The notes below the pieces were generated by a model. The model saw nothing but the letters and a program-made list of their open reading frames with translations, was not told the DNA's origin and ran no database searches. This document shows, in pieces, positions 1 through 64,000 of a stretch of DNA of 64,000 bases. The position numbers and the translations under genes are program-made. Origin of the DNA: Bacteriovoracia bacterium (lineage in GTDB: Bacteria > Bdellovibrionota > UBA1018 > JBFWNL01); contig JBFWNL010000004.1 in assembly GCA_050251055.1 (NCBI GenBank), forward strand, positions 288,001-352,000, written 5' to 3'. How positions within the stretch are numbered: the first letter of the stretch is position 1; every line of letters starts with the position of its first letter.

Positions 1-519
1 TTCGGACTCTTCGCTGGCGGTGGCCACCAGCGCCAGCCCGGCGGCCAACACGCAGCCCGCGACGCCAATCAAGGTCATCCAAGGAGTAGAGGACTGCCAG
101 GCGATGCCACTGCCGATCGCGCCGCACAGCAAAGCCGTCGCAAGTTTACGGGTCGGCTTGGCGGACTCGCCGGAAATAACGAACGTCAACACCGTGAGCA
201 AAATTCCGAGCAGGATCCAGCTTTGCCCCACGACATCGTAGGCGAACCCGACCTGAATACCGACGGGGGAGGACGTAGGGTCGATCCATCCACGCATCCA
301 ACTTAACGAGCCGCCTTCCCTTAAATTTTCCCAAAGGAGCAAAAAGGCACGGACGTTCAAACCAAAAGTCAACGCCGCGACGATTCCAAAGCCCCATCGG
401 ACAAATGCCAGACGCCCTCCCGGGGTGAGGCGCCCGGCGAAATAAAATGCCCAAGCCACTGCAACCAAGGAGAGGGTGGGCAAAACGGCGGTGACGAGCG
501 AGGTGCTTTCGAATCTCAT
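1..519 (-). CDS. NuoL/antiporter-like membrane subunit, N-terminal part (runs off window edge), highly divergent
   Basis: Not in the ORF track. Manual translation from the ATG at 519 gives MRFESTSLVTAVLPTLSLVAVAWAFYF...WMRGWIDPTSSPVGIQVGFAYDVVGQSWILLGILL..., open to position 1. It is hydrophobic and directly follows nuoK. Confidence 0.6.
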   Translation of the reverse strand, partial: MRFESTSLVTAVLPTLSLVAVAWAFYFAGRLTPGGRLAFVRWGFGIVAALTFGLNVRAFLLLWENLREGGSLSWMRGWIDPTSSPVGIQVGFAYDVVGQSWILLGILLTVLTFVISGESAKPTRKLATALLCGAIGSGIAWQSSTPWMTLIGVAGCVLAAGLALVATASEESE

Positions 520-523
520 GGGT

Positions 524-811
524 TCAGTGCCGCAGCTTTCTGAACGTTTCAATATTCACGTTCTTCTTTAGATAAAAAAGCCGGGTCGCGAGCGAAAACA
601 CCACGAGTAGCTGCCCGCAGCCCGCGACGATCACGAAAAACCCGTACACGTGTCCCTGCGACTGCAGGCCCGCCAACACCCCGCCGACCGAAAAACAAGC
701 CGCCGCCGCGTAAAATAACAAGACGATCCCAATGGCCATCCCAATCAGGTTACGCTTCAAAAGGAGGCAAAAAAATCCAATGGCCGCCAGCGCGACGGGA
801 ATGGCGATCAT
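524..811 (-). CDS. nuoK: NADH-quinone oxidoreductase subunit K-like (divergent)
   Basis: 95 aa with 3 TM segments; LLKRNLI motif; GHVYGFFVI; position after nuoJ with ATGA overlap. Confidence 0.75.
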   Translation of the reverse strand: MIAIPVALAAIGFFCLLLKRNLIGMAIGIVLLFYAAAACFSVGGVLAGLQSQGHVYGFFVIVAGCGQLLVVFSLATRLFYLKKNVNIETFRKLRH

Positions 812-1281
812 TCCGACTTTCCCTCCGATCGCGAAACCACGCCCACCCCCAGCATCACCAGGAACAGCGTGAGCGCGAGTATCTCCAGCGGAAGCAGCTG
901 GGAGCCGAACAACGTCGCGCCGAACTGAACCACCTCATTCGGAGGAAACGCGACTTCGCCGCCCTCAGGCAGGTAACGTACCGCGAGACCCGTCACCGTC
1001 GCCAGGCAGGCGGCGGCCAGGAGGGCCGTCGCGCGATAAAAGAAATTCGCCGGGCGTTCCCGCGACCCGAAAAGCACCACGTAGAACAAGAACACCACGG
1101 CGCAAACCGACGTAATCACCCACTGCGAGACCGCCAGGAATTCCGATCCTGTCGCGAGGAAGCTCGCGCCCAAGGCCATGCCGCAAACCCAAAGGGAAAA
1201 CAGCGCGAGCCGATAGTTCGCCGCCATCGCCGCCACCAGCGCCGCCGCGACCGCCAAAATCCCAAAGCTCCAAAAGACCAT
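808..1281 (-). CDS. nuoJ: NADH-quinone oxidoreductase subunit J-like (divergent)
   Basis: 5 TM segments; SEFLAVSQ and LLPLEILALTL motifs; start at ATG 1281 overlaps the nuoI stop. Confidence 0.75.
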   Translation of the reverse strand: MVFWSFGILAVAAALVAAMAANYRLALFSLWVCGMALGASFLATGSEFLAVSQWVITSVCAVVFLFYVVLFGSRERPANFFYRATALLAAACLATVTGLAVRYLPEGGEVAFPPNEVVQFGATLFGSQLLPLEILALTLFLVMLGVGVVSRSEGKSE

Positions 1282-1817
1282 CAATCCTCCATGTTTTCGC
1301 GTTGGCGCGCCTGGATCCACTTTTCCCTCTGCTCGGGCGAAATTCGCCCCCGGCCGAAGGTGGTCACCAGATTCGATACATCATAGACCGCGCCCTCGAA
1401 TTGCTTGGTGTGCACCAGGGAACCCGGGTGGCAAGCCTCCACGCAAAGGCCGCAAAAAATGCATTGCCCGAAGTCGATGTCGTAGACCGAAACCCACTTT
1501 TTCGACGGATCCGGGCCATGCTCGGTCTCCACGGTAATGCACTTCACCGGGCAGATCCGCTCGCATTCCTGGCAACCCGTGCAGCGGTCGATGTCGTTGA
1601 ACAACAATCCGCGCGTGCGGGGCGGCAGATCGTCCTCGGTGCGCGAAGACACCGGATCGGGGTACTGCTCGGTGATCTCCTTACGAAGCTCGCCCGTGTT
1701 AAAAAGATAGTGAAAACCGCTAACGGCGGAAACGAGCACCGACCGCACGCCGGCGCCCACCTGGACTGCGTAAGACATCAGCGTGGAAATCAATGTGTCT
1801 TTCATAGGTATCGACAT
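1281..1817 (-). CDS. nuoI: NADH-quinone oxidoreductase subunit I-like, 2x[4Fe-4S]
   Basis: TEQYP, RTRG, CTGCQECERICP and CIFCGLCVEAC motifs. Confidence 0.9.
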   Translation of the reverse strand: MSIPMKDTLISTLMSYAVQVGAGVRSVLVSAVSGFHYLFNTGELRKEITEQYPDPVSSRTEDDLPPRTRGLLFNDIDRCTGCQECERICPVKCITVETEHGPDPSKKWVSVYDIDFGQCIFCGLCVEACHPGSLVHTKQFEGAVYDVSNLVTTFGRGRISPEQREKWIQARQRENMED

Positions 1818-1827
1818 CCGCTCGTGC

Positions 1828-2892
1828 TCAAAACAAACTCCGTCCTCCGAGCCAGAGGCACTCGATCAGTAGCGCTCCCAACGCGCAGGGTCCCAGGATC
1901 CGCCAGCAAAACTCCGTCGTTTGGTCCGAGCGCGGCTTCGGCAAGGACCCCACCACCCAATGCGTCGCAAACATCAACAAAAAGACCTTCATCACAAGAT
2001 TCACGAGCTGCACGACCTGCAGAAGCAAACCCTCTCCCGTCAGGCTCACCGCCCAGCCCGGCAGCTTCCAACCCCCAAGAAAGGTGACCGTGGTGGCAAG
2101 CGCCCAAAAAAAACCGCCGTAGAACCGCAGCAAGCGCGTGATGGAAAGACTGGGCCCGGCCACTCCCTGAAAAAAACCGCCTTGGAGATCCGCCCGGGAA
2201 AATCCCGCGTCGAAAGGCGAAACCGAAAACACAACCAGGCCGCCCAGGTAATACGCCAGGAAAACGATGGTAAAGAGAGGCCACGGCTGTTGAAAAACCA
2301 GCCACGAGCCTGGCCAGAAACCCTGATGTTCGAGGATGGCCTGCCACCGGTAACCGCCCACGGCCAGTCCCACACAGAGGATGGAAACCATCACCACGAA
2401 TCCCCCCGATAGGGCCTGGGCGGTGTTGCGGATCATTCCGACCCAGCCTTGGGCGTCGCGCCGGTAAAACCCGTAGAACAAAAAGAAAAAGCTCAAAATA
2501 ATCCCGAAGATCAGCGGCACGAACGCGCTCATATCGGTGTCGAATAGATTAAAGCGTGAGGAGAGCGGGATCGTGAGCACGGACGCGAGCGCCACGCACA
2601 GCAAGGTTCCCAGCCAGAAAAGCTCAGCACGGCGAGGCTTGTGAGCGGGTGACTTCTGGATCAGCTTGAAAAAATCCGCGAGTGGCTGGAAATAGCCGCG
2701 CGGCCCGGCCTCCGCAGGGCCCACGCGAGCTTGCAGGTCCGCGAAGAATTTCCGACGGACGTAAACATCCAAATAAGCCATGGGAACGAGCAGAAGCGCA
2801 ACCACGGCGAGGAAAAAACAAAACAGGAAAAGAATATCCGGCAAGCCGGCGAACATTCCCAAGGTTTGGCGAAGCTCCGGGAGTGCGTTCAT
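1828..2892 (-). CDS. nuoH: NADH-quinone oxidoreductase subunit H-like (divergent)
   Basis: RK..A.LQ.RVGP, QPLADFFKL, PFD, FLGGW and PRSDQ motifs; about 8 TM segments. Confidence 0.85.
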   Translation of the reverse strand: MNALPELRQTLGMFAGLPDILFLFCFFLAVVALLLVPMAYLDVYVRRKFFADLQARVGPAEAGPRGYFQPLADFFKLIQKSPAHKPRRAELFWLGTLLCVALASVLTIPLSSRFNLFDTDMSAFVPLIFGIILSFFFLFYGFYRRDAQGWVGMIRNTAQALSGGFVVMVSILCVGLAVGGYRWQAILEHQGFWPGSWLVFQQPWPLFTIVFLAYYLGGLVVFSVSPFDAGFSRADLQGGFFQGVAGPSLSITRLLRFYGGFFWALATTVTFLGGWKLPGWAVSLTGEGLLLQVVQLVNLVMKVFLLMFATHWVVGSLPKPRSDQTTEFCWRILGPCALGALLIECLWLGGRSLF

Positions 2893-4034
2893 CGATCGGC
2901 TTCTCCCACCGAGATATCCAGACTAGCAAGGATCAAAGGGAAATCGCCCACCCACTGTCCGACCAGGATCTCGGGCACCGCCTGTAAGAGCGCCTTGCTC
3001 CCTCCCCGGACCTGCAAGCGATAAGGGGTATTTCCGCCGTCGGAGACCGCATGGACGGCCAGGACTCCGCGTGCCCCTTCGACGCGCGAATACGCCTCGC
3101 CCTCGGGCACCTTGAAATCGAAAAGCTCCTTCACGGCGCGGTATTCGCCCACCGGAATATTCTCGATCGCCTGGCGGATTATGTCGACGCTCTGGACGAT
3201 CTCACGCAGCCGCACGACCACGCGGTCGTGCACGCCGCCCAGCCGATCGCCCTCTCCTGATCCCACCGGCACCTGAAACTCGAACTCTTCGTATCCACTG
3301 TAGGGCGCGGACTTTCGCATGTCCGACACGACCCCGGACGCACGCGCGTCCGGGCCCGTGATGCCGTACCGGCGCACGACCTCCGGGTGCAGGAGCCCCA
3401 CGCCGGCGGACCGGCGCTGAAAAATATGATTCGACGTGAAAAGGTCCTGATACTCGCGTACCCGCGTGCGAATCAGGTCGCACACTTCCGAGACCCGCTC
3501 GATAAATCCGTCGGTGATATCGGTGGCCACCCCGCCGAAGCGGAAATAATTCAGGTTAAAGCGCGAACCGCTGATCAGCTCGAAAAGATCCAGGATTTTT
3601 TCGCGGTCGCGCAGGACGTAATGCATCACCGTCTCGAGCTCCACGGTCTTCGCGATCCGTAGTAGCGCGCCCAAATGGGCGCTGATTCGGTTCAGCTCGC
3701 AGAGCGTGACGCGGATCCGGTTGGCGCGAGGGGAGACCTGCAGGCCGGCGATTTCCTCCACCGCCAGGCACACCGCCAATTCGGTAAATAGCGCGGTCTC
3801 CGAATCGATCCGGTCGGCGTAGGGCATCACGCTGTACCACTGCTGAAGCTCGATGGCCTTTTCCACGCCCCGATGAAAAAAACCTGATTCGCAGTGCACG
3901 CCGGTGATCATCTCGCCGTCGAGCTGCAGCTTCAGCGCCATTGGCCCCGGCAGTCCCGGATGGAATGGCCCCAGCTCCCACGCCGTCTGCACGGTGCTAA
4001 ACAGGTCGGGGCGGTCGTTCTCCATTTCCACCAT
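2889..4034 (-). CDS. nuoD: NADH-quinone oxidoreductase subunit D-like (divergent)
   Basis: GPFHP, GFFHRGVEK, ELNRISAHL, GP..RASG..D.RK..PY and C-terminal GEADR. Start set at ATG 4034, just after the nuoC stop. No NiFe CxxC motifs. Confidence 0.9.
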   Translation of the reverse strand: MVEMENDRPDLFSTVQTAWELGPFHPGLPGPMALKLQLDGEMITGVHCESGFFHRGVEKAIELQQWYSVMPYADRIDSETALFTELAVCLAVEEIAGLQVSPRANRIRVTLCELNRISAHLGALLRIAKTVELETVMHYVLRDREKILDLFELISGSRFNLNYFRFGGVATDITDGFIERVSEVCDLIRTRVREYQDLFTSNHIFQRRSAGVGLLHPEVVRRYGITGPDARASGVVSDMRKSAPYSGYEEFEFQVPVGSGEGDRLGGVHDRVVVRLREIVQSVDIIRQAIENIPVGEYRAVKELFDFKVPEGEAYSRVEGARGVLAVHAVSDGGNTPYRLQVRGGSKALLQAVPEILVGQWVGDFPLILASLDISVGEADR

Positions 4035-4036
4035 GG

Positions 4037-4534
4037 CTAGATTTCCTCGCTTCGCCGCGGACGCGGAATTTCCGGCAGACGGAACTCGCGCCGGAGGGGG
4101 TAGCCCGTGATCTGCTCCGGCACCGGCCGGAAGGAGACGTTTTTTTCCGTGGGATGCGTGAAATCGATCCCTAGGAGCGCCTGCAGTTCCGACTCGAACT
4201 GCCACGCGGACGGGAAGATCGGCTGAATCGAAGGGATCGCGTAAAGTCCGCCGGAATCGGCTTCCAAGCGCGTCCGGAAGATCACCCGCTGCTGGGTACG
4301 CTGGGACACCAGGAAGTATGTCAGCACCATCTTCGACTTCTCTTCGTAGCCGGAGATGCACTCAAGGAAATCCGCCTCGGTTTCGGCGTCCTCACGGCAA
4401 GCCCGCACCGCGACTTCCACCGCGTCCGGGCGCAAAGTGAAAAACGGCACCTGGGCCGCCCCGAAGGTCCCCACCGAGACCACGCCTCCCGAACGGCGAT
4501 CGTTAATAGACGTCTTTAAATTTTTTAGATCCAA
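4037..4534 (-). CDS. nuoC: NADH-quinone oxidoreductase subunit C-like
   Basis: IPSIQPIFPSA..FESE...LLGIDF and GYPLRREF motifs. Confidence 0.8.
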   Translation of the reverse strand: MDLKNLKTSINDRRSGGVVSVGTFGAAQVPFFTLRPDAVEVAVRACREDAETEADFLECISGYEEKSKMVLTYFLVSQRTQQRVIFRTRLEADSGGLYAIPSIQPIFPSAWQFESELQALLGIDFTHPTEKNVSFRPVPEQITGYPLRREFRLPEIPRPRRSEEI

Positions 4535-4973
4535 TGATCTTCTCCTGGAGGGTCAAAAGCCCGTTCATCACCGCTTCGGGTCGCGGTGGACAGCCGGAAA
4601 CGAAAACATCGACCGGAATCAGTTTCTCCACGCCGGGCACGACGGAATAACTGATGCCCGGGGAAAACGCGCCGCCGGTGCACGCGCATCCACCAACGGC
4701 CAAGACGTACTTGGGCGAAGGCATCCGATCGTAAAGTTCCTTCAAAACCGGCGCCAGTCGGTAAGTGATCGCGCCGCTCACGATCAGGAGGTCCGCCTGC
4801 AGCGGATCGACCTGCGGCAGGCTGCCGAAACGTTCGAGGTCGTAGCGGCAACCGAAGGCGTTCGTCACCTCATCCGAGCAGCAGCCGGTGCCGACGGAAA
4901 AATACCAAAGCGATTTCGCGCGAGACCACTTCAGCAACGAATCCACGGACGTGACCTTGAAGAATGCGCTCAC
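4503..4973 (-). CDS. nuoB: NADH-quinone oxidoreductase subunit B
   Basis: GCC..E, RYDLERFG, QADLLIVSG, PKYV.AVGGCA and VDVFVSGCPPRPE. GTG start overlaps the nuoA stop (GTGA). Confidence 0.92.
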   Translation of the reverse strand: MSAFFKVTSVDSLLKWSRAKSLWYFSVGTGCCSDEVTNAFGCRYDLERFGSLPQVDPLQADLLIVSGAITYRLAPVLKELYDRMPSPKYVLAVGGCACTGGAFSPGISYSVVPGVEKLIPVDVFVSGCPPRPEAVMNGLLTLQEKIIGSKKFKDVY

Positions 4974-5362
4974 GCCTCGTCTTCCTTTCGGAAGGACTTC
5001 AGCCATTCGAGATCGCCCTTGCGGATCGCGTAGAAGAGCCCCAGGCCCAGAAAAGCTCCGATAGAAACGATCGCGGCCAATCCCCGCAATCCGGTTTCGG
5101 CGGAGGAGGAATTCAACGATTCGCGGAACGCCGCCACGCAGGGAGCGAGCACCAATACCAAGAGCACGAGCAATGTCGCGATGTTACCGAATAAAGAGAT
5201 ACGGGGGTTCAGCTTCGCATCCCAAACGATCGGCTTTAGCGGCGTCGCAGTTCCACCGAGCGGCCCGCCATCCCGACGAAAGAATCGCCCCATCAGCAGC
5301 ACGAGGATCGGCACACAGATGCTAAATAGAGCGCATATAATGATAACTACATACGAGCCCAA
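4970..5362 (-). CDS. nuoA: NADH-quinone oxidoreductase subunit A-like (divergent); start uncertain
   Basis: 3 TM segments; C-terminal GLFYAIRKGDLEW; first gene of the operon. TTG at 5362 follows a G-rich RBS-like stretch. Confidence 0.75.
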   Translation of the reverse strand: MGSYVVIIICALFSICVPILVLLMGRFFRRDGGPLGGTATPLKPIVWDAKLNPRISLFGNIATLLVLLVLVLAPCVAAFRESLNSSSAETGLRGLAAIVSIGAFLGLGLFYAIRKGDLEWLKSFRKEDEA

Positions 5363-5460
5363 GCCGTCCCCCGCGAAAGTTACCCCAAAAGTCGAACAAA
5401 ATTCGAACTTTAGGCTACTGAAGTTGAAAACCAGTGTCAAGGTTGGGTAAGGTCGATTGA

Positions 5461-8400
5461 ATGAATTCGGGTGAACTGCCCCTCATCTTGAAACAGATGG
5501 GTACCCTACCGGTTTTCCGGCTGGGCGGCGCATTACCTTCGGCCCAAGCCTACCTTTGCCGCCAACTTCCGCATTCGCTTTCCATCGTCGTCTGCCAGGA
5601 CGAGGACGCCGCGACGGTCTTCGCGCAGAACTTACAAGCCCTGAGTTTGGAAGATTCGGACGCCCCGCTTGTTTTGTCACTACCCAGCTGGGAGCAATCC
5701 CCTTACAGCGCGATCTCGCCGTCAATCCAGGTGCGTCAATCCCGCGCCCGCGCGCTCGCGCACGTCCTCGAAAATCAAGACGGCGGAAGCGGGCGTGGCC
5801 TGCTTGACCCGACATCGCGTGGCCTCATCGTCGTCACGACCCTGGTCGCCCTGAGCCAACGTACCTGTCCGCCTTCGCTCTTTCGGGAAGCTCGCATCGT
5901 TTTGGAAAAAAACGGGGTGGTTGGTCAACGCGAGCAGCTCACCTCCCGGCTGCGAGACGCGGGCTACCTGCAGGTGGATCCGGTGGAAGATCCGGGCACG
6001 TTCGCGGTAAGGGGCGACATCGTCGACGTGTACCCTCCCCAAGCCGAGGCGCCTCTCAGAATTGAGCTCTTCGACGACCAGGTGGAACGCATCCGGGAAT
6101 TCGATCCCGCCACCCAACGCACAAGGACCGGTGTCGAACACGCGCGCTTCGTGATTTATCCCGCCCGCGAAGTCCTGATCCACCCCTCCAACCGCGAGGC
6201 CTTCCGTCAGCGCCTCAAACAGCGCGCCGATGACTTGGGCATCCCTCGCCAAACCCGCGATCCCGTCCTGGAAACCCTCGCTAACGGATTCTATCCCGAG
6301 GGCGCGGACTACTGGTCCGCACTGGCGTATGAAGGAAAACACGTTTTTCGTGATTTCCTCGGGAAAAATGCGACTTTTTTCTTCTCCGACGAGTTAGGCT
6401 GCCGGCAAGCGTTTGAGGCTTTCCAAGTCCGCCAGCGTGAACTGTCCGAGGAGGCAAAGGGCTCCGGTCGGGTGGTTCTGGATTTTCCGGACATATTTTC
6501 GAAGGTCGATGCGGAAGCCGCAGCGTTCGATAGTTACCGGCGGGTTTACTTCGATGCCTTGGAGCTCGCCGACCGCGCGCTCGACGTGCGCGTGGAAACT
6601 TCGCCGATCGTGGCGAACTCCCCCGACACCGCCCGTGGCGCCGAACGAATGGCTCAGTTCGCGGCCCGGATTAAATCCCTGGGCGCATCGCCCACGCTGC
6701 TGGGTTTCGCATCCACCCAAAGCCAGATCGATCGCATGCAGTACCTTTTCCAAGAGAACGGGTTGCCTCCGGCGCGTTGGCGGATCGGAGCGTGGGGCGA
6801 GGGCTTCGCCTGGCCAGCGCAAAACCTCGCGGTATTCTCTCAGGCCGATGTCTTGGGCGAGACCAAGAAACCTTCGACGACTGCACCCAAGCAATGGTCG
6901 GGGCTGCAGAACCTCTCGGACCTGAACGTGGACGACACGATCGTTCACGTCGAACACGGGATTGGCGTTTACCGCGGGATATCGCGGCTCCAGATCATGG
7001 GGGGCGCTTCCGACTTCCTGCTGATCGAATACGACGAACAAGCGAAGCTTTACTTGCCCGTCTATCGCATCAATCTCATCCAGAAGTACGTGGGTGGCCG
7101 CGAGGGAATGAAACTCGCCAAGCTCGGCGCCGGCGCATTCGAAAAGACGAAGGCGAAGGTGCGGGATTCGGTGAAGAAACTCGCCATCAACCTTCTCGAG
7201 GTCTATGCGCAGCGAAAAATCCAAAAAGGCCTGCGTTTCCCGGCCCGGGACGCGATTTTTCAAGAATTCGAGGACCGCTTCCCTTTCCAGGAAACCCCGG
7301 ATCAGACGCAGGCGATCGAGGATTCGTTCCGGGACCTCGAATCGGGACGCATCATGGACCGCTTGATCTGCGGTGACGTAGGGTTCGGCAAGACGGAGGT
7401 CGCGATCCGCGCGGCTTTCCAAGCCGTGATCAGCGGCAAACAGGTGGCCGTGCTCGTGCCGACCACCATCCTCTGCATCCAGCACGAACAGACGTTCAAG
7501 AACCGCATCCAAAAGTTCCCGATTCGCGTGGAGTCTATCTCGCGCTTCAAAACCCGTCCCGAGCAGCAGAAATTACTGCAGGAGCTCGCGGAGGGAAAAA
7601 TCGACGTTCTCATCGGAACGCACCGCCTATTATCAAAGGACGTGAACTTCAAAAAGCTCGGGCTCATCATCGTCGACGAAGAGCACCGCTTTGGTGTCGA
7701 GCACAAAGAGAAGCTGCGCGCCATGAAGGCCAACACCCACGTAATGACGTTGACGGCGACCCCCATCCCGCGAACCTTACATATGGCGCTCGCAGGGATC
7801 CGCGACATCAGCCTCATGACCACGCCGCCCGTGCATCGGTTGCCGATCAAGACTTTCGTCGCGAAGTACGACGAAACCCTCATCAAGCAGGCGATCGAAA
7901 CCGAGCTGGCGCGCGACGGCCAGGTCTTTTTCCTCCATAACCGGGTGCAGACCATCTTCCGCCAGGCCGAAAAGATCCAAGCTTTGGTGCCCGCGGCGAA
8001 GGTGCGGGTCGGCCACGCCCAGATGACGGAAAAAGAACTCGAAGACACAATGCTGGCGTTCTATCGCAAGGAATTCAACGTTTTGGTCTGCACGACCATC
8101 ATCGAATCGGGGTTGGATATCCCGTCCGCGAACACGATCCTCATCAATCACGCCGATCGCTTCGGGCTCGCCCAGCTCTACCAACTGCGCGGGCGCGTCG
8201 GCCGCAGCAACCAACGCGGGTACGCTTACCTACTGCTGTCGAATGACCTCGCCCTTACCGAGGATGCCAAACGAAGGCTGGAGGTCATCCAGCGTTTCGT
8301 GGAACTCGGCAGCGGCTTCCAAATCGCCTCGCATGATCTCGAAATCCGTGGTGGAGGGAACGTGCTAGGCCCCGAGCAGTCGGGCAACATCGCCTCCGTG

Positions 8401-8922
8401 GGCTTCGAGCTCTATACCGAACTTTTGGACGAAGCGATCCGCGAGCTGCAAGGGAAGGGGACTCCGCTCGAGGACCCCGGTAAGGAACCCGAGATCAAAA
8501 CTCCGTTCCCGGCTTTTTTGGATGACCGCTACATTCCGGACGTACACCAACGCTTATCGGTTTACCGCCGACTTGCCGGCGCCGCCGAAGAAGCCGAACT
8601 CGTGGCGATCGAAGAGGAACTCGCGGACCGCTACGGGAAGCTGCCGACCGAGGCCGAAAATCTGCTTTGGGTCATTCGCTTAAAGCAGCTCTTGAAACGC
8701 TCCCAGATCGAATCCATGACCGTCGGCGACCGCAAGTACACGCTTAAACCAGGCGCCGGCCACCGGTTCGACCCCCAGAAAATCCTGCAGGCCGTGCGCG
8801 CGGAAGCGGGTCGCATCCAAGTCATGCCCGACTCCCGCCTCGTGGTGGCTTTGCCCCCCGAACAAAAAAACTCCATCAAAGATTTGGCGTTCCACCTGGA
8901 AAAAACTCTCGCGAATTTCTAA
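5461..8922 (+). CDS. mfd: Transcription-repair coupling factor
   Basis: UvrB-homology module (FAVRGDIVDVYP), VHVEHGIG (RID), CGDVGFGKTEVA, DEEHRFGV, QLRGRVGRS and C-terminal TRCF domain. Confidence 0.98.
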   Translation: MNSGELPLILKQMGTLPVFRLGGALPSAQAYLCRQLPHSLSIVVCQDEDAATVFAQNLQALSLEDSDAPLVLSLPSWEQSPYSAISPSIQVRQSRARALAHVLENQDGGSGRGLLDPTSRGLIVVTTLVALSQRTCPPSLFREARIVLEKNGVVGQREQLTSRLRDAGYLQVDPVEDPGTFAVRGDIVDVYPPQAEAPLRIELFDDQVERIREFDPATQRTRTGVEHARFVIYPAREVLIHPSNREAFRQRLKQRADDLGIPRQTRDPVLETLANGFYPEGADYWSALAYEGKHVFRDFLGKNATFFFSDELGCRQAFEAFQVRQRELSEEAKGSGRVVLDFPDIFSKVDAEAAAFDSYRRVYFDALELADRALDVRVETSPIVANSPDTARGAERMAQFAARIKSLGASPTLLGFASTQSQIDRMQYLFQENGLPPARWRIGAWGEGFAWPAQNLAVFSQADVLGETKKPSTTAPKQWSGLQNLSDLNVDDTIVHVEHGIGVYRGISRLQIMGGASDFLLIEYDEQAKLYLPVYRINLIQKYVGGREGMKLAKLGAGAFEKTKAKVRDSVKKLAINLLEVYAQRKIQKGLRFPARDAIFQEFEDRFPFQETPDQTQAIEDSFRDLESGRIMDRLICGDVGFGKTEVAIRAAFQAVISGKQVAVLVPTTILCIQHEQTFKNRIQKFPIRVESISRFKTRPEQQKLLQELAEGKIDVLIGTHRLLSKDVNFKKLGLIIVDEEHRFGVEHKEKLRAMKANTHVMTLTATPIPRTLHMALAGIRDISLMTTPPVHRLPIKTFVAKYDETLIKQAIETELARDGQVFFLHNRVQTIFRQAEKIQALVPAAKVRVGHAQMTEKELEDTMLAFYRKEFNVLVCTTIIESGLDIPSANTILINHADRFGLAQLYQLRGRVGRSNQRGYAYLLLSNDLALTEDAKRRLEVIQRFVELGSGFQIASHDLEIRGGGNVLGPEQSGNIASVGFELYTELLDEAIRELQGKGTPLEDPGKEPEIKTPFPAFLDDRYIPDVHQRLSVYRRLAGAAEEAELVAIEEELADRYGKLPTEAENLLWVIRLKQLLKRSQIESMTVGDRKYTLKPGAGHRFDPQKILQAVRAEAGRIQVMPDSRLVVALPPEQKNSIKDLAFHLEKTLANF

Positions 8923-8979
8923 TCACAACGCATAGCGATAAGATTGCTAATACATAGGGTGCCTGCTACTCTTTAATTC

Positions 8980-9801
8980 ATGAAGAATATGAAATACTTG
9001 ATGGCTCTGGGTGTGTGCGTTGCATTCTCGAACGTGGCGACGGCCGCGGTCGTGGCGGAGATCAACAACAAGCAAATCACCCTCGATTACTTCAACGAGA
9101 AGTATCAAGAGAGCGTGAAGTTCTACCAATACAACCCGCCCACGAAGGCGAACGTGCTCGACGAAATCATCAAGCGCGAGCTCGGCATCCAAGAAGCCGT
9201 GAAGATGGGCCTCGATAAGGATCCGGAAGTGATCGACCGGATGCAGACCGTGCTCTACCGCGCCCTGCTGGATCGGCGCCTCGGCAAGGAGATGGAAAAG
9301 ATCGAAGTCACCGATGGGGAAGCCAAGAGCTTCTACGATAAGAATCCGGAAATCCGCACCAGCCATATTTTCATCGCGCTCGCGCCGAACGCGACGCCCG
9401 CGCAGGAAAAAGAAGCCCGCGCGCGCCTGCAGGATATCAAAACTAAGTTCCTGGACCCGGGCAAGATGAGCTTCGCCGAAGTGGCCCAACGTTACTCGCA
9501 AGGCAGCGCGGCCCCGATGGGCGGCGACCTGGATTACCAGACCAAGGACAAGCTCGATCCCAAATACTACGAAACCGCCGTGGCCCTCAGGAATCCGGGC
9601 GCCGTCAGCGGAATCGTACGCACTCGCTTTGGTCTGCACATCATCAAGCTCACCGCCGTCCGCAAGTGGAACGACGCCGACAAGGCGAAATTCAAGCGCC
9701 TGGTATTCGAAGAACAACGCACCGAGATCTTCGAGAAGTTCATGAAGAGCTTGCGCGGCAAGTCCAAGGTCTCGGTTAACGCCGCGTTAATCAAAGAATA
9801 A
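8980..9801 (+). CDS. Periplasmic parvulin/PpiC-type peptidyl-prolyl isomerase
   Basis: Signal peptide; SHIFI, FAEVAQRYS, GGDLDY and TRFGLHIIK motifs. Confidence 0.9.
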   Translation: MKNMKYLMALGVCVAFSNVATAAVVAEINNKQITLDYFNEKYQESVKFYQYNPPTKANVLDEIIKRELGIQEAVKMGLDKDPEVIDRMQTVLYRALLDRRLGKEMEKIEVTDGEAKSFYDKNPEIRTSHIFIALAPNATPAQEKEARARLQDIKTKFLDPGKMSFAEVAQRYSQGSAAPMGGDLDYQTKDKLDPKYYETAVALRNPGAVSGIVRTRFGLHIIKLTAVRKWNDADKAKFKRLVFEEQRTEIFEKFMKSLRGKSKVSVNAALIKE

Positions 9802-9841
9802 GCTCGCAAAAGTGCGGGAAATCACGGTAGATTAGCGGCAA

Positions 9842-10822
9842 ATGCGCCGCTTAATCTCGTTTGCCCCGTTGTCGCTCGCAACCCTAATGATCGCCGGTTT
9901 TCCTTGCTCGGCGGCACATGCCAAGGGCGTCGTGCTGGACCGGCTCGAAGCCTCGGTCAATAACTCCCTCATCTTCCTCTCCGACGTCACCCAGTTCCGA
10001 AAAACGATCGCCTTACGCGGTCAGCTCGATCCCCTGTTCTCCGGATCTTCCTTCGCCAACTCGGCCGCGAGCGCATCCGATCACGACATCGTGCAGTTTC
10101 TCGTAGACGAGAAAGTCATCACCAGCCAATTCCCGGTGAAAGATCCCGAGGTCGAGCAGGAAATCAATTCCATCCAGGCGAACAACCGCATCTCGCGCGA
10201 CAACCTGAAGGCCGCGCTCCGTCAGCAAGGTTTCGCTTTCGAGGATTACTTCGAGCTGATCCGGGCCAGCATCAGCAAACGCGGACTGATCGAACGCGAC
10301 ATCCGCACCAAGGTGTTCATCTCCGACGACGACGTGAAGAATTACTTTTATAACCAGAATCCTTCCACTGGGAAGAACGTGTCGTACCGGATCAAGATCA
10401 TCACCGTGACCCCGGGCAACTATAAGACCCAAGCCGACGCCCGCAAGGCGATCCAAAAGGCACACGCGGCCGTTCAAGCGGGCGAGCCCTTCGAGGAAGT
10501 CGCCAAGCGCATCAGCGACGATCCGTCGTCGGCCACGGGTGGTGAGCTCGGCACGCTTTCCGAGGAAGAGATGTCCGCGCAGATCCGCAAGGAGATCAAG
10601 CCGCTGAAAGTCGGCCAAACCAGCGGAATCTTGGGTTCGGACTCCACGTCTTATTTCATCTTGAAGCTCGTCGATATTAAGTCGAGCCAAGACGACAAGC
10701 TGAACGCCCTGAAGGAGCAGCTCCGCGGGCAACTGGCCGCGAAGGAATACGCGCACCAAATCGAGCTCTGGATCCAGCGCGAGCGGCAAAAGGCCTTCAT
10801 CCACATCGCGCATGCCAAGTAA
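9842..10822 (+). CDS. surA: SurA-like periplasmic chaperone/PPIase
   Basis: LDRLEASVNNSLI (SurA N-terminus); FEEVAKRISDD..SATGGELG; lies upstream of pdxA. Confidence 0.8.
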   Translation: MRRLISFAPLSLATLMIAGFPCSAAHAKGVVLDRLEASVNNSLIFLSDVTQFRKTIALRGQLDPLFSGSSFANSAASASDHDIVQFLVDEKVITSQFPVKDPEVEQEINSIQANNRISRDNLKAALRQQGFAFEDYFELIRASISKRGLIERDIRTKVFISDDDVKNYFYNQNPSTGKNVSYRIKIITVTPGNYKTQADARKAIQKAHAAVQAGEPFEEVAKRISDDPSSATGGELGTLSEEEMSAQIRKEIKPLKVGQTSGILGSDSTSYFILKLVDIKSSQDDKLNALKEQLRGQLAAKEYAHQIELWIQRERQKAFIHIAHAK

Positions 10823-11846
10823 TCCACCCCTCCCTCCGGTGGTGTTGATCACCCCCGGCGATCCCAACGGGATCGGGCCGGAGGTCGTGGCCAAGGTTTT
10901 CCGAAAATCCAAATTCCCAAAGTCTGTCCGCTTCGTCTGCGTGGGGGCGGAGGCGCCGCTGAAAAAACTAAGGGTGAAATACCGTATCCCTGGCTCGCAC
11001 GCCGAACTGGGCGGCATCCGCCGCGCGAAACCCGGAACCCTTTGGCTCTTACCCACGCCCAACCCGCCGGCGGGATTTACACGTACCGCGAAAGCGGGTT
11101 TTCAGTCCGGGTGGTCTATCAGCGCGAGCGTGAAGCTCCTCCAGGCGGGTTCCGCCGATGCGCTCGTCACCGGTCCCATCAGCAAGGAAAACCTGCAGGC
11201 CGGGGGTTTTCCCTATCATGGCCACACCGACTTCTTGGCCGACCTCGCGCGGCCGAGCCCCGAAGCCCACGCGGTCGAGGTCACGATGATGTTGGCCAAT
11301 TCCCAACTTCGCGTCTCGCTCGTAACCGTCCATCAATCCTTGCGGCAGGTGCCCGATTCCCTCACGCGCGAGGGGATCGTACGCGCGGTAATGCAAACCT
11401 GGGAGCACCTCACGGGATTTTGCGGCATCTCGCGGCCCAAGATCGCCGTCACGGCACTCAATCCCCACGCGGGAGAAGCGGGCATCTTAGGTCGGGAAGA
11501 AATCGAGATCATCACTCCCGCGCTAGACGAACTCCGCGCGAAACTGGGAAGAAAATGCGAACTCACGGGCCCGCACCCGGCCGACACGCTGTTTGCGATG
11601 AACCAGCTCGCGAAACCCAAGGAACGGGTCGACGCGGTGGTTTGCATGTACCACGACCAGGGATTGATTCCGGTGAAGCTCTTGGATTTCCCGAATACGG
11701 TAAACCTTACCCTCGGGCTGCCCTTTATTCGCACCTCAGTGGATCACGGGACTGGTTTTGACATCGCCGGACGCGGAATAGCAGACCCTTCCAGTATGGA
11801 AAGCGCGATTTGGCTCGCGCTCGACATGATCCAAAAAAGTCGCTAA
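10812..11846 (+). CDS. pdxA: 4-hydroxythreonine-4-phosphate dehydrogenase
   Basis: GDPNGIGPE, GHTDFL, LNPHAGE, MYHDQGLIP and RTSVDHGTGFDIAG. Confidence 0.96.
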   Translation: MPSNPPLPPVVLITPGDPNGIGPEVVAKVFRKSKFPKSVRFVCVGAEAPLKKLRVKYRIPGSHAELGGIRRAKPGTLWLLPTPNPPAGFTRTAKAGFQSGWSISASVKLLQAGSADALVTGPISKENLQAGGFPYHGHTDFLADLARPSPEAHAVEVTMMLANSQLRVSLVTVHQSLRQVPDSLTREGIVRAVMQTWEHLTGFCGISRPKIAVTALNPHAGEAGILGREEIEIITPALDELRAKLGRKCELTGPHPADTLFAMNQLAKPKERVDAVVCMYHDQGLIPVKLLDFPNTVNLTLGLPFIRTSVDHGTGFDIAGRGIADPSSMESAIWLALDMIQKSR

Positions 11847-11884
11847 AAAGAACGGTTCATAAAACGTTTTTTGGAGCCACGCCT

Positions 11885-13300
11885 ATGAAAGTTAATGCTT
11901 CCATCTTCCGCGAGTACGACATCCGCGGCATCGCCGCCACCGACCTTTCGGCCGAGTTCGCCGAGAACCTGGGCCTCGCCTACGCGCGCTTCCTACGCGA
12001 GCAGCTGCCGCAGCAAAAGCAGTTCAACGTCTCCGTCGGCCGCGACTGCCGCCTCACCGGCGACCTATTGGCCAACGCGTTGATCTTGGGGATGCGCAAA
12101 GGCGGGCTCAACGTCGTATCCATCGGCGTATGCCCGACGCCGCTCACTTATTTCAGCCTCTTCGAGCTCAGCCTCGACGGGGGAATCATGGTGACGGGCT
12201 CGCACAACGCCTCCGAATACAACGGCTTTAAAATCTGCGTCGGCCGCTCCACCATCCATGGCGAGCAGATCCAAGTCCTCCGGAAGTACATGGAGCAGGG
12301 CACGCCACCCGCCGCGGAGATGGGGTCTTTCCGTGAAACCAATCTCATTCCAGAGTACATCGATTACGTCGCCGCGCGTTTCCCAGGTTTGCAAAAAAAG
12401 AAAATCGTCCTCGATGCCGGAAACGGTACCGCCAGCACGGTGGCACCGGAGCTCTTTAAGCGCTTGGGCGCGGACGTCGTTCCACTTTACTGCGAGCTCG
12501 ACGGCCGCTTCCCCAATCATCATCCGGACCCCACGGTCCCCGAAAACCTTCAAGACCTAATTGCCGCCGTGAAGCGGGAGAAAGCCGACTTCGGCGTGGG
12601 CTTCGACGGCGACTCGGACCGCATCGGGCTGGTCGACGAAAATGGGCGTATTGTCTACGGCGATGAGCTGATGATTATCTTTTCCCGGGACATCCTTAAA
12701 TCCATTCCCGGTTCCACGATCATCAGCGAAGTGAAGTGCAGTCACCGCTTGTATGAAGACATTGCTAAGCACGGCGGGAATCCCATCATGTGGAAAACCG
12801 GTCACTCCCTCATTAAATCCAAAATGAAGGAAACCAAGGCCGCCCTGGCCGGCGAGATGTCCGGGCATATTTTCTTCGCCGATCGTTATTTCGGCTTTGA
12901 TGACGCCATTTACGCGGCCGTACGGGTATTCGAGATCTCCTCAAAAACCAACCAGAAGATATCTTCGCTCATCTCCGACCTGCCCCAGGTCGTCGCCACC
13001 CCGGAAATCCGGGTGGACTGCGAAGAAGACCGGAAGTTCGCGCTCGTGGCGGAAACCAAGCGCCTATTGAGCCAGTCCTTCAAAACGATTGATATCGATG
13101 GCGTCCGGGTAAACTTCACCGGGGGCTGGGGCTTGGTGCGGGCTTCCAACACCTCGCCAGTGCTCGTGCTCCGCTTCGAGGCGCCCGACGAAGCCAAGAT
13201 GATAGAGTTCAAGACCACCGTTTACACCGCGCTCAACACGGCGGCCAAAACCGTGGGGCACCCCGCGATCTCCCAGGCCTCGGGAGCCCATGGCCACTGA
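11885..13300 (+). CDS. Phosphomannomutase/phosphoglucomutase (AlgC-like)
   Basis: [27 protein letters not shown] and RASNT motifs. Confidence 0.95.
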
Positions 13301-15866
13301 AAATCTCCAAAATGACGAGGCCATCGTCATCAAGGGGGCCAAGGTCCACAACCTAAAGAACGTGGACATCACGATCCCGCGGGGAACTTTCACCGTCATC
13401 ACCGGTCCTTCGGGTTCCGGGAAATCCTCGCTCGCATTCGACACCATTTACGCCGAAGGCCAGCGCCGCTACGTCGAGAGCCTCTCTGTATACGCCCGGC
13501 AATTCTTGGAGCAACTCGGCAAGCCCGATGTCGAATCCGTGTCGGGTTTGAGCCCGACCATCTCCATCGAACAGCGCACGACCAGCCTCAACCCGCGCTC
13601 CACCGTGGGCACGGTCACCGAGATCTATGATTATCTGCGCCTGCTGTACGCGCGCATTTCCAAGCCGTTTTGCTATAACTGCGGGAAACCCATTCAATCC
13701 CAGTCCCAACAACAGATCGTCGACACGATCCTGGCTTCCGACGAAAACACCAAGCTCGCCATCCTGGCGCCCGTGATCAAGGGCCGTAAAGGCGAGCACC
13801 AGAAGGAGATGCTGCAGCTTCGGCAGCGCGGTTTCGTGCGCGTCCGGATCGACGGCGAGATGAAGGATCTTTCGGAGGACTTCGTCGTCGATAAGAATAA
13901 AAAGCACGACATCGAGGTCTACGTCGATCGCCTCATCGTTAAAGGTGATCGGAGCCTGCTCTCCTCGCGCGTGAGCGACTCGGTCGAGCTCGCGTTAAAC
14001 CTCGGCGCCGGCGCATTGATTCTAGAAGCCCACGCAGGGGAAAAGAAGCACGACACCCTGCTCTCGGAGAAATTCGCCTGTACCGACTGCGGAATTAGTT
14101 ACCCCGAGCCCGAGCCCCGTACCTTTTCGTTCAATAGCCCCATGGGGGCATGCCCCCGTTGCGATGGACTCGGGTTTGACCCCGACTTCTTGTCCGAAGA
14201 GGCGGACGCGGACGCGGAGATCCCGGAAATCGTGGTGCCAAAAACACCACCCCCCTGCGTGGAGTGCTTGGGCACGCGCCTACGCAAGGAAAGCCGCTTT
14301 TACCGCCTGGGCAAACAAAGCATCGCCGATCTTTGCGATCTAGCGATTTTGGATCTGGGGAAATTTTTCCAGGACCTGAAGCTTAGCCAGCGGGAAACCC
14401 TGATTGGCGAGCGCATCGTAAAGGAAATCGCCGAACGCCTGCGGTTTTTGAATCGCGTGGGCGTGGGTTACTTGAGCCTGAACCGCTCCGCCCGTACGCT
14501 CTCGGGCGGGGAAGCCCAGCGGATTCGCCTGGCCACGCAAATCGGCAGCTCGCTCGTGGGTGTGATTTACATTTTAGACGAGCCCAGCATCGGCCTCCAC
14601 CCCCGCGATAACCACATGCTACTGGGCACGTTGACGGATTTAAAAAACCTCGGGAATACCGTGCTCGTCGTCGAACACGACCGCGAAACCATGGAAGCCG
14701 CCGACTGGATCGTCGACATGGGTCCTGGCGCCGGCACCAAAGGCGGCGAGGTCATCGCGGAAGGACCCTTGAAAGCCATCACGGGGAACAAGCAAAGCGT
14801 GACCGGGAAGTACCTCAAGGGGACGCTTGAAATTGCCGTACCACCGCAACGCCGCGCCTGGAGCAACCAAAAGGCCATTACCTTAAAAGGCGCCAGCGGG
14901 AATAACCTCAAAAACGTTTCCGCCACTTTTCCGTTGGGGGTGCTCACCTGTGTGACCGGTGTTTCGGGCAGCGGCAAGAGCACGCTGGTGATCGACACGC
15001 TCTACCGGCTCTTGCTCCAAAAGGTCTATAAGATCGACGCAAGCGACGTGAAGGTCGGCGGCGTGCAAGGACTCGAGCACATCGATAAGGTGATCGACAT
15101 CGACCAAAGCCCCATCGGCAAGACCCCACGCTCCAATCCATCCACCTACATCGGGCTATTTAGCCTCATTCGCGATCTCTTCGCCAATCTGCCGGATAGC
15201 CAAATCCGTGGTTATAAGCCGGGCCGTTTTTCCTTTAACGTGAAGGGCGGCCGCTGCGAAACGTGTGAGGGTGACGGCGTCACCAAGATTGAAATGCACT
15301 TCCTGCCGAACGTGTACGTGAAGTGCGATACTTGCCAGGGTAGGCGCTACAACCGAGAAACGCTCGAGATCCGCTACAAAGGGAAAAATATTTCAGACGT
15401 GCTTTCCATGACTGCGCTCGAGGCGCTCGAGTTCTTCGACGCCGTCCCACAAATCAAGTGGCGGTTAAGCGTACTCAACGACGTCGGCCTGTCCTACATC
15501 ACGCTCGGGCAAGCCGCGACGACCCTCTCGGGCGGAGAAGCCCAACGCATCAAGCTCGCCAAGGAGCTCTCCAAGCGCGCTACCGGAAAGACGGTTTATA
15601 TTCTCGACGAGCCGTCCACCGGCCTTCACTTCGACGACGTGAAAAAACTCATTCAGATCCTCCAGCAGCTCGTCGACCAGGGCAACACCGTGATCGTCAT
15701 CGAGCACAATCTCGACATCATCAAGGTCGCCGATCACGTCCTCGACATCGGACCCGAAGGGGGAGGCGCCGGGGGGCGGGTGGTCGCTACCGGCACTCCT
15801 GAGGAAGTCGCTGCGCATGAAAAGAGCGAAACGGGGCGTTTCTTGAAACCTTACCTAAAGGAATAA
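13290..15866 (+). CDS. uvrA: Excinuclease ABC subunit A (short form)
   Basis: Two Walker A motifs GSGKS, two LSGGEAQR signatures, zinc modules, FSFN motifs. Confidence 0.97.
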
Positions 15867-15983
15867 AGACAATAATTACAAATAGTTAATACGATTAAAA
15901 TATTTGTTGATTAATTAAGTCAAATAATTTAAACCCATCTTCGATCAGGGCATGAAGGGCAAACTTTATTTAAAGGAGTTCTC

Positions 15984-16682
15984 ATGTCTTCTATCTCTTA
16001 CGTTGGATTGTGTTTAACTCTGATCCTAAGTCTCACTTCCGCCTACGCCGGCGAGACCATCCATAAAAAGACCGTAGCCGAACGATTGATTCACTTCCTG
16101 GGAGACTATGAGCTCACTTCCCATCGCGCGGACTCCTACCATGCCGGCATCACTGAACAGGACGGCTGTCCCGTCGCCGTCCGCACCCTGATCGAAGAGG
16201 ATGAATTCGAGGGAAAATCTCGCACGAATATTCGCTTAATTGCCATCGACCCAAAAACCAGGGAACGCGACATGCTTGCGTTCATCTCCGATTCGATGAC
16301 CATTCGCGGCGTCGGTGAGCCTACTACCATTTCAAAGGTATGGTTTTCCAGCCCAGGTCCGATCGACGCGGCTTTCGGTAACGGACGCCACGAGCTTCTG
16401 CCGACACTGATGAAAATCGAACGCTCGTGCTCTTTGTCTCCGGACGATAAGACCATCACTCTCGCGCAAAAGACGAGTGCGACTTATAGAATCGGCACCG
16501 AGAAATTCAGCATTCCGGCTTGGAGCCAAGGCTCTGAAAGCGTGCTCACCACCCTCACCGAAGAAAACCAAGTGATGACTTTTAACCTATCTTTCCCCAA
16601 GGAGAAGAAGGGAAGGGTGCTCGTCCACGAATGCGTTTACAAGCGGCTTCCCGAACTCGCTAAGGACTCCGCCGAAAAATAG
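15984..16682 (+). CDS. Hypothetical secreted protein
   Basis: AAGGAG RBS; signal peptide ending in AYA; AT-rich upstream region; no family recognised. Confidence 0.75.
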   Translation: MSSISYVGLCLTLILSLTSAYAGETIHKKTVAERLIHFLGDYELTSHRADSYHAGITEQDGCPVAVRTLIEEDEFEGKSRTNIRLIAIDPKTRERDMLAFISDSMTIRGVGEPTTISKVWFSSPGPIDAAFGNGRHELLPTLMKIERSCSLSPDDKTITLAQKTSATYRIGTEKFSIPAWSQGSESVLTTLTEENQVMTFNLSFPKEKKGRVLVHECVYKRLPELAKDSAEK

Positions 16683-16714
16683 CCTTTTGGCAGACGGCTA
16701 GATATCTAGAAATA

Positions 16715-16750
16715 AAAAGCCCGCCCCGGCTTACGCTAGGGCGGGCTTTT
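16715..16750. terminator. Bidirectional intrinsic terminator between the convergent hypothetical gene and atpE
   Basis: AAAAGCCCGCCC-N12-GGGCGGGCTTTT. Confidence 0.88.
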
Positions 16751-16789
16751 AGAATTTCGATCCGTTCTGATCGACGTCGTTAAGGACGA

Positions 16790-17104
16790 TTAGTACTTAA
16801 TGAGCGCGATGATGAACGAGAAAATCACGAGGGACTCGGTGAGCGCCATCGCGATAATCATGGGGCCTTGGAGGTTGGCTTGCGGGTTGCGAGCCATGCC
16901 TTCGAGAGCGGCCGAAGCGGAACGGCCTTGGCCGAGACCGCAGCCGAAAGCGGCGAGGCCGATGGCCAAAGCGGCGCCCAGGGCTCCGATGCCTTCCTTC
17001 GCGCCGGCGGCGGGAGCGTCGTTTGCCATGGCAACCGACGAAACCATCATCGCCAAGCAAGCAACCGTAAACAGGACCGACTTTTTGTTTTTCAAGAAGT
17101 TCAT
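16790..17104 (-). CDS. atpE: ATP synthase F0 subunit c with N-terminal leader
   Basis: GLAAFGCGLGQG, ARNP loop, LTESL carboxylate. Confidence 0.95.
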   Translation of the reverse strand: MNFLKNKKSVLFTVACLAMMVSSVAMANDAPAAGAKEGIGALGAALAIGLAAFGCGLGQGRSASAALEGMARNPQANLQGPMIIAMALTESLVIFSFIIALIKY

Positions 17105-17117
17105 GAGATACCCTTTC

Positions 17118-17831
17118 TTAATGATCATGAGCCGTTGATAACGAAATATAGACCATTGTCAATATCGTAAAGACAAAGGCCTGGATGAAACAGACGAACG
17201 CGCCCAACCCGTAGAAGATCGTTGGAACGATATACGGGGTGAGTTCGCTGAAGACCGACAACACCATGTGGTCGCCGAAAATGTTCCCGCGCAGACGCAG
17301 TCCGAGCGAGATCGGGCGCACAAAGTGCGAGATCACTTCGATCAAGAAGATCATGGGGGCGATCCACCAGACCGGGCCCATGAAGTGCTTGAGATAAGCC
17401 ATGCCGTTTTCCTTGAAACCCAGGTAATTGTAATAAACGAAAACGATCGTGCCCAAAGCGACGGTCGTGTTCAGGTCATCCGTCGGCGGACGAAAACCGG
17501 GCAACAGGCCAAGGAGATTCGAAATGAAGATGAAGAGAAACAAGCTGCCGATGAAGGGATAGAAGCGTTTCGTCTGGTGCTCGCCCAAAATGCCCTCGGC
17601 GAATGAGTAAAGCTTCTCGGCCATGATTTCGAAGAAATTCAAAAAAGTCCAACGCGGCGCCGGGACCAATCCGCCGTCGACAGATTGCATCGACCGCTTC
17701 AGCTGCAGACGAGCGATCCAGGTCACGGCGATCAGCATCACACCCACGAAGAGCGCGGACACGACGTGAATCGGAAGTCCCGCTAGAAATGGGATTTGGT
17801 GAAACCAAAGAAATCCATGATTGTCATGCAT
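17118..17831 (-). CDS. atpB: ATP synthase F0 subunit a
   Basis: SNLLGLLPG, RPISLGLRL.GN and IQAFVFTILTMVY. Confidence 0.96.
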   Translation of the reverse strand: MHDNHGFLWFHQIPFLAGLPIHVVSALFVGVMLIAVTWIARLQLKRSMQSVDGGLVPAPRWTFLNFFEIMAEKLYSFAEGILGEHQTKRFYPFIGSLFLFIFISNLLGLLPGFRPPTDDLNTTVALGTIVFVYYNYLGFKENGMAYLKHFMGPVWWIAPMIFLIEVISHFVRPISLGLRLRGNIFGDHMVLSVFSELTPYIVPTIFYGLGAFVCFIQAFVFTILTMVYISLSTAHDH

Positions 17832-17837
17832 TCGCGA

Positions 17838-18251
17838 CTAACCTCGACGTACCTTACCCAACCACAACAGCCCTACCGCTCCGAAAAGGGGCACGACTAT
17901 CAGAGTCACCAGACCGATCGAAACCGCGGCAACTGGGATGTTTTTCTTCAGAAAAACGGATGTGCCAATACCTACTAGACAAGCTATTTTTAAGAAACCC
18001 CAAAATACCCAAGTTCTTCGATTTTCCTCGTTCCGCTCGGTCATTAAGAGCGCGGTCTTAAAAAGCAAAAACAGATTCAGAACGCTCAACCCCCAGTACA
18101 GGAAGAACCAACCGTAGTTTCCGGTGGCGGTCGCCTCTAAAATTTCTGTGAGAAAAACCCCGATCGGCACCCAGGCCAAGGCTACGAAACCGAAAACTTT
18201 GAAAACTTGGGAAGCGGTGAAGCCCCCCATCGACGGCGGGGGAGAGTTCAT
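17838..18251 (-). CDS. AtpI-like membrane protein
   Basis: 4 hydrophobic segments; immediately upstream of atpB. Confidence 0.6.
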   Translation of the reverse strand: MNSPPPSMGGFTASQVFKVFGFVALAWVPIGVFLTEILEATATGNYGWFFLYWGLSVLNLFLLFKTALLMTERNEENRRTWVFWGFLKIACLVGIGTSVFLKKNIPVAAVSIGLVTLIVVPLFGAVGLLWLGKVRRG

Positions 18252-19069
18252 TTTTTCTGAGTTTTTCTGGAGTTACGCATGGATACACGCTGTTTAAGGC
18301 GCGCGAGCTTAGTTTCTATTACCTGAGTAGATGGGTATTCTTTTAGAAGCTCTTCGTATCGGGGAAGAGCTTCTTCCAGCAGGTTTTGTTCTTCCATGCA
18401 GTTGGCGATACCGAATCGCGCGAAGGTCGCCAAGTCGCTCTGCGGATACTTTTCCAAAAAAGCCTCGTAGGCATCGATCGCGTGTTGGTAGGCGTCCGCG
18501 CCATCTTGGGCCCGATCGCCCATCGTAAAGTAAGTCACGCCGAGCTCGTAGGCTGACTTCTCGGCGTAGTTTGAACCGCCGTAGCGGCTGATGATTTCCT
18601 GGTAGGTCTCGATCGCTTTCTCAAAGTCCCAAAGAAAAAACTGGCTCTTGGCAATCCTGTACAAAAACTCGGGCGCCTCCGGCGCATAAGGCTTCTTACG
18701 CAAGAGCGCCTGGTAATGAGTAAGCGCGGTTTCGTAATGATTTAGTTTTAAGAAAAGAATTTCCCCAATGGCTTTATTCGCCGACCAGGCGCTCACGTCC
18801 TCGCCGCCGATGTCGATGTAGGTTCGGAATTTTTTTATCGCGTCGTTGTACTCGGCCAAAAAGAGATTTTGAGTCATCGCCGCCCGGAAAAGCGCCTGCA
18901 GCCCGAGCTTGCCCTTAGGGTCGCGCGAATAAACCTGTTCGAACTCGGCGACCGCGGCTGAATATTTCCCATTCTCCCACAGGTTTTCGGCCAAGATATA
19001 ACGGCGTTTGGTGTTGTCGATCGTACACGCCGCGACGAGGACCATGCCCATGGAAAGGGCGATTCCCAT
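18248..19069 (-). CDS. TPR-repeat lipoprotein (BamD/CpoB-like)
   Basis: Lipobox LVAAC; repeated A...Y..L...YP TPR motifs. Confidence 0.85.
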   Translation of the reverse strand: MGIALSMGMVLVAACTIDNTKRRYILAENLWENGKYSAAVAEFEQVYSRDPKGKLGLQALFRAAMTQNLFLAEYNDAIKKFRTYIDIGGEDVSAWSANKAIGEILFLKLNHYETALTHYQALLRKKPYAPEAPEFLYRIAKSQFFLWDFEKAIETYQEIISRYGGSNYAEKSAYELGVTYFTMGDRAQDGADAYQHAIDAYEAFLEKYPQSDLATFARFGIANCMEEQNLLEEALPRYEELLKEYPSTQVIETKLARLKQRVSMRNSRKTQKK

Positions 19070-19091
19070 TCGAGTTCGCGCCGTACGCCGC

Positions 19092-21632
19092 TTAGTGGGT
19101 AGTGGGTTCTTTGGCAGGCGAGCCGTCCTTCGCGCCGTTCGAGCCGCTTCCATCGCTTCCGGTTTCGACCGATTCGGTTGCCTCCGCGATATACTCGAGC
19201 GCCACGACCTTCTCGTCGTCCGACATGGTCATCAAACGCACGCCTTGAGTCACGCGCCCGAGCTCGGAAATCTCGCTCACGCGGATACGGATCATCTTAC
19301 CCTTGTCGGACACGATCATCACGTCATCCTTCGGCAGCACCTGCTTGGCGGCTACGATCTTGCCGTTGCGATCGGACAACTTCATGGAGAGCACGCCCTT
19401 GCCGGCGCGACTCTGCAGCCGGTATTCCTCGACCGGCGTGCGCTTGCCGTAGCCGTTCTCGGTGACGGTGAGGATCTCGCGGCCGGTGGCGTCCTTCTCC
19501 AGGGTCGCCATCGCCACGACTTGATCCTTGTCTTCTAGGGTCATGCCCGTCACACCGCGAGCGGCGCGGCCCATCGCGCGCACGTTGTCCTCGGGGAACC
19601 GGATGCACTTGCCGTCCGACGTGCTGATGAAAATATCCTTGTTGCCGTCCGTGACGCTCGCGCTGACCAGCTGGTCGCCTTCCTGCACGCCCATGGCGAT
19701 GATACCCGAACTACGCACGTTGCTGAATTCGCTGAGCGAGGTCTTCTTGATCACGCCCTGGAGCGTGACCATGACGATGTACTCGTTGTCCTTGAACTCG
19801 CGGACGGGCAGCACCTGCTTAATCCGCTCGCCCGGCGCGAGCTGGATCAGGTTCACGATCGCCTTGCCTTTGCCCGTACGGGAAATTTGCGGGATCTTGA
19901 ACACCTTCAGCCAGTACAAGCGGCCTTTATCGGTGAAGCACAGCAGGTAGCTCAGGTTGGTCGTGCGGTAGATCGCGTTGACGAAATCGTCGTCCGCAGT
20001 CGTCACGCCCTTCATGCCCTTGCCGCCGCGGTGCTGGCTCTTGAACTCGCCCAGGTCCAGCCGTTTGATGTAGCCGCGGTGGGTGATAGTGACCAGCGTC
20101 TCTTCGTCCGCGATGAGATCTTCGGCCTCGAACGCGCTCACTTCCGACATCACGATCTGCGTGCGGCGTTTATCGCCGTAGCGGTCTTTGATCTCCGTGA
20201 GTTCCTTCGAGATGATTTCGTATACCAGCGCTTCGCTGCCCAGGATCTTCTTGAGCTCGCCGATGAGCTTCATCACTTCGGCGTAGTCGTTGATGATCTT
20301 GTCGCGCTCGAGTCCCGTGAGGCGCTGCAGGCGCATGTCCAAGATGGCTTGGGCCTGGATCTCGGTGAACTGGAACTTAGCGATCAAGCCTTCCTTCGCT
20401 TCCGCCGGACCCTTGGCGCCACGAATCAGGGCGATGACGGCGTCGAGATTCTCGACCGCGCGCTTCAAGCCTTCCAAGATATGGGCTTTTTCCTCGGCCT
20501 TGCGCAGTTCATAGACGGTGCGACGGAGGACGACGTCCTTGCGATGCTCCACGAAGGCCCAGATCATCTGCTTCAAATTCATGATCTTGGGTTGATTGTG
20601 GTGAATCGCCAGGAAGGTAATACCGAAATTTTCCTGCAGGGAAGTGTGCTTGTAAAGCTGGTTCAAGATGACGTTGGAATTCTCGCCCTTCTTGATTTCG
20701 ATCACGATGCGCATGCCCGTGCGATCGGACTCATCGCGCAGATCGCCGATGCCTTCGACTTTCTTGTCGCGTACCAAATCGGCGATGCTTTCGATGAGCT
20801 TGGCCTTATTCACCTGGTAGGGGAGCTCCGTCACGATGATGCGCTGACGGTCGTTCTTCATCTCCTCGATCTCGGTCTTGGCGCGCATGGTGATCGAGCC
20901 ACGGCCTTCACGATAGGCTTGCTTTAGTCCGCTACCGTCGAAAATAAAGCCAGCGGTCGGGAAATCCGGGCCTTTCACGAACTTCAGAAGATCGTCCACG
21001 CCCAATTGCGGGTTCTGCACGAGCGCGATCGTGGCATCCACGATCTCGGTCATATTGTGGGGAGGAATATTGGTCGCCATCCCGACGGCGATACCGCTGG
21101 AACCGTTGACGAGCAGGTTCGGGAAACGTGACGGCATGACGAGTGGTTCTTTTAAGCTGTCGTCATAGTTGGGACCGAAATCGACCGTCTCTTTTTCCAG
21201 ATCCGCGAGGAGCTCGTCGGTGATCCGGGACATGCGGACTTCCGTATAGCGCATGGCCGCCGCGAAATCGCCGTCGATGGACCCGAAGTTCCCCTGGCCA
21301 TCCACTAACGGGTAGCGAAGCGAGAAGTCCTGCGCCATACGGACAATCGTGTCGTAGACGGCGGTGTCGCCGTGCGGATGGTACTTACCGATGACGTCCC
21401 CGACCACGCGGGCGGACTTCTTGTAAGGTTTATTGTACGTGTTGCCGAGCTCGTGCATCGCGTACAGGACGCGGCGGTGCACCGGCTTCAAACCGTCGCG
21501 CACGTCCGGGAGCGCGCGCCCGATGATCACGCTCATGGCGTAATCAAGATAGGCTCCCCGCATTTCGTCTTCGATTTTCACGTCGACGGTGTTCGAGATG
21601 GGAGCGGAAGGAGGAGTAGTCAGTTCAGCCAT
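19092..21632 (-). CDS. gyrA: DNA gyrase subunit A
   Basis: [25 protein letters not shown] and GyrA-box QHRGGKG. Confidence 0.99.
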
Positions 21633-21641
21633 AGATCACGT

Positions 21642-22661
21642 TTACCAGCGCATCAGCATCGAGCCCCACGTGAAACCGCTACCGAAAGTAGCGGAACACA
21701 CGAGCATGCCGCGCTTCAATTTCCCTTCTCTCACCGCCGTATCCATCCCCAACGGGATGGTCGCGGCGGTCGTGTTCGCGAATCGATCAATCGTATTGAA
21801 ACATTTATCAGCTGGGATCCCCAGCTGCTTGGCCACCATCTCGTTGATGCGCAGATTAGCCTGGTGGAAGATGAAGAGATCCACTTCCTCGATCTTCTTT
21901 CCGTTCGCGGCCAGTGCTTCCAGCACCGCTTCAGGCATGCGCTTGGAGGCGTGCACGAAAACCGTCTTGCCGTTCATCTTCGGAAAAATGTCCCGGTCTT
22001 CCACCATCTTCGGATGAAAACGGGCGCCGTACTCGAAATCCATCCCTAAGCCCGGCAGCCAGAGCTCCTTGCGGTATTTGCCGTCGGCATGCAGATGCGT
22101 GGAGTAGATGTAAGAATCTTTCTGATCATCCTTCACTTCGCAGGCGCCCAGCACGGCGGCCGAAGCGGCATCGCCAAAGAGCACGGACACGTCGCGGCCA
22201 TGGTCGGAAAGGTCCAGGCCCTTGGAGTGAACTTCCGCGCCCACCACGAGCACTTTTTTATACATGCCCGTACGGATGAATTGATCGGCGATCGAAACGC
22301 CATAGATAAAGCCGGAGCACTGTTGGCGAACATCCAGCGCCGGGATTTCCGGCACCCCCAGCTTGTCTTGAAGGGCACAGGCCGTACCGGGAAACTCGTT
22401 ATCCGGGCTGAGGGTGGCCAAGATAATCAGATCGATCTCTTTCTTGTCGATCTTCGCATCCGCGATGGCCTTTTCGGAGGCCATGAGGGCCAGATCCGAG
22501 GTCGTCGTTTCTTTTTTATCCACCCAATAACGTTGCTTGATCCCGGTGCGCTGCTGAATCCACTCGTCGGACGTATCCATGTACTGCTTGAGGTCGTCGT
22601 TCTTCACGACCCTGGGCGGCAGGTAAGATCCGGTTCCGAGAATGCGCGAACGCGTTTTCAT
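21642..22661 (-). CDS. fabH: 3-oxoacyl-ACP synthase III family protein
   Basis: DTSDEWIQQRTGI, QQCSGF, LFGD.A, FHQAN.RI, NTTAATIP and FGSGFTWG. Confidence 0.92.
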   Translation of the reverse strand: MKTRSRILGTGSYLPPRVVKNDDLKQYMDTSDEWIQQRTGIKQRYWVDKKETTTSDLALMASEKAIADAKIDKKEIDLIILATLSPDNEFPGTACALQDKLGVPEIPALDVRQQCSGFIYGVSIADQFIRTGMYKKVLVVGAEVHSKGLDLSDHGRDVSVLFGDAASAAVLGACEVKDDQKDSYIYSTHLHADGKYRKELWLPGLGMDFEYGARFHPKMVEDRDIFPKMNGKTVFVHASKRMPEAVLEALAANGKKIEEVDLFIFHQANLRINEMVAKQLGIPADKCFNTIDRFANTTAATIPLGMDTAVREGKLKRGMLVCSATFGSGFTWGSMLMRW

Positions 22662-22680
22662 AACTCCTTCAAACAGCTCC

Positions 22681-25113
<2,433 letters not shown>

Positions 25114-25334
25114 TTAAGCGATGCGGAAGTCGGTGAAAATTTTCTTATCTTTAGTTATCCAGGTGTAGCGACGGCGGATGGCAAAGTCCAGGGAAATTAG
25201 TAAATTCAACCCCTCGTTATCATTTAAAAAAATGGCTGATTCTCTGCGTTTTTTTTCACTCAAAATGAGTCTGGATTCTGGAGACAACAACACGTCGCAT
25301 TAATAGATCTTATCTCTAAAACATATGTGGTGCG

Positions 25335-26588
25335 TTAGTTAGCGGATTCGGCAGAGGAGATAAATTCGGCCGCCCTGCCGGCGCTGACGCGAAATTTTTT
25401 CCCGGAAGTTCCCAACGCGATGGGCTCTCGAGGAGTAATCCACTCCACGTCTTCCGTGGTGGTCACGAAAACCTGCAAGCTCGTCTCGAGGAGCATCTCG
25501 AGTAGGAAGGTGCGGCGGTCCCGATCGAGCTCCGACGAAAAGTCATCCAACAGAAGCAGGGGATTCAAGCCGGTGGCCTGCCGGAACATCTGGATTTCGA
25601 CGAGTTTCAGCGCCAGGAGCACCGATCGAGTCTCTCCCTGCGATCCGTAACCCTTTAAAGCCTGGCTTCCGATTTGAAAAAGCCAATCATCGCGATGCGG
25701 GCCAGCCAGGGTCGTGCCGGCGCGCCACTCGGCGCTTTCGAGTTTCGTCAGCTCAGCGGCCAATCGATTCCGAATACGTCCCAGAGCGTCTGCGGGGTCC
25801 AAATCAGGAAGCTGAACTCGATTTAAGTCGTCGCCCCCCAATGCCAATCCGTTTTCCTTCGCCAGCCACTTGGAACTGTAGAACGCATCGGTGGAATTCT
25901 GGGTGGGCGCGATTCGCTGCAGCACTGGTTTGATGTTCTCGTTTACGCGCTTGAGCCACTCAAGGCGCTTGAGGGTGATTTCAGAACCGCTCTCAACCAA
26001 TTCTTGGGTGAATTCTTGAAAAATGGTCCGAACGGAGGTCTCAGGCGATTTTAAAATCGCATTACGCTGCTCTAATGCCCGTTTATAGCGACGAAGTGCC
26101 GTCAGGTAGTCCAGGTCTTCGGATCCGATGACTTGGTCCAGGTAGGAGCGCCGAATAGAAGGTTCGCCCCGAACCAATTGGTGGTCGGAGGGATTGAAAA
26201 CGATCGCATGAAACCCTTTGAGAAATGATTCGAAGCGTTGGCTCACATAAGCGAGCGCACTTCGACAAGGTTTGTCATTGATAAACGCGGACTGCGTGCT
26301 TCGCTTCCGAAGGAGATCTTTTCTTTCGAAGACGACCTGGAAGCGACTTATGGAATCATCCTGGATGATCTCGCAGCCGATCTCGCCCGTCATGGTTTCA
26401 TTTTGGATCAAGTCATCCACCTTCGCCCCCCGGAAGGAGCGGAGCGTAGCAAGCAGATGAATCGCCTCAATGATACTGGTCTTGCCTTGGGCGTTCGCCC
26501 CGATGAAAAAATTCAACCGCCCATCGGGCTCGATCGTGAGCTCGGCGATGTTCCGGAAGTTCCGAAAGTAAAGCTTCTGGAGTCTCAC
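25335..26588 (-). CDS. recF: DNA replication/repair protein RecF
   Basis: NFRN, GANAQGKT, GPHRDD, GSQGE and LLLDD. Confidence 0.96.
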   Translation of the reverse strand: MRLQKLYFRNFRNIAELTIEPDGRLNFFIGANAQGKTSIIEAIHLLATLRSFRGAKVDDLIQNETMTGEIGCEIIQDDSISRFQVVFERKDLLRKRSTQSAFINDKPCRSALAYVSQRFESFLKGFHAIVFNPSDHQLVRGEPSIRRSYLDQVIGSEDLDYLTALRRYKRALEQRNAILKSPETSVRTIFQEFTQELVESGSEITLKRLEWLKRVNENIKPVLQRIAPTQNSTDAFYSSKWLAKENGLALGGDDLNRVQLPDLDPADALGRIRNRLAAELTKLESAEWRAGTTLAGPHRDDWLFQIGSQALKGYGSQGETRSVLLALKLVEIQMFRQATGLNPLLLLDDFSSELDRDRRTFLLEMLLETSLQVFVTTTEDVEWITPREPIALGTSGKKFRVSAGRAAEFISSAESAN

Positions 26589-27694
26589 TAGATCCGCATT
26601 GGCATGACGATATAAGTGTGGCTTTTTTGCTCGGCGCCTTGGAACACGCCGGGATTCAGGCGGTCTTTGAATTTAAATTCCACCTTCGAGGATTGCAGCA
26701 CCGGCAGGCAATCCAGGAGATACTTGGCGTTGAAGCCAATTTCCACGGGCTCGCCTTTGTATTCGATATCGAGCTCCTCGCGGGCTTCACCCATGTCCGG
26801 ATTGCTGGAAGTAATCACCATCATGCCGTTTTCGACGGCGAACTTGATGCCGCGACTTTTTTCGTGCGCAAGCAAGCTCACGCGGCGGACGGCAGCGGTG
26901 AGCGCTTCGCGATCTACGAAAGCAGAACGGTCCACGGCTTTCGGAATGACTTGCTTGTAATCCGGATACTCGCCTTCGATCAGGCGAACGAAAAGGTAAG
27001 TGTCGTTCAAATGGGCGAAGATATAACCGCGATCAAACGCTAGACCGATGGTTTCACCGCCTTCGTCGAGCATCTTCTTCAGCTCGCCCAAGCCCTTCTT
27101 CGGAATAATCATTCCGCGCTTCATCTCCGGAGCTTTCAGAAAGACTTCTTGGTCGATGAACGAGAGCCGATGCCCGTCCGTGGCCGTCATTCGCATCAAA
27201 TTATTTTCCAAAGGCTCGAAAAACACGCCGCTCAGATTGTAACGGGTGGCGTCCGTCGAAACGGCGAAGGAAGTTTTATTCACCATGTCCGAGAGAGTCG
27301 CGACCTTGGCTTGAAAATATTCTTTTTCTTCGTAATTCGGTAAGGCGGGGTATTCGTCGGCCGACAGGCTTACGACGTTGAACTTGGATTTACCGCAAAC
27401 GAGCTCGATCCAATCGTTATTCTTACGGGAGATCTCCAAAGGCTTGCTAGGGAGTTCCTTGACGATGTCCAAGAAGTTCTTGGCGGAGAGGGTGATACGA
27501 CCATCTTGCGAAGCTTGCACGGGGAGAGTGACCTTCACGCCGACTTCCAGATCGGTCGCTTGCAATTCCAAACGTCCGTCTTTCACATGGCAGAGAATAT
27601 TGGCCAGGATCTGAACGGTGTTCTTCTTTTCCACGACGGATTGAACCTTCTGGAGCGCGTTCAATAACTGATCCCGATCGATGGTAAACTTCAT
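26588..27694 (-). CDS. dnaN: DNA polymerase III beta clamp
   Basis: ATDLE, ATDGHRL, GEYPDY, GFNAKYL and VMPMR. Confidence 0.98.
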   Translation of the reverse strand: MKFTIDRDQLLNALQKVQSVVEKKNTVQILANILCHVKDGRLELQATDLEVGVKVTLPVQASQDGRITLSAKNFLDIVKELPSKPLEISRKNNDWIELVCGKSKFNVVSLSADEYPALPNYEEKEYFQAKVATLSDMVNKTSFAVSTDATRYNLSGVFFEPLENNLMRMTATDGHRLSFIDQEVFLKAPEMKRGMIIPKKGLGELKKMLDEGGETIGLAFDRGYIFAHLNDTYLFVRLIEGEYPDYKQVIPKAVDRSAFVDREALTAAVRRVSLLAHEKSRGIKFAVENGMMVITSSNPDMGEAREELDIEYKGEPVEIGFNAKYLLDCLPVLQSSKVEFKFKDRLNPGVFQGAEQKSHTYIVMPMRI

Positions 27695-27749
27695 CTCGAA
27701 CTTCCCCTTACTGAAATGGAATTTGGTGGTCTAACCCCGAGCCCTCTTC

Positions 27750-28240
27750 TCATAAGAATATATATATATAAAGATAGTAGTCGTAGTAGAGGACCCGTTT
27801 TTGTGGATAACCTAATTAACCCCTGAATACCGCAAGTCATTTGGGTTTCAAAACCCCGTTGAAAACCCTGGGGATGGTTTTGATGATTTTGGGGATAAGT
27901 TTTAAAAACCGGACTTCCGGCGGTTATCCCCAGATAAAATTCAAAATCGCCGGGATAAGTTTTAGTACTCGGAAGTATTTCTCAAATATTTGGCGTTTCT
28001 TGCGTGCGCTTTCAGATTTATCCCCCGCTATCCACAAGGGTTGCCGGTTTTCCACACCGATTTTTTCGGAAGTTTGTGTATAACGAGCTGGGGATAAGTG
28101 GGTAAATGAAAATTCTTTTTTCTTTCTATAGGTTATCAAAATAAGCCCTGTGGATAGTCAGGGGATAACTCTGAATAGTGGATATCTTTTCCAGGTGGAA
28201 TACAGACTTATCCACGTGGATTACCCAGGTTTATCCACGT
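27750..28240. other. oriC: Chromosomal replication origin oriC
   Basis: Lies in the dnaA-dnaN intergenic region. (AT)n DUE at 27758-27770; TAG trios at 27775-27789; perfect DnaA box TGTGGATAA at 27802-27810; more than 10 further box-like 9-mers (e.g. 28028, 28048, 28075, 28149, 28208, 28231). Confidence 0.93.
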
Positions 28241-28320
28241 AAATTTCTTACCTGATAAAATCAAACCAGCCATCGGATCGGTTGGACGGACAGAATCGGG
28301 GTTTTTATGACGCAGACGGT

Positions 28321-29757
28321 TTAGAGTTGGTTTTGCAGGGCTTCGACGGCGGAACGGATTTCCGTGTCGTTGGAGACGCCTTCTTCGATCTTGTTGCAGG
28401 CGTGCAGGATCGTCGTGTGATCCTTGCCGCCGAAGAAGTTGCCGATCTCCTTGTAGCCCAACCCCGTGTACTTGCGGATGAGGTACATGGCGATTTGACG
28501 GGGCATCGCTACCTTCTGCGCGCGGCTCGTGGATTTCAGATCCTGCACGCGAATGTGGTAGTGCTTGGCGACCACGTTTTGGATGGTCTCGATCGTGATC
28601 TGCGAGCTCTTTTCCGGGATGCTCGCTTTGATCTCTTGCTTCGCCATTTCGAGCGAGATTTCCGCGCCGGTGAGCGAGGACTGCGCTTGGAGACGGATCA
28701 AGATACCCTCGAGCTCGCGCACGTTAGACTTAATGTGCGTGGCGAGGAAGATCGCCACGTCGTCGGGAAGATAAATATCGTCGCGCTCGGCTTTCGCCTT
28801 TAAGATCGCGATCCGCGTTTCGATTTCGGGCGGGTTGATGTCCGACACCAAACCCCATTCGAAGCGGGTGCGAATACGTTCCTCGAGCTTCTCGATTTCC
28901 TTCGGTGGACGGTCGCTGGTGACGACGATCTGCCGTTTTGCCCCGTAAAGCGCGTTAAAAGTATGGAAAAACTCTTCTTCCGTCTGCTTCTTGCCGGCGA
29001 TGAACTGGATATCGTCGATCAAGAGCACGTCGTAGCTGTCGCGGTACTTCTTCCGGAACTGCGGCATGCGCTGGTGCTGGAGCGAGTCGATCAACTCGTT
29101 CACGAAGCTTTCGGCCGAAAGGTAGGCCACCCGGGCCTTGGGATTATGCGAGGTCACGTGATTGGCGACGGCATGAAGTAAGTGAGTTTTTCCGAGGCCT
29201 GGCGGGCTGTAGATGAAAAGCGGGTTGTATTGCGCGCCCGGTTTTTCGGCGACGGCCACGGCCGAAGCGTGGGCGAACTGGTTGCTGTTCCCGATCACGA
29301 AATTTTCGAACGTATAGCGGGCATCAATCGGTAAGTGCTCAAAAGCCCGGCGGTCTTCCGCGTGCAAAACCACGCCGCGGGCGATCTCGGGCGTGGATTC
29401 CAGAGGAGAGGACGTCGGCGGCTGGCTGTACGCGACCGCGGGCGGGAGATCTGTATTCAGATCGGAGCGCACCTTCGGTCCGGCCGTCAATTCCAGGCGG
29501 CAAGGCTTGCCCGTGACCTGCACGAGCGCCGACTCGATGAGGTTGCGGTAGTTGTCGCGCACCCAACCCACCGTGAAATCATTCGCGGCGGAAAGGTGGA
29601 AGACGATCTCGGTGAGGTTTTCCTCGGTCTTTTGGAATTCAAGCGGTTGGATCCAAGCCTTGAGTTGGCTTTCGACCGCGTTTTGCTCCATGATCCGATA
29701 GGCTGCCTGCCAGACTTCGGGCCATTTCGATGAATCTTGTTCCAGTGAAGTTCTCAT
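28321..29757 (-). CDS. dnaA: Chromosomal replication initiator
   Basis: YTFENFV.G.SN, NPLFIY..PGLGKTHL, LLIDDIQF, NVRELEG and GGKDHTT. Confidence 0.99.
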   Translation of the reverse strand: MRTSLEQDSSKWPEVWQAAYRIMEQNAVESQLKAWIQPLEFQKTEENLTEIVFHLSAANDFTVGWVRDNYRNLIESALVQVTGKPCRLELTAGPKVRSDLNTDLPPAVAYSQPPTSSPLESTPEIARGVVLHAEDRRAFEHLPIDARYTFENFVIGNSNQFAHASAVAVAEKPGAQYNPLFIYSPPGLGKTHLLHAVANHVTSHNPKARVAYLSAESFVNELIDSLQHQRMPQFRKKYRDSYDVLLIDDIQFIAGKKQTEEEFFHTFNALYGAKRQIVVTSDRPPKEIEKLEERIRTRFEWGLVSDINPPEIETRIAILKAKAERDDIYLPDDVAIFLATHIKSNVRELEGILIRLQAQSSLTGAEISLEMAKQEIKASIPEKSSQITIETIQNVVAKHYHIRVQDLKSTSRAQKVAMPRQIAMYLIRKYTGLGYKEIGNFFGGKDHTTILHACNKIEEGVSNDTEIRSAVEALQNQL

Positions 29758-29877
29758 ACCGCTTGAAGGTGTAGGGGCGTAGCATGGGTTATTTGGCCTG
29801 GCAATGGGGTGCTTGACTTTCCCGGCCTAGTCCGATAATTCGAACATCTAGATTTTCTTTAGGATTTAGGTGCCATC

Positions 29878-30027
29878 ATGAAAAGAACATTTCAACCCAG
29901 CAGAACGAAGCGTCGCCGTACCCACGGGTTCCGTGCGCGCATGAAGACGAAGAACGGCCAGAAGGTTTTGAGCCGCCGTCGCGCCCGCGGCCGCAAGCGC
30001 TTGACCGCCAAGCGCGCCGCTAAGTAA
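29878..30027 (+). CDS. rpmH: 50S ribosomal protein L34
   Basis: Manual translation gives [49 protein letters not shown] (below the ORF-track cutoff). Confidence 0.98.
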
Positions 30028-30045
30028 TTTCGTTCACCCGATTAC

Positions 30046-30399
30046 GTGATTTCCGGTTTTGGTACCCAGCGAAAGCTGCGGTTTCGCTGGCAGTTTCGGC
30101 GATTCTTCGGAGAGCGAGAAGTTTTTCGCCTCCAGGAGTGCGTGGTCTTCAGAATTCCCAATAATTTGAATGGCTACCGCCTCGGCATGACTTTCAAGGC
30201 CCGGGCTTCTTCCGTAGACCGCAATAAAGTGCGTCGGCAGGTCCGCGAAACTTTCCGGCAGCTGGAACCATTTCTAGGAAGTTTTGACTATAATGTGGTA
30301 ATTCCCCAGCAGAAATCCATTAGTTACGTTTACGCTCTCCGCTTGAGGGACAACCTGAAACATGAGTTCAAATCGGCGCTCCGCAAGTCGCATCCGTAG
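30046..30399 (+). CDS. rnpA: Ribonuclease P protein component
   Basis: RLG...VDRNKVRRQVRE (RNR motif); synteny. Confidence 0.88.
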   Translation: MISGFGTQRKLRFRWQFRRFFGEREVFRLQECVVFRIPNNLNGYRLGMTFKARASSVDRNKVRRQVRETFRQLEPFLGSFDYNVVIPQQKSISYVYALRLRDNLKHEFKSALRKSHP

Positions 30400-30694
30400 C
30401 CAGGCCCAAGGTAAAAAGTCCGGGAAGTCGGGCCGCGCCCAGTCGCGCCAGCGGGCGCGTACGTCGCGGCCAAAACTCCTCGGGGAGCTGGGGGCGATCC
30501 TGGTTATCGCCTATCAAAGTGGGATTTCACCCCTGATCCATATGCTGGCGGGCCCCGGTTTCGGGTGCCGCTTTCAACCCACGTGCAGTGAGTACGCGAA
30601 GTCGGCCCTGCGCGAGCATGGGTTAATTCACGGGAGCTGGCTGGCCGTGCGCCGGATTTCCAAGTGCCAACCCTTTTATCGCGAGGCCGCTTAA
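30362..30694 (+). CDS. yidD: Membrane protein insertion efficiency factor
   Basis: YQ..ISP, CRFQPTCSEY and RISKCQPF; start uncertain. Confidence 0.9.
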   Translation: MSSNRRSASRIRSQAQGKKSGKSGRAQSRQRARTSRPKLLGELGAILVIAYQSGISPLIHMLAGPGFGCRFQPTCSEYAKSALREHGLIHGSWLAVRRISKCQPFYREAA

Positions 30695-32284
30695 ATGGAC
30701 CGTAGAACCATCGTTGCTCTGACTCTCTGCCTGTTGATTTTCGTCGGTTGGCAGGAACTTTACCTGAAAAAACAGGTGGCCCCGGTGCCTCCGCCCGCTC
30801 CCGCGGCGAATACGGCTTCGACCGCTCCGCCGCCGGTAGCTACTGGCGCGGAGGCCGCCGCCCGGTTGGCCCCCGCCATCGAACCCGCAAAGAATCTGCC
30901 GGAAACGAACGAGGCGGTGTCCATGCATACCGGGGAAGCGTTCATCTCCTCCCGGAATGCGGTGCTCTCCAATTGGAGCATGAAGGACTATCAGATGAGT
31001 CAGGCCGCGGATGCGCGCCACGTCGATCTGCACACCCTGACGTTCGAGAGTGAAAATATCCGCCTGGGGTTTGATTCGCCGGAGCTGGCCTATCTGAACC
31101 AAGTGAACGGACGCCTTACGCGCGAAAACGGCGCGTTGATTTGGCTCTACGAAGACGCGAACGTGCGGATTCAACGCGACGTGAAGCACGCCGCGGATGC
31201 GGTGGCGCTCGATCTCACCTGGAATATCCAATTCAAAAAAACCCCGGCGAAGGTCGCGTTCGTATCGATGCTGGGCCAGGCGCCCAAGGATGATCCGGAA
31301 GCGCATGATCGTAAGATCGGGTACTTCCGCAAGGAGCTCCACAAACACGCGCTCAATAGCTTGCCCGAGAAGACGGAGGCGGTGGAAGCGCCCGTGAAGT
31401 GGGTCGCCCTGATGAACCGTTATTTCACGTTGGCGATGGTGAATCAAAGCGCGCAACCTCCCGCCGCGGTTATTCAGCCGCTGGGTGTGCACCAAGTGAT
31501 CGGCAGCTTGGCTTATCCAATTACCGGCAATTCGCTGATCATCCCCTTGAAGGTTTACTTCGGCCCGAAGCACCTGGATCTGTTGCGCGCGGTTGACGTC
31601 TCGCTCGATACCGCCGTGGATTTCGGCTGGTTCACGATCATCGCGTATCCGTTGCTCTGGCTCCTGAAGTGGTTTTACGGATTTTTCCATAATTACGGCG
31701 TCGCCATTATCTGCCTGACGCTGGTGGTCCGCTTGATCACGTTCCCGCTCAACTACAAGAGCATGGTGAACATGAAGAAAATGGCGGTTTTGCAGCCACA
31801 AATCCAGGCCATGCGGGAAAAATATAAAGACGACCCCCAAGCGATGAACAAGGAAATGCTCACGTTCATGCGCACGCAGGGCTACAACCCCGTGGCGGGC
31901 TGTTTGCCGATCCTGGTGCAGATGCCGATTTTCTTCGCGCTTTACCAGGTGCTCTACAGCGCGGTCGAGCTCTACCAGGCGCCGTTCGCGCTGTGGATTC
32001 ACGATCTTTCGCTCAAGGATCCGTACTACGTGACGCCGATTTTGGTGACGGCGGTGTTTTATTTCCAGCAGAAGTTGACGCCGAATACGGTTACCGATCC
32101 CGCGCAGCAGAAGATGCTGCAGTTCATGCCGATCATTTTCGGCGTTTTCATGGCCAACACCCCGTCGGGTCTCGGGGTGTATTTCTTTGTGAACGCATTA
32201 TCCGGGATCATCCAGCAGCAGCTGTTGAACAAGAAACTAGGCCCCTCCACGCAGGTGCCTACCGTTGTCGCCCGCGCCCGTTAA
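30695..32284 (+). CDS. yidC: Membrane protein insertase
   Basis: YFGPK, VDFGWF, NYGVAII, GCLPILVQMPIFFALY and WIHDLS.KDPYY. Confidence 0.97.
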   Translation: MDRRTIVALTLCLLIFVGWQELYLKKQVAPVPPPAPAANTASTAPPPVATGAEAAARLAPAIEPAKNLPETNEAVSMHTGEAFISSRNAVLSNWSMKDYQMSQAADARHVDLHTLTFESENIRLGFDSPELAYLNQVNGRLTRENGALIWLYEDANVRIQRDVKHAADAVALDLTWNIQFKKTPAKVAFVSMLGQAPKDDPEAHDRKIGYFRKELHKHALNSLPEKTEAVEAPVKWVALMNRYFTLAMVNQSAQPPAAVIQPLGVHQVIGSLAYPITGNSLIIPLKVYFGPKHLDLLRAVDVSLDTAVDFGWFTIIAYPLLWLLKWFYGFFHNYGVAIICLTLVVRLITFPLNYKSMVNMKKMAVLQPQIQAMREKYKDDPQAMNKEMLTFMRTQGYNPVAGCLPILVQMPIFFALYQVLYSAVELYQAPFALWIHDLSLKDPYYVTPILVTAVFYFQQKLTPNTVTDPAQQKMLQFMPIIFGVFMANTPSGLGVYFFVNALSGIIQQQLLNKKLGPSTQVPTVVARAR

Positions 32285-33698
32285 ACCTCGCGATCAGTCC
32301 GGGTACCTGTCGGAAGATACCATTGCCGCGCTGTCGAGCGCGATCGGCGGCGCGATCGCCATCGTGCGCATGAGCGGCCGCGAGTCCCGGCGAATTTTGG
32401 GCGAACTCTTGGTTAGCCCCGGCGGGTCCGGGGCGATGGCGGACGGCTTTCACTTTGGCGAAGCCGCGAAACTCCAACGCGTGGCGATTCCCGGTATCGA
32501 TGACGCCATGGTGGCCTGGTTTGAGAATCCCCGCAGCTACACCGGCGAAGATTTGGCCGAGTTTCACCTTCACGGCAGCGCATTCATCGCGGGCAAACTG
32601 CTCGCGCGGCTTTTTGAGTTGGGCGCGCGCCAGGCGCTGCCGGGGGAATTCAGTTTTCGCGCGGTGAAGAACGGAAAAATGTCGTTCGTGCAGGCGCAAG
32701 GCGTGGCGGATCTTATCTCCGCGGCGAACGACCCGGCTTTAGGATTGGCGCTTGAAAAATCCGGCGGGGGTCAGAACGCTTTTTACGAGGAGCTGGGGAA
32801 GGAGCTCCGTGAACTCGCGGCGCTCTCCGAGCTGGGCATCGATTTTTCCGATCAGGACGTCGACGAGGTCGCGCTACCGCGGCTGAAAGCAAAGGTGAAG
32901 GGACTTACGGAGAAGCTCGTGCGGCTGCGCGAGACGTATCGCCGCGGTAACTGGATCCAGGAGGGGATCGGCGTCGCTTTGGTGGGCCGCCCGAACGCCG
33001 GCAAGTCGAGCTTCTTCAACGCGCTTTTGGGCGAGGATCGCTCAATCGTCGCGGAAACCGCAGGGACGACCCGCGACCTCGTGCGCGAGAAAATCACCTT
33101 GCGCTCCGGCGGACGGAGCGCGAGCTTCCGCCTCGTGGACACCGCGGGCTTGCGTCGGTCCGAAGACCGGGTCGAAAGCGAAGGAATCCGCCGGACGGTT
33201 CAAGCGGCTAAACAGGCCGACCTGAACGTGGTTTTGGTGGATGGCACCTGCGATGTTACGGAGGAATTAACTCAGGTTTCAGACCTGGTGAGCTTGGATG
33301 CCACCCAGTGCGTGGGAATCCTCACTAAAGCGGATCTGTTATCCACCGAGGATCGCGATCGGCGGCTGGAGATCGCACGCAGGAGTCCGATATCTCAGTG
33401 GTTCTTCACATCGGCGGTGACCCAGGAGGGGATTGCGGAAGCCGCGTCGGGCTTGGTGGATTTCTGCGCAAGTTGGATTACACGGAAGGCGGGGGAAGTG
33501 ATCCTGACTCGCCTGGATCACCTTCAGGCCACCCAAGCGACCTTAGATATCCTTATAAACGCGTTGGAGGCCCGGGAAGTGGAACTCTTTGCGGCCGATC
33601 TACGGCATGGCTTGGCGGCCTTTTCGCCAGTGATCGGGCAGACGTTGCCAGACGATATTTTGGGGCAAATTTTCTCGGAATTTTGTATTGGAAAGTAA
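32265..33698 (+). CDS. mnmE: tRNA modification GTPase
   Basis: DTIAA, SYTGED, GRPNAGKSS, GTTRD, DTAGLR and FCIGK. Confidence 0.96.
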   Translation: MSPAPVKPRDQSGYLSEDTIAALSSAIGGAIAIVRMSGRESRRILGELLVSPGGSGAMADGFHFGEAAKLQRVAIPGIDDAMVAWFENPRSYTGEDLAEFHLHGSAFIAGKLLARLFELGARQALPGEFSFRAVKNGKMSFVQAQGVADLISAANDPALGLALEKSGGGQNAFYEELGKELRELAALSELGIDFSDQDVDEVALPRLKAKVKGLTEKLVRLRETYRRGNWIQEGIGVALVGRPNAGKSSFFNALLGEDRSIVAETAGTTRDLVREKITLRSGGRSASFRLVDTAGLRRSEDRVESEGIRRTVQAAKQADLNVVLVDGTCDVTEELTQVSDLVSLDATQCVGILTKADLLSTEDRDRRLEIARRSPISQWFFTSAVTQEGIAEAASGLVDFCASWITRKAGEVILTRLDHLQATQATLDILINALEAREVELFAADLRHGLAAFSPVIGQTLPDDILGQIFSEFCIGK

Positions 33699-33713
33699 AA
33701 GGAAATCACCACG

Positions 33714-34568
33714 ATGGCAGTTCAAAAGATCGGCGTCTTAGGCGCGGGACAAATGGGTAGCGGGATCGCACAAACCGCCGCGCAATCCGGATACGAAGTG
33801 TATCTGGCCGACGTGAATCTCGACTCGGCGACGGCCGCGAAGAAGAAAATTGAAACCCAACTGAAAAAGTTGGTCGAAAAGCAAAAGATCACCGACGCGG
33901 TCATGAACTCGACGCTTGCGAACATCCATCCCGTGAGCGGGTTAAAGGATTTCGGGCAAGTTGATCTCGTCGTCGAAGCGGTGACGGAAAATCCGGCGTT
34001 GAAGTTCGACTTCTTCAAGAAGCTCGACGAAGTGTGTAAGCCCGGCGCGATCTTGGCGTCGAACACGTCCTCGATTAGCATCACCGAGATCGCTGCCCAA
34101 ACGCGCCGCCCGGAAAAGGTCGCGGGCATGCACTTCATGAACCCGGTGCCGGTGATGAAGCTCGTCGAGGGGATCCGTGGCCTCCAAACCTCGGCCGATA
34201 CTTTTTCGACCGTGCGTCAGGTTGCGGAAAAAATGGGTAAGACGTTCGTGGAAGCGAACGATGCCCCTGGTTTCGCCGTCAACCGGATCCTCATGCCAAT
34301 GATTAACGAGGCGGTCACCGCTTTGCACGAAGGGGTTGCCTCGGCCAAGGACATCGACGTGGCGATGAAGCTCGGTACGAACCAACCCATGGGGCCCCTG
34401 GAGCTCGCGGACTTTATTGGCTTGGACACCTGCTTGGCGATCATGGAAGTCTTGCATCGGGGCCTGGGCGATTCGAAATATCGCCCGTCGCCGCTGCTGC
34501 GCAAATACGTGGCCGCCGGTTGGTTGGGCCGCAAGACGAAGCGAGGGTTCTTCACTTATGACGTATAA
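33714..34568 (+). CDS. hbd: 3-hydroxybutyryl-CoA dehydrogenase
   Basis: GAGQMGSGIA, SNTSS, GMHFMNP and PMGPLELADFIGLD. Confidence 0.93.
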   Translation: MAVQKIGVLGAGQMGSGIAQTAAQSGYEVYLADVNLDSATAAKKKIETQLKKLVEKQKITDAVMNSTLANIHPVSGLKDFGQVDLVVEAVTENPALKFDFFKKLDEVCKPGAILASNTSSISITEIAAQTRRPEKVAGMHFMNPVPVMKLVEGIRGLQTSADTFSTVRQVAEKMGKTFVEANDAPGFAVNRILMPMINEAVTALHEGVASAKDIDVAMKLGTNQPMGPLELADFIGLDTCLAIMEVLHRGLGDSKYRPSPLLRKYVAAGWLGRKTKRGFFTYDV

Positions 34569-35349
34569 GAATTTATTGCTTGAAACGCCGAGCCCCGGCG
34601 TGCAGGTCGTGAAGATCAACCGTCCGGGCGCCCTGAACGCGCTGAACACGGAAACTTTGCAGGAATTGCGCGATGCCTTGCGCGCGATCGAGCGGGATCG
34701 CGCGGTGCACGTGTTGGTGCTCACGGGCGAAGGCGAGAAATCGTTCATCGCGGGTGCCGATATCGTGGAGATGAAGGATAAGCGCCCCGCCGACGGCGTG
34801 GGCTTTGCGAAGCTGGGCCATGAAGTGACGAAGTACCTGGAGCTGATGCCGAAGCCGACGATCGCGGTGGTGAACGGTTTTGCGCTGGGCGGTGGCTGCG
34901 AGATGGCGATCGCGTGCGATTTTATCTTAGCTTCCGATAACGCGCTTTTTGGGCAGCCGGAAGTGGGCCTGGGGATTATTCCGGGCTTCGGCGCGACCGT
35001 GCGTCTGGCGAAGTTCGTGGGCTGGCCGATGGCTAAGGAGCTGATCTTCAGCGGTCGCCGTTTCAAAGCGGACGAAGCCCAGCGTATCGGCTTGGTGAAC
35101 CATGTTTATCCGCAAAAAGAGTTGATGACGGAAGCGCTGAAGCTCGCACAACAGATTTGCGCGAACTCGGGCGCGGCGATCGCCCATTCGAAGAAGCTCA
35201 TGAACGAGTTTTCTGAATCCACGGGGCTGAATTACAAGCTCGACGCCGAGGCCCAAGAGTTCGGCGGTTTGTTCGGTTCGCCCGATCAACGCGAAGGCAT
35301 GGGCGCCTTCGTAGAGAAACGCAAGGCAAAGTTCCAAGAGCTGCTTTAG
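34558..35349 (+). CDS. crt: Enoyl-CoA hydratase (crotonase)
   Basis: NRP.ALNAL, AGADI, ALGGGCE and GQPEVGLGIIPGFG; ATG at 34558. Confidence 0.92.
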   Translation: MTYKNLLLETPSPGVQVVKINRPGALNALNTETLQELRDALRAIERDRAVHVLVLTGEGEKSFIAGADIVEMKDKRPADGVGFAKLGHEVTKYLELMPKPTIAVVNGFALGGGCEMAIACDFILASDNALFGQPEVGLGIIPGFGATVRLAKFVGWPMAKELIFSGRRFKADEAQRIGLVNHVYPQKELMTEALKLAQQICANSGAAIAHSKKLMNEFSESTGLNYKLDAEAQEFGGLFGSPDQREGMGAFVEKRKAKFQELL

Positions 35350-35359
35350 GAGAAGGATC

Positions 35360-36517
35360 ATGATTCGTAACTGGCCAGAAACCGATGAGTCTTTGAAGAT
35401 GTTGATGGAGCAGGTGGCGGAGTTCGCGCAGAAGGAGATTGCGCCGCAAGCCCCGAAGTTTGATCAAACCGGGGAGTTTCCCCGCGAGGTGATCGGCCAG
35501 ATGGCCCAGCTAGGGCTGATGGGGATGATGGTACCTGAGCAGTGGGGCGGGTCCGATATGAACACCGTCGCTTACGCAATGGCGATGGAAGAGGTGGCGT
35601 CAGCCTGCGCGTCTACCGCGGTCGTGATGTCGGTGAATAACTCGCTCGTCTGTGCGCCGATCTTGAAGTTCGGCAACGAAAAGCAGAAGAAAGAAATCCT
35701 CACGCCGCTCGCGAAGGGCGAAAAGGTGGGGTGCTTCGCGCTCTCCGAGCCGGGGCACGGATCCGATCCCGCGGGGTTGAAGCTTTCGGCAAAGAAGACC
35801 GATGGCGGTTATATCCTAAAGGGCACGAAGAACTGGATCACGAACGGGAAGGAAGCGGACGTTTGCCTGGTTTTCGCCACGCTTGATCCCGCCCTGCGTA
35901 GTAAAGGGATTTGCGCTTTCTTGGTCGATACCCAGAGCAAAGGCTTTCAGGTGGCGAAGTTGGAAGATAAGCTGGGTATTCGCGCTTCCTCCACGGCCCA
36001 GCTTTTCTTCGACGACGTGTTTGTGCCATCGGACCGCCTGCTCGGCGAAGAAGGCCAAGGGTTCAAGGTCGCCATGACGACGTTGGATGGGGGCCGCATC
36101 GGCATCGCCGCGCAGGCTTTGGGCATCGCCCGCTGCGCGTTGGATGCTTCCCGTAAGTTCGCCTCCGAGCGCGAACAATTCGGCGCGCCTATCGCCAAGC
36201 TGCAAGCTATCCAATTTCACATCGCCGATATGGCCACCCGTCTGCAGGCCGCGCGCCTGCTTACGTGGAATGCCGCCCGTTTAAAAGATAGCGGCGAGAA
36301 TTTCACGAAGGCCGCGGCGATGGCGAAGCTCTCGGCTTCCGAAGCCGCGATGTGGATCGCCACCAAGGCCATCCAGGTTCACGGCGGTTACGGTTACACC
36401 ACCGAGTACGTGGTGGAGCGCAACTTCCGCGACGCTAAGATCACCGAGATCTACGAAGGCACTTCCGAGATCCAACGTCTTGTGATCGCTAGCCAGGAGT
36501 TCGCGGATGTCCGGTAA
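35360..36517 (+). CDS. Short-chain acyl-CoA (butyryl-CoA) dehydrogenase
   Basis: [34 protein letters not shown] and [10 protein letters not shown]. Confidence 0.93.
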
Positions 36518-38186
36518 AGAAAAAGATCTAAAAAGCGCCCACGCGGATTGGGAGACAAAGCTTGGGGAGATCGAGAAACGCTTTCCGCCACGAAACGCGA
36601 AATTCACCACCCATAGCGATATGGACCTGCCGCTGCTCTCGACGCCGCTTGATCTCGAGAAAGAAGGCTTCGATTACCTGCGCGATCTGAATTTTCCGGG
36701 TGAATATCCCTATACCCGCGGCGTGCAGGCGAATCTTTATCGCGGCAAGCTTTGGACGATGCGCCAATTCGCGGGCTTCGCCGGGGCGAAGGAAACCAAT
36801 CAGCGTTTTAAGCTCTTGCTCGCGGAAGGCCAGACCGGTCTTTCGACCGCGTTCGATATGCCCACGTTGATGGGTTACGACGCCGATAGCCCTCTGGGGA
36901 AAGGCGAGGTCGGCAAGTGCGGCGTATCCGTGTGCTCGCTCGAAGACATGGAAGAGCTTTATGCGGGCATTCCGCTGGGTGAAGTGACGACCTCGATGAC
37001 GATCAACGGGCCCGCCGCCGTCTTATTGGGGATGTACTTCGCGGTTGCGGAAAAACAGGGGGTTCCGAAGGCGAAGGTCCGCGGCACGCTTCAGAATGAC
37101 ATTTTAAAGGAATACATCGCGCAGAAGGAATGGCTCTTCCCGGTTCCCGCGGCCGTGGAGCTCGTGATCGATACCATCGAGTATTGTACGAAGCACTACC
37201 CCAATTGGAACACGGTCAGCATCAGCGGCTACCACATCCGCGAGGCGGGCGCGACCGCCGTGCAGGAGCTCGCCTTTACGATCGCCGATGGGCTCGCTTA
37301 CGTCGATCAAAGTCTTAAGCGCGGCATGAAGATCGATGACTTCGCCCCGCGCCTTTCGTTCTTCTTTGATGTGCATAACGATTTTTACGAAGAGATCGCC
37401 AAGTTCCGCGCCGCCCGCCGGATGTGGGCAAAGCTGATGCGTGAGCGTTACGGCGCGAAGGACCCGAAATCGTGGATGTTGCGCACGCACGCCCAGACCG
37501 CGGGCGTTTCGCTTACGGCGCAGCAACCTTACAACAATATCGTCCGCGTCGCGATCCAAGCCTTGGCGGGCGTGCTCGGCGGCACGAATTCGCTCCACAC
37601 GAACAGCATGGATGAGACGTTGGCGTTACCCACCGACGAGGCGGTCATGATTGCATTGCGCACGCAGCAGATCATCGCCGAGGAAAGCGGGGTGGCCAAC
37701 GTGGTGGACCCCTTCGGGGGATCCTACTTCATGGAGTCGCTCACGAATCGCGTCGAGCGCGAGGCGATGGAGTACATCCGTAAAATTGATGACCTGGGTG
37801 GCATGGTGAAGGCGGTCGAGCGCGGTTTCCCGCAGGCGGAAATCGCCAATAGCGCTTACCATTACCAGCGCATGGTCGAGAAGAAAGAGAAGATCATCGT
37901 CGGCGTGAATAAATTCCAGGTGAAGGAAGCCAAGCGAACGGTGGAGACGCTCTACATCGATCGGTCACTGGAAAAAAACCGCCACGAGCAGCTGCGTGCC
38001 TTACGCGCAAAGCGTCCGGCGGCGCCCCACCAGGCCGCGATGCGCCGGATCCGTGAGCAGGCCCAGGCCGGCAAAAACATGATGGAGCCTATCATCGACG
38101 CCGTGAAAGCGTATGCGACGTTGCAGGAAATTTGCGACGAAATGCGCGGAGTATACGGGATTTACCGCGAAGCGGGGAGCTTCTAA
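36507..38186 (+). CDS. icmA: B12-dependent acyl-CoA mutase large subunit, isobutyryl-CoA mutase type
   Basis: [32 protein letters not shown] and [11 protein letters not shown]. Confidence 0.85.
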
Positions 38187-38188
38187 GC

Positions 38189-38626
38189 ATGACCGGAAAG
38201 TCGGAACGTCAAGTCAGCCGCCCGGCCGATCGAAAGATCCGGGTACTCGTAGCTAAGCCGGGACTGGATGGCCATGATCGCGGCGCGAAGGTGATCGCGC
38301 GTGCGCTGCGGGACGCGGGCTTCGAGGTGATCTACACGGGGGTGCACCAAACTCCGGAGATGATCGTCAGCGCCGCCGTCGAGGAAGACGTGCACGTCGT
38401 GGGCGTGAGCATTCTGTCGGGCGCGCACAACGCCGTGGTCCCGGAAATTATCGAGGGCGTGAAAAAGGAAGGCCTTACCGACGCGCTCTTTCTGGTGGGC
38501 GGGATCATTCCCGATGAAGACATGGATTTTTTGAAAAAGGTCGGCGTGCAAATGGTTTTCACGCCCGGCGCGTCGCTAGGCGACATCATCGATTACATTC
38601 GTAAGAATGCGCCTGTTCGAGAATAA
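38189..38626 (+). CDS. icmB: Acyl-CoA mutase small, cobalamin-binding subunit
   Basis: KPGLDGHDRG, SILSGAH and GGIIP. Confidence 0.88.
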   Translation: MTGKSERQVSRPADRKIRVLVAKPGLDGHDRGAKVIARALRDAGFEVIYTGVHQTPEMIVSAAVEEDVHVVGVSILSGAHNAVVPEIIEGVKKEGLTDALFLVGGIIPDEDMDFLKKVGVQMVFTPGASLGDIIDYIRKNAPVRE

Positions 38627-39773
38627 ATCCGCCCAGACCGTGCTCGGTCTTTTGCTAACCCTGCTGGCTATCGTCCTTGTCCGCCACACAATCTCCCAAG
38701 GCCAGGATTTCGACGTGTTTTGGCGGACCGCGCGTTATGTTCTCGACGGCCAAACCACTTATTCCGTCCAGCGCGACTGGGCCAATGTCTACAAGTACCC
38801 GCCTTGGAGCGTGCCGGCTTTTTTCCCGTTTGCGATGGCGCCGCTTTGGTTCGCCAAGTGGGTGTGGGCGCTCTTGCAGGTGGCGTCGCTGTTTTACGTG
38901 GGTCGCTTCCTGGCGAATCGCGTGCGTCGCCGTCGCAGCGTATTCATTCCGCTGCTCCTTTTTTGGGGAATTTGGGTGGTGCACGCGCTCGACGGCCAAG
39001 TTAATTTGATGATGTTGGCGGGCGCGTTGTGGGCGAGCGAGCGCTTCGCCCGCGTGTCGGTGATTCAAGCCCCGAGTATAGTTTGGTTTCTTAGTTTGAA
39101 GATTTTTACCGGCCTGGGAGTTGTCGGGTACCTCGGGGTATTTAGAAACTGGAAAGCATGGGCATCGACGGTTTTGGTGTTAGGTGGGCTATCGTTGCCC
39201 TCGCTCTGGGTTGCTCCTCGCCATAGCCCGGCGGAGCTTCTCGCCTCCTGGTCGCTTGCCGCCAGTTCGGCGGGGGCGCTCTTTCACAATGAAAAGGTGA
39301 GGGGGAGAGATAATCAGGGTTTACCCGCCCTAGTCCTGCGCGTGGCCAAGGTTCCCGCGATTGAGCACCGTACGGACGTTTACATCGCGGCGGGTTTGGC
39401 ATTGCTCTTAGGGCTGGCGTGGTTCTTTTATTCGCAGGGAGCGCGTCCGCTGGTTCGGCAAGCGGGTTGGTTGGCGCTGATCCCGGTCGTGCATCCGCTG
39501 GCATGGTTTCATCTTTTCGTGTTCGCGTTTCCTATCGTGGTTTTAGCCTGGGATGGCGCGATCGCGATGCGGCGCCAGGGTTGGTTGGCGCTGGTATTAT
39601 TGGCCACGCTACTCATTGCGGCATTTACCCAGAAGACTTTGGGCGCATTCGGTTTGGCGTTGGAGATGGCGTCGGTGAAGTCATGGGGTGTGTTGCTAGC
39701 GATGTTTTTGGCCCCCCATCTCTTTAAAGCCGGACGCGTGACTTCGGCGGGCCTTGCTCCTTATCGGGTTTGA
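38607..39773 (+). CDS. GT87/DUF2029-like membrane glycosyltransferase (GT-C)
   Basis: DFDVF, YKYPP and GQVN motifs; multiple TM segments. Confidence 0.75.
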   Translation: MRLFENKSAQTVLGLLLTLLAIVLVRHTISQGQDFDVFWRTARYVLDGQTTYSVQRDWANVYKYPPWSVPAFFPFAMAPLWFAKWVWALLQVASLFYVGRFLANRVRRRRSVFIPLLLFWGIWVVHALDGQVNLMMLAGALWASERFARVSVIQAPSIVWFLSLKIFTGLGVVGYLGVFRNWKAWASTVLVLGGLSLPSLWVAPRHSPAELLASWSLAASSAGALFHNEKVRGRDNQGLPALVLRVAKVPAIEHRTDVYIAAGLALLLGLAWFFYSQGARPLVRQAGWLALIPVVHPLAWFHLFVFAFPIVVLAWDGAIAMRRQGWLALVLLATLLIAAFTQKTLGAFGLALEMASVKSWGVLLAMFLAPHLFKAGRVTSAGLAPYRV

Positions 39774-39797
39774 CGGCCGTCGGCCGTGTGCTAAAGG
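39770..39797 (+). promoter_or_regulatory. Putative sigma70 promoter of tRNA-Gly
   Basis: TTGACG-N16-TAAAGG with an extended TGn element. Confidence 0.55.
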
Positions 39798-39815
39798 TAA
39801 AACTTCTTCTCGGAT

Positions 39816-39892
39816 GCGGGTGTAGCTCAGTTGGCTAGAGCGCGAGCTTCCCAAGCTCGAGGTCGAGGGTTCGAGCCCCTTCGCCCGCTCCA
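39816..39892 (+). tRNA. tRNA-Gly(CCC)
   Basis: Acceptor stem GCGGGTG/CGCCCGC; anticodon arm CGAGC-TTCCCAA-GCTCG; GGTTCGAGCCC T-arm; encoded CCA. Confidence 0.97.
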
Positions 39893-39982
39893 TAATCATC
39901 ATTCATTTTACAAAGCGGCATTGTAGTTGAATCGTGCATTGAGATTCACAGATGCGAAGGGCTCGAAGCGAAGGAGCGACCT

Positions 39983-40888
39983 TCATCGCTTTTCTTTAGA
40001 CTCGCCCTTTTCCTGAGATCCCTCACCCTCTTTGGGAGGGTCTGGGGTTGGAGTGGGGAATGGATTCGGAGTCGGATTCTTGGTATCGGGGTTTTCCCCC
40101 AATCGGACCGCGGCTTCCGTGCAGAGAGTTTCTACCAGCGTTTGATTTTTTTCCACTTCCCGGCCTTGGGGATCGAGAATGCCGCTGCAAGTAAGAGGTT
40201 TCAGACCTTGGCGAAGCGTGCCGATCGAATTCAAAATGGCATCGAAGTCGAGCGGTAAAATCGACATCTTGCGCACGAAGTTGTCGACGTTCAGCACGAG
40301 ATCCAATCCTTGGGTCTCTTGAGTGATGTCGAAGTCGCCGATAAAGCGAAGCTGATAAGGCTGGGGAGTCGCATTCCAACCCAAAGCGTTATGAATAAAT
40401 ACGGAAGTGTTCACCCACATATATCCTGGGCAAAAGCTGTGACGGGTCTGCAGGATAAGTCCACCGTAGAGTCCTTCGGGAAGCGAGATGGTAGAAAGGG
40501 AAGTCAGACCCATGCCGATGTAGCCGGGGCCATCTCCGTTCCCGAAAACCGTGTCGTCAGGAGCTGCGACTGTAGTGGTTTGTGGGCCTCGTTCCTTCGG
40601 GTACCCGTTTGAGTTCGGAAGCGAGTAACGAGGGGTTTCTGTGCCAGCGCGTGGAATGGCGGTGATGCTCTCGATGCACGCGCTGAAGTGATACACACCA
40701 TTTTCAATCGTGCGCTCGTAGTAAAGGTTGGCCTTTTTGAAGTCGTGAGAATTTTCCGGATTTCCGATTTTGGTGCCGCCGCCAGACACGCTTGCCGTAG
40801 AAGAGTCGCTGCTGCCACCGACCGCGCAGGATGACATGGCTGCGATCAGCAAGACGACGCTGAAATTGGCTAAAATCCCCAGTTTCAA
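39983..40888 (-). CDS. Hypothetical lipoprotein
   Basis: Lipobox MSSC; Ser/Gly linker followed by GGTKIGNP; Pro-rich tail; TTG start with a GGGGG RBS. Confidence 0.75.
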   Translation of the reverse strand: MKLGILANFSVVLLIAAMSSCAVGGSSDSSTASVSGGGTKIGNPENSHDFKKANLYYERTIENGVYHFSACIESITAIPRAGTETPRYSLPNSNGYPKERGPQTTTVAAPDDTVFGNGDGPGYIGMGLTSLSTISLPEGLYGGLILQTRHSFCPGYMWVNTSVFIHNALGWNATPQPYQLRFIGDFDITQETQGLDLVLNVDNFVRKMSILPLDFDAILNSIGTLRQGLKPLTCSGILDPQGREVEKNQTLVETLCTEAAVRLGENPDTKNPTPNPFPTPTPDPPKEGEGSQEKGESKEKR

Positions 40889-40890
40889 GA

Positions 40891-42071
40891 ATGGCCCCCA
40901 AAAAAGATCTGCGTAGCTCTATTATAGCGCAGTGCGTTTTAAAAATTGTTAAGACGAGATAAATAATTATTTAATAAATACATATAGTTAAGCGGATTCC
41001 CGAGCCATCGGGATGGCGGCCAAGGTCACGTAATAGACCGAGTCGCGGGCGGGGTTTTTCTGGGTGAGGTCGTAGATTTTAGCCATGGTTTCTTCAATGA
41101 GGGTGCGTACCTCGTGGAAGGTCTTTTGATCCATGCCGATGGAAAAGCCTAGAATGTGACGATGTTCGCGGTCGACGCGTTGAATGGATTCAGCGACCAA
41201 ATCGAGCATCGATTTGTGGTATTCCGCCATCGCGACCCGGTAAACCTCGGCGTCGCATTCGATGAGTTTGCTAGAGGGTTGCGTCTTTTCGATGTAACCG
41301 TGATCGACCAAAAACTGCACGGCTTTCTTGATTTCGATGAGCGGCACGGGATACACCAACCGTTTTTGAATCCACTCCGGATCTAGCTGAAAATGGCTCA
41401 TTCCAGACATTTCGCGAATCGCGACGTAAAACCAGCGGGAGAGGTAGCGATAGACTTCGAACTCTTTTGGATTTAGGCGGCGGTAGGTGGCGAAGTTCTG
41501 AATTGTTTGGAAAGCTTCGCGACGCGCTTTGGTGTCCCGTGATTTCGTGATCGTGCGCAATGAGCGAAAGAAATTCGCCTCCGCCGGGGAGAGATCCATC
41601 AGCGGAATTAGCTTTTCGAGCGCCTTTTGAGTGAGGGAGCGCGCGCCTTTTATGACGAGGGGAAGGTGGGCTGGCGTCAGCCCCGCCGATTTCGCGAGGG
41701 CGCGTTGAGAGAATTTGGGCTGCGCCCCCCTTTGAAAAGCGAGCCAATCCTTTAGGAAGGCCACGGGATCATTATATTGGTGAATATCAGGGCGATTCAT
41801 AAAGTGATTACATTTGATAATAATCTATGTGTAATCGGGGTGGAATATAATATTTAATTATATGATTTTATTATATAAACAATTGAAAATACATGCAGTA
41901 CGATTACATTTATAAAAATATTATTTGACTATGATGCTATGTGTTGGTAATCTGGTTACAGAAGCGCAGGACACCGAGGGTATACGGAAAATGCGCGGAC
42001 GAGTCACTTAGCATCATTCGGGGTTGATCTGGGTAAGTGGGATTCGGGGTGGGTATTTTTTTGGGGGCCAT
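40891..42071. repeat. Perfect 15-bp inverted repeat pair (40891-40905 and 42057-42071)
   Basis: ATGGCCCCCAAAAAA ... TTTTTTGGGGGCCAT, read directly. Confidence 0.85.
40988..41800 (-). CDS. TIGR02147-family protein (N-terminal HTH plus DUF4423-like domain)
   Basis: 270 aa; DI.QY.D...FL, FSQRALAKSAGL, VIKGARSL and YLSRWFYVAIRE match the recalled family pattern. Confidence 0.85.
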   Translation of the reverse strand: MNRPDIHQYNDPVAFLKDWLAFQRGAQPKFSQRALAKSAGLTPAHLPLVIKGARSLTQKALEKLIPLMDLSPAEANFFRSLRTITKSRDTKARREAFQTIQNFATYRRLNPKEFEVYRYLSRWFYVAIREMSGMSHFQLDPEWIQKRLVYPVPLIEIKKAVQFLVDHGYIEKTQPSSKLIECDAEVYRVAMAEYHKSMLDLVAESIQRVDREHRHILGFSIGMDQKTFHEVRTLIEETMAKIYDLTQKNPARDSVYYVTLAAIPMARESA

Positions 42072-42074
42072 ACG

Positions 42075-42188
42075 ATGAGTACGAAAGTTTCCGTCACGAA
42101 AATTAACGTTACTTCCAATCAAGCGCGCGTGAACGCGCGATTCATTCAACTTGAGCAACGCAAGTTGCTTAAGCGACTTACGGCATAA
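42075..42188 (+). CDS. Putative 37-aa small protein
   Basis: MSTKVSVTKINVTSNQARVNARFIQLEQRKLLKRLTA; GGGGG RBS; followed by a GC hairpin at 42209-42239. Confidence 0.45.
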   Translation: MSTKVSVTKINVTSNQARVNARFIQLEQRKLLKRLTA

Positions 42189-42380
42189 GGCTTCGGGGGC
42201 ACCGAATAGAGGGGGCGCCCGGTTCGCCGGGGCCCTCTCAAAAAAAGTTTTTCAATTGTCCGATGGAAAGGCGGCCGCCAGCCCGGCCCAATCCCTGTTT
42301 AACCATGGGTTGGCGGTCGTTCTCCGGACTCAGTTTTCTATTCGCTTAACTTTACTATCAATAACTTGGGGGTCATCTAG

Positions 42381-43124
42381 ATGAAGGGTGTGTCGTCGTT
42401 TTTCTTGGCGATCGTAGCGGTAGTTGGGTCGCTGCAAGTAAGTCCGGTGTACGCAGCGACCTCAGGGTCCAAAGAGGTGGCAGATGGGGACACTCGTCCG
42501 GGAGAAAACCCTTGGCGGGACCGGATGCCGCCGCGAGAGCTTCCACCGAATCCCGAACAGTATCCAGGTTTGCTCAACCCAGATTTTAAGCCTCAGTGTT
42601 CATGGGAAATGGGACGCTATGTTTGTGCGGACTATGCTTATGACTACTGCAAGCAGTTCATTCCCCAAACAAATTGTTTTTACCTGGATGTACGGAGCGC
42701 GCCGCTACCACTATTCTGGCACGCGATTAACTTGATTCGAGTGGATCTCGGCGATGGCAACTATATGTACTGCGCCGTGGAGCCGCAGGACGGGAAGGTG
42801 GTGCCGGGCTCTTGTTTTGTCAAACGCAAAGACTGGAATCCCCGTGGTTTTGATGTTCCGTTTCCGCGCGAGTTTTATCGCGCACTCTGTGAGTATTACG
42901 AAAGCTGGGGCATGGGTTGTTCGTTTCTTCCGAACGTGGAGCCGTACCCGATCGACGAAGTTCCGGGCTGGATGCTTCACCGATGCTGTGGGGGATGGCG
43001 TGACGATTGGGAAGGTTGTGTAGGAATCTGCCCGAAAGAGGAAGTGAAACCTACCCAACCGACTGAACCGGCCACTAAGCCCGGAAGCAAGCCGGAACCG
43101 AACGACCCCCATATCGACCGCTGA
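42381..43124 (+). CDS. Secreted Cys-rich protein, putative papain/transglutaminase-like fold
   Basis: Signal peptide ending in VYA; 12 Cys; YVCADYA...HAINL...AVEPQ. Confidence 0.7.
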   Translation: MKGVSSFFLAIVAVVGSLQVSPVYAATSGSKEVADGDTRPGENPWRDRMPPRELPPNPEQYPGLLNPDFKPQCSWEMGRYVCADYAYDYCKQFIPQTNCFYLDVRSAPLPLFWHAINLIRVDLGDGNYMYCAVEPQDGKVVPGSCFVKRKDWNPRGFDVPFPREFYRALCEYYESWGMGCSFLPNVEPYPIDEVPGWMLHRCCGGWRDDWEGCVGICPKEEVKPTQPTEPATKPGSKPEPNDPHIDR

Positions 43125-43199
43125 GCTGCGCGCTTTCCTTCTGGGCGGTAACCGTCGAAAAAGTTAGGAGCAAAATGACCACGGAAGGTCTAACTTAAT

Positions 43200-44201
43200 T
43201 CAAGGCGTCGTTCGAAAGAGTTCCACGGGAACTTGCGCACGAAAAAGTCGGCTCGGCCGCGCAGGATCGTCGGCGTCTTCTACTAAGAGCAGCTCAAATC
43301 CCTTATCGGTTTCGGTCGCATGCAAACCTTCCAGCTTCACCACGCGATCAAACACGCCAATAGTGATCGCCTCTTTTCCGCGCACCCAAAGGAGCGCGGA
43401 TCCGCCGAGCTCTCCGTCATCGTAGGCATTTTTGGAAGCTTCCGCGGAGGCGACCGACAGGACACCGTACTTCGTCGTTACGGCATCGGCGAAGGCGAGA
43501 GGAATTCCCTTTAGCTCGCCCATTTTCACTTTTTGAAAACTCGGTTTTACTTTCCACTCCCCTTTTTTTAACCCATGCAGCCAGGCGATGAGCGGGAGCT
43601 CGAAATATCCGTTGCGCCCGTCCTGGGAGTTGCCGCGCTGAAAGAGTTGAAGCATGCCGTTTTGGATCGCCAAGCCTTCCAGATTGAGCTCGCCGGCATC
43701 CTTCTCCATGAGCTTGCGCAGAGGATCGATACTGACGACGATAGGTTTGTCCTGCGCGTCTCCGGCGGCGAAGGGGACGACGATCGCTTGTATGCGATTG
43801 GGTTTGGAGGCCGACGGCCAGGCGACGAGCGCGCCATACGGTGGCCATTGGTTTGGCGTGAGCGCGAGGAGGGACTCGAAGTCGGGCTTGGCTTTTTTTC
43901 GGGCTTTTGGATCGGCGGGAAGCTTTCCGGGTAGGAGCGCGTGCGGGGTGACGTATTCGTCCGCGTCCCGGAAGGAGAATAGCGAGAGCTCATCGTCCGC
44001 GATGAGAAACGTTCGATCGCCTACTTTCACTAGGCCGCTGGCGGCGCTTACATGGGAGCCACGGCCTGCTTCCAAGGGAGCCTTTAATTTCAATTCACGA
44101 ACGGGGGTGAGAGGGATCGTCGGGATATCGGGGGAAGAACTCCGCGACCCAGTCCCGGCTATCCCGGTGATGGAAAGTAAAAGGAGGGTGAAAAGCGGCA
44201 T
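43200..44201 (-). CDS. Secreted beta-propeller-like protein (DUF6910/DUF6929-like)
   Basis: ASGL, ADDE, KPDFE, LNLEG, QRGN, AYDDG, KLEGL and DADDP motifs; family recalled, not verified. Confidence 0.6.
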
Positions 44202-44264
44202 GTCCTGACTATACCCAAGTCGGGGAGTTGTGTCTTGTGGCCCGGGGTGCTAATCCGGGGTTCC

Positions 44265-46172
44265 ATGAGTTCCTTCGACGTCATTATAATAGGCGGAGGC
44301 CACGCGGGCTGCGAGGCCGCGCATGCTTCCGTGCGCATGGGATGCTCCACGGCGATGGTGACGCTCGATCCGAAGCGCGTGGGCGTGATGTCGTGCAACC
44401 CCGCGATGGGTGGCCTGGCCAAGGGTCAGCTCGTGAAAGAGATTGATGCGCTTGGCGGGATCATGGGTCGCCAGACGGATCAAACCGCGATTCAGTATCG
44501 GCGCCTCAATTCGAGCAAAGGTCCCGCAGTGCGCTCGTCGCGCGCTCAGTGCGATAAGCCTCTCTATGCTAAAAAAATGCAGGAATTTCTTGGGAATTTA
44601 GCGGGTCTTTCGATCGTGGCCGGCGAAGCAACCGAGTTAATGTTCGAAGGCGCGGGAAGTTCGCGGCAGATCGCGGGTGTGCGCTTGAAAGACGGAAGCC
44701 TGCTTCGCGCACGCGCGGTCGTGATCACTTCCGGAACTTTTCTTTCGGCGATCATGCACACGGGAGAAGAAAAAGCGAAGGGCGGAAGGTTGGGGGACGC
44801 GGCTGCTTATGGGCTCAGCACCACCCTCTCTCAATTGGGCTTTCGGTTGCGCCGCCTGAAAACGGGTACTCCCCCGAGGCTTCACAAAGACAGTATCGAT
44901 TTTTCGAAAACCGAACCCCAGGCCGGGGACACGGTTCCGGTCCCCTTTTCCTTTTACCAGAAGCTCAATCCCTTCCCTTCTCTAACTCAAGTAAATTGCT
45001 TTATCACCTACACCAACCAACAAACACATGATATTATTGAGAAAAATATTCATAAATCCCCCATGTTCACCGGGGCGATTACCGGTGTGGGTCCACGCTA
45101 CTGCCCCTCGATTGAAGATAAAGTAAATCGATTTAGTGATAAAGACCGCCACCAGATCTTTCTCGAGCCCGAGGGGCTGGAGGTCAATGAGATCTATGTG
45201 AATGGGATTTCCACGAGTCTTCCCAAAGACACCCAAGAAAAATTCTTACGCACCATCCCAGGACTCGAACAAGCTCAGTTCCTGAAGTACGGGTACGCCG
45301 TCGAATATGACGCGATTGATGCGCGTCAGCTCCAGGCGACCCTCGAATCAAAAGAACATCGGGGCCTTTTCTTGGCCGGCCAAGTCAACGGAACTTCCGG
45401 TTATGAAGAAGCCGGGGCGCAGGGTCTCATCGCCGGGATCAACGCCGCGCTTCTGGTTAAAGAGAAAGACCCTTTCGTCTTGTCGAGACTGGATGCCTAC
45501 ATCGGAGTGATGATCGACGATTTGATCTTGAAGGGCTCGGACGAGCCCTACCGGATGTTCACGTCGCGCGCCGAGTATCGCCTGCTTTTGCGCGAAGACA
45601 ACGCGGACATGCGTCTAAGCCCGAAGGGTCACGCCGTGGGTTTACTGAGCGATGCAGATTTTCGTGTTTTTAGCGAGAAAAAGGCCCAAATTGAGCGATT
45701 GCATGGACAGATGAAAGAAAATTTCGTCTTTCCAACGGCGGAAACCAACGAAAAGCTCAAAACGTGGGAGATTCGCGAGCTCAAAGACCGCGTTTCTTTC
45801 GAGCAAATGCTGAAACGTCCGGAAATGAACTGGGATCGGCTGACCGCCCTCGGATCGAGCTGGGCGAACGCTTACGATCCGGTGGTTTTGGAGCAGGTGG
45901 AGATTCAGCTTCGATACGAAGGCTACATTCAACGCGATCTGGATCTATTGAACGGAGTTCGTAAGAACGAAGAACTTCGCATTCCGAAGGCACTCGATTT
46001 TGCCGAGGTGGCTGGCCTTTCGAATGAAATCAAAGCGCGGTTGGAGCAAGTCAGGCCGGAAACCATCGGGCAGATGTCACGAATCCAGGGCATTACCCCC
46101 GCGGCCGTGGCAAATTTAATGATTTTTCTCAAAATCCGCGAAAAACCACCCCGTTTTGAGGCTTCTCCGTGA
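44265..46172 (+). CDS. mnmG: tRNA uridine-5-carboxymethylaminomethyl modification enzyme
   Basis: [34 protein letters not shown] and [13 protein letters not shown]. Confidence 0.98.
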
Positions 46173-46846
46173 GTCCATCGGATTCCGGCGCCCTTTTCCA
46201 GGGTCTATTAGAGAAGAAATGGCCGGACTTAACCCCCATTCAGGTGCAGAAGCTCGTCCAGTTCCGCGAATTGGTTCTCAAAGGAAACGAGACTCAGAAT
46301 CTGACCCGGATTGTAGAACCGATTCCATTTATTGAAGATCACCTTCTGGATGTCGTGGAATGGTTTAAAACGGACCTCAATCCCGGAAAATACGTCGATT
46401 TAGGGTCCGGCGCGGGCATTCCAGGCATCGTCGGGGGGATTTTACGTCCGGATCCCTGGGTTTTAACCGAATCTGAGGGCAAGAAAGCAAACTTCCTTGC
46501 CGCTACGACCGAGGAGTTAGGCCTTACAAACGTCCAAGTCTTCCCTGGTAGAGCGGAAGTCTTCCTGAAAACGGCCCCTTTTAACGATTATACAGTGGTT
46601 TCGCGGGCGGTAGGCTCGGTTTCAAAGATATTTGGGTGGATTTCGGGGTGTTCCACGTGGAACATGCTGGTTTTGTTCAAAGGGCCGAAATGGGACGAAG
46701 AGTGGATGGAGTTTCAAAAAGATCCGGCCAGAAAACGCGGTAAGACTACTCTCAAGCTGATGAGTATCCATAAATACGAAGTGGGTGAGCTAGTACGGCA
46801 GAGAAAGATTATCCATCTGCAGAATGTTCCACGTGGAACAGAGTAG
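46169..46846 (+). CDS. rsmG: 16S rRNA m7G527 methyltransferase
   Basis: [19 protein letters not shown] and KG motifs; follows mnmG. Confidence 0.93.
46649..46664. promoter_or_regulatory. parS: parS site 1 (within rsmG)
   Basis: Perfect palindrome TGTTCCACGTGGAACA. Confidence 0.95.
46825..46840. promoter_or_regulatory. parS: parS site 2 (within the rsmG 3' end)
   Basis: Perfect palindrome TGTTCCACGTGGAACA. Confidence 0.95.
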
Positions 46847-47169
46847 TCGTAAATACCCACTAGGTATTCATAGGTAACCACGCGCTGCGAAAATCAAAAG
46901 CGTCAAATTTTCGACTCTCAAGTCCTTGATATCATGTGAACCTGCTCAAAACAAAACTGGATAAGCAACGCAGTTTGTCTTGAGATTCCGCTTGATTGAA
47001 ATGAGGTTCATGAGTAGCCTAAATTTGTAGTCGCGTAGGGCGGCGCAAAGTTTCAGATACCCACGCCCAACCACACACAGGATTTGAGGTTTCAAGTACT
47101 CTCCCGGAAGTTTCGGGGGAGTACTCGAGACTAACCAAAAATCAAATCCCGCTAGAAGGAATTCAATTC

Positions 47170-47994
47170 ATGGGAAAAGTGATTGCTGTCACGAACCAGA
47201 AGGGCGGAGTTGGAAAAACGACCACGACCACCAATCTGGCGGCATGTCTTGCGGTCGCCGAAAGAAAAACCCTCGTGATTGATTTCGATCCGCAAGGAAA
47301 TGCTTCCTCCGCGCTCGGAGTGAAACCCATCGAAGGAAAAACAATTTACCACGCGCTTATCGGAGAAATTCCGATGAAAGACGCGATTCAGTCGACGGAG
47401 ATTGACCAGCTTTTCGTCGCTACCGCCGACAATAATCTCACCGGCGCGGAGATCGAACTCGTCGGCGCGTTCGCGCGCGAGTCGAAACTTAAAGCCGCAA
47501 TCGCGCAGATCAAAGATCAATTCGATTTCATCTTGATCGATTCACCGCCGTCGCTCGGTTTGCTCACCGTGAACTCGCTTACGGCGGCGGACAGCTACCT
47601 GGTTCCGCTGCAGACGGAATACTTCGCGCTCGAAGGACTCAGTCAGCTCATTAATACGGTGGGACTCATCAGTCAGAGCGTGAATCCCGGCATCCAACAA
47701 GAAGGCATTGTCCTGACGATGTACGACGGACGCAACAAGCTCGCGCAAGAAGTGGAAACGGAAGTGCGAGCGCATTTCGGCGAGCAGGTTTATCAGACGG
47801 TGATTCCGCGCAACGTTCGCTTGAGCGAATGCTCAAGCTTCGGCAAGCCGATTTTGCTCTACGACATCAACTCGAAGGGCTGCTCGGCCTATCTCAATCT
47901 CGCTAAAGAGTTATTAAATAAGAATCGGCCGAAGATCGCGCCGCCGCCGTTCGTGGTGGAAGCGCCAAATCACGAAGCCCAGCAAATCAGCTAA
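47170..47994 (+). CDS. parA: Chromosome partition ATPase ParA/Soj
   Basis: NQKGGVGKTT, DPQGNAS, DSPPSLG and IPRNVRLSE. Confidence 0.97.
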   Translation: MGKVIAVTNQKGGVGKTTTTTNLAACLAVAERKTLVIDFDPQGNASSALGVKPIEGKTIYHALIGEIPMKDAIQSTEIDQLFVATADNNLTGAEIELVGAFARESKLKAAIAQIKDQFDFILIDSPPSLGLLTVNSLTAADSYLVPLQTEYFALEGLSQLINTVGLISQSVNPGIQQEGIVLTMYDGRNKLAQEVETEVRAHFGEQVYQTVIPRNVRLSECSSFGKPILLYDINSKGCSAYLNLAKELLNKNRPKIAPPPFVVEAPNHEAQQIS

Positions 47995-48006
47995 GGAGTA
48001 CACGGA

Positions 48007-49020
48007 GTGGAACGGAAGTCGGTTTTGGGGAAGGGACTAGCATCATTACTACCTGGGGCAGCCACGAGTACGCAGGTACCTAGCGCACCGTCGAACGCCA
48101 CCGGCACGGGGCCTTCGAATGCGGCGACGACAGGAACCGGGGCCACCGCCGCGGGCGCGCCGAATGTTGTTTTGCCGGAACCCGTGAATAGCGAACGTCA
48201 GATGGGGATCAGCATGATCGCCACCGACGACATTAAAGTGAATAACTACCAACCCCGCCGCGACTTCGACACCGCTGCGCTCAATGAGCTCGCGCAGTCG
48301 ATCAAAGTGAATGGCATCATCCAGCCGCTCGTGGTTCGTCGTACGGCGGAAGGTTATCAACTCATCGCCGGTGAGCGCCGCCTGCGCGCGTCCAAGCTCG
48401 CGGGCCTCAAGCAAGTGCCGATTGTGATCCGTAAGTCGACGGATAAGGAAGCGTTGGAGCTGGCGCTTATTGAAAACATTCAGCGCCAAGACCTGAACTG
48501 TATCGATGAAGCGCTCGCGTACAACCAACTGCTCAACGAGTTCAAGCTCACGCAAGAAGAAGTCGCGCAGCGGGTAGGAAAGGAGCGCGCGACGGTCGCG
48601 AACTCCTTGCGCCTGCTTCGCTTGCCCGAGCAGATCATCGAAGACCTCAAGAAGGGAACTCTATCGCTGGGTCACGGTAAGGCGCTGCTTTCGGTGGAAG
48701 ATAACTCCATCCGCATGGAGATCCGCAATCAGATCATCGAGCGCGGCCTCAGTGTCCGCGACGTCGAGTCTCTCGCCCAGATGATGAAGGCGAAGGTGGA
48801 CGCGACCCCTGAAGATGTGAAGGCCGCTCCGGTAGTGCAAAAGGCCGAGCCCGGCACGGCAGCGGGCCGCTTTCAGCAGCTATCGCTCGACATGACCCGC
48901 AACTGGAATACCCGAGTAGAAGTTAAGGGTACTGGCCGTCGCGGAAAAATCGTCTTTCACTATCGAACCCGGGAAGATCTTGATCGCCTGCTCGAGGCGT
49001 TGCAAAATCAACCGGTATGA
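48007..49020 (+). CDS. parB: Chromosome partition protein ParB
   Basis: LGKGL, QPRR, IAGERRLRA, LIENIQRQDL and an HTH. Confidence 0.97.
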   Translation: MERKSVLGKGLASLLPGAATSTQVPSAPSNATGTGPSNAATTGTGATAAGAPNVVLPEPVNSERQMGISMIATDDIKVNNYQPRRDFDTAALNELAQSIKVNGIIQPLVVRRTAEGYQLIAGERRLRASKLAGLKQVPIVIRKSTDKEALELALIENIQRQDLNCIDEALAYNQLLNEFKLTQEEVAQRVGKERATVANSLRLLRLPEQIIEDLKKGTLSLGHGKALLSVEDNSIRMEIRNQIIERGLSVRDVESLAQMMKAKVDATPEDVKAAPVVQKAEPGTAAGRFQQLSLDMTRNWNTRVEVKGTGRRGKIVFHYRTREDLDRLLEALQNQPV

Positions 49021-49400
49021 CTCAATCGACTGACTTGAGTGTCCCCGTTACCAGCTACTCGGTAACCGGGGTAATTGATCATGGCTGTGAATTCGAGGGA
49101 AAGCTTTGCTTTCAAGGCACCGTTCGGATTAACGGGGTCTTCAAGGGTGAAATCTATACCCCGGATACCTTGGTCATCGGCGAAGATGCCCGGGTGAATG
49201 CCGATATCGAAGCCGGCGTGGTCATCATTAGCGGCGAGGTGAGCGGAAATGTTCGCGCTAAGCACCGGGTTGAAATTCATAAACCGGCGGTGTTTCGGGG
49301 CGACGTGCTGACCCCAAGTCTGAGCGTCGACGAAGGCGTGATCTTCGAAGGCAGCAGCAAGATGGTGCATAGCACTCCGAACCCAAGCGGGCGCGCCTAA
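49017..49400 (+). CDS. Bactofilin (polymer-forming cytoskeletal protein)
   Basis: FEGKL.F.G.VRING...G.I and L.VDEG.IFEG beta-helix pattern. Confidence 0.9.
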   Translation: MTQSTDLSVPVTSYSVTGVIDHGCEFEGKLCFQGTVRINGVFKGEIYTPDTLVIGEDARVNADIEAGVVIISGEVSGNVRAKHRVEIHKPAVFRGDVLTPSLSVDEGVIFEGSSKMVHSTPNPSGRA

Positions 49401-49430
49401 AAATCCCGATAGGAACGCGTTAAAACGCCG

Positions 49431-49459
49431 TTGACCTCGCTTCAGGGGGGTGCTAGCAA
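49431..49459 (+). promoter_or_regulatory. Putative sigma70 promoter of the atpF'...atpC operon
   Basis: TTGACC-N17-TAGCAA with an extended TGn element. Confidence 0.55.
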
Positions 49460-49472
49460 CCGTAGCAACCCT

Positions 49473-49907
49473 ATGCAAATCCTTGAACTGCTTGGACTCA
49501 ACGCTACTTATTTCGTTCAGCTGGGTCTTTTCGTCGTCATCTTTGCGATCCTCTCGCAGGTCTACTTCAAACCCTTCATGAAGCTCTTTGAAGCGCGCCA
49601 TAAGCGCACGGTCGAAGACCGCGAAGCCGCCGAAAAACTACTCGTCCAGGCCCAGGAAAAGATGCAGGCCTACGAACGTTCGCTCGCCGATGCGAAGGCC
49701 GAAGCGCGCAAACAGTACGAAGCCGTTGTCACGCAAGCGCGTCAGGAGGAGTCTTCCATTTACGCGCAAGCGCGCGATGAAGTGAAGAAAATCACCCAGG
49801 AAACGAACGCTGAGCTCGCCAAGCAGCGAGATCAACTGAAGACGGATTTGGAAACCCAGGTCACGCAGTTCGCGACCCAGGTCTCGGAAAGGCTGCTGAG
49901 CAAGTGA
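49473..49907 (+). CDS. ATP synthase F0 subunit b'
   Basis: One TM segment, FKPF...R, then a charged coiled coil. Confidence 0.85.
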   Translation: MQILELLGLNATYFVQLGLFVVIFAILSQVYFKPFMKLFEARHKRTVEDREAAEKLLVQAQEKMQAYERSLADAKAEARKQYEAVVTQARQEESSIYAQARDEVKKITQETNAELAKQRDQLKTDLETQVTQFATQVSERLLSK

Positions 49908-50389
49908 CGTCGCACGTAACTTCATTGATTCTCCCGTTCATCAACCTCTCGTTACTCGTTGCGATTATTTTGTATTTCACGCGCGGGCATCTCAAGACGT
50001 TCGTAAAAAATCGCCATGAGACGCTGCGCGAAGAAATCCAGACCGTGCGCGAACAGCTCAAGGCCGCGACCGAACGCTACGAGCAGTTCTCCGCGAAGCT
50101 CAAAGCCGTGGAGGCCGAAGTGAGCAGCCTCACCACGCAGATGGCGCGCGACGCGCAGGACATGAAGGCGCGCATTGTGACGCACGCCAAGCAAAGCTCC
50201 AGCCAGATGGTGGCGGACGCCCGCGGCGCCGCGCGCGGTGGCCTCGAGGGTTTGAAGCAAGAAGTTCGTTCCGAGTTTGGCTGGCGCGTGATCAGTAAGG
50301 CTGAGGAAATCCTCACCAAAAAACTAACGGGTGACGACCGCGCCCGCATCCGTAAAGAATTCTCGAGCCAGATGGAGCAGATGCGATGA
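49904..50389 (+). CDS. atpF: ATP synthase F0 subunit b
   Basis: INL.LL TM segment then a coiled coil; precedes atpH. Confidence 0.85.
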   Translation: MTSHVTSLILPFINLSLLVAIILYFTRGHLKTFVKNRHETLREEIQTVREQLKAATERYEQFSAKLKAVEAEVSSLTTQMARDAQDMKARIVTHAKQSSSQMVADARGAARGGLEGLKQEVRSEFGWRVISKAEEILTKKLTGDDRARIRKEFSSQMEQMR

Positions 50390-50940
50390 GTGTCGCGACG
50401 ATTTACGCCAAGGCGCTGTACCAAACGCAACGCGAACGTGGCGGCGCGGACTTCCCGAAGATCCAGGGCTCGATCGACGAGCTGGTGAAGACGCTCGAAG
50501 GCTCGCGCGAGCTGCGCAATGCCCTGTTTAGCCCCGCGACCTCCTCGAAGGAAAAGATCGCGCTCATCGACGCTATCGGCAAAAAGGGCGGCTATTCGCC
50601 CGTGCTCACCCAGTTTTTGATTTTGCTCGCCCGCAAGGGCCGTACGGCACTGCTCCCGCAGATCGCGGAAGCGCTCGACGAAGTTCGCCTCGAGATGGAG
50701 GGCGGCATGCTCGGTCACGTCGTTTCGGCCGACCCCCTCGACCCCAAGGAGCTCGAAGGCCTGGCGAAAGCGTTTACCGGTAAGTTTGGCAAGAAGGTGG
50801 AGTTCCGGGTTTCCACGGACCCCAAGCTGCTCGCGGGCTTGAAGGTTTCCGTGAACGGCGTCACCTACGACGGCAGCCTGCGCGCGCAACTGGAGAAGCT
50901 GAAAGACCAGTTCGTGCACGGGAACAACCTAAGTAATTAA
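50386..50940 (+). CDS. atpH: ATP synthase F1 subunit delta
   Basis: YAKAL, DPKLLAG and DGSLRAQL. Confidence 0.93.
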   Translation: MSVATIYAKALYQTQRERGGADFPKIQGSIDELVKTLEGSRELRNALFSPATSSKEKIALIDAIGKKGGYSPVLTQFLILLARKGRTALLPQIAEALDEVRLEMEGGMLGHVVSADPLDPKELEGLAKAFTGKFGKKVEFRVSTDPKLLAGLKVSVNGVTYDGSLRAQLEKLKDQFVHGNNLSN

Positions 50941-50971
50941 TTTTAGTAGTTTGAGTTAACGAGGAGCAAGC

Positions 50972-52480
50972 ATGCAAATACGCGCTGAAGAAATCACCCA
51001 GATCCTGAAATCGCAACTCGCGGATTTCGAAAAGAAGCTCGACGTCTCCGAAACCGGTACCGTCATCACCGTCGGCGACGGCGTGGCGAAAGTCTACGGC
51101 ATGGAAAAGGCCATGGTCGGCGAGCTCGTCGACTTCGGTTCGAACGTGTACGGCATGGTGCTGAACTTGGAAGAAGAGTCCGTCGGTATCGCCGTGCTTG
51201 GTAACGACACCCTCATTAAAGAAGGCAGCTCGGTCAAGCGCACGGGCAAGATCGTGCAGGTTCCGGTCGGTCCCGAGCTCTGCGGCCGCGTCGTGAACGC
51301 GCTCGGCATGCCGATCGATGGTAAGGGCCCGTTGAAGTCCGTGGAATCCCGCCGCGTGGAAGTGAAAGCCCCCGGCATCGTGGATCGCCAATCGGTGAAG
51401 GAACCCCTTCAAACCGGCATCAAGGCGATCGACTCCATGATTCCAATTGGCCGCGGTCAGCGCGAATTGATCATCGGCGACCGCCAAACCGGCAAGACCG
51501 CCGTCGCCCTCGACACCATCATTAACCAAAAAGGCAAAGGCGTTTATTGCATCTACGTCGCCATCGGTCAGAAGCAATCGACCGTCGCGCAGGTCGTGGA
51601 AAAGTTGAAGCAGGAAGGCGCGTTGGAACACACCATCGTCGTCTCCGCCGCCGCCGCCGACTACGCCCCACTTCAATTCTTGGCTCCGTACACCGGCGTC
51701 ACGATGGGTGAGTGGTTCCGCGACAACGGCAAGCATGCGTTGATCGTGTACGACGATCTTACGAAGCAAGCGCAAGCTTACCGCCAGCTCTCGCTTCTGC
51801 TCCGCCGTCCTCCGGGCCGTGAAGCTTACCCGGGCGACGTGTTCTATCTCCATAGCCGCCTGCTCGAGCGCGCCGCTAAGGTTTCCGATAAGCTCGGTGG
51901 CGGATCGCTTACCGCGCTACCGATCATTGAAACGCAAGCCGGCGACGTGTCCGGCTACATTCCGACGAACGTGATTTCGATCACGGACGGCCAGATCTTC
52001 CTTGAATCCGACCTGTTCTTCTCGGGCGTGCGTCCTGCCGTGAACGTCGGTCTCTCGGTTTCCCGCGTCGGTGGTTCGGCGCAGATCAAGACCATGAAGC
52101 AGATCGCCGGTACGCTCCGCCTCGAGCTCGCGCAGTATCGTGAGAAGGCCGCGTTCGCTCAGTTCGGCTCGGATCTCGATGCCGCGACCCAAAAGCAGCT
52201 CGCGCGCGGCGCCCGCCTGGTGGAAATTCTCAAGCAGGGCCAGTACGTGCCGATGGCGGTGGAACGCCAGGTGCTCACGATTTACGCCGCCACTAACGGC
52301 TACATGGATTCCTATCCGACTGATCGCCTGAAGGCTTATGAAGAGCAGCTGAACGCGTTCATGGATAAAAAGCACCCCGCTTTGCTTAAGGGTCTCACGA
52401 CCGAAGGCAAGATCGCCGGTGATTTCAAGAAGAACTTGGACGCAGCGCTCGGTGAATTCAAATCGGTGTTCACGGGTTAA
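50972..52480 (+). CDS. atpA: ATP synthase F1 subunit alpha
   Basis: GDRQTGKT and [24 protein letters not shown]. Confidence 0.99.
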
Positions 52481-52497
52481 GCTAGGTACGGAACCAA

Positions 52498-53403
52498 ATG
52501 CCAAGCATCAAAGAACTTAAAAAACGCATCGTCACGGTGAAGAACACCCAGCAGACGACCAAGGCCATGAAGATGGTCTCGGCCGCGAAGCTGCGCCGTG
52601 CCCAAGATGCGATCACCGCGCACCGGCCGTACGCGAAGAAGTTGGGCGAATTGATCCGCCTGGTTTCGTCGATGTCGGCCACGCAGTACAGCTCGCCCCT
52701 CATCGGCGGAACGAACACCGCCAAGGGCGGTAAAGTTCTGCTCGTGCTCGTGACTTCCGATCGCGGCCTCTGCGGCGCCTTCAACGGCAACGTTTTCAAG
52801 CGTGCGCAGGCCTGGGTCAACCAGAACAAGGCGAACTACCAGGCGATCGATCTCGCCTTCGTGGGCCGCAAGAGCTTCGAGTTCTTCAAGAACCGCGGGT
52901 TGACGAAGGCGGACACCTTCTACGAAGAGTTCGGCCGCAAAGCCACGTTTGAGAGCGCGAAGAAAACGGCTAACTGGGCCATCGCCCAGTTCGAAGCGGG
53001 TAAGTACGATCGCGTGTACTTCATCTATAACGAGTTCAAGAACGCCATTTCCCAAGTTATCGTGGTGGAAAACTTCCTCCCGATCCAGCCGGAAACGGCG
53101 CAGGTGGAAGACTCGAAGTCGTCGAAAGCGGACGCGAAGGTCGACCTGTTCCTGGTGAAGCCCAGCACGAAGGAAGTGCTGGATCGTCTCTTGGCCAAGC
53201 ACTTCGCCGTGCAAGCTTACCGCATCCTGCTCGAGTCGCAAGCCTCCGAGCACGGCGCGCGCATGTCGGCGATGGAAAACGCCACGAAGAACGCCGGCGA
53301 CATGATGAAGGAACTGACGTTGAGCTACAACAAGCAACGCCAAGCCGGCATCACGAAAGAACTCTTGGAAATCATCTCGGGCAGCGAGTCCCAAAAAGGT
53401 TAA
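52498..53403 (+). CDS. atpG: ATP synthase F1 subunit gamma
   Basis: TKAMKMVSAAK, SDRGLCGAFN, SEHGARM and RQAGITKEL. Confidence 0.98.
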   Translation: MPSIKELKKRIVTVKNTQQTTKAMKMVSAAKLRRAQDAITAHRPYAKKLGELIRLVSSMSATQYSSPLIGGTNTAKGGKVLLVLVTSDRGLCGAFNGNVFKRAQAWVNQNKANYQAIDLAFVGRKSFEFFKNRGLTKADTFYEEFGRKATFESAKKTANWAIAQFEAGKYDRVYFIYNEFKNAISQVIVVENFLPIQPETAQVEDSKSSKADAKVDLFLVKPSTKEVLDRLLAKHFAVQAYRILLESQASEHGARMSAMENATKNAGDMMKELTLSYNKQRQAGITKELLEIISGSESQKG

Positions 53404-53408
53404 GGTAA

Positions 53409-54845
<1,437 letters not shown>

Positions 54846-54853
54846 AGTTTGCC

Positions 54854-54890
54854 GCCGGATCCCCAACCGCCTTACGCGGGGGGATCCGGC
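54854..54890 (+). other. Strong intercistronic stem-loop between atpD and atpC
   Basis: GCCGGATCCCC...GGGGATCCGGC, an 11-bp perfect stem. Confidence 0.8.
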
Positions 54891-54911
54891 TTGGCTTTTA
54901 GGAGATCACTC

Positions 54912-55340
54912 GTGTCGGAAGGTACGTTAAAACTCAGCATTCTTTCTCCCGAGCGGAAGCTTCTGACGGAAGTTCCCGTGAAGGAAGTCACCCTGACGGG
55001 CAGCGAAGGCCAGATCGAGATCTTGCCGGGCCACGCCCCCATGGTGGGCACGTTCGAAACCGGGCTCTTCAAAAGCACCGGCGCCGACGGCACAGGCAAA
55101 GAAGAGTTGGGCTTTATCTCGACCGGTTTCTTCGAAGTGCAGGACGACAAGGTCACCGTACTTGCCGAAGTGCTTGAGCGCAGCCAGGAGATTGACGTTG
55201 AGCGCGCCAAGCGCGCCCAGAAAAAGGCGGAAGACAAGCTGCGTGATACCAGCCTGGAAATGCAAGAGTTCAAGAAATACCAGCTGAAGCTGCAGCGCTC
55301 CTTGATTCGCCAGCAGGTCGCGGGGCGCACGCTGCACTAG
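54912..55340 (+). CDS. atpC: ATP synthase F1 subunit epsilon
   Basis: LSPER, ILPGHAP, GFFEV and IDVERA; GTG start after AGGAG. Confidence 0.95.
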   Translation: MSEGTLKLSILSPERKLLTEVPVKEVTLTGSEGQIEILPGHAPMVGTFETGLFKSTGADGTGKEELGFISTGFFEVQDDKVTVLAEVLERSQEIDVERAKRAQKKAEDKLRDTSLEMQEFKKYQLKLQRSLIRQQVAGRTLH

Positions 55341-55435
55341 GCGCGATTTCCCAAAATTAAGAAATACTTAGTCTGCTATTGCGGTAAATTTTTCCCATTT
55401 TCACGCGTCCGCGTTTTGTTATCCTTTTAGTAGAC

Positions 55436-57892
55436 GTGAACGACATCAACGGACTGAAGTCGACATCGAAGGGATCTCTCCTTCCATACTTTTTCGTGGG
55501 GCTCTGCCTCGCGTCGGCGTCCGCGTTCTCCATTGGCAAGGCGATTCAAGAGCAGGTACTCGTACCGCAAATACGGCTGAATCTGGCTGATTTCAGCTGG
55601 ATTTCGTCGATGCAACCGGGCTTCGCGCGGCTGGCGGACTCGGAAATGTCCGCGCCCACGATCGCGTTTCAAATGCCCAAATTAGATTCGTCGCTAGCGC
55701 GTTCGGTTTCAAAGCGCGTGCGTTCGGCGTCGAAGGTTTCCCGGAGTGTGCTCCCGGTTCGTTACCGCAAACAACGCTTGCTCGCGGCGGCCGACACCGT
55801 CACCGTCGCTCAGGCCCAGACTGAAATCCAGGCCAAGCAACAAATCTCAGCCAGCGAGGCTGCCCGCGCCACCGAATCGGATCTCGCATCGATGCGCCAA
55901 GCCTTTCAATCCATGCGCGGCCACTTCTTGGTGGCGTTGAATACTCAAACTCAGCCCGCGGTGGTTACTCAGCTGATTCCGCCGCTCGCTCCCGTCGCGG
56001 CGAAACCCGTGATCCCGGTGGCCCGCAAGTCCGAACCCAAGCTTCTGAGTAACTTGGAAGCGTCGGTGGCTAAGATACCGGCTAGAAAACCCGCTACGCC
56101 ACCTTCCACGTCGCTCATTCAGCGCGATTTGCAAGCCGCATCGAATCTTCCCGCCAAGGCGGAGGCCATGCCCGCACCAGCCCCGAAGGCGCCATTGTTG
56201 GCCTCGGCCAAGATGGACGCAACCACGATGAGTGATACGAAGCCGAGTACTCAGCTGAGTATTCAGCCTGCGACCGGCGCTTGGGAAAAATACAAAGCCT
56301 CCATTCAGAGGATCGTCGATCCACAAACCGAAGCGGAGCTCGAGGAGGCGGAAGCAGATCGCGAGCAAGCTCAGGTAGAACCCGTGCACACCACCCGCCG
56401 AGAAGGGATGGGAGAGGGTGACGCAGCGGTCCCGGTGACTATCCAAAAGCAGGGGAACGCCGCGCCTACCACTTCCGCTCAGATCATTATACAAGATGAT
56501 ACGACGAAGCCTTTGGTGATGAGTAGCCAACGTCCTTCGATCATCGTCCGAAAGGTGACTAACCAATCCAAGGCCGTGTATGGTCCTCCGGCTCCGGCGG
56601 CGGCACCTTCGGCCAAACCGGTCGCAGTGGCCGCGACCTCGACGCCCGCTGCTGCTTCCCCGATGCGGGTATCCTCTTCGGAAGATGAGGTGGATCCGAA
56701 CCACTCTCCGGCGCTAGCGGCATTAACTGCGGGTGACGCGGGAGTCGTGGGCTTCAATACCCCGCAAGATTACATTGTGGAAGCGTTCGAGCCGGGCGTG
56801 GATGTGTCTCGTTCCGTCGTACAGGTACTAAGCAGCGAGGGTGACGCGAAATCCTCGATTCGCAGCTGGCTCGAGATCACGGCACCCGACCACTGGAAGA
56901 CGCTCGCGTTCTGGAGCTCGCTTGCCAAGCGTGACATCCACGTGCTTTCGAACAACAGTGCCTATCTTCTTGGCAAGGTAGCGGGCCGGGGGATCCAGCC
57001 TGGTACCGGCATTGTGGTCGGCAAGGTTTCCGCAGGGTGGAGCGTGGCCTTGGAGTCCGCTAGTCCTTCGGCCGGCGGGCGCACCGACGCGGTGATTTAT
57101 CTCGATAAAAATCACCAGCCGGTCAGCGCCAATGACATCATTCAGGATCGCTACTTCGCGTTCACCAACGTGGCTCCCGGCGCGCAGCTCGTGACCGCGG
57201 TACAGGCGCTGACGGGACGCAGTGGATCCGTCGGCGTGCCCGTGCTTGCGGGGGTGTCCACCTTCATCGATCTTTCTTCAGTGAGCTACGTACCCACACA
57301 AGGTCGGGTCCTACACGCGCACGAGGCGGAAGCTTCGGGGGTGCCCGCGGTGCATGTCCAGGCCATTGGGCAAGCCGGCGGTGGCGTGATCACCAATTTT
57401 CGCGGCCAGTTTAATTTGGGGGAAATCACGGTGTTCGGTGATTATCCGGTGTATCTCGAAACTCAATCCCAGACCGGTTACAAGCATCGTTATCAGTACC
57501 ACCTACGGCGCGATCTGGAACTCTCCTTGTTTCAATTTCACGAAGAAGACATTCAAATTTGGGTGGGTCAGCTCAACGGGGGAGTTAGCCCCGAAAGCGG
57601 ATTACTGGTGGCCGCCATTCCCGACGTGATGTCCAAGCACGCGGACGAGACCCTTTATCCCACGGTGTATTCCCTGCATGAGCATGTGACCCTTGAAACC
57701 GAAACCTACCCCGTTTCAAGCGAAGGCCAGCTGCAGGTGAACCATCCGATCGAGGCCGAATCCGGCCGCTTCGTCGCGGTACAGATCCCCGAAGGTTTCT
57801 TGAACGCTCGCATCGACAACGAGCATCGCGACGCCGTGTGGTCGCGGCTATTCGTCGCCTCACCCGGCGTCGTGAACGTTATTTCCCCCTGA
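55436..57892 (+). CDS. Large hypothetical membrane-anchored/exported protein
   Basis: N-terminal hydrophobic segment, long Ala/Pro/Ser-rich region, beta-rich C-terminal half. Confidence 0.75.
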   Translation: MNDINGLKSTSKGSLLPYFFVGLCLASASAFSIGKAIQEQVLVPQIRLNLADFSWISSMQPGFARLADSEMSAPTIAFQMPKLDSSLARSVSKRVRSASKVSRSVLPVRYRKQRLLAAADTVTVAQAQTEIQAKQQISASEAARATESDLASMRQAFQSMRGHFLVALNTQTQPAVVTQLIPPLAPVAAKPVIPVARKSEPKLLSNLEASVAKIPARKPATPPSTSLIQRDLQAASNLPAKAEAMPAPAPKAPLLASAKMDATTMSDTKPSTQLSIQPATGAWEKYKASIQRIVDPQTEAELEEAEADREQAQVEPVHTTRREGMGEGDAAVPVTIQKQGNAAPTTSAQIIIQDDTTKPLVMSSQRPSIIVRKVTNQSKAVYGPPAPAAAPSAKPVAVAATSTPAAASPMRVSSSEDEVDPNHSPALAALTAGDAGVVGFNTPQDYIVEAFEPGVDVSRSVVQVLSSEGDAKSSIRSWLEITAPDHWKTLAFWSSLAKRDIHVLSNNSAYLLGKVAGRGIQPGTGIVVGKVSAGWSVALESASPSAGGRTDAVIYLDKNHQPVSANDIIQDRYFAFTNVAPGAQLVTAVQALTGRSGSVGVPVLAGVSTFIDLSSVSYVPTQGRVLHAHEAEASGVPAVHVQAIGQAGGGVITNFRGQFNLGEITVFGDYPVYLETQSQTGYKHRYQYHLRRDLELSLFQFHEEDIQIWVGQLNGGVSPESGLLVAAIPDVMSKHADETLYPTVYSLHEHVTLETETYPVSSEGQLQVNHPIEAESGRFVAVQIPEGFLNARIDNEHRDAVWSRLFVASPGVVNVISP

Positions 57893-57947
57893 ATTTTTTG
57901 GTAGATTAAAGGCGGTCAAAGGGCGAGAGAACCGGCTCGTGGTGCGG

Positions 57948-59345
57948 TCAGCTCATTTCTTCGCGATCGTCCTTGTTCGACGACAGGAGCTTGCGGGGAC
58001 CGGGGGCCAGCGGTCGGCCTACCTTGAGGCCCAACGGTTCGTCTGGCGATTGAGCCGGCGTGGCGACCATGAAGCCCATGGGTAGCACGCGTTGGCAATC
58101 CTGGACGTCCGGATTGAGCTTGCGCAAATCCATGTAAGAATACCCGCGGCGGAGCGCGAACCCCGTTAGCGTGTCGGGTTGTTCCATGCGTTTAAAGGCG
58201 ACGCTGGCCGTGCGGCCGACATTCACTTTTCCATAGAGCCAGTCTTGGTAACGATCGGCGTGCAGGAGCGCGATGAACTCGCTGTAGTAATTTTTACCCG
58301 CCCAGCCCAGGATACCGCGCTGGGAGCAGCTACCGAATATCTTGTCCAAGTGTTCGTCCGTGCGATGGCGCTTCGGGACGCGGATCAATCGAACGAGGCC
58401 GGAATGATAGGATGCGACCGTCATCGGCCAGTTACGGAAGATGGTCTGGTTGCGAGTCAGGAGTCGCGCGGCGGCGACCGTCGACTTGATCGGCGAAAGG
58501 CGCTCATCGATGCGATACTGTGGGTTGATCGTCAGAAATTCCTTGCCTGACTTCGGGATGAACTGCCATACGCCCGCCGCGCCGGCTTTGGAGAACGCGC
58601 GGAAGTTAAATGAACTTTCGACCAGGCTTAAGCGGGTCAGCTCCGGCGGAAGGCCATGTTCGCTGAATACGCGCTCCATCGTCTCCAGGAAAGGCTCGAT
58701 CGCGTTCAAACCCCGAATAACGTTGTCGCGCTGGCCGGTCTGGGTGCGGAAGTGTTTGGCAAAAAAAGAAACCGGGTGGCCGTGCTCCACGCCCGAGATG
58801 GCGCGAACGATGTTGAGCTCTTCGCGCGTGGGATAGGGATCCTGCGACTTGGCTTGGCCCTTTTTCGATAGTTTCTGAAAAGCTTTGCGGTACGCCGCGA
58901 TCGCGCGCTTCTCGAGCTTGCGACGGGTGATTTCGTAGGCGGCGCGGTTACGGCTCTTTTCCGCGAGCTCGCGGAAATCGAGGACTTCATAAATCACTTC
59001 CGGATGGTGTGAATCGAAAAGCACCAACTGGTGGGTGGAGTAGACGCTGTAAATTTTTAACCAGAACTCGATGGGGGCACGCAGGTCCGCCGGAATTTTG
59101 AACTCATCGGGCAGGCGGTTTTGCGTGTCGGCCAGCACGTCGGATACCACGCCGTTACTGATTTCGGCCCGATAAAGATTGGTGCGGGAAAGCAGGCTTT
59201 CGCGCGAGTAGCTGGAGGAGGGAACGGCACGCTGACCGGGCCAGAAGCTCCGGTCAATGGACGCGCGCGAGGAATCCATATGGAATGGCATCGAGATTCC
59301 CAGTGTCGCGATCAGAGTAAAGGATATCGCCCGTTGGACCACCAT
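57948..59345 (-). CDS. MltD-like lytic transglycosylase; start uncertain
   Basis: LVESSFN..A.S.AGAAGVWQF, DER and ASYH.G; degenerate LysM-like tail (LRKLNP). Confidence 0.88.
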   Translation of the reverse strand: MVVQRAISFTLIATLGISMPFHMDSSRASIDRSFWPGQRAVPSSSYSRESLLSRTNLYRAEISNGVVSDVLADTQNRLPDEFKIPADLRAPIEFWLKIYSVYSTHQLVLFDSHHPEVIYEVLDFRELAEKSRNRAAYEITRRKLEKRAIAAYRKAFQKLSKKGQAKSQDPYPTREELNIVRAISGVEHGHPVSFFAKHFRTQTGQRDNVIRGLNAIEPFLETMERVFSEHGLPPELTRLSLVESSFNFRAFSKAGAAGVWQFIPKSGKEFLTINPQYRIDERLSPIKSTVAAARLLTRNQTIFRNWPMTVASYHSGLVRLIRVPKRHRTDEHLDKIFGSCSQRGILGWAGKNYYSEFIALLHADRYQDWLYGKVNVGRTASVAFKRMEQPDTLTGFALRRGYSYMDLRKLNPDVQDCQRVLPMGFMVATPAQSPDEPLGLKVGRPLAPGPRKLLSSNKDDREEMS

Positions 59346-59582
59346 CACCCCTTTAAAAAGCAAGACCCTTGCCGCCCCGCCTGACACAGGCTGAGGGCGT
59401 ACAGGATTGAAAACAGGGGGATTTAGACCGGTCTGACCGCCTAAACCTTCGACGGTTGTCTTCATTCTCTACAAAACCTTTAAACACAACGCATCGCGTA
59501 TAACCCCTTGAAAAGATTCCGTAAAGCTGCTTTTTTGATGGAATATACTGAATTTATTGAGTTTTTCTGATATTTGCGACGT

Positions 59583-59813
59583 ATGTGCCCAAAACCGGAT
59601 TCGCCCCCTTCGTTCGAAAAGGTCATGGATGACTTGCAGAAAATCGTACGCCAACTCGAAGGCGGCGAGCTGAGTCTCGAGGACTCACTGAAAGCCTTCG
59701 AAGAGGGCGTGCGCCTCACGCGCGCGTGCCAGGAGTACCTTGCCCAGGCCCAGAAGCGCATCGAGATCCTTTCGCAGAACGAAGACGGAACCGTGAGCAC
59801 GCGCCCATTCTGA
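59583..59813 (+). CDS. xseB: Exodeoxyribonuclease VII small subunit
   Basis: SFE....L..IV..LE.GELSLEDSL..FEEG..L...C...L..A. Confidence 0.93.
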   Translation: MCPKPDSPPSFEKVMDDLQKIVRQLEGGELSLEDSLKAFEEGVRLTRACQEYLAQAQKRIEILSQNEDGTVSTRPF

Positions 59814-59823
59814 TGAAAACCGC

Positions 59824-60567
59824 ATGAAGAAACGACTGGACGTGACGCTCGTCGAGCGCGGCTTGGCGAGCTCGCGCGAAAAAGCCCAAAGCCTGATCCT
59901 GGCGGGGCAAGTTCTCGTGAACGATGAGCCCGTGACCAAGGCGGGAGCTGCCGTCACCGATTCTCAGCAGATACGCCTGCGGGAAGAGGAGCACCCGTAT
60001 GTATCACGTGGAGGGCTGAAGCTGGAGGCCGCGCTCGTAGCCTTTGGGATCGACCCCCAAGGAAAGATCGCGCTTGATGTTGGTGCTTCGACGGGTGGAT
60101 TCACGCACGTGCTTTTATTGCGGGGCATACAGCGAGTGCACGCCCTGGATGTAGGCCACAATCAAATGGATTGGAAAATCCGTTCAGACGCCCGGGTGAA
60201 AGTCTATGAGGGGGTAAACGCGCGCCACCTGGATCCGGCGCTCCTGGGTGAAAAGGTGGATCTGATCGTCGTGGACGTGTCCTTTATTTCCTTGAGCAAA
60301 ATACTTCCGGCGTTGATTCCGGTCGCGCATGCCCAAACGGACTGGATAACGCTCGTGAAGCCGCAGTTCGAAGTAGGTCGCGAGAAAGTGGGAAAGGGTG
60401 GAATCGTTCAGTCGGAAACCGACCGTCAAGATTGTCTCGCACGCGTGAAAAGCGATGCTGAATCTTTTGGCCTGAGCCAAGTGGGCTTGATAGACTCTCC
60501 CATTACGGGGGGCAAAGGAAACAAAGAGTTTTTGGCCCATTGGAGATTGGGCGCGATTTCGCCATGA
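59824..60567 (+). CDS. tlyA: TlyA family rRNA 2'-O-methyltransferase
   Basis: S4 domain RLDV, YVSRGGLKL, DVGASTGGFT, DVSFISL and KPQFE. Confidence 0.96.
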   Translation: MKKRLDVTLVERGLASSREKAQSLILAGQVLVNDEPVTKAGAAVTDSQQIRLREEEHPYVSRGGLKLEAALVAFGIDPQGKIALDVGASTGGFTHVLLLRGIQRVHALDVGHNQMDWKIRSDARVKVYEGVNARHLDPALLGEKVDLIVVDVSFISLSKILPALIPVAHAQTDWITLVKPQFEVGREKVGKGGIVQSETDRQDCLARVKSDAESFGLSQVGLIDSPITGGKGNKEFLAHWRLGAISP

Positions 60568-61481
60568 GATTCCTACGCATCATCTTTATTTCATTTTTTG
60601 TTTCGGGTCTCGTTTCGTTTGGGATGTCCTGCGCGACCGCGCCGAAGTCATCCGATGCGAAGCCCGTGTTCGGTCCTGAACCGGGGCCGGATCCGACGGT
60701 CACCGCGCCGCCTCCGGATGTTTCCGAACAGGGTCCGCAGCCCCTGCCTTCGGTGTACGGCCCGAAAGGGCTCGAAGTATATCCCATTATTCTCGTGCTC
60801 GGTCCCGGGCTCGCCCGGGGGTACGCTTACGCGGGCGTCCTGCGCGCGTTGCACGACGCGAAGATACCCATCAGCCACATCGTCGGCTTGGAAATGGGCG
60901 CCGTGATGGGCGGGATTTATACGCGTAGTAAAACCGTGAACGAATTCGAGTGGACCTTGATGAAGCTCAAGCCCGAGGCGTTCTCGGCCGATCCGGACAA
61001 CTTCGAGCGGAAGCTCACCGAACTCATTGGACACGCCGACTTTTCGCATACCCGCATCAGTTTCCGCGCGGGCGTGCATTCGCCGGACAACGGAAAGTTT
61101 TCCTGGCTCGAACGGGGTGATCTCGCGAAGGCATTACGTCTTTCTTTTTTTCAGGAAGGCCGTATCACGCGGCCTTTTCCCGTGGAAGATGCCCGCACGC
61201 TGGCTTCCGGTCCCGTGGTGGTGGTTGACGTCGTGAACGAGGCGTCGATCGCCAAGGATGAAACGGATCTTGCGGAAAAGCATTATCATCGCAAGCTGGC
61301 CGAAGCCAAGCGCCAGGATATGGCGGAGTACCAACGCGCGGATCTCGTCATCCGGCCCGTCATTAAGGGCGTTAAGTATTTCGATTATACGCAAAAGACC
61401 AAGTTGTCGTTCGCGGGAAAGCAGGCCGTGCAGAAGGCCATGGCCGAATTGAAGCGCTTAACGGGAGTTACCAAACCATGA
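60564..61481 (+). CDS. Patatin-fold lipoprotein, probably inactive
   Basis: Lipobox GMSC; LGPGLARG glycine loop; GLEMG in place of GxSxG. Confidence 0.75.
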   Translation: MRFLRIIFISFFVSGLVSFGMSCATAPKSSDAKPVFGPEPGPDPTVTAPPPDVSEQGPQPLPSVYGPKGLEVYPIILVLGPGLARGYAYAGVLRALHDAKIPISHIVGLEMGAVMGGIYTRSKTVNEFEWTLMKLKPEAFSADPDNFERKLTELIGHADFSHTRISFRAGVHSPDNGKFSWLERGDLAKALRLSFFQEGRITRPFPVEDARTLASGPVVVVDVVNEASIAKDETDLAEKHYHRKLAEAKRQDMAEYQRADLVIRPVIKGVKYFDYTQKTKLSFAGKQAVQKAMAELKRLTGVTKP

Positions 61482-64000
61482 GCGAAGCGCAGCCATTGGC
61501 CACCATCGCCGGGGGCGCCGGCAAGACGCCACCCGTAAAAGGCATGATGAAATTCATCATCGCGCTGGGATTGATTGGTACCGCGGCGATCGGACTCATT
61601 GGTGCCCTGGTGTTCTGGCAGGTTTCCCGAAGCTTGCCGCAGATTATATCGTTGGCTGACTACAAGCCGCTCGGCGTGACCCAGGTGATCGCGCAGAGCG
61701 GAAGCGAGCGCCAAGTGGTCGGAGAGTTTTTCAAGGAAAAGCGGTTTCTAGTCCCTTACGACAAACTCACCAAGCGGGTCATCGACGCGTTCGTGTCCGC
61801 CGAAGATGACACCTTCTTCCAGCACCAGGGGATCAGCCTGGTCTCCATCATGCGCGCCGGCATCGCTAACTTCCGCGCCGGTCACGTCGTGCAGGGGGGC
61901 AGCACGATCACGCAGCAGGTGGCGAAATCACTTTTCCTCAGTCCCGAGCGAAACCTCGTACGCAAGCTGAAGGAAGCGATCCTCGCCGGACGGATTGAAA
62001 AAAACCTTACGAAGCAGCAGATCTTGTATCTTTATTTGAACCAGATTTACCTGGGTCACGGCGCTTACGGAATCCAAGCCGCCAGCCGCGTTTTCTTCAA
62101 TAAGGATGTATCCGAGCTTTCGCTCGCCGAGGCCGCGCTGCTCGCTGGCATGCCGCGCGCGCCCAGCAAGTTCAGCCCGCTGCTGAACCCCAAACGAGCC
62201 AAGGAGCGCCAGCTCTATGTGCTCAAGCGCATGTACGAAAACGGCTTCATAAAAAAAGAAGAGATGGTCGAGGCGGGATCGCAACCCCTCAAGATCCACA
62301 CCGTCGAAGAATTAAATGATCAGTACGGGCCCTATTACGTCGAGCATCTGCGCAAGTACCTCACGAAAAAATACGGTGAAAAGGCGGTTTTGGAAGAAGG
62401 CCTGACGGTGTACGTGCCCCCGAAGCCGCGCTACTTCAAGGTCGCCCAAGATAGCTTGCGTCGCGGCCTGCATGACCTGGATCACCGCCAGGGATACCGG
62501 GGCCCGCTGCAGGTGCTCAAGACCGAAGAGGAGATCAAGGAGTTCCGCGATCGTGGCCGGGAGGAGATGATCCGCAAAAAGATCAAGCACTCCCTGTTTC
62601 TGCCGGACGGTCGCATGGACATGAACGAGGCGCTCGTACAGGCGGGTATCACGAACGATGCGCAGGCCGTGGATCCCGATCGGATGTACGAAGCCGTCGT
62701 GCTTCGCGTGGACGACGCAAAGAAGGAAGCGATAATCGGCCTGGGATCACTCGAGTTTTCACTGCCGATTCGTAAGATGCTTTGGGCGCGCAAGGAAGCC
62801 TCCCCGGGCGTGCTGAAGCCGGCCCCGGATAGGCCGTCACAGGTGGTGGCCAAGGGCGACGTAGTGCTCGTTCGCATCGTGAAAGCGGAGACGGGCGGCC
62901 AATGGATCGCCGAGCTCGATCAGTATCCGCAGGTCCAAGGTGGGTTGTTTTCCATGGAGGCCGAGTCGGGGTACGTACTGGCGATGGAAGGCGGCTATGA
63001 TTTTTCCAAGTCGGAATACAACCGGGCCGTGCAGGCGATGCGCCAGCCAGGTTCGGCGTTCAAACCCATTATTTACGCCGCCGCCGTCGAAAAGGGGTAT
63101 ACGCCTTCGACGATCATCGTAGATTCCCCGATCGTGTTTAAAGACGATGAAATCGGAAAGTGGAAACCAAATAACTTCACCGAGAAGTTCTACGGTGACA
63201 CGACCTTCCAGCAGGCGCTCGAGCATTCCCGCAATGTCCCCACCGTGAAGATCCTGCAAGACGTGCAAATATCCAGCGTGATCGAGTTCTCGCGTCGCCT
63301 GGGGTTTACGGGAAAGATCAACGAGGATCTGTCGATTTCCCTGGGTTCGGCCACGACTTCGCTGGTGGAGCTGAGCCAGATTTATTCCACTTTCCCCCGC
63401 ATGGGCCAACGGGTGACGCCAATCTTCGTAACGAAGGTGATCGATCGCGACGGCAATGTGCTTGAAGAAAACCTTCCCCAGAAGCTGGATGAAGGCATGA
63501 TCGCGTCCGCGGTCGCTCAAGCGCAGCTGCAGGCAAACCCAAATCAAGGCGCCGAGCAGGTTCCCCAGGCGGCAACGGCGAATCCAGTTCCGGGCGAAGC
63601 CCAAGCCGCCGCCCCGCCCACGGCGAGTCCTCCGGCCGTCGAGCAAAAGGTGGCGTTACCGAGCTATCCCAATGAAAAATTCCCTAACCTCCTCATGGAT
63701 CCGCGCGTGGCTTCCGTCATGACCCAGATGATGAAGGACGTGGTGGATTTTGGTACAGGGCACGACGCGAAGACTTTGGGCCGGATGAGCGCCGGGAAAA
63801 CCGGCACCACGAACGACTATGTCGACGCCTGGTTCATGGGCTTCACGCCGGACGTAGTGACCGGGGTGTGGGTGGGATTTGACGAACCGACCCGGACCTT
63901 GGGCAAGGGGGAGACGGGCGCGCGGGCGGCGCTGCCCATCTGGCTTGCGTACATGCGCGAGGTGGTGAAGGACTATCCGGACACACCTTTCAAGGTTCCG
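61478..64000 (+). CDS. mrcA: Class A penicillin-binding protein 1A (runs off window edge)
   Basis: Not in the ORF track (no stop in window). AEDDTFFQHQG, GGSTITQQ, RKLKE, RQPGSAFKP, SRN and GKTGT. Confidence 0.95.
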   Translation, partial: MSEAQPLATIAGGAGKTPPVKGMMKFIIALGLIGTAAIGLIGALVFWQVSRSLPQIISLADYKPLGVTQVIAQSGSERQVVGEFFKEKRFLVPYDKLTKRVIDAFVSAEDDTFFQHQGISLVSIMRAGIANFRAGHVVQGGSTITQQVAKSLFLSPERNLVRKLKEAILAGRIEKNLTKQQILYLYLNQIYLGHGAYGIQAASRVFFNKDVSELSLAEAALLAGMPRAPSKFSPLLNPKRAKERQLYVLKRMYENGFIKKEEMVEAGSQPLKIHTVEELNDQYGPYYVEHLRKYLTKKYGEKAVLEEGLTVYVPPKPRYFKVAQDSLRRGLHDLDHRQGYRGPLQVLKTEEEIKEFRDRGREEMIRKKIKHSLFLPDGRMDMNEALVQAGITNDAQAVDPDRMYEAVVLRVDDAKKEAIIGLGSLEFSLPIRKMLWARKEASPGVLKPAPDRPSQVVAKGDVVLVRIVKAETGGQWIAELDQYPQVQGGLFSMEAESGYVLAMEGGYDFSKSEYNRAVQAMRQPGSAFKPIIYAAAVEKGYTPSTIIVDSPIVFKDDEIGKWKPNNFTEKFYGDTTFQQALEHSRNVPTVKILQDVQISSVIEFSRRLGFTGKINEDLSISLGSATTSLVELSQIYSTFPRMGQRVTPIFVTKVIDRDGNVLEENLPQKLDEGMIASAVAQAQLQANPNQGAEQVPQAATANPVPGEAQAAAPPTASPPAVEQKVALPSYPNEKFPNLLMDPRVASVMTQMMKDVVDFGTGHDAKTLGRMSAGKTGTTNDYVDAWFMGFTPDVVTGVWVGFDEPTRTLGKGETGARAALPIWLAYMREVVKDYPDTPFKVP

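Follow-up and report, generated by a model that had tools for sequence, protein, structure and literature searches.

The window, that is, the whole stretch of 64,000 nucleotides that was analysed, comes from a relative of predatory bacteria and begins with nine genes of an 11-gene nuoABCDHIJKLMN cluster (S2), and the remainder of its nuoL together with nuoM and nuoN lies just beyond the window edge (Table 1). All S2 genes are co-directional and follow the canonical order A-B-C-D-H-I-J-K-L-M-N. A canonical 14-gene nuoA-N operon (S1) begins 29 nt downstream of S2, with nuoA1 as the next gene; nuoE, nuoF and nuoG occur only in this downstream operon. S2 thus encodes together the homologues of all eleven subunits (A, B, C, D, H, I, J, K, L, M and N) of an 11-subunit (NUO11) complex I. 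Its B, C, D, H, I, J and K proteins matched Pfam or NCBIfam models, M and N matched PDB chains (E 4e-52 and 2.7e-46), and A and L were recognised by hhalign of S2 against S1 families (A 97.5%, J 98.3%, K 96.5%, L 98.5%). The S1 and S2 proteins of this genome are 16-41% identical.

Table 1. Genes of the S2 cluster located in, or extending from, the window
Feature	Position	Strand	Evidence and remarks
nuoL2, 5' part (first ~173 codons)	1..519	-	longest ORF would start at 552
nuoL2, full ORF, 655 aa	continues outside the window to 286585 (G000:C4)	-	hhalign, AF2 fold
nuoK2, 95 aa	524..811	-	Pfam PF00420, 30.7 bits
nuoJ2, 170-aa ORF	808..1320	-	Pfam PF00499, 36.6 bits
nuoI2, 178 aa	1281..1817	-	Fer4 families; TIGR01971, 86.8 bits
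nuoH2, 354 aa	1828..2892	-	Pfam PF00146, 149.1 bits
nuoD2, 381 aa	2889..4034	-	Pfam PF00346, 253.2 bits
nuoC2, 165 aa, weakly conserved	4037..4534	-	Pfam PF00329, 58.3 bits
nuoB2, 167 aa	4503..5006	-	NF005012, 188.8 bits (cut-off 116)
nuoA2, 130 aa	4970..5362	-	Pfam PF00507, 17.5 bits, below cut-off

Two gene starts lie inside longer ORFs. nuoD2 starts at an ATG overlapping the nuoC2 stop (the longest ORF extends to 4361), and nuoA2 at a TTG closely preceded by a GGGGGA-like stretch (here the longest ORF has its start at 5440). We found the S2 cluster at the same place in 20 related Bdellovibrionota genomes, where the layout mfd, S2, S1 recurs, with mfd as the upstream neighbour in 18/18 genomes with that end present and an S2-to-S1 gap of 20-81 nt in the 20 relatives. 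Promoter and terminator scans of the S2-S1 gap and of the region upstream of nuoA2 gave nothing usable, the counts being no higher than the shuffled expectation. Judged solely from the short gap, S2 and S1 are probably carried on one transcript.

Certain residues of NuoH, NuoJ, NuoK, NuoL and NuoA form the E-channel and central axis of complex I, and site-directed mutants of E. coli have shown that they are needed for activity. The sequence-only reading, made by eye, had claimed that these residues are missing here. All the strings on which it relied are present in the translated minus strand: GIVLLF and GCGQLL in the NuoK-like ORF, SQWVITSVCAV in the NuoJ-like ORF, VRRK and SVSPFDAGFSRADLQGGFFQGV in the NuoH-like ORF, and LIGVAG in the NuoL-like ORF (1-552); the NuoA-like ORF (4970-5440) has neither YECG nor FDVE. 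Alignment then bore out each of the proposed losses. With phmmer against the solved E. coli chains, Val30 and Gln67 of NuoK fell on Glu36 and Glu72 (3rko_K), and Thr70 together with a one-residue gap fell on Tyr59 of NuoJ, the Tyr of VYAGAI (3rko_J). In NuoH, the LERE of chloroplast NdhA aligned with VRRK, in place of the expected LERK, and the corresponding NdhA loop aligned with SVSPFDAGFSRADLQGGFFQGV, in which most of the loop glutamates are lost; this NdhA-chain alignment and the key family columns show that the E-channel acids and the TM5-6 loop acids of nuoH2 are replaced. NuoA2 gave zero matches to PDB by sequence, and hhalign placed its homology to the canonical NuoA family from residue 28 of the long ORF onwards, with hydrophobic residues on FECG and FDVE. 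Taken together, the profile and structure-anchored alignments set zero acidic residues at the E-channel columns.

The same result was obtained across the S2 family. At NuoA D70/E72, NuoH E166/E227, NuoJ Y62 and NuoK E48/E84 (S1 numbering), the canonical residue was kept in 0/19 to 0/21 sequences; in the family alignments neither NuoK Glu nor the NuoJ TM3 Tyr was found in any of 21 sequences, and Asp70/Glu72 of NuoA in none of 19. The canonical S1 paralogues keep the NuoK, NuoA and NuoL sites in 21/21 (NuoL n=20) and the NuoJ Tyr in 20/21. Further controls keeping the residues, besides S1 (20-21 sequences), were 10 nuoAHJKLMN and 5 nuoBCDI clusters from other Bdellovibrionota families and 52 NuoH proteins from Chlorobi, Ignavibacteria, Bacteroidota and others. 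The acids that survive in the present S2 are Asp228 (PFD motif) and Asp235 of NuoH and Glu60 and Glu146 of NuoJ; family-wide, NuoH Asp234 is kept in 13/21 and NuoJ Glu152 in 14/21.

We further examined the antiporter-like subunits, including their parts beyond the window. hhalign of family alignments set LI--GVAG on LGWEGVG of NuoL, as the by-eye comparison had proposed, and the remainder of nuoL, nuoM and nuoN proved likewise non-canonical at the TM5 Glu and TM Lys positions. The NuoL TM5 Glu was kept in 0/21 S2 sequences, and all 21 retained 0/6 of the chosen NuoL residues. In this genome, NuoM shows TM5 Glu to Leu, TM7 Lys to Arg, TM8 Lys to Pro and TM12 Glu to Gln, and the corresponding changes in NuoN are Glu to Gln, Lys to Phe, Lys to Pro and Lys to Arg. 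Family retention at these positions was 1/21, 1/21 (with Arg at TM7 in 20/21), 4/21 and 2/21 for NuoM, and 3/21, 2/21, 1/21 and 12/21 for NuoN, in which Gln replaces the Glu in 13/21 and the TM12 position carries Lys in 12/21 and Arg in 8/21. The conserved TM His position (S1 His324) is Glu in 9/21 NuoM and 8/21 NuoN of S2. NuoL2 had no Pfam match and no PDB match by sequence, and hhalign aligned it with the canonical NuoL family at 98.5% over 582 columns (residues 23-654). Its AF2 model (pTM 0.76; the Atlas record begins at residue 12) had NdhF, ND5 and NuoL as best folds over the full length (TM 0.62-0.70), with, in the model only, a long lateral helix at 553-629 followed by a C-terminal helix at 633-654; S2 NuoL is thus modelled as retaining the full antiporter-like fold.

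For A2, J2, K2 and L2 the matches to Pfam or PDB relatives are weak or absent, so single alignments could err, and the apparent loss might be an alignment artefact, with the acids present a few positions away in divergent hydrophobic proteins. We regard this as scarcely credible, since the phmmer alignments to solved chains, the hhalign comparisons of family profiles and the MAFFT family alignments give the same picture; moreover, taken without any canonical alignment, the S2 family itself lacks a conserved Asp or Glu in K2 and L2, and has in A2 just Asp143 at the C-terminal end.

Another explanation is that S2 still moves protons or another ion, through a non-canonical polar path (Gln, Arg, His, water) or through lineage-specific residues. 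Gln occupies the former NuoK Glu positions in 14/21 and 10/21 S2 sequences, as it often does in NuoN, so a polar, water-filled path may remain where Glu was; the Arg of NuoM TM7, the Lys or Arg at NuoN TM12 (20/21), the Glu at the former His position and the kept folds and lateral helix are also in keeping with such a path. However, no ionisable residue conserved in at least 85% of sequences was found in the K2, L2 and A2 helices beyond those of canonical relatives, NuoL lacks every chosen site in every sequence, and the known trigger is also missing, since neither the E-channel link nor the proton donors of the quinone site (see below) remain. More broadly, the S2 membrane subunits showed no set of conserved ionisable residues that could stand in for those lost, and the few S2-specific conserved polar residues are mostly common to canonical NUO11-type Bdellovibrionota relatives. 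An ion path of this kind therefore seems quite improbable to us. Given the acid-free E-channel columns, the non-canonical NuoL, NuoM and NuoN and the missing replacement set, the earlier proposal that the membrane arm would not pump protons by the canonical route stands as a prediction from sequence. It concerns one paralogue only, because the canonical 14-gene operon lies 29 nt downstream.

The change reaches beyond the membrane arm, since the quinone ligands of NuoD are lost as well. In complex I, Tyr87, His38 and Asp139 of NuoD (T. thermophilus numbering) form the quinone head-group site. Alignment of NuoD2 to 2fug_4 gave His38 to Pro, Tyr87 to Ser and Asp139 to Thr, and across the S2 family the His, Tyr and Asp are kept in 0/21, 4/21 and 0/21, respectively; the NuoD2 C-terminus (...VGEADR) is NuoD-like. 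The role of these NuoD residues is mentioned in PMC4758237. NuoB and NuoI of this genome retain all 12 of their Fe-S cysteines, and nuoI2 encodes two intact 4Fe-4S motifs. The four N2 Cys of NuoB2 are present in 19/19 S2 sequences, and the eight N6a/N6b ligand Cys of NuoI2 in 21/21 at seven positions and 20/21 at one.

To put numbers on the loss, we scored 32 sites picked from the literature (the NuoA/H/J/K E-channel, the NuoL/M/N Glu/Lys/His, and NuoD His38/Tyr87/Asp139). S2 of this genome keeps 0/32; among the relatives, sixteen keep 0-3/32 and four (L026, L027, L028 and L030) keep 5-10/32, the NuoD Tyr and the NuoM TM8 Lys being retained in this four-genome subclade. An unbiased count over canonical D/E/K/R/H/Y columns conserved in at least 90% found 52/191 kept by the present S2 in the membrane subunits and 66/151 in B, C, D and I. 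The L2 profile retrieved, at E <= 1e-30, 192 distinct clusters (50% identity) from public data; 127 of its best 150 matches were full-length, and of these 124 keep 0/7 NuoL residues and three keep one.

Between the same genomes, the median identity was 20-50% for S2 and 53-77% for S1, so that S2 diverges about twice as fast. In the NuoH tree, S2 formed one clade (support 99) on very long branches, in a quick search with no mixture model that did not fix the sister group. nuoC2 was not found in 3/18 related clusters uncut by contig ends, and one family of the order gave an S2-level match in 0/9 genomes. Together with the graded site losses, such features would suit a decaying relic, a redundant duplicate drifting to pseudogenes after the canonical operon took over. 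We consider this highly improbable, however, because the clusters are intact where contigs allow, with every one of the 18 uncut clusters yielding ORFs for 10 or 11 subunits, the Fe-S ligands are all kept, and the L2-type clusters in public data are numerous. In addition, dN/dS for one pair of genomes (L071/L072) was 0.051 for D2, 0.10 for H2, 0.064 for I2, 0.133 for J2, 0.083 for K2 and 0.149 for C2, against 2.0 and 3.1 for two out-of-frame control ORFs. As far as the sequences show, S2 is fast-evolving yet selectively maintained. A phylum-wide NuoH profile search matched 371/401 genomes at E <= 1e-25, but the S2 and canonical score bands overlapped, and residues were therefore inspected in 10 loci instead. 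Among the genomes searched, S2 appears to be restricted to this order.

S2 might also be a pseudo-enzyme without catalysis, a scaffold or partner that associates with, helps to assemble or regulates the downstream canonical complex I and uses its Fe-S clusters for folding or redox sensing rather than for turnover. The co-directional array of 25 genes, conserved with its short gaps in 21/21 genomes examined, and the S2-S1 gap of this genome, which has no terminator-like or promoter-like site, would fit such a role, as would a whole membrane arm under purifying selection without catalytic residues and the loss of the quinone ligands. Against this, all 12 Fe-S cysteines are kept family-wide, a strong constraint if the protein were silent; and in other families the orthologue is a complete enzyme of canonical appearance whose genes lie apart from the second nuo cluster. 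On balance we judge the silent role unlikely.

The reading we favour, with a probability of roughly 0.5, is that S2 would be a maintained, redox-active derivative of complex I without proton pumping. S2 would assemble as an L-shaped membrane complex and would still carry electrons along the N6a/N6b/N2 wire; the donor might be a soluble low-potential carrier, by analogy with other 11-subunit enzymes, and the electrons would pass to a pocket, remodelled in S2, where NuoB, NuoD and NuoH meet. Redox-driven proton pumping would not take place, and the membrane arm would serve as an anchor or scaffold only. Seven membrane subunits are under purifying selection, for which an anchor alone has no evident need. 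With Tyr87, His38 and Asp139 gone, no obvious electron acceptor suggests itself, and the Fe-S clusters might then have a structural role only. A more far-reaching version, which we offer tentatively and hold to be doubtful, is that S2 is a natural complex I whose whole membrane arm is without canonical ionisable residues, with the Fe-S wire kept, expressed with the normal complex I and serving a role new to this architecture and other than energy conversion, for example as a redox-sensing or redox-driven conformational device or as a partner that the canonical enzyme requires.

It is still a matter of debate how complex I links quinone chemistry to its four distant proton channels, and mostly single-site mutants have been studied. 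In S2, evolution has stripped all three antiporter-like subunits of their Lys/Glu, together with the loss of the E-channel and of the quinone ligands, and the 11-subunit architecture and the Fe-S chain were kept under purifying selection across many genomes. S2 is a natural system for asking what use the scaffold has without pumping, and if the more far-reaching reading is true, it would serve as a natural knock-out of all sites in which to test the complex I scaffold without proton transfer. The graded losses could put events in order, for example by showing which of the quinone site and the membrane arm was lost earlier, and canonical orthologues in sister families offer a comparison. Caution is also needed with genome-based metabolic models, which would count S2 as a second proton-pumping NADH dehydrogenase. 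In the literature searched, a complex I paralogue without these residues was nowhere described, and the accessible parts of PMC13147790, PMC4758237 and PMC4453560 do not mention one.

Compared with known systems, S2 is homologous subunit for subunit to the canonical 14-subunit complex I (S1, E. coli, T. thermophilus), with the same order of the 11 shared genes and the same NuoB/NuoI Fe-S ligands; S1, unlike S2, has nuoEFG, and it has all functional residues. Like S2, the group 4 membrane-bound [NiFe] hydrogenases and their relatives (Mbh, Mbs, Ech, FHL) combine NuoH and antiporter-like subunits with a NuoB/C/D/I-like redox module; the active site at the position of NuoD is not a quinone site, and D2 matches the Mbh and FHL large subunits (E 1.9e-40 and 2e-33). 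However, the hydrogenase complexes keep their antiporter Lys/Glu residues, and S2 carries all of A, H, J, K, L, M and N, as complex I does. S2 as a group 4 membrane-bound [NiFe] hydrogenase was rejected, since the 21 D2 sequences have no conserved Cys column and hence no NiFe site.

The enzymes of Chlorobi, Ignavibacteria and Bacteroidota and the cyanobacterial and plastid NDH-1 have, like S2, the same 11 core subunits and no NuoEFG, and the best PDB matches of H2 and N2 are NDH-1 chains. Outside the phylum, searched with an alignment of the 10 closest sequences, the NuoH proteins of Chlorobi, Ignavibacteria and Bacteroidota were the closest to H2 (24-29% identity). The LERK-type Lys of NuoH is common to S2 and the 11-subunit enzymes of Chlorobi and related groups; at 18 key NuoH columns, 50 to 52 of the 52 other-phyla proteins have the canonical residue, except for the shared Arg37 to Lys. 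According to PMC4758237, these 11-subunit enzymes, which have His38 and Asp139, are regarded as reacting with quinone.

Within the phylum, the split NUO11-type complex I of other Bdellovibrionota families is likely, on sequence grounds, to be the orthologue of S2. Its B, D and N score higher against S2 than against S1 profiles, it shares with S2 a 25-residue NuoD deletion that S1 does not have, and many S2-specific conserved residues are common to both. Its genes lie at two loci (nuoAHJKLMN and nuoBCDI), whereas S2 is one cluster in canonical order; the nuoAHJKLMN cluster, mentioned across the phylum in PMC13147790, stands directly upstream of a second nuo cluster in 5/10 loci. Unlike S2, all 10 split membrane clusters keep most of the chosen canonical residues, with NuoA Asp70, NuoH Glu239, NuoJ Tyr62, NuoK Glu84 and NuoL Asp413 kept in 8 or 9/10, and NuoD His38, Tyr87 and Asp139 are kept in 5/5, of which the present S2 keeps none. 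As the NuoH tree does not fix the sister group, the link to NUO11 rests on the shared NuoD deletion and the shared residues, which point to S2 as a likely derivative of the 11-subunit (NUO11-type) complex of other Bdellovibrionota.

Nine ORFs, overlapping or abutting, occupy the minus strand of the first 5.4 kb of the window. Seven were assigned by Pfam and NCBIfam to NuoB, C, D, H, I, J and K, with weak scores for the membrane subunits (NuoK 30.7 bits, NuoJ 36.6, NuoH 149.1); the NuoA-like ORF reached only 17.5 bits, under the cut-off of its family, and the NuoL-like N-terminus in the window had no match. Beyond the window, the contig completes nuoL (655 aa) and carries nuoM (507 aa) and nuoN (493 aa). 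The order A-B-C-D-H-I-J-K-L-M-N is complete in this cluster (S2; subunits A2, B2 and so on), with E, F and G absent. A complete 14-gene operon (S1) begins 29 nt past the nuoN2 stop and carries the textbook motifs (NuoA FECG and FDVE, NuoK CIELM and AAAES, NuoJ LVYAGA, NuoL LGWEG), the NuoH loop likewise. The sequence-only reading had reported pumping acids missing from NuoH, J, K, L and A; since the canonical S1 adjoins S2, that finding applies to one member of a paralogous pair. At its 5′ end, the longest nuoD2 ORF runs in frame for a further 109 codons that overlap nuoC2; NuoD homology begins near a downstream ATG, and this extra stretch is therefore probably not translated.

Positions of features in the window and in fetched loci
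Feature	Sequence	Position	Strand	Remark
nuoD2, longest ORF	window	2889-4361	-	
ATG near the start of NuoD homology	window	4034	-	
Segment of lower G+C	window	26001-28000		G+C ~0.50-0.51 (0.55-0.60 elsewhere in the window)
Segment of lower G+C	window	40001-42000		as above
Segment of lower G+C	window	46001-48000		as above
nuoL2	L002	3585-5552		
nuoAHJKLMN of another family	L137	4104-13103		canonical residues
nuoAHJKLMN of another family	L139	4065-13204		canonical residues

The key residues have functional roles established in the complex I literature, and their numbering was confirmed on alignments to solved chains. These alignments bore out the reported losses: K2 has Val30 on Glu36 and Gln67 on Glu72 of E. 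coli NuoK (3rko_K), J2 has Thr70 and a gap opposite Tyr59 of E. coli NuoJ, and, against NdhA chains, H2 has VRRK opposite LERE and the loop SVSPFDAGFSRADLQGGFFQGV opposite the canonical 22-residue stretch. Sequence searches of the PDB with A2 and L2 gave no match, and both were identified as homologues of NuoA and NuoL by S2-S1 profile-profile alignment (A 97.5%, J 98.3%, K 96.5%, L 98.5% over 582 columns), in which hydrophobic residues stand at FECG and FDVE of NuoA and LI--GVAG lies opposite LGWEGVG of NuoL. The subunits beyond the window follow the same pattern, M2 having TM5 Glu replaced by Leu, TM7 Lys by Arg, TM8 Lys by Pro and TM12 Glu by Gln (against P. denitrificans NuoM), and N2 having Glu replaced by Gln and three Lys by Phe, Pro and Arg (against NdhB). 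Aligned with T. thermophilus Nqo4, D2 shows His38 replaced by Pro, Tyr87 by Ser and Asp139 by Thr, and therefore the quinone head-group site has been lost alongside the proton path.

We then counted these sites, in S1 numbering, across 19-21 S2 sequences including the source genome. The canonical residue occurs in none of them at NuoK E48 and E84, NuoJ Y62, NuoH E166, E227 and E237, NuoA D70 and E72, NuoD H56 and D157, or NuoL E153, K243, H348, K356, K412 and D413. Other sites are retained in some sequences: NuoH R230 in 1/21, NuoD Y105 in 4/21, NuoM E147 in 1/21, K236 in 1/21 (Arg in 20/21), K267 in 4/21 and E409 in 2/21, and NuoN E145 in 3/21, K230 in 2/21, K260 in 1/21 and K412 in 12/21. 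Tallied per genome over 32 sites chosen from the known literature, canonical residues number 0 in the source, 0-3 in sixteen relatives and 5-10 in a subclade of four (L026, L027, L028 and L030), and the losses thus form a graded series. An unbiased count, using columns with D, E, K, R, H or Y in at least 90% of canonical paralogues, points the same way: the source S2 retains 52 of 191 such columns across the seven membrane subunits and 66 of 151 across B, C, D and I. That S2 moves ions non-canonically through a polar path, for which such remaining residues might be called upon, appears rather improbable. At a conservation of at least 85%, A2 and K2 have one S2-specific polar residue each, J2 has two and L2 has none; most S2-specific conserved polar residues are common to canonical relatives, and at this threshold no substitute network of polar residues was visible.

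The low profile scores might suggest that the apparent residue loss is an alignment artefact, which we consider the least probable explanation, the solved-chain, profile and family alignments being in agreement. Three sets of controls retain the canonical residues. In S1, the listed residues are present in all 20-21 sequences or in all but one (NuoJ Tyr62, 20/21). Among the 52 nearest NuoH proteins outside the phylum, from contigs labelled Chlorobi, Ignavibacteria, Bacteroidota, Zixibacteria, Acidobacteria and others, 18 key columns are canonical in 50-52 of 52, except for Arg37 to Lys, which S2 shares with them. In other families of the Bdellovibrionota, an 11-gene set of NUO11 type is split, with nuoAHJKLMN (10 loci) and nuoBCDI (5 loci) apart; no listed residue is missing from more than two of the 10 sequences, and NuoD His38, Tyr87 and Asp139 are found in 5/5. 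The nuoAHJKLMN loci (L131-L140) are membrane-arm-only clusters with canonical residues, and separate nuoBCDI clusters of those families lie at L141-L145. In five of the ten, nuoAHJKLMN is directly upstream of another nuoA, followed by nuoH in four and by nuoC/E/F in one; these genomes thus appear to have genes for two full membrane arms.

Other features of S2 are kept. All four NuoB cysteines are present in 19/19 S2 sequences, and each of the eight NuoI ligand cysteines in 20-21 of 21. An AlphaFold2 model of L2 from 18 family sequences, the single predicted model on which our structural statements are based, had a mean pLDDT of 73 and a pTM of 0.76; it predicts a helix of 77 residues (553-629) followed by a terminal helix, and the PDB folds that match it best are those of full-length NdhF, ND5 and NuoL (TM 0.62-0.70). 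S2 has kept its Fe-S ligands and folds and lost its quinone ligands and ionisable membrane residues. From these sequence features, we propose that S2 would assemble as a redox-active complex without proton pumping, that its membrane arm would serve as an anchor or scaffold, and that its acceptor site may have been remodelled, one sign of which could be a Glu adjacent to the former Tyr87 position of NuoD in 16/21 sequences. We give this reading a probability of about 0.5; against it, the retention of seven membrane subunits merely as an anchor is puzzling.

Forty genomes from the order of the source were searched, and 25 of the 31 outside family f11 had an S2-level NuoH match (E <= 2.6e-20), usually with a canonical NuoH about 13 kb away. 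All nine f11 genomes in this search had a canonical-level NuoH match only, so S2 either never existed in that family or has disappeared from it; in a wider, phylum-level search, 17 f11 genomes likewise showed a single canonical-level match and none at S2 level. Among the genomes searched, S2 is restricted to one order. S2 regions, each with the S1 region downstream, were taken from 20 relatives; the genomes besides the source are single representatives and mostly MAGs. Contig ends truncate two loci; every S2 subunit ORF was recovered where contigs permit, except nuoC2, which was not found between nuoB2 and nuoD2 in 3 of 18 uncut clusters (L021, L025 and L029, from G040, G019 and G009), and therefore some lineages seem able to do without a NuoC-like subunit in S2. 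The tandem S2-S1 arrangement is conserved, with gaps of 20-81 nt, and upstream of S2 all 18 loci reaching that far have mfd as a divergent neighbour. Such a tandem could also be expected if S2 were a silent scaffold or partner of S1, which we regard as unlikely beside the retained Fe-S ligands.

An L2 profile search of 1.84 billion representative proteins returned 192 at E <= 1e-30; of 127 full-length proteins among the best 150 of these, 124 keep none of seven NuoL residues and 3 keep one. Contig titles of S2-type matches read Bacteriovoracaceae, Oligoflexia, Bdellovibrionia, Bdellovibrionales and, once, Pseudomonadota; one S2-type NuoH (L076) comes from a MAG bearing the label Bacteriovorax stolpii. 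In language-model features, nuoL2 of locus L002 lies closest to Pfam-less 'hypothetical protein' clusters of the Atlas, one from Bdellovibrionota and others (552-562 aa) labelled Candidatus Dormiibacterota and Pseudomonadota; as a lead only, these may be parallel degenerate NuoL-like proteins.

Selection on S2 is purifying. In the only unsaturated close pair (L071/L072, NuoH2 96.6% identical), dN/dS was 0.051 for D2, 0.10 for H2, 0.064 for I2, 0.133 for J2, 0.083 for K2 and 0.149 for C2, against 2.0 and 3.1 for two out-of-frame ORFs; two further pairs were saturated at synonymous sites (pN 0.09-0.30 versus pS 0.73-0.89). Between the same genomes, S2 diverges much faster than S1, with median identities to the source of 20% versus 65% for L, 26% versus 70% for K, 34% versus 63% for H, 45% versus 73% for D and 50% versus 76-77% for B and I. 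Such divergence might be taken for that of a decaying relic, which the dN/dS values render very improbable. Within the source genome, S1 and S2 are 16-41% identical, indicating that S2 did not arise by recent copying of S1.

Searches of the main text of open-access articles found no account of a complex I paralogue without these residues. Passages of PMC13147790 note nuoAHJKLMN and 14-gene clusters in Bdellovibrionota, passages of PMC4758237 cover NUO11 types and the His38/Asp139 quinone site, and PMC4453560 raises the possibility that partial complex I operons acquired novel physiological roles. In the NuoH tree, S2 forms one clade (support 99) with very long branches, S1 joins the second nuo cluster that other families carry, and the tree fixes no sister group for S2. 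S2 and the split clusters share a 25-residue NuoD deletion that S1 lacks, and at the same place D2 aligned with T. thermophilus Nqo4 or cyanobacterial NdhH likewise shows an interruption of ~24 residues. Many family-specific residues are likewise common to S2 and the split clusters, whose B, D and N score higher with S2 profiles than with S1 ones. On these shared characters, we interpret S2 as orthologous to the NUO11-type complex of the phylum, with a function that would have changed in this order.

Follow-up and report, generated by a model that had tools for sequence, protein, structure and literature searches.

NUO11-type complexes, represented by cyanobacterial and chloroplast NDH-1 and by an 11-subunit enzyme found in strict anaerobes such as Desulfitobacterium (PMC3144371, PMC11238625), are the closest described relatives of the locus examined here; comparisons with published work throughout draw on the available portions of the papers cited. 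The locus, which we call set 1 and whose subunits are marked with a prime, begins in a 64,000-nucleotide stretch of DNA from a Bacteriovoracia bacterium (the window), and matches these complexes in its eleven subunits and in their order, with a gene set that likewise omits NuoE, NuoF and NuoG. Its best matches among solved structures come from NDH-1, namely NdhA for NuoH' (4.9e-21) and NdhB for NuoN' (2.7e-46). In contrast to set 1, however, cyanobacterial NdhH carries His and Tyr at the quinone-ligand positions, and NdhB carries a TM5 Glu and Lys residues in TM7, TM8 and TM12. Canonical complex I (Thermus Nqo1-14, E. coli NuoA-N and a second set in the same genome, hereafter set 2) shares with set 1 the folds and families of eleven subunits, the ligands of clusters N2, N6a and N6b, and the NuoL lateral helix, whereas set 1 lacks NuoE, F and G, the residues His38, Tyr87 and Asp139, and the key residues of the E-channel and the antiporter-like subunits.

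[quoted passage not shown] Like set 1, they belong to the complex I/group 4 hydrogenase superfamily and have a large subunit devoid of Ni-Fe cysteines and of an established substrate site. When compared by description, set 1 differs from Ehr in having the full complex I subunits (NuoA, J and K included) in nuo order, and in having antiporter-like subunits that are de-charged. In a tree whose rows include no named Ehr sequence, NuoD' groups apart from hydrogenase-like rows and nearer to NuoD.

According to Spero et al. 2015 (PMC4453560), about 3% of bacterial genomes carry second complex I isozymes. These resemble the present case in that two nuo sets from different clades reside in one genome, but the paper presents them as complete enzymes belonging to clades A-E; the available portions of that text do not mention lost catalytic residues or a fixed tandem, and contain the word 'Bdellovibrio' 0 times. 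More than one nuo cluster per genome, at conserved chromosomal sites, is also reported for Bdellovibrionota in a Peredibacter genome paper (PMC13147790). The clusters reported there, from cultured predators, differ in comprising nuoAHJKLMN plus a 14-gene or split cluster with 37.5-41.5% inter-cluster identity, and the available portions of the paper hold neither a residue analysis nor any mention of an 11+14 tandem beside mfd or of lost catalytic residues. An earlier description of a set such as the one reported here was not found in the literature searched.

An eleven-gene set beside a canonical operon

Positions 1-5362 of the window encode, on the minus strand, nuoA'B'C'D'H'I'J'K' and the start of nuoL'. 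The features of this region and its surroundings are as follows.

5461..8922, plus strand: ORF labelled mfd (a name from the first reading, not from a family scan), 1153 aa
5363..5460, no strand: divergent intergenic region between nuoA' and mfd, 98 bp, with TTGACA at 5440-5435 on the minus strand
4970..5362, minus strand: nuoA', divergent NuoA/ND3 homologue; start picked at TTG 5362 after GGGGGA (5440 in the ORF listing)
4503..5006, minus strand: nuoB', N2-cluster subunit (PF01058, 2.7e-26; NF005012, 188.8 bits, cut-off 116)
4037..4534, minus strand: nuoC', 30-kDa subunit homologue (PF00329, 1.5e-15)
2889..4034, minus strand: nuoD', 49-kDa subunit homologue, 381 aa (PF00346, 3e-75; equals P0001)
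1828..2892, minus strand: nuoH', ND1 homologue (PF00146, 2.4e-43)
1281..1817, minus strand: nuoI', 2x[4Fe-4S] subunit (Fer4 families in Pfam; TIGR01971, 8.1e-25)
808..1320, minus strand: nuoJ', ND6 homologue (PF00499, 4.6e-9); likely start ATG 1281
524..811, minus strand: nuoK', ND4L homologue (PF00420, 2.6e-7)
1..552, minus strand: 5' part of nuoL', cut by the window start; 655 aa in total, running to G000:C4:286585
C4:286581-285058, outside the window: nuoM' (PF00361)
C4:285028-283547, outside the window: nuoN' (PF00361)

A preceding sequence-only reading had described nine open ORFs in complex I order, with nuoD running straight into nuoH and no NADH-input module between them. The ORF listing and Pfam matches agree with this description: nine minus-strand ORFs follow complex I order, and D' adjoins H' directly, with nuoE, F and G absent between them. 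ATGA overlaps join D' to H' (2892-2889) and J' to K' (811-808). The gene order that had been proposed for the operon also stands, but its end does not fall inside the window, since nuoL', nuoM' and nuoN' run past window position 1 and bring set 1 to eleven genes, nuoA'B'C'D'H'I'J'K'L'M'N'.

The expected complex I family was found by Pfam at eight of the nine window ORFs, although the match of nuoA' (PF00507, E 0.005, 17.5 bits) lies below the curated cut-off of 23.3; the 184-aa nuoL' fragment has no meaningful Pfam match, and L' alone has no Pfam or PDB match. Curated NCBIfam cut-offs are reached only by B', as given above, and D' (361 bits against 360). Profile-profile comparison by hhalign, with orthologue profiles set against canonical ones, gave probabilities of 97.8% for A', 99.8% for C', 98.6% for J', 97.7% for K' and 99.1% for L'. 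The L' profile aligns to that of NuoL with E 1.6e-18 over 527 columns that include the C-terminal lateral helix and the last TM; this alignment reaches residue 652, such that the lateral helix and its terminal TM anchor are present, with the conserved motif VVQNGDLQWY facing VVQTGSLQVY of L2. By these family and profile matches, each of the eleven set-1 subunits is a homologue of the corresponding canonical subunit, and the gene order is canonical as well.

A canonical 14-gene nuoA-N operon complete with nuoEFG (set 2) lies on the same strand, its start 29 bp beyond the end of nuoN'; this is the second, canonical nuo set that the sequence-only reading had proposed to look for. Thus, the phrase 'without nuoEFG' is accurate for set 1 itself but not for the locus as a whole. 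The two sets share 21-45% identity over local alignments. We found no terminator-like site in the 29-bp gap, and set 1 is probably co-transcribed with the canonical operon. The genome holds a single nuoF, which is located in this canonical operon, and the NADH-input module may be shared between the two sets. GC3 is 0.70-0.78 in set 1 versus 0.78-0.85 in set 2, which hints at lower expression of set 1. On the other flank, the TTGACA element is a candidate promoter element for the nuoA' side, and a site scan of the intergenic region at 5363..5460 listed none.

Iron-sulfur ligands and catalytic residues

Residue states were read from phmmer alignments to solved chains and from MAFFT alignments with 41-57 orthologues, and the two approaches agree. 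As a positive control, set 2 of the same genome retains every residue that was scored as lost in set 1. All 12 cysteine ligands of the Fe-S clusters are kept, as had been suspected, and are conserved in about 50 orthologues. NuoB' carries the four N2 cysteines (C42, C43, C107 and C139; 98-100% in 54 set-1 sequences by MAFFT), and NuoI' carries all eight of its own (100% in 49 sequences) within two intact CxxCxxCxxxCP motifs. NuoI' also has terminal extensions and 18 set-1-specific conserved polar or Pro columns, and these clade-specific columns would be compatible with a docking partner of its own.

In Thermus Nqo4, Tyr87 and His38, with Asp139, are ligands of the quinone headgroup (PMC7434922). 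The phmmer alignment of NuoD' places Pro30 at the position of His38, Ser79 at that of Tyr87 and Thr131 at that of Asp139. Among 119 NuoD' homologues, the His38 position is Pro in 113 and His in none, and the Tyr87 position is Pro in 114 and Tyr in none; the MAFFT orthologue alignment gives Pro in 88% and 86%, respectively. The Asp139 position is Ala or Thr in set-1 NuoD'. A NuoD tree places NuoD' in a deep clade apart from both canonical NuoD and [NiFe] hydrogenases, and His38 occurs in 0/53 rows of this clade in the tree alignment. NuoC', a poorly conserved subunit, keeps 12 of 23 canonical conserved columns.

Group 4 membrane-bound [NiFe] hydrogenases bind Ni-Fe through two CxxC motifs in the large subunit. 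NuoD' matches NuoD/Nqo4 (1e-74) much more strongly than MbhL (1.9e-40) or HycE (2e-33), and it aligns unbroken to a series of short NuoD-like proteins in the library, each about 365-385 aa long. The hydrogenase representatives P0228, P0250, P0258 and P0266 show CGIC and DPCFxC (DPCFSC), whereas the corresponding regions of NuoD', an N-terminal loop reading GPFHPGLPGP and a C-terminus reading SLDISVGEADR, have no Cys at either motif. The absence of CxxC that had been noted from the sequence is therefore genuine, and a group 4 [NiFe] hydrogenase is rejected because both Ni-Fe-binding motifs are missing.

The window proteins, and most members of the clade, carry other residues at the E-channel positions Nqo8 Glu163/213/248, Nqo7 Asp72/Glu74, Nqo10 Tyr59 and Nqo11 Glu32/Glu67; the Nqo10 and Nqo11 names follow PMC7434922. 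Relative to Thermus Nqo8, NuoH' shows E35R, Y162G/E163G, E213V, R216V, E223F, E235G and E248R. It has thereby lost Q-loop as well as E-channel carboxylates, and it keeps only 12 of 28 canonical conserved D/E/K/R/H/Y/C columns. The positions for Nqo7 and Nqo8 were taken from the alignments, and their residue numbers are in part those we assume for the Thermus chains. NuoA' of the window carries Val92 and Leu94 where the canonical FDxE motif has its Asp and Glu. The TM3 Tyr59 of NuoJ is lost: Thr70 of the window protein stands at the position of canonical Y62, and 73% of the clade have Ser there. Both membrane Glu of NuoK are lost as well. The window protein has V30 at the E48 position, where 86% of the clade have Gln, and Q67 at the E84 position, where Gln is found in 81%.

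The antiporter-like subunits NuoL, M and N use GluTM5, LysTM7, Lys/HisTM8 and Lys/GluTM12 as key residues (PMC7434922). L' has A, L, C and A at the TM5, TM7, TM8 and TM12 positions, with 9/9 checked residues lost, and the printed profile-profile alignment agrees, giving a Lys-to-Gln change at TM7. In E. coli NuoM numbering, M' shows E144L, K234R, K265P and E407Q. In N', the TM5 Glu is Gln, the TM7 Lys is Phe, the TM8 Lys is Pro and the TM12 Lys is Arg, such that conservative Lys-to-Arg changes are the only key positions of L', M' and N' in this genome that are still charged. Across orthologues, no L' or M' has the TM5 Glu, and only 2/43 N' do; the M' TM8 Lys is Pro in 39/43; M' TM7 is Arg in 42/43, with the TM7 His kept in 36/43; and N' TM8 is Arg in 32/43, with the TM12 Lys kept in 35/43. 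Because of the N' TM12 Lys, the N' TM8 Arg and the M' TM7 Arg, the predicted hydrophilic axis of set 1 is not wholly uncharged. No relocated conserved intramembrane carboxylates are present among the set-1-specific conserved columns. The parallel replacement of quinone-site and proton-path residues across subunits, first suggested by the sequence-only reading, is thus seen both in direct alignments to solved chains, those of E. coli and Thermus among them, and in multiple alignments with orthologues, and the residues are lost rather than shifted.

Conservation and selection in Bdellovibrionota

The order mfd, eleven-gene set, canonical set recurs at 56 loci of Bdellovibrionota genomes, including a second order of the class. 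Canonical nuoA directly follows nuoN' in 41 of these, and the remaining 15 end before that point; no counter-example exists among the 56 where the locus is long enough to judge. Orthologous operons next to mfd had been proposed as a check, and an mfd homologue indeed lies divergently upstream of set 1 at 51/56 loci, the other five ending less than 1.4 kb upstream of D'. Furthermore, none of 60 genomes of the same order has a set-1 NuoD' as its sole NuoD match, and those with a single match give E-values of 1e-40 to 1e-48, which is the canonical range.

Set 1 evolves faster than the canonical set, and relatives retain only about 26% (L') and about 27% (C') identity to the window proteins, compared with 60-80% for canonical A-D. 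Constraint is greatest on NuoB', D' and I'. Only 5-19 columns are conserved at 90% or above in K', A', J', C' and L', which could mean that the membrane arm is in part less tightly constrained. Nevertheless, dN/dS for all eleven set-1 genes is 0.014-0.17 in the one unsaturated pair (L014-L020, dS 0.34-0.52), indicating purifying selection, and canonical A-D give 0.046-0.099 in the same comparison. A value of 0.656 for I' in the pair L011-L023 probably stems from an over-extended ORF call, as the compared ORF has 446 codons and is far longer than NuoI'. At the 56 loci, the recovered set-1 ORFs have open frames and normal lengths; outside these loci, the NuoD' gene of genome G185 has one in-frame TAG. 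Open frames, low dN/dS values and the conservation of the replacement residues themselves exclude decay, in keeping with the earlier preference for repurposing over random loss. Set 1 is probably a NUO11-type complex I paralogue that has been conserved across a Bdellovibrionota class and repurposed.

Possible functions of the set-1 complex

We tentatively favor, at slightly less than an even chance, the hypothesis that set 1 encodes a non-pumping (non-electrogenic) Fe-S electron-transfer module that operates beside canonical complex I. According to this model, the proteins would assemble into an L-shaped, complex-I-like membrane complex carrying three [4Fe-4S] clusters (N6a, N6b and N2). NuoI' would be the entry point for electrons, donated by a dedicated partner or by NuoEFG of the adjacent operon, and N2 would pass them on to an acceptor in the remodelled pocket. 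The complex would be unable to protonate quinone at the canonical Tyr87/His38 site, and quinone is a doubtful acceptor because both residues are missing. It would likewise be unable to move protons along the canonical hydrophilic axis, because nearly every carboxylate or lysine of this axis is now a neutral residue, Pro or Arg. The broader proposition that a Bdellovibrionota class keeps a complex-I-derived machine that has given up canonical quinone chemistry and redox-driven proton pumping but retains the Fe-S wire is one we regard as quite possible, though on balance somewhat doubtful. If true, it would provide a natural complex I in which all key residues are neutralised under strong purifying selection, and would imply either a new non-electrogenic redox reaction or the conversion of redox changes into an output that is not ion transport, for example regulation or organisation of the co-encoded canonical complex I.

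Rather unlikely, in our estimation, is a structural or regulatory pseudo-complex that assembles without turnover, serving canonical complex I as a supercomplex partner, assembly platform or membrane organiser, or acting as an N2-based redox sensor. Near-isosteric neutralisation, in which NuoK' exchanges Glu for Gln and L', M' and N' exchange Lys for Gln or Arg, is the pattern of pseudoenzymes, which keep shape without chemistry, and both the invariable linkage of set 1 to a canonical operon (0 counter-examples in 56 loci) and the lack of any genome, among the 60 of the same order, whose sole NuoD match is a set-1 NuoD' speak for such dependence. However, strict conservation of 12 Fe-S cysteines, with the greatest constraint on NuoB', D' and I', is hard to explain if electrons do not flow, and eleven genes (about 10 kb) would be a heavy cost for a scaffold. 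The layout of set 1 matches that of known NUO11 enzymes (PMC3144371, PMC4758237), and its rapid evolution might be expected of a decaying duplicate, yet it is highly improbable that set 1 is either a ferredoxin:quinone oxidoreductase of the ordinary NUO11 type, with normal activity, or a duplicate in decay: the catalytic residues that define the former are absent in direct and multiple alignments (and, for L', in a profile alignment), and the latter conflicts with the open frames, dN/dS values and conserved replacements above.

It would be quite improbable for set 1 to act as an energy-converting ion pump through unconventional residues, water wires or another ion. Although the conserved Arg, Lys and His residues of M' and N' (M' TM7 Arg 42/43 and His 36/43, N' TM8 Arg 32/43 and TM12 Lys 35/43) and the retained NuoL' lateral helix could be enlisted for this purpose, the TM5 Glu is gone from all but a few N' sequences, L' has none of its nine residues, the Glu residues of NuoH, the acidic pair of NuoA (Asp and Glu) and the two Glu of NuoK have disappeared, and no conserved carboxylate has been relocated within the membrane to replace them. 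A hybrid isoenzyme seems less improbable than that, but still improbable. Here, set-1 subunits would combine with the adjacent NuoEFG, and perhaps other subunits, to form an uncoupled NADH dehydrogenase for conditions in which pumping is unwanted, such as high proton-motive force or redox balancing. The single nuoF, situated in the operon 29 bp downstream, and the conserved tandem arrangement are consistent with this possibility, and PMC4453560 notes, in an available portion, that a genome holding a single nuoEFG and the remaining genes in duplicate 'could potentially' yield two isozymes. The deep separation of NuoD' from canonical NuoD argues against it, and the clade-specific residues and terminal extensions of NuoI' suggest a different docking partner. 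The hybrid isoenzyme overlaps with the electron-transfer module that we favor, in which NuoEFG is one of two options for the electron donor.

An eleven-gene complex I paralogue beside a canonical nuo operon

Nine open reading frames (ORFs) run in a row on the minus strand at window 1-5440 by the ORF listing, with NuoH' immediately after NuoD', nothing between them, and ATGA overlaps at the D'/H' and J'/K' junctions. Only B' and D' attain the curated NCBIfam cut-off among these nine, which indicates that the set is strongly diverged. The ninth ORF continues beyond the window start to a full length of 655 aa and is followed by a 507-aa and then a 493-aa Proton_antipo_M protein; the full set is therefore nuoA'B'C'D'H'I'J'K'L'M'N' (set 1).

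Family matches of the nine window ORFs (Pfam unless stated) and column retention (canonical columns conserved at 90% or more that set 1 keeps; orthologue ORFs outside 0.75-1.4x median length were left out before alignment)
A': PF00507 (NuoA), E 0.005, below cut-off; 11/27 columns kept
B': PF01058 (NuoB), E 2.7e-26; 48/59
C': PF00329 (NuoC), E 1.5e-15; 12/23
D': PF00346 (NuoD), E 3e-75; 64/83
H': PF00146 (NuoH), E 2.4e-43; 44/88
I': 4Fe-4S dicluster families, NuoI-type, with TIGR01971 at 8.1e-25 (NCBIfam); 18/22
J': PF00499 (NuoJ), E 4.6e-9; 8/25
K': PF00420 (NuoK), E 2.6e-7; 4/27
L': 184-aa fragment truncated at the window start, no meaningful match; 18/131

NuoL' by itself has no Pfam match, and its best hit among PDB sequences is an antibody chain (E 0.14). 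We identify it as NuoL from a profile-profile comparison of its orthologues with canonical NuoL (99.1% probability, E 1.6e-18 over 527 columns, C-terminal lateral helix included), the sole comparison showing this relationship.

The listed nuoA' start, TTG 5440, falls within a TTGACA resembling a -35 box, and a start at TTG 5362, preceded by GGGGGA, is likelier. The following elements surround it:
5435-5440, minus: perfect TTGACA, 73 nt upstream of the likely nuoA' start, in the 98-bp divergent region common to nuoA' and the next ORF
5461-8922, plus: 1153-aa ORF, called mfd after the label of the sequence-only reading, without a family scan
8980-9801, plus: 273-aa ORF directly after the mfd-labelled ORF, with an apparent signal peptide
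A consensus scan reported no full promoter at the TTGACA, and the number of sites it found was no higher than in shuffles.

A second, canonical nuo set, which the sequence-only reading had left to a genome search, is indeed present: the nuoABCDEFGHIJKLMN operon (set 2) starts 29 bp after nuoN' on the same strand. The end coordinate given in that reading agrees with the TTG 5362 start of nuoA', and the operon was described there as having no NADH-input module. This description holds for the eleven-gene set and fails for its immediate neighbourhood, where nuoEFG lie in the adjoining canonical operon. The window's genome, G000, in which the window spans C4:288001-352000, is 93.5% complete and has two NuoD loci, one NuoF and five recognisable antiporter-like genes. 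A scan of the 29-bp gap between nuoN' and nuoA found no terminator-like site, and weak terminator-like matches elsewhere are intragenic only.

This arrangement recurs in relatives. Scanning one genome per species yielded 80 loci, 50 of them with set-1-type genes, to which regions fetched from relatives were added; the 56 loci holding both B' and D' form the basis of the layout counts, and these are not independent samples, with the same genome appearing twice at least once (L052 = L098). A homologue of the 1153-aa neighbour lies divergently upstream of set 1 in 51 of the 56, the other five breaking off less than 1.4 kb upstream of D'. Canonical nuoA follows nuoN' in 41, and the remaining 15 stop short of that point, so that no counter-example to the order mfd, set 1, set 2 was seen among the 56. 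An invariable tandem of this kind suggests co-expression of both sets and perhaps their physical or regulatory coupling. Third-position GC is 0.70-0.78 in set-1 genes (G000:C4:283547-293362) versus 0.78-0.85 in set-2 genes (270079-283517), which may be a sign of lower set-1 expression; overall GC is alike (set 1 0.590, set 2 0.583, genome 0.578). A search for sequencing runs listed two DNA runs, which may be the source of the assembly, and no RNA.

The canonical NuoG of this genome is just 466 aa long (G000:C4:277564-278964; locus L005 9564-10964, minus), and NuoG ORFs are similarly short in two relatives (471 aa in L107, 484 aa in L108). NuoG of Thermus and E. coli has roughly 780-910 aa.

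Replaced residues of the quinone site and membrane arm

Set 1 has all of its Fe-S ligands: four cysteines for N2 in NuoB' and eight in NuoI'. As a positive control, canonical set 2 of the same genome has every residue reported below as missing from set 1. Residue positions follow Thermus Nqo numbering unless E. coli is stated.

Loss of quinone-binding residues, proposed in the sequence-only reading, is borne out for NuoD' by direct alignment to Thermus Nqo4 and by 119 homologues. The alignment has no gaps across the relevant stretch and places Pro30, Ser79 and Thr131 of NuoD' at His38, Tyr87 and Asp139. The available text of PMC7434922 identifies His38 and Tyr87 as the ligands that donate protons to the quinone. 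More than 100 homologues share 50-57% identity with NuoD', and proline occupies the His38 position in 113 of 119 and the Tyr87 position in 114 of 119. Of the loops flanking the quinone site in the same part of PMC7434922, Nqo4 32-39 and Nqo8 223-229 are altered in set 1, and Nqo6 66-75 probably is as well. The former quinone cavity would carry the LPGP and LDPE motifs. In the window's NuoB', canonical Arg59 has become Gln and Arg63 Leu.

A variant NuoD' occurs at L087, L088 and L104, loci from families f7 and f8 of the window's order. These proteins keep Tyr87 and carry Ile at His38 (motif AIGP ... DY); they form a separate starred clade next to the Pro/Pro clade and may represent an intermediate stage of loss. 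One further homologue, P0013 (55% identity), bears the source label Methylotenera sp., and all other named homologues are Bdellovibrionota, Oligoflexia or Bdellovibrio; the contig of P0013 is probably mis-binned.

For the E-channel subunit NuoH', Thermus numbering was anchored on the genome's own canonical NuoH, 55 set-1 and 23 canonical sequences were then aligned, and the result was cross-checked by direct alignment to chloroplast NdhA. The window protein has Arg for Glu35, Gly-Gly for Tyr162/Glu163, Val for both Glu213 and Arg216, Phe for Glu223, Gly for Glu235 and Arg for Glu248, and retains Arg36, Asp62, Lys65 and the C-terminal Arg/Asp motif. Similar replacements affect NuoA' (Asp and Glu of the FDxE motif to Val and Leu), NuoJ' (Tyr59 to Thr) and NuoK', in which the two membrane glutamates are Val and Gln in the window protein and Gln at both positions in the clade (86% and 81% of sequences).

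The antiporter-like subunits are altered in the same manner. All nine residues checked in NuoL' are replaced by uncharged ones (TM5 Glu, TM6 Asp, TM7 Lys, TM8 His, two TM11 His, TM11 Lys and TM12 Lys-Asp), with Gln at the TM7 Lys in 34 of 45 orthologues. Against E. coli NuoM, NuoM' shows E144L, K234R, K265P and E407Q, numbers that match printed chain positions; the TM7 Lys is Arg in 42/43 orthologues and the TM8 Lys is Pro in 39/43. Against cyanobacterial NdhB, NuoN' has Gln for TM5 Glu, Phe for TM7 Lys, Pro for TM8 Lys and Arg for TM12 Lys. Across its orthologues the TM5 Glu is Gln (26/43) or Leu (13/43), the TM8 Lys is Arg in 32/43, and the TM12 Lys is retained in 35/43. Because the canonical reference rows are few (NuoM n=5, three of them without Lys at TM7; NuoN n=1), the M' and N' calls rest on direct alignments to solved chains. 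Positions were read from printed alignments, and the numbers of some residues in E. coli NuoL, M and N and in Nqo7 and Nqo8 follow the literature.

Selection, distribution and origin

The residues that stand in for catalytic ones in set 1 are themselves conserved in the clade. The sequence-only reading had argued against decay, and homologues with conserved replacements, together with dN/dS values of 0.014-0.17, rule it out. Those values cover all 11 set-1 genes in the pair L014-L020 (dS 0.34-0.52), the sole unsaturated long pair, in which canonical A-D give 0.046-0.099; pairs at greater distances are saturated, with dS either above 1 or incomputable, and carry no weight here. In the short pair L042-L053, A', B' and D' give 0.08-0.17. 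A value of 0.656 for I' in L011-L023 was set aside, since it comes from a 446-codon ORF that is probably over-extended. The window lineage is a divergent member, with Ser, Val, Pro and Arg versus the clade-majority Pro, Gln, Arg and Lys.

Strong constraint has several observations against it: the faster evolution of set 1 compared with set 2, the small number of strictly conserved columns in K', A', J', C' and L', and the lower GC3 of set 1. Another is a NuoD' match in a relative's genome (G185:C22:45709-46830) with one in-frame TAG, for which sequencing error, pseudogenisation and recoding are all possible causes.

In a NuoD' search across 301 genomes of the phylum, matches at E ≤1e-99 were confined to the window's order, where 31 of the 60 further genomes have one; the 240 genomes from outside the order have none. 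The mfd, set 1, set 2 layout also surrounds weaker matches in the order's families f2, f7 and f8 and in one f3 genus, and family f4 has one NuoD only, with a canonical score. Relatives of one basal NuoD'-like representative belong to family f13, of another order of the same class, and again show this layout. In two f13 loci, the stretch between NuoI' and the antiporter-like genes (L107 6566-13553, 7 kb; L108 9447-13497, about 4 kb) holds no BLAST-recognisable NuoJ', K' or L', and in L107 NuoN' was not recognised, a single M'-like ORF being found; the missing genes have presumably diverged past recognition or been replaced.

Ten regions from other families of the phylum (L090-L096, L101-L103) all lack the 11+14 tandem. 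Six have a nuoB-C-D-I cluster, two C-D-I or C-D alone, one a lone nuoD and one nuoB after C-D-I, and their NuoD is 35-40% identical to both D' and D2, the canonical NuoD of the window's genome. Such regions probably represent the 'split' nuo arrangement that PMC4758237 and PMC13147790 mention for Bdellovibrio.

We also built a FastTree phylogeny, unrooted, by a fast method and with most rows unnamed. Its 165 NuoD-like sequences comprise references and, from a 1.8-billion-protein library, the 150 best-matching representatives of 50% clusters. The window NuoD' falls in a starred clade of 41 rows, nested in a group of 53-55 rows in which His38 occurs in no row and Tyr87 is kept in only seven. Cys-bearing hydrogenase-like rows are placed elsewhere. 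D2 lies deep within the His/Tyr clade, and this separation of D' and D2 in the unrooted tree rules out set 1 as a recent duplicate of set 2.

A putative non-pumping complex and its relation to known systems

The most constrained subunits are the Fe-S subunits B' and I', followed by D', M', N' and H', and because B' and I' lead this order we propose that electrons would pass through N6a, N6b and N2. The 18 clade-specific conserved polar or Pro columns of NuoI', with its terminal extensions, would fit a dedicated donor, and the adjacent NuoEFG is a candidate. Loss of the Tyr/His/Asp triad and neutralisation of the hydrophilic axis make both canonical quinone reduction and redox-driven proton pumping implausible, and it is for this reason that we favor an electron-transfer complex that does not pump and whose acceptor pocket has been remodelled. 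The main rival is a pseudo-complex without turnover, to be weighed against the strong constraint on B' and I'. Less likely is a pump that uses unconventional residues, of which the clade's TM12 Lys in NuoN' might be part; all nine residues checked in NuoL' are uncharged.

Set 1 appears to descend from, and to work like, NUO11-type complexes, as judged from sequence. It lacks three tested defining features of functional complex I (quinone ligands, E-channel and antiporter key residues), and a group 4 hydrogenase is ruled out by a large subunit without CxxC motifs. Ehr complexes, which according to PMC6349859 are related to hydrogenases but lack the Ni-Fe ligands and have no known function, are alike in spirit; unlike them, set 1 has complete nuo subunits, a large subunit nearer NuoD and de-charged antiporter-like subunits. 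In the literature covered, largely outside subscription journals, we found neither this clade nor any complex I homologue that has lost its pumping residues wholesale. Neither the clade nor the residue pattern is described in the available main-text portions of PMC13147790, PMC4453560, PMC12361115 and PMC4758237; the set-1 layout might be among the deltaproteobacterial nuo clusters that PMC4758237 (supplementary figure S2) and PMC4453560 (supplements) list.

Single-residue site-directed neutralisation is the main experimental tool for complex I. In set 1, which selection maintains, nearly the entire hydrophilic axis has been neutralised naturally together with the quinone ligands, and the Fe-S clusters are predicted to be intact. 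If the complex assembles, it would offer a natural control for complex I scaffold function without pumping, and an example of a complex I homologue with a probably new activity or role in regulation. There is also reason for caution in annotation: sources label set-1 genes 'NADH-quinone oxidoreductase subunit D' and the like, and such labels inflate the respiratory capacity predicted for Bdellovibrionota MAGs. Since two records, at loci L025 and L010, are labelled as strains (Bdellovibrionota bacterium FG-1 and FG-2) rather than MAGs, the question may be directly testable.

What the first reader, a model, noticed from the sequence alone, without database searches (positions are those of the whole stretch)
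2889..4034. NuoD-like subunit appears to lack the quinone-binding His/Tyr/Asp set
Seen: GPFHPGLPGPMAL against consensus GPQHPSTHGVLRL (second His replaced by Pro), DRIDS against DRLDY (Tyr replaced by Ser), and AHLGALLRIAKT against SHLVFLGTGLLD (Asp replaced by Thr). Established: these positions correspond to T. thermophilus Nqo4 His38, Tyr87 and Asp139, which form the quinone-reduction site near cluster N2. The scaffold motifs HRGVEK, ELNRI and GEADR are intact. NuoB also has DPLQAD for SPRQAD, and NuoC has FESE for YERE. Inference: the acceptor is not a normal quinone, or there is none.
Basis: partly seen in the sequence, partly recalled or inferred. Interest (0 to 1): 0.78.

Follow-up and report, generated by a model that had tools for sequence, protein, structure and literature searches.

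The report
Second complex I with disabled core
This gene belongs to a second, fast-evolving copy of respiratory complex I that keeps its iron-sulfur wiring but has lost the usual quinone-binding and proton-pumping residues, and it always sits just upstream of a normal complex I operon in one bacterial order.

Summary
HMMER alignment to T. thermophilus Nqo4 gives His34 kept, His38->Pro29, Tyr87->Ser78, Asp139->Thr130.

It is NuoD' of an 11-gene operon, nuoA'B'C'D'H'I'J'K'L'M'N', with no nuoEFG. This operon ends 29 nt before a canonical 14-gene nuo operon on the same strand. All 18 relatives fetched show the same tandem, and five further genomes of the order have a D'-like gene 8-10 kb from canonical D.

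The loss goes well beyond NuoD'. The NuoH' loop acids, both NuoK' glutamates and nearly all TM5/7/8/12 Lys/Glu of NuoL'/M'/N' are replaced, often by conserved Gln, Arg or Pro. The Cys ligands of N2, N6a and N6b are kept.

The ORFs are intact, and dN is 5-8x that of the canonical genes but below a saturated dS.

Best reading: a selected, structurally preserved complex-I paralogue that is neither a canonical quinone reductase nor a canonical proton pump. Its role is unknown, and I found no description in print.

The parts
2889..4034 (-). nuoD' (381 aa): 49-kDa/NuoD-type subunit lacking the quinone triad. H25 = Nqo4 His34, P29 = His38, S78 = Tyr87, T130 = Asp139.
   Evidence: Pfam PF00346 254.5 bits. 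NCBIfam NF004739 362.5 bits against a cut-off of 360; TIGR01962 324.7, below its cut-off of 459. AF2 pLDDT 95.8. Foldseek top 50 hits are all complex I / NDH-1 49-kDa-type subunits (NuoD, NDUFS2, NdhH).
4037..4534 (-). nuoC' (165 aa): 30-kDa-type subunit, weakly conserved.
   Evidence: PF00329 58.3 bits. TIGR01961 44 bits, below its cut-off of 122. The E.E..LFG motif is kept and the Arg is lost.
4503..5006 (-). nuoB' (167 aa): PSST-type subunit with all four Cys ligands of cluster N2. It has DPLQAD for SPRQSD and a 3-residue insertion after GG.F.
   Evidence: PF01058 92.2 bits. NF005012 188.8 bits against a cut-off of 116. All four Cys present in 17 of 17 NuoB'.
4970..5440 (-). nuoA' (up to 156 aa; the start codon is uncertain): ND3-type subunit that has lost the ECG loop and the FDvE acids.
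   Evidence: Only a sub-threshold PF00507 hit, 17.5 bits against a cut-off of 23.3. Assigned by position and by alignment with its orthologues.
1828..2892 (-). nuoH' (354 aa): ND1-type subunit with the TM5-6 loop acids and the SYE motif replaced.
   Evidence: PF00146 149.1 bits. HMMER alignment to chloroplast NdhA 7eu3_A. Residue table.
1281..1817 (-). nuoI' (178 aa): two CxxCxxCxxxC motifs, for clusters N6a and N6b.
   Evidence: Fer4 families. TIGR01971 86.8 bits, below its cut-off of 113. All eight Cys present in 18 of 19 NuoI'.
808..1320 (-). nuoJ' (170 aa): ND6-type subunit. The TM3 Tyr is lost and the C-terminal Glu is kept.
   Evidence: PF00499 36.6 bits against a cut-off of 33.2..
524..811 (-). 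nuoK' (95 aa): ND4L-type subunit. V30 lies opposite E. coli NuoK Glu36 and a Gln lies opposite Glu72.
   Evidence: PF00420 30.7 bits. HMMER alignment to 3rko_K..
1..552 (-). 5' part of nuoL' (655 aa in all; the gene runs off the left end of the window). nuoM', nuoN' and then the canonical nuoA-N follow outside the window.
   Evidence: No Pfam family for the whole protein. A profile of 15 orthologues matches NdhF 6hum_F at E 2e-14 over the whole length, including the C-terminal helix and anchor.

Best explanation
The gene encodes NuoD' of a second complex-I-like assembly (Nuo', 11 genes A'B'C'D'H'I'J'K'L'M'N', with no nuoEFG of its own). The operon lies head-to-tail upstream of a canonical 14-gene nuo operon.

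Shown here:
- Nuo' keeps the subunit folds and the Cys ligands of the N6a-N6b-N2 iron-sulfur wire.
- The residues that bind and protonate quinone in NuoD are replaced.
- The acidic TM5-6 loop and E-channel residues of NuoH/A/K are replaced.
- The GluTM5, LysTM7, LysTM8 and Lys/GluTM12 relay of the three antiporter-like subunits is replaced, largely by residues that cannot be titrated and are themselves conserved (Pro, Gln, Arg).

Inferred:
- Nuo' cannot work as a quinone-reducing proton pump by the canonical mechanism.
- It is a structurally preserved, catalytically remodelled paralogue, which could be called a pseudo-complex I.
- Selection keeps it, more loosely than the canonical enzyme, across one order of Bdellovibrionota.
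- It is most likely co-transcribed with the canonical operon and serves either as an accessory or structural partner of the real complex I, or as a non-pumping redox module.
- Which of those two roles it has is not shown.
For: 1. Triad loss. It is seen in the HMMER alignment to Nqo4 and is clade-wide: Pro in 113 of 119 at His38 and Pro in 114 of 119 at Tyr87.

2. Tandem arrangement. 18 of 18 fetched relatives have A'..N' directly upstream of canonical A.. on the same strand. By stop-to-stop ORF bounds the N'-to-A distance in 17 of the 18 loci ranges from a 151-nt overlap to a 70-nt gap; the figure for the 18th, L062, is an artefact. In this genome the gap is 29 nt with no terminator-like site in it. 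Five more genomes of the order (families f2, f4, f5, f7, f8) have a D'-like gene 8-10 kb from canonical D.

3. Fe-S ligands kept. The four N2 Cys are present in 17 of 17 NuoB'. The eight NuoI' Cys are present in 18 of 19.

4. Membrane arm (MAFFT table, with HMMER checks against solved chains):
- NuoM': TM5 Glu->Gln 17/17; TM7 Lys->Arg 17/17; TM8 Lys->Pro 16/17; TM12 Glu kept in 0/17 (confirmed against 8qby_M).
- NuoN' (17 rows without the two Y-type operons): TM5 Glu 0/17 (Gln in 12); TM7 Lys 0/17 (confirmed against 6hum_B and 8qby_N).
- NuoK': Glu36 position 0/16 (Gln in 15); Glu72 position 0/16 (Gln in 10) (3rko_K).
- NuoH': Y165, E166, E227, R230, E237, E239, Y246 and Y250 each 0/17 (7eu3_A).
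- NuoA': D70 and E72 0/13.
- NuoL': all six key positions 0/15 (supported by the profile alignment).
- The canonical paralogues keep every one of these residues apart from a few conservative or single-row changes (Tyr->Phe in two NuoH rows; S and Q for Y62/E152 in one NuoJ row).

5. Selection. The ORFs are full length in the 18 loci, except for a split D' in L059 and a split I' in L061. In the same-genus pair L063/L064, dN is 0.30-0.59 for the prime genes and 0.04-0.20 for the canonical genes. Omega is 0.08-0.40 for the six prime genes where dS could be computed (undefined for B'), with dS saturated.

6. The importance of these residues for coupling is taken from passages of Sazanov 2023 (PMC10212512).
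Against: - No expression or biochemical data exist. Only DNA runs hold the stretch.
- The Fe-S ligands are invariant, which would be expected of an active redox enzyme and argues against a purely structural role.
- Some relay positions survive. The TM12 Lys of NuoN' is kept in 10 of 17, the NuoJ' Glu in 12 of 15, and PFD and R..R.DQ of NuoH' are mostly kept.
- New conserved residues (the LPGP loop, DPE, Gln and Arg) could form a non-canonical site or ion path that sequence alone cannot reveal.
- The alignments of L', A', J' and K' rest on 20-35% identity.
- dS is saturated, so the omega values are rough.
- Signs of erosion in some lineages would suit a slowly decaying relic: in-frame stops in D' of G185 and G057, and no room for C' in the f4 and f5 loci.
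Confidence: 0.6

Rival explanations
1. Nuo' is an active oxidoreductase with different chemistry. A soluble donor such as ferredoxin or flavodoxin, or the NuoEFG module borrowed from the adjacent operon, feeds N6a/N6b/N2. A non-quinone acceptor is reduced in a remodelled pocket. Energy conservation is either absent or uses a non-canonical path.
For: - All 12 Fe-S Cys ligands are conserved while the surrounding sequence has diverged to 45-60% identity.
- The substitutions at the site are themselves conserved: LPGP, and LDPE with an acidic residue after the former Tyr.
- There is precedent. 11-subunit enzymes have no dedicated donor module (PMC3144371, abstract and passages). Nuo complexes whose NuoD lacks His38, Tyr87 and Asp139 (Sulfolobus, Nautiliales, Desulfurobacteriales) were presumed to move electrons from ferredoxin to NADP+, as Mbx complexes do (PMC4758237, passages). 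MBS is a solved non-quinone relative (6u8y_L, E 5e-56).
- Syntrophobacter was predicted to share one nuoEFG set between two gene sets (PMC4453560, passage).
Against: - No candidate acceptor or donor gene lies in the operon.
- No Cys or metal motif appears at the former NiFe/quinone positions.
- Every known active family member keeps at least part of the Lys/Glu relay. Here it is almost entirely neutralised.
- The genes evolve 5-8x faster than the canonical ones.
Confidence: 0.22
2. Nuo' still reduces the cell's quinone, using other residues or a shallower binding site, and is simply a divergent isozyme.
For: - The NuoD fold, the HRGxEK motif, N2 and the NuoH frame are kept.
- Short-chain quinones retain activity after mutation of Tyr87 (PMC4758237, passage).
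- Sister operons (Y-type: G189, G132, G094, G122) still have Tyr87.
Against: - His38, Tyr87 and Asp139 are all replaced by residues that cannot donate a proton, mostly Pro, Pro and Ala.
- The His/Asp pair is described as the source of the two substrate protons (PMC10212512, passage).
- The NuoH' TM5-6 loop and the NuoA' loop that line the cavity are also rewritten.
Confidence: 0.07
3. Nuo' is a functionless relic of an ancestral 11-subunit enzyme, made redundant by the canonical operon and slowly decaying.
For: - It evolves fast.
- Catalytic residues are lost throughout.
- D' carries in-frame stops in G185 (1 TAG) and G057 (1 TAA). I' is split in L061. There is no room for C' in L067 and L074.
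- There is a gradient from Y-type operons, which keep 5 of 6 NuoM key residues, to the fully neutralised type.
- GC3 is slightly lower than in the canonical genes: 0.67-0.78 against 0.67-0.85, where nuoA at 0.67 is the outlier and the other 13 canonical genes lie at 0.76-0.85.
Against: - About 10 kb and 11 ORFs stay intact and in the same order across families whose canonical subunits are only 55-84% identical.
- dN is well below a saturated dS.
- The replacement residues are conserved: Gln 17/17, Arg 17/17 and Pro 16/17 in NuoM', and Pro in 113 of 119 in NuoD'.
- All 12 Cys ligands are kept.
Confidence: 0.1

Closest known systems
Canonical respiratory complex I (NuoA-N; T. thermophilus Nqo1-15, E. 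coli, Paracoccus)
   Same: It has the same eleven core subunit types in the same gene order, minus EFG. NuoD' has the same fold (TM 0.92). The Cys ligands of N2, N6a and N6b are kept. NuoL' has the C-terminal lateral helix and anchor region.
   Different: There is no nuoEFG in its own operon. His38, Tyr87 and Asp139 are absent. The E-channel acids and the TM5/7/8/12 Lys/Glu are replaced. NuoL' and NuoA' fall below Pfam thresholds.
'Ancestral' NUO11 operons whose NuoD lacks His38/Tyr87/Asp139 (Nautiliales, Desulfurobacteriales, Sulfolobus; Degli Esposti 2015, PMC4758237, passages read)
   Same: It is an 11-gene operon without the N module, and its NuoD lacks the three quinone-site residues.
   Different: Those cases are described as forms that predate quinone use and as the organism's own enzyme. 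Here the operon sits in tandem with a complete canonical operon in aerobic-type Bdellovibrionota genomes, and its membrane arm is neutralised. Whether the published cases keep their pump residues was not checked, and no sequences of them were available to test relatedness.
Fpo (F420H2 dehydrogenase) FpoD and NDH-1 NdhH, the short forms of the subunit
   Same: NuoD' is the short form (381 aa). It aligns end to end with the FpoD model in one stretch and with NdhH. The sister Y-type D' genes have the pattern Tyr87 present, His38 and Asp139 absent, which the paper ascribes to Fpo.
   Different: The FpoD model scores 298.7 bits against a cut-off of 600. This D' also lacks Tyr87. There is no FpoF/FpoO and there are no NDH-1 accessory genes in the operon.
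Membrane-bound sulfane reductase MBS / Mbx and group 4 [NiFe] hydrogenases (Mbh, Ech, Hyc)
   Same: These are members of the complex I superfamily that do not reduce quinone. 6u8y_L matches at E 5e-56 and 6cfw_L at 2e-40.
   Different: They are weaker matches than complex I. NuoD' has no NiFe Cys motifs. The operon has the complex-I gene set and order, not the Mrp-type set.
Second complex I isozymes in one genome (Spero et al. 2015, PMC4453560, passages read)
   Same: There are two nuo gene sets in one genome, from different clades.
   Different: The isozymes reported there are treated as functional enzymes. No Bdellovibrio case, no tandem arrangement and no loss of catalytic residues appears in the passages read.

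Membership tests
NuoD / 49-kDa subunit family (Pfam PF00346; NCBIfam NF004739) | Score above the curated cut-off of the family model | tested here: met
   PF00346 scores 254.5 bits against a cut-off of 24. NF004739 scores 362.5 against 360, only just above. The stricter TIGR01962 equivalog scores 324.7 against 459.35 and is not met.
NuoD / 49-kDa subunit family | The fold of the 49-kDa subunit | tested here: met
   AF2 model with pLDDT 95.8 and pTM 0.93. The Foldseek top hit is 8e9h_D at TMq 0.92, and all 50 top hits are complex I / NDH-1 49-kDa-type subunits (NuoD, NDUFS2, NdhH).
Quinone-reducing complex I (functional NuoD) | Quinone-site residues His38, Tyr87 and Asp139 (T. thermophilus numbering) | tested here: not met
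   Pro29, Ser78 and Thr130 lie opposite them. The replacement is clade-wide.
Quinone-reducing complex I | Cys ligands of N2 in NuoB, and of N6a and N6b in NuoI | tested here: met
   Four Cys in 17 of 17 NuoB'. Eight Cys in 18 of 19 NuoI'.
Proton-pumping complex I | GluTM5, LysTM7, Lys/HisTM8 and Lys/GluTM12 in NuoL, M and N | tested here: not met
   The query NuoM' has Q, R, P and Q at these positions. NuoN' has Q, A, P and R in the HMMER alignment (the MAFFT table puts F at TM7). NuoL' has none of six. See the clade table.
Proton-pumping complex I | E-channel residues: NuoK Glu36 and Glu72, the NuoH TM5-6 loop acids, NuoA Asp/Glu, and the NuoJ TM3 Tyr | tested here: not met
   NuoK' has V30 and Gln. 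The NuoH' loop is rewritten. NuoA' keeps 0 of 13 at the D and E positions, and NuoJ' keeps the Tyr in 0 of 15.
NADH:quinone oxidoreductase (14-subunit) | N-module genes nuoE, nuoF and nuoG in the operon | tested here: not met
   D' is followed directly by H'. The only nuoEFG genes found in the 25-gene cluster lie in the adjacent canonical operon; the rest of the genome was not searched for NuoE/F/G families.
Group 4 [NiFe] hydrogenase large subunit | N-terminal CxxC and C-terminal DPCxxC nickel-iron ligands | tested here: not met
   NuoD' has GPFHPGLPGP and DISVGEADR at those places, with no Cys. True hydrogenase-like representatives show CGIC and DPCF.C.
F420H2 dehydrogenase FpoD (NF040602) | Score above the curated cut-off | tested here: not met
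   298.7 bits against a cut-off of 600.
NuoL / Proton_antipo_M (PF00361) for the L' gene | Match to the family model | tested here: inconclusive
   There is no Pfam hit at E <= 0.1 and no PDB hit by phmmer. However, a profile of 15 orthologues matches NdhF 6hum_F at E 2e-14 along the full length.
Published NUO11 operons lacking the quinone residues (Degli Esposti 2015) | Phylogenetic affiliation with the Nautiliales, Desulfurobacteriales or Sulfolobus NuoD | not tested
   No sequences of those taxa were fetched. The trees contain unnamed representatives only.

The most novel reading that the evidence does not exclude
Nuo' is a whole respiratory complex turned pseudoenzyme. It would be an 11-subunit, L-shaped assembly that still folds and still binds its Fe-S clusters but no longer reduces quinone or moves protons. 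It would be kept because it works together with the canonical complex I encoded immediately downstream, for example as a fixed partner or scaffold in a hetero-supercomplex, or as a docking or regulatory site for the shared NuoEFG module. The Gln-for-Glu and Arg-for-Lys replacements would then freeze the membrane arm in one charge state.
Probability: 0.3. Interest if true: 0.85.

Novelty: new variant of a known kind. Interest (0 to 1): 0.72.

Why it matters
Complex I research depends on a small set of invariant residues: the NuoD His/Tyr/Asp site, the E-channel glutamates, and the TM5/7/8/12 Lys/Glu relay. Here nature appears to have removed almost all of them at once from a full 11-subunit paralogue. 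It has nevertheless kept the genes intact, the Fe-S ligands invariant and the operon fused to a normal one, across an order of Bdellovibrionota.

If the complex assembles, it is a natural all-sites-mutated control for coupling models. It would also raise a new question: what is a complex-I scaffold good for when it neither reduces quinone nor pumps?

If instead it turns over, it must use a new acceptor and a new ion path.

Both outcomes can be tested by proteomics, EPR and cryo-EM.

For annotation: automatic pipelines name these proteins 'NADH-quinone oxidoreductase subunit D', which probably overstates the respiratory capacity of these genomes.

Tried and rejected
- **The search for related loci in genome contigs with the single protein:** it returned only distant canonical NuoD genes from other phyla, so it was of no use for the clade. 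The genome search was used instead.
- **The listing of cluster members for ten representatives:** it gave no organism names, so the taxonomy of the metagenomic relatives stays open.
- **Sequencing runs:** no RNA holder is listed. Only DNA runs of one study hold the stretch, one of which may be the source sample.
- **PDB searches that led nowhere:**
  - phmmer with the N-terminal 184 residues of NuoL' gave only a chance immunoglobulin hit.
  - phmmer with the whole NuoL' gave nothing.
  - The first PDB search with NuoH' used too strict a threshold and was repeated.
- **dN/dS for four other genome pairs:** dS was saturated or undefined for nearly all genes, so only the same-genus pair was used.
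- **Ideas considered and rejected:**
  - *Hydrogenase or NiFe site:* there are no Cys motifs.
  - *Recent duplicate of the neighbouring canonical nuoD:* the two genes fall in separate starred clades.
  - *Different base composition as a sign of recent transfer:* GC is 0.55-0.63 for nuo' and 0.53-0.61 for canonical nuo.
- **Complex prediction:** not used. A pass between homologues of textbook partners would mostly reflect likeness to solved structures.
- **Literature searches:** none found a paper describing this operon or a complex-I paralogue with a neutralised membrane arm. The 'Ehr' search was swamped by unrelated uses of the word. The supplementary figure S2 of PMC4758237, which shows Bdellovibrio nuo clusters, was not opened.
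Full report
**1. What is at the coordinates**

Window 2889-4034 holds a 381-codon gene on the minus strand. ATG is at 4034-4032 and TGA at 2891-2889. The plus strand is full of stops. The longer ORF listed up to 4361 overlaps the preceding gene. The collection's own 381-residue entry (P0001) supports the start at 4034.

The protein is a NuoD/49-kDa subunit:
- Pfam PF00346 scores 254.5 bits.
- NCBIfam NF004739 scores 362.5 bits, just over its cut-off of 360. The stricter TIGR01962 model is not reached (324.7 against 459).
- The best solved relative is T. thermophilus Nqo4 (E 1.1e-74), followed by cyanobacterial NdhH and mycobacterial NuoD. MBS and Mbh are far weaker.
- An AlphaFold2 model built on a 72-sequence alignment has mean pLDDT 95.8. 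It superposes on solved NuoD chains at TM 0.87-0.92, and all 50 top hits are complex I or NDH-1.

**2. The observation**

In the HMMER alignment to Nqo4:
- His34 is kept (H25).
- His38 is Pro29.
- Tyr87 is Ser78.
- Asp139 is Thr130.

The changes are conserved. Among the 119 nearest homologues (50-57% identity; those that carry a name are called Bdellovibrionota, Oligoflexia or Bdellovibrionia, and one is called a Methylotenera MAG):
- The His38 column is Pro in 113.
- The Tyr87 column is Pro in 114.
- The Asp139 column is Ala, Ser, Val, Thr or Gly and never Asp.

The other NuoD of the same genome has all four canonical residues. The Leu in NuoB' DPLQAD is a peculiarity of this genome, because Arg is kept in 11 of 17 NuoB'.

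**3. Context**

The gene is the fourth of eleven on the minus strand:
- nuoA' 4970-5440
- nuoB' 4503-5006
- nuoC' 4037-4534
- nuoD' 2889-4034
- nuoH' 1828-2892
- nuoI' 1281-1817
- nuoJ' 808-1320
- nuoK' 524-811
- nuoL', which starts at 552 and leaves the window

nuoM' and nuoN' follow in the flanking 20 kb. There is no nuoE, F or G between D' and H'.

Twenty-nine bases after the nuoN' stop, a canonical nuoA begins. The canonical operon then runs through B, C, D (427 aa), E, F, G, H, I, J, K, L and M to N. No terminator-like site lies in the gap. Upstream of nuoA' the transcription-repair gene mfd runs the other way.

**4. Distribution**

I searched 201 genomes sampled across the phylum and read the 29 best-matching loci from genomes other than the window's own:
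- 16 (L018-L031, L034, L035), all from the window's own order, lack both His38 and Tyr87.
- 2 (L032, L033) keep Tyr87 but lack His38 and Asp139.
- 11 (L036-L046), all from other families of the phylum, are canonical.

I fetched 14-20 kb around 18 of the order's genes. All 18 show A'..N' directly upstream of canonical A.. on the same strand. By stop-to-stop ORF bounds the N'-to-A distance in 17 of the 18 loci ranges from a 151-nt overlap to a 70-nt gap; the figure for L062 is an artefact.

Five further genomes of the order, from families whose best hit had looked weak, also have a D'-like gene 8-10 kb from canonical D:
- Three lack His38 and Tyr87.
- Two keep Tyr87.

So all 24 genomes of the order examined in detail (the window's own genome included) have the pair. 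The other nine same-order genomes in the sample were not examined at this level.

Outside named genomes, 50 of 144 near-full-length cluster representatives nearest the query lack both residues. Their taxonomy is unknown.

**5. Phylogeny**

An IQ-TREE quick search (LG+C20 PMSF, 88 rows, hydrogenase-like outgroup) gave these groupings:
- All D' without Tyr87, plus nine such representatives, fall in one clade (SH-aLRT 97).
- That clade joins the Tyr87-keeping D' genes in a clade of 38 rows (95).
- The tandem canonical NuoD and the phylum's short canonical NuoD lie together in a different clade of 34 rows (96).

D' is therefore not a recent copy of its neighbour. The D' branches are long, so their deep position may be exaggerated. 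A FastTree of 144 rows gave the same grouping.

**6. The rest of the complex**

I aligned each prime subunit from up to 19 genomes with the canonical paralogues. I then checked the query against solved chains by HMMER.

What is kept:
- The four Cys of N2 are present in 17 of 17 NuoB'.
- The eight Cys of N6a and N6b are present in 18 of 19 NuoI'. The exception is a split gene.

What is lost:
- **NuoH'.** The motifs SYE, AE.NR and the acidic EGESE...EY loop are gone. Each of eight positions is kept in 0 of 17. Against chloroplast NdhA the query reads SGG, VVFSV, GFSRADL and FQGVAG.
- **NuoA'.** It lacks the ECG loop and the FDvE acids (0 of 13).
- **NuoJ'.** It lacks the TM3 Tyr (0 of 15).
- **NuoK'.** It has Gln in 15 of 16 (Val in the query) opposite E. 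coli Glu36. It has Gln in 10 of 16 opposite Glu72, and never Glu.
- **NuoM'.** It has Gln for GluTM5 (17/17), Arg for LysTM7 (17/17) and Pro for LysTM8 (16/17), and no GluTM12 (0/17). The query was confirmed against Paracoccus Nqo13.
- **NuoN'.** It has no GluTM5 (0/17, Gln in 12) and no LysTM7 (0/17). LysTM12 survives in 10 of 17.
- **NuoL'.** It is so diverged that neither Pfam nor phmmer recognises it. A profile of 15 orthologues does match NdhF over its full length, including the C-terminal helix and anchor (E 2e-14). None of the six key residues is present.

The canonical paralogues keep every one of these residues apart from a few conservative or single-row changes (Tyr->Phe in two NuoH rows; S and Q for Y62/E152 in one NuoJ row). 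The roles of these residues are as summarised by Sazanov 2023 (PMC10212512, passages read):
- the His/Asp pair is the proton source for quinone;
- the E-channel contains key glutamates;
- the TM5/7/8/12 relay runs along the central axis.

The E. coli and T. thermophilus residue numbers I give for NuoK and Nqo4 were counted from the printed alignments. Other numbers are positions in this genome's own canonical proteins.

**7. Is it alive?**

The eleven ORFs are full length in the fetched loci wherever they could be detected, with two exceptions: a split D' in L059 and a split I' in L061.

For the only same-genus pair, L063/L064:

| Gene set | dN | omega (NG86) |
|---|---|---|
| Prime genes | 0.30-0.59 | 0.08-0.40 (six of seven genes; dS undefined for B') |
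| Canonical genes | 0.04-0.20 | 0.02-0.15 |

dS is saturated, so these omega values are rough. The prime genes thus evolve 5-8 times faster at the protein level but remain under constraint.

The replacement residues are themselves conserved, which decay would not produce.

Against this, there are signs of erosion in some lineages:
- in-frame stops in D' of G185 and G057;
- loci of families f4 and f5 with no room for C'.

The Tyr87-keeping operons still have 5 of 6 NuoM key residues and the NuoN GluTM5, but have already lost the NuoK and NuoL residues. This suggests stepwise loss.

Base composition does not set the two operons apart. No RNA data set holds the stretch.

**8. Reading**

*Shown:*
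- a conserved tandem of a divergent 11-gene and a canonical 14-gene nuo operon;
- loss of the quinone triad;
- loss of the canonical coupling residues;
- retention of the Fe-S ligands and the folds;
- relaxed but real constraint.

*Inferred:*
- Nuo' does not reduce quinone at the canonical site and does not pump protons by the canonical relay.
- It is co-transcribed with the canonical operon.
- Its retained function is either structural or accessory to the canonical enzyme, or a non-pumping redox reaction with an unknown partner.

I put 0.6 on the core reading (non-quinone, non-pumping, selected). The rest is split as follows:
- 0.22 on an active enzyme with new chemistry;
- 0.07 on residual quinone reduction;
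- 0.10 on a relic.

**9. Comparison with what is known**

NuoD proteins without His38, Tyr87 and Asp139 in 11-gene operons have been noted for Sulfolobus, Nautiliales and Desulfurobacteriales, where they were read as forms that predate quinone use. Fpo was noted to keep only Tyr87 (Degli Esposti 2015, PMC4758237, passages).

Eleven-subunit enzymes without a dedicated donor are well known (Moparthi and Hagerhall 2011, PMC3144371, abstract and passages).

Two isozymes in one genome occur in about 3% of bacterial genomes (Spero et al. 2015, PMC4453560, passages).

A recent Peredibacter paper describes two nuo clusters in Bdellovibrionota, but of another kind (PMC13147790, passages).

None of the passages read mentions a tandem pair or a neutralised membrane arm. 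Seven full-text searches found no such report. Subscription journals are outside that library, and the supplementary figure of PMC4758237 showing Bdellovibrio clusters was not opened.

**10. Verdict**

- Its inference is compatible with the evidence but too narrow.
- The feature is a new variant within the complex I superfamily.
- The loss of function is well supported by sequence. The gain of any new function remains open.

Noticed in passing
L061 (G189) and L062 (G132); also L066 (G094) and L073 (G122): These are intermediate 'Y-type' upstream operons. D' keeps Tyr87 but lacks His38 and Asp139. In L061 and L062 (the only two checked for membrane-arm residues) NuoM keeps E, R, H, K, H, E and NuoN keeps GluTM5, while the NuoK and NuoL key residues are already gone. 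This looks like a stage in stepwise loss.
   Followed up: partly
G185:C22:45709-46830 (L030/L059) and G057:C4:351973-353055 (L067): The D'-like genes carry one in-frame stop each (TAG and TAA). This could be lineage-specific pseudogenisation or an assembly error.
   Followed up: no
L067 (family f5) and L074 (family f4): The B' and D' ORFs abut or overlap, which leaves no room for a nuoC' gene. In L074 no H' was detected between D' and I'.
   Followed up: no
L004 9564-10964 (minus), outside the window: The canonical nuoG is only 466 codons. From memory, this is much shorter than the 700-900 residues usual for NuoG/Nqo3.
   Followed up: no
window 4503-5006 and 2889-4034 (minus): There are clade-specific insertions: three residues in NuoB' after GG.F (FSPGISYS against IFN---VYS), and about five residues in NuoD' (GSGEGDRLGG). 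NuoD' orthologues also carry conserved Cys89, Cys185 and (in most) a Cys at position 327 next to His328.
   Followed up: no
window 5461-8922 (plus): An mfd gene (transcription-repair coupling factor, 1153 aa) is divergently oriented. It starts about 20 nt from the longest possible nuoA' start, so the true nuoA' start is probably further downstream.
   Followed up: no
protein P0013: One close homologue (55% identity) is labelled as coming from a Methylotenera MAG, among otherwise Bdellovibrionota/Oligoflexia names. This is either a binning error or a transfer.
   Followed up: no
L037-L046 (other families of the phylum): The short canonical nuoD there sits in a B-C-D-I arrangement with no H after D. 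This is the 'split' nuo layout reported for Bdellovibrio.
   Followed up: no
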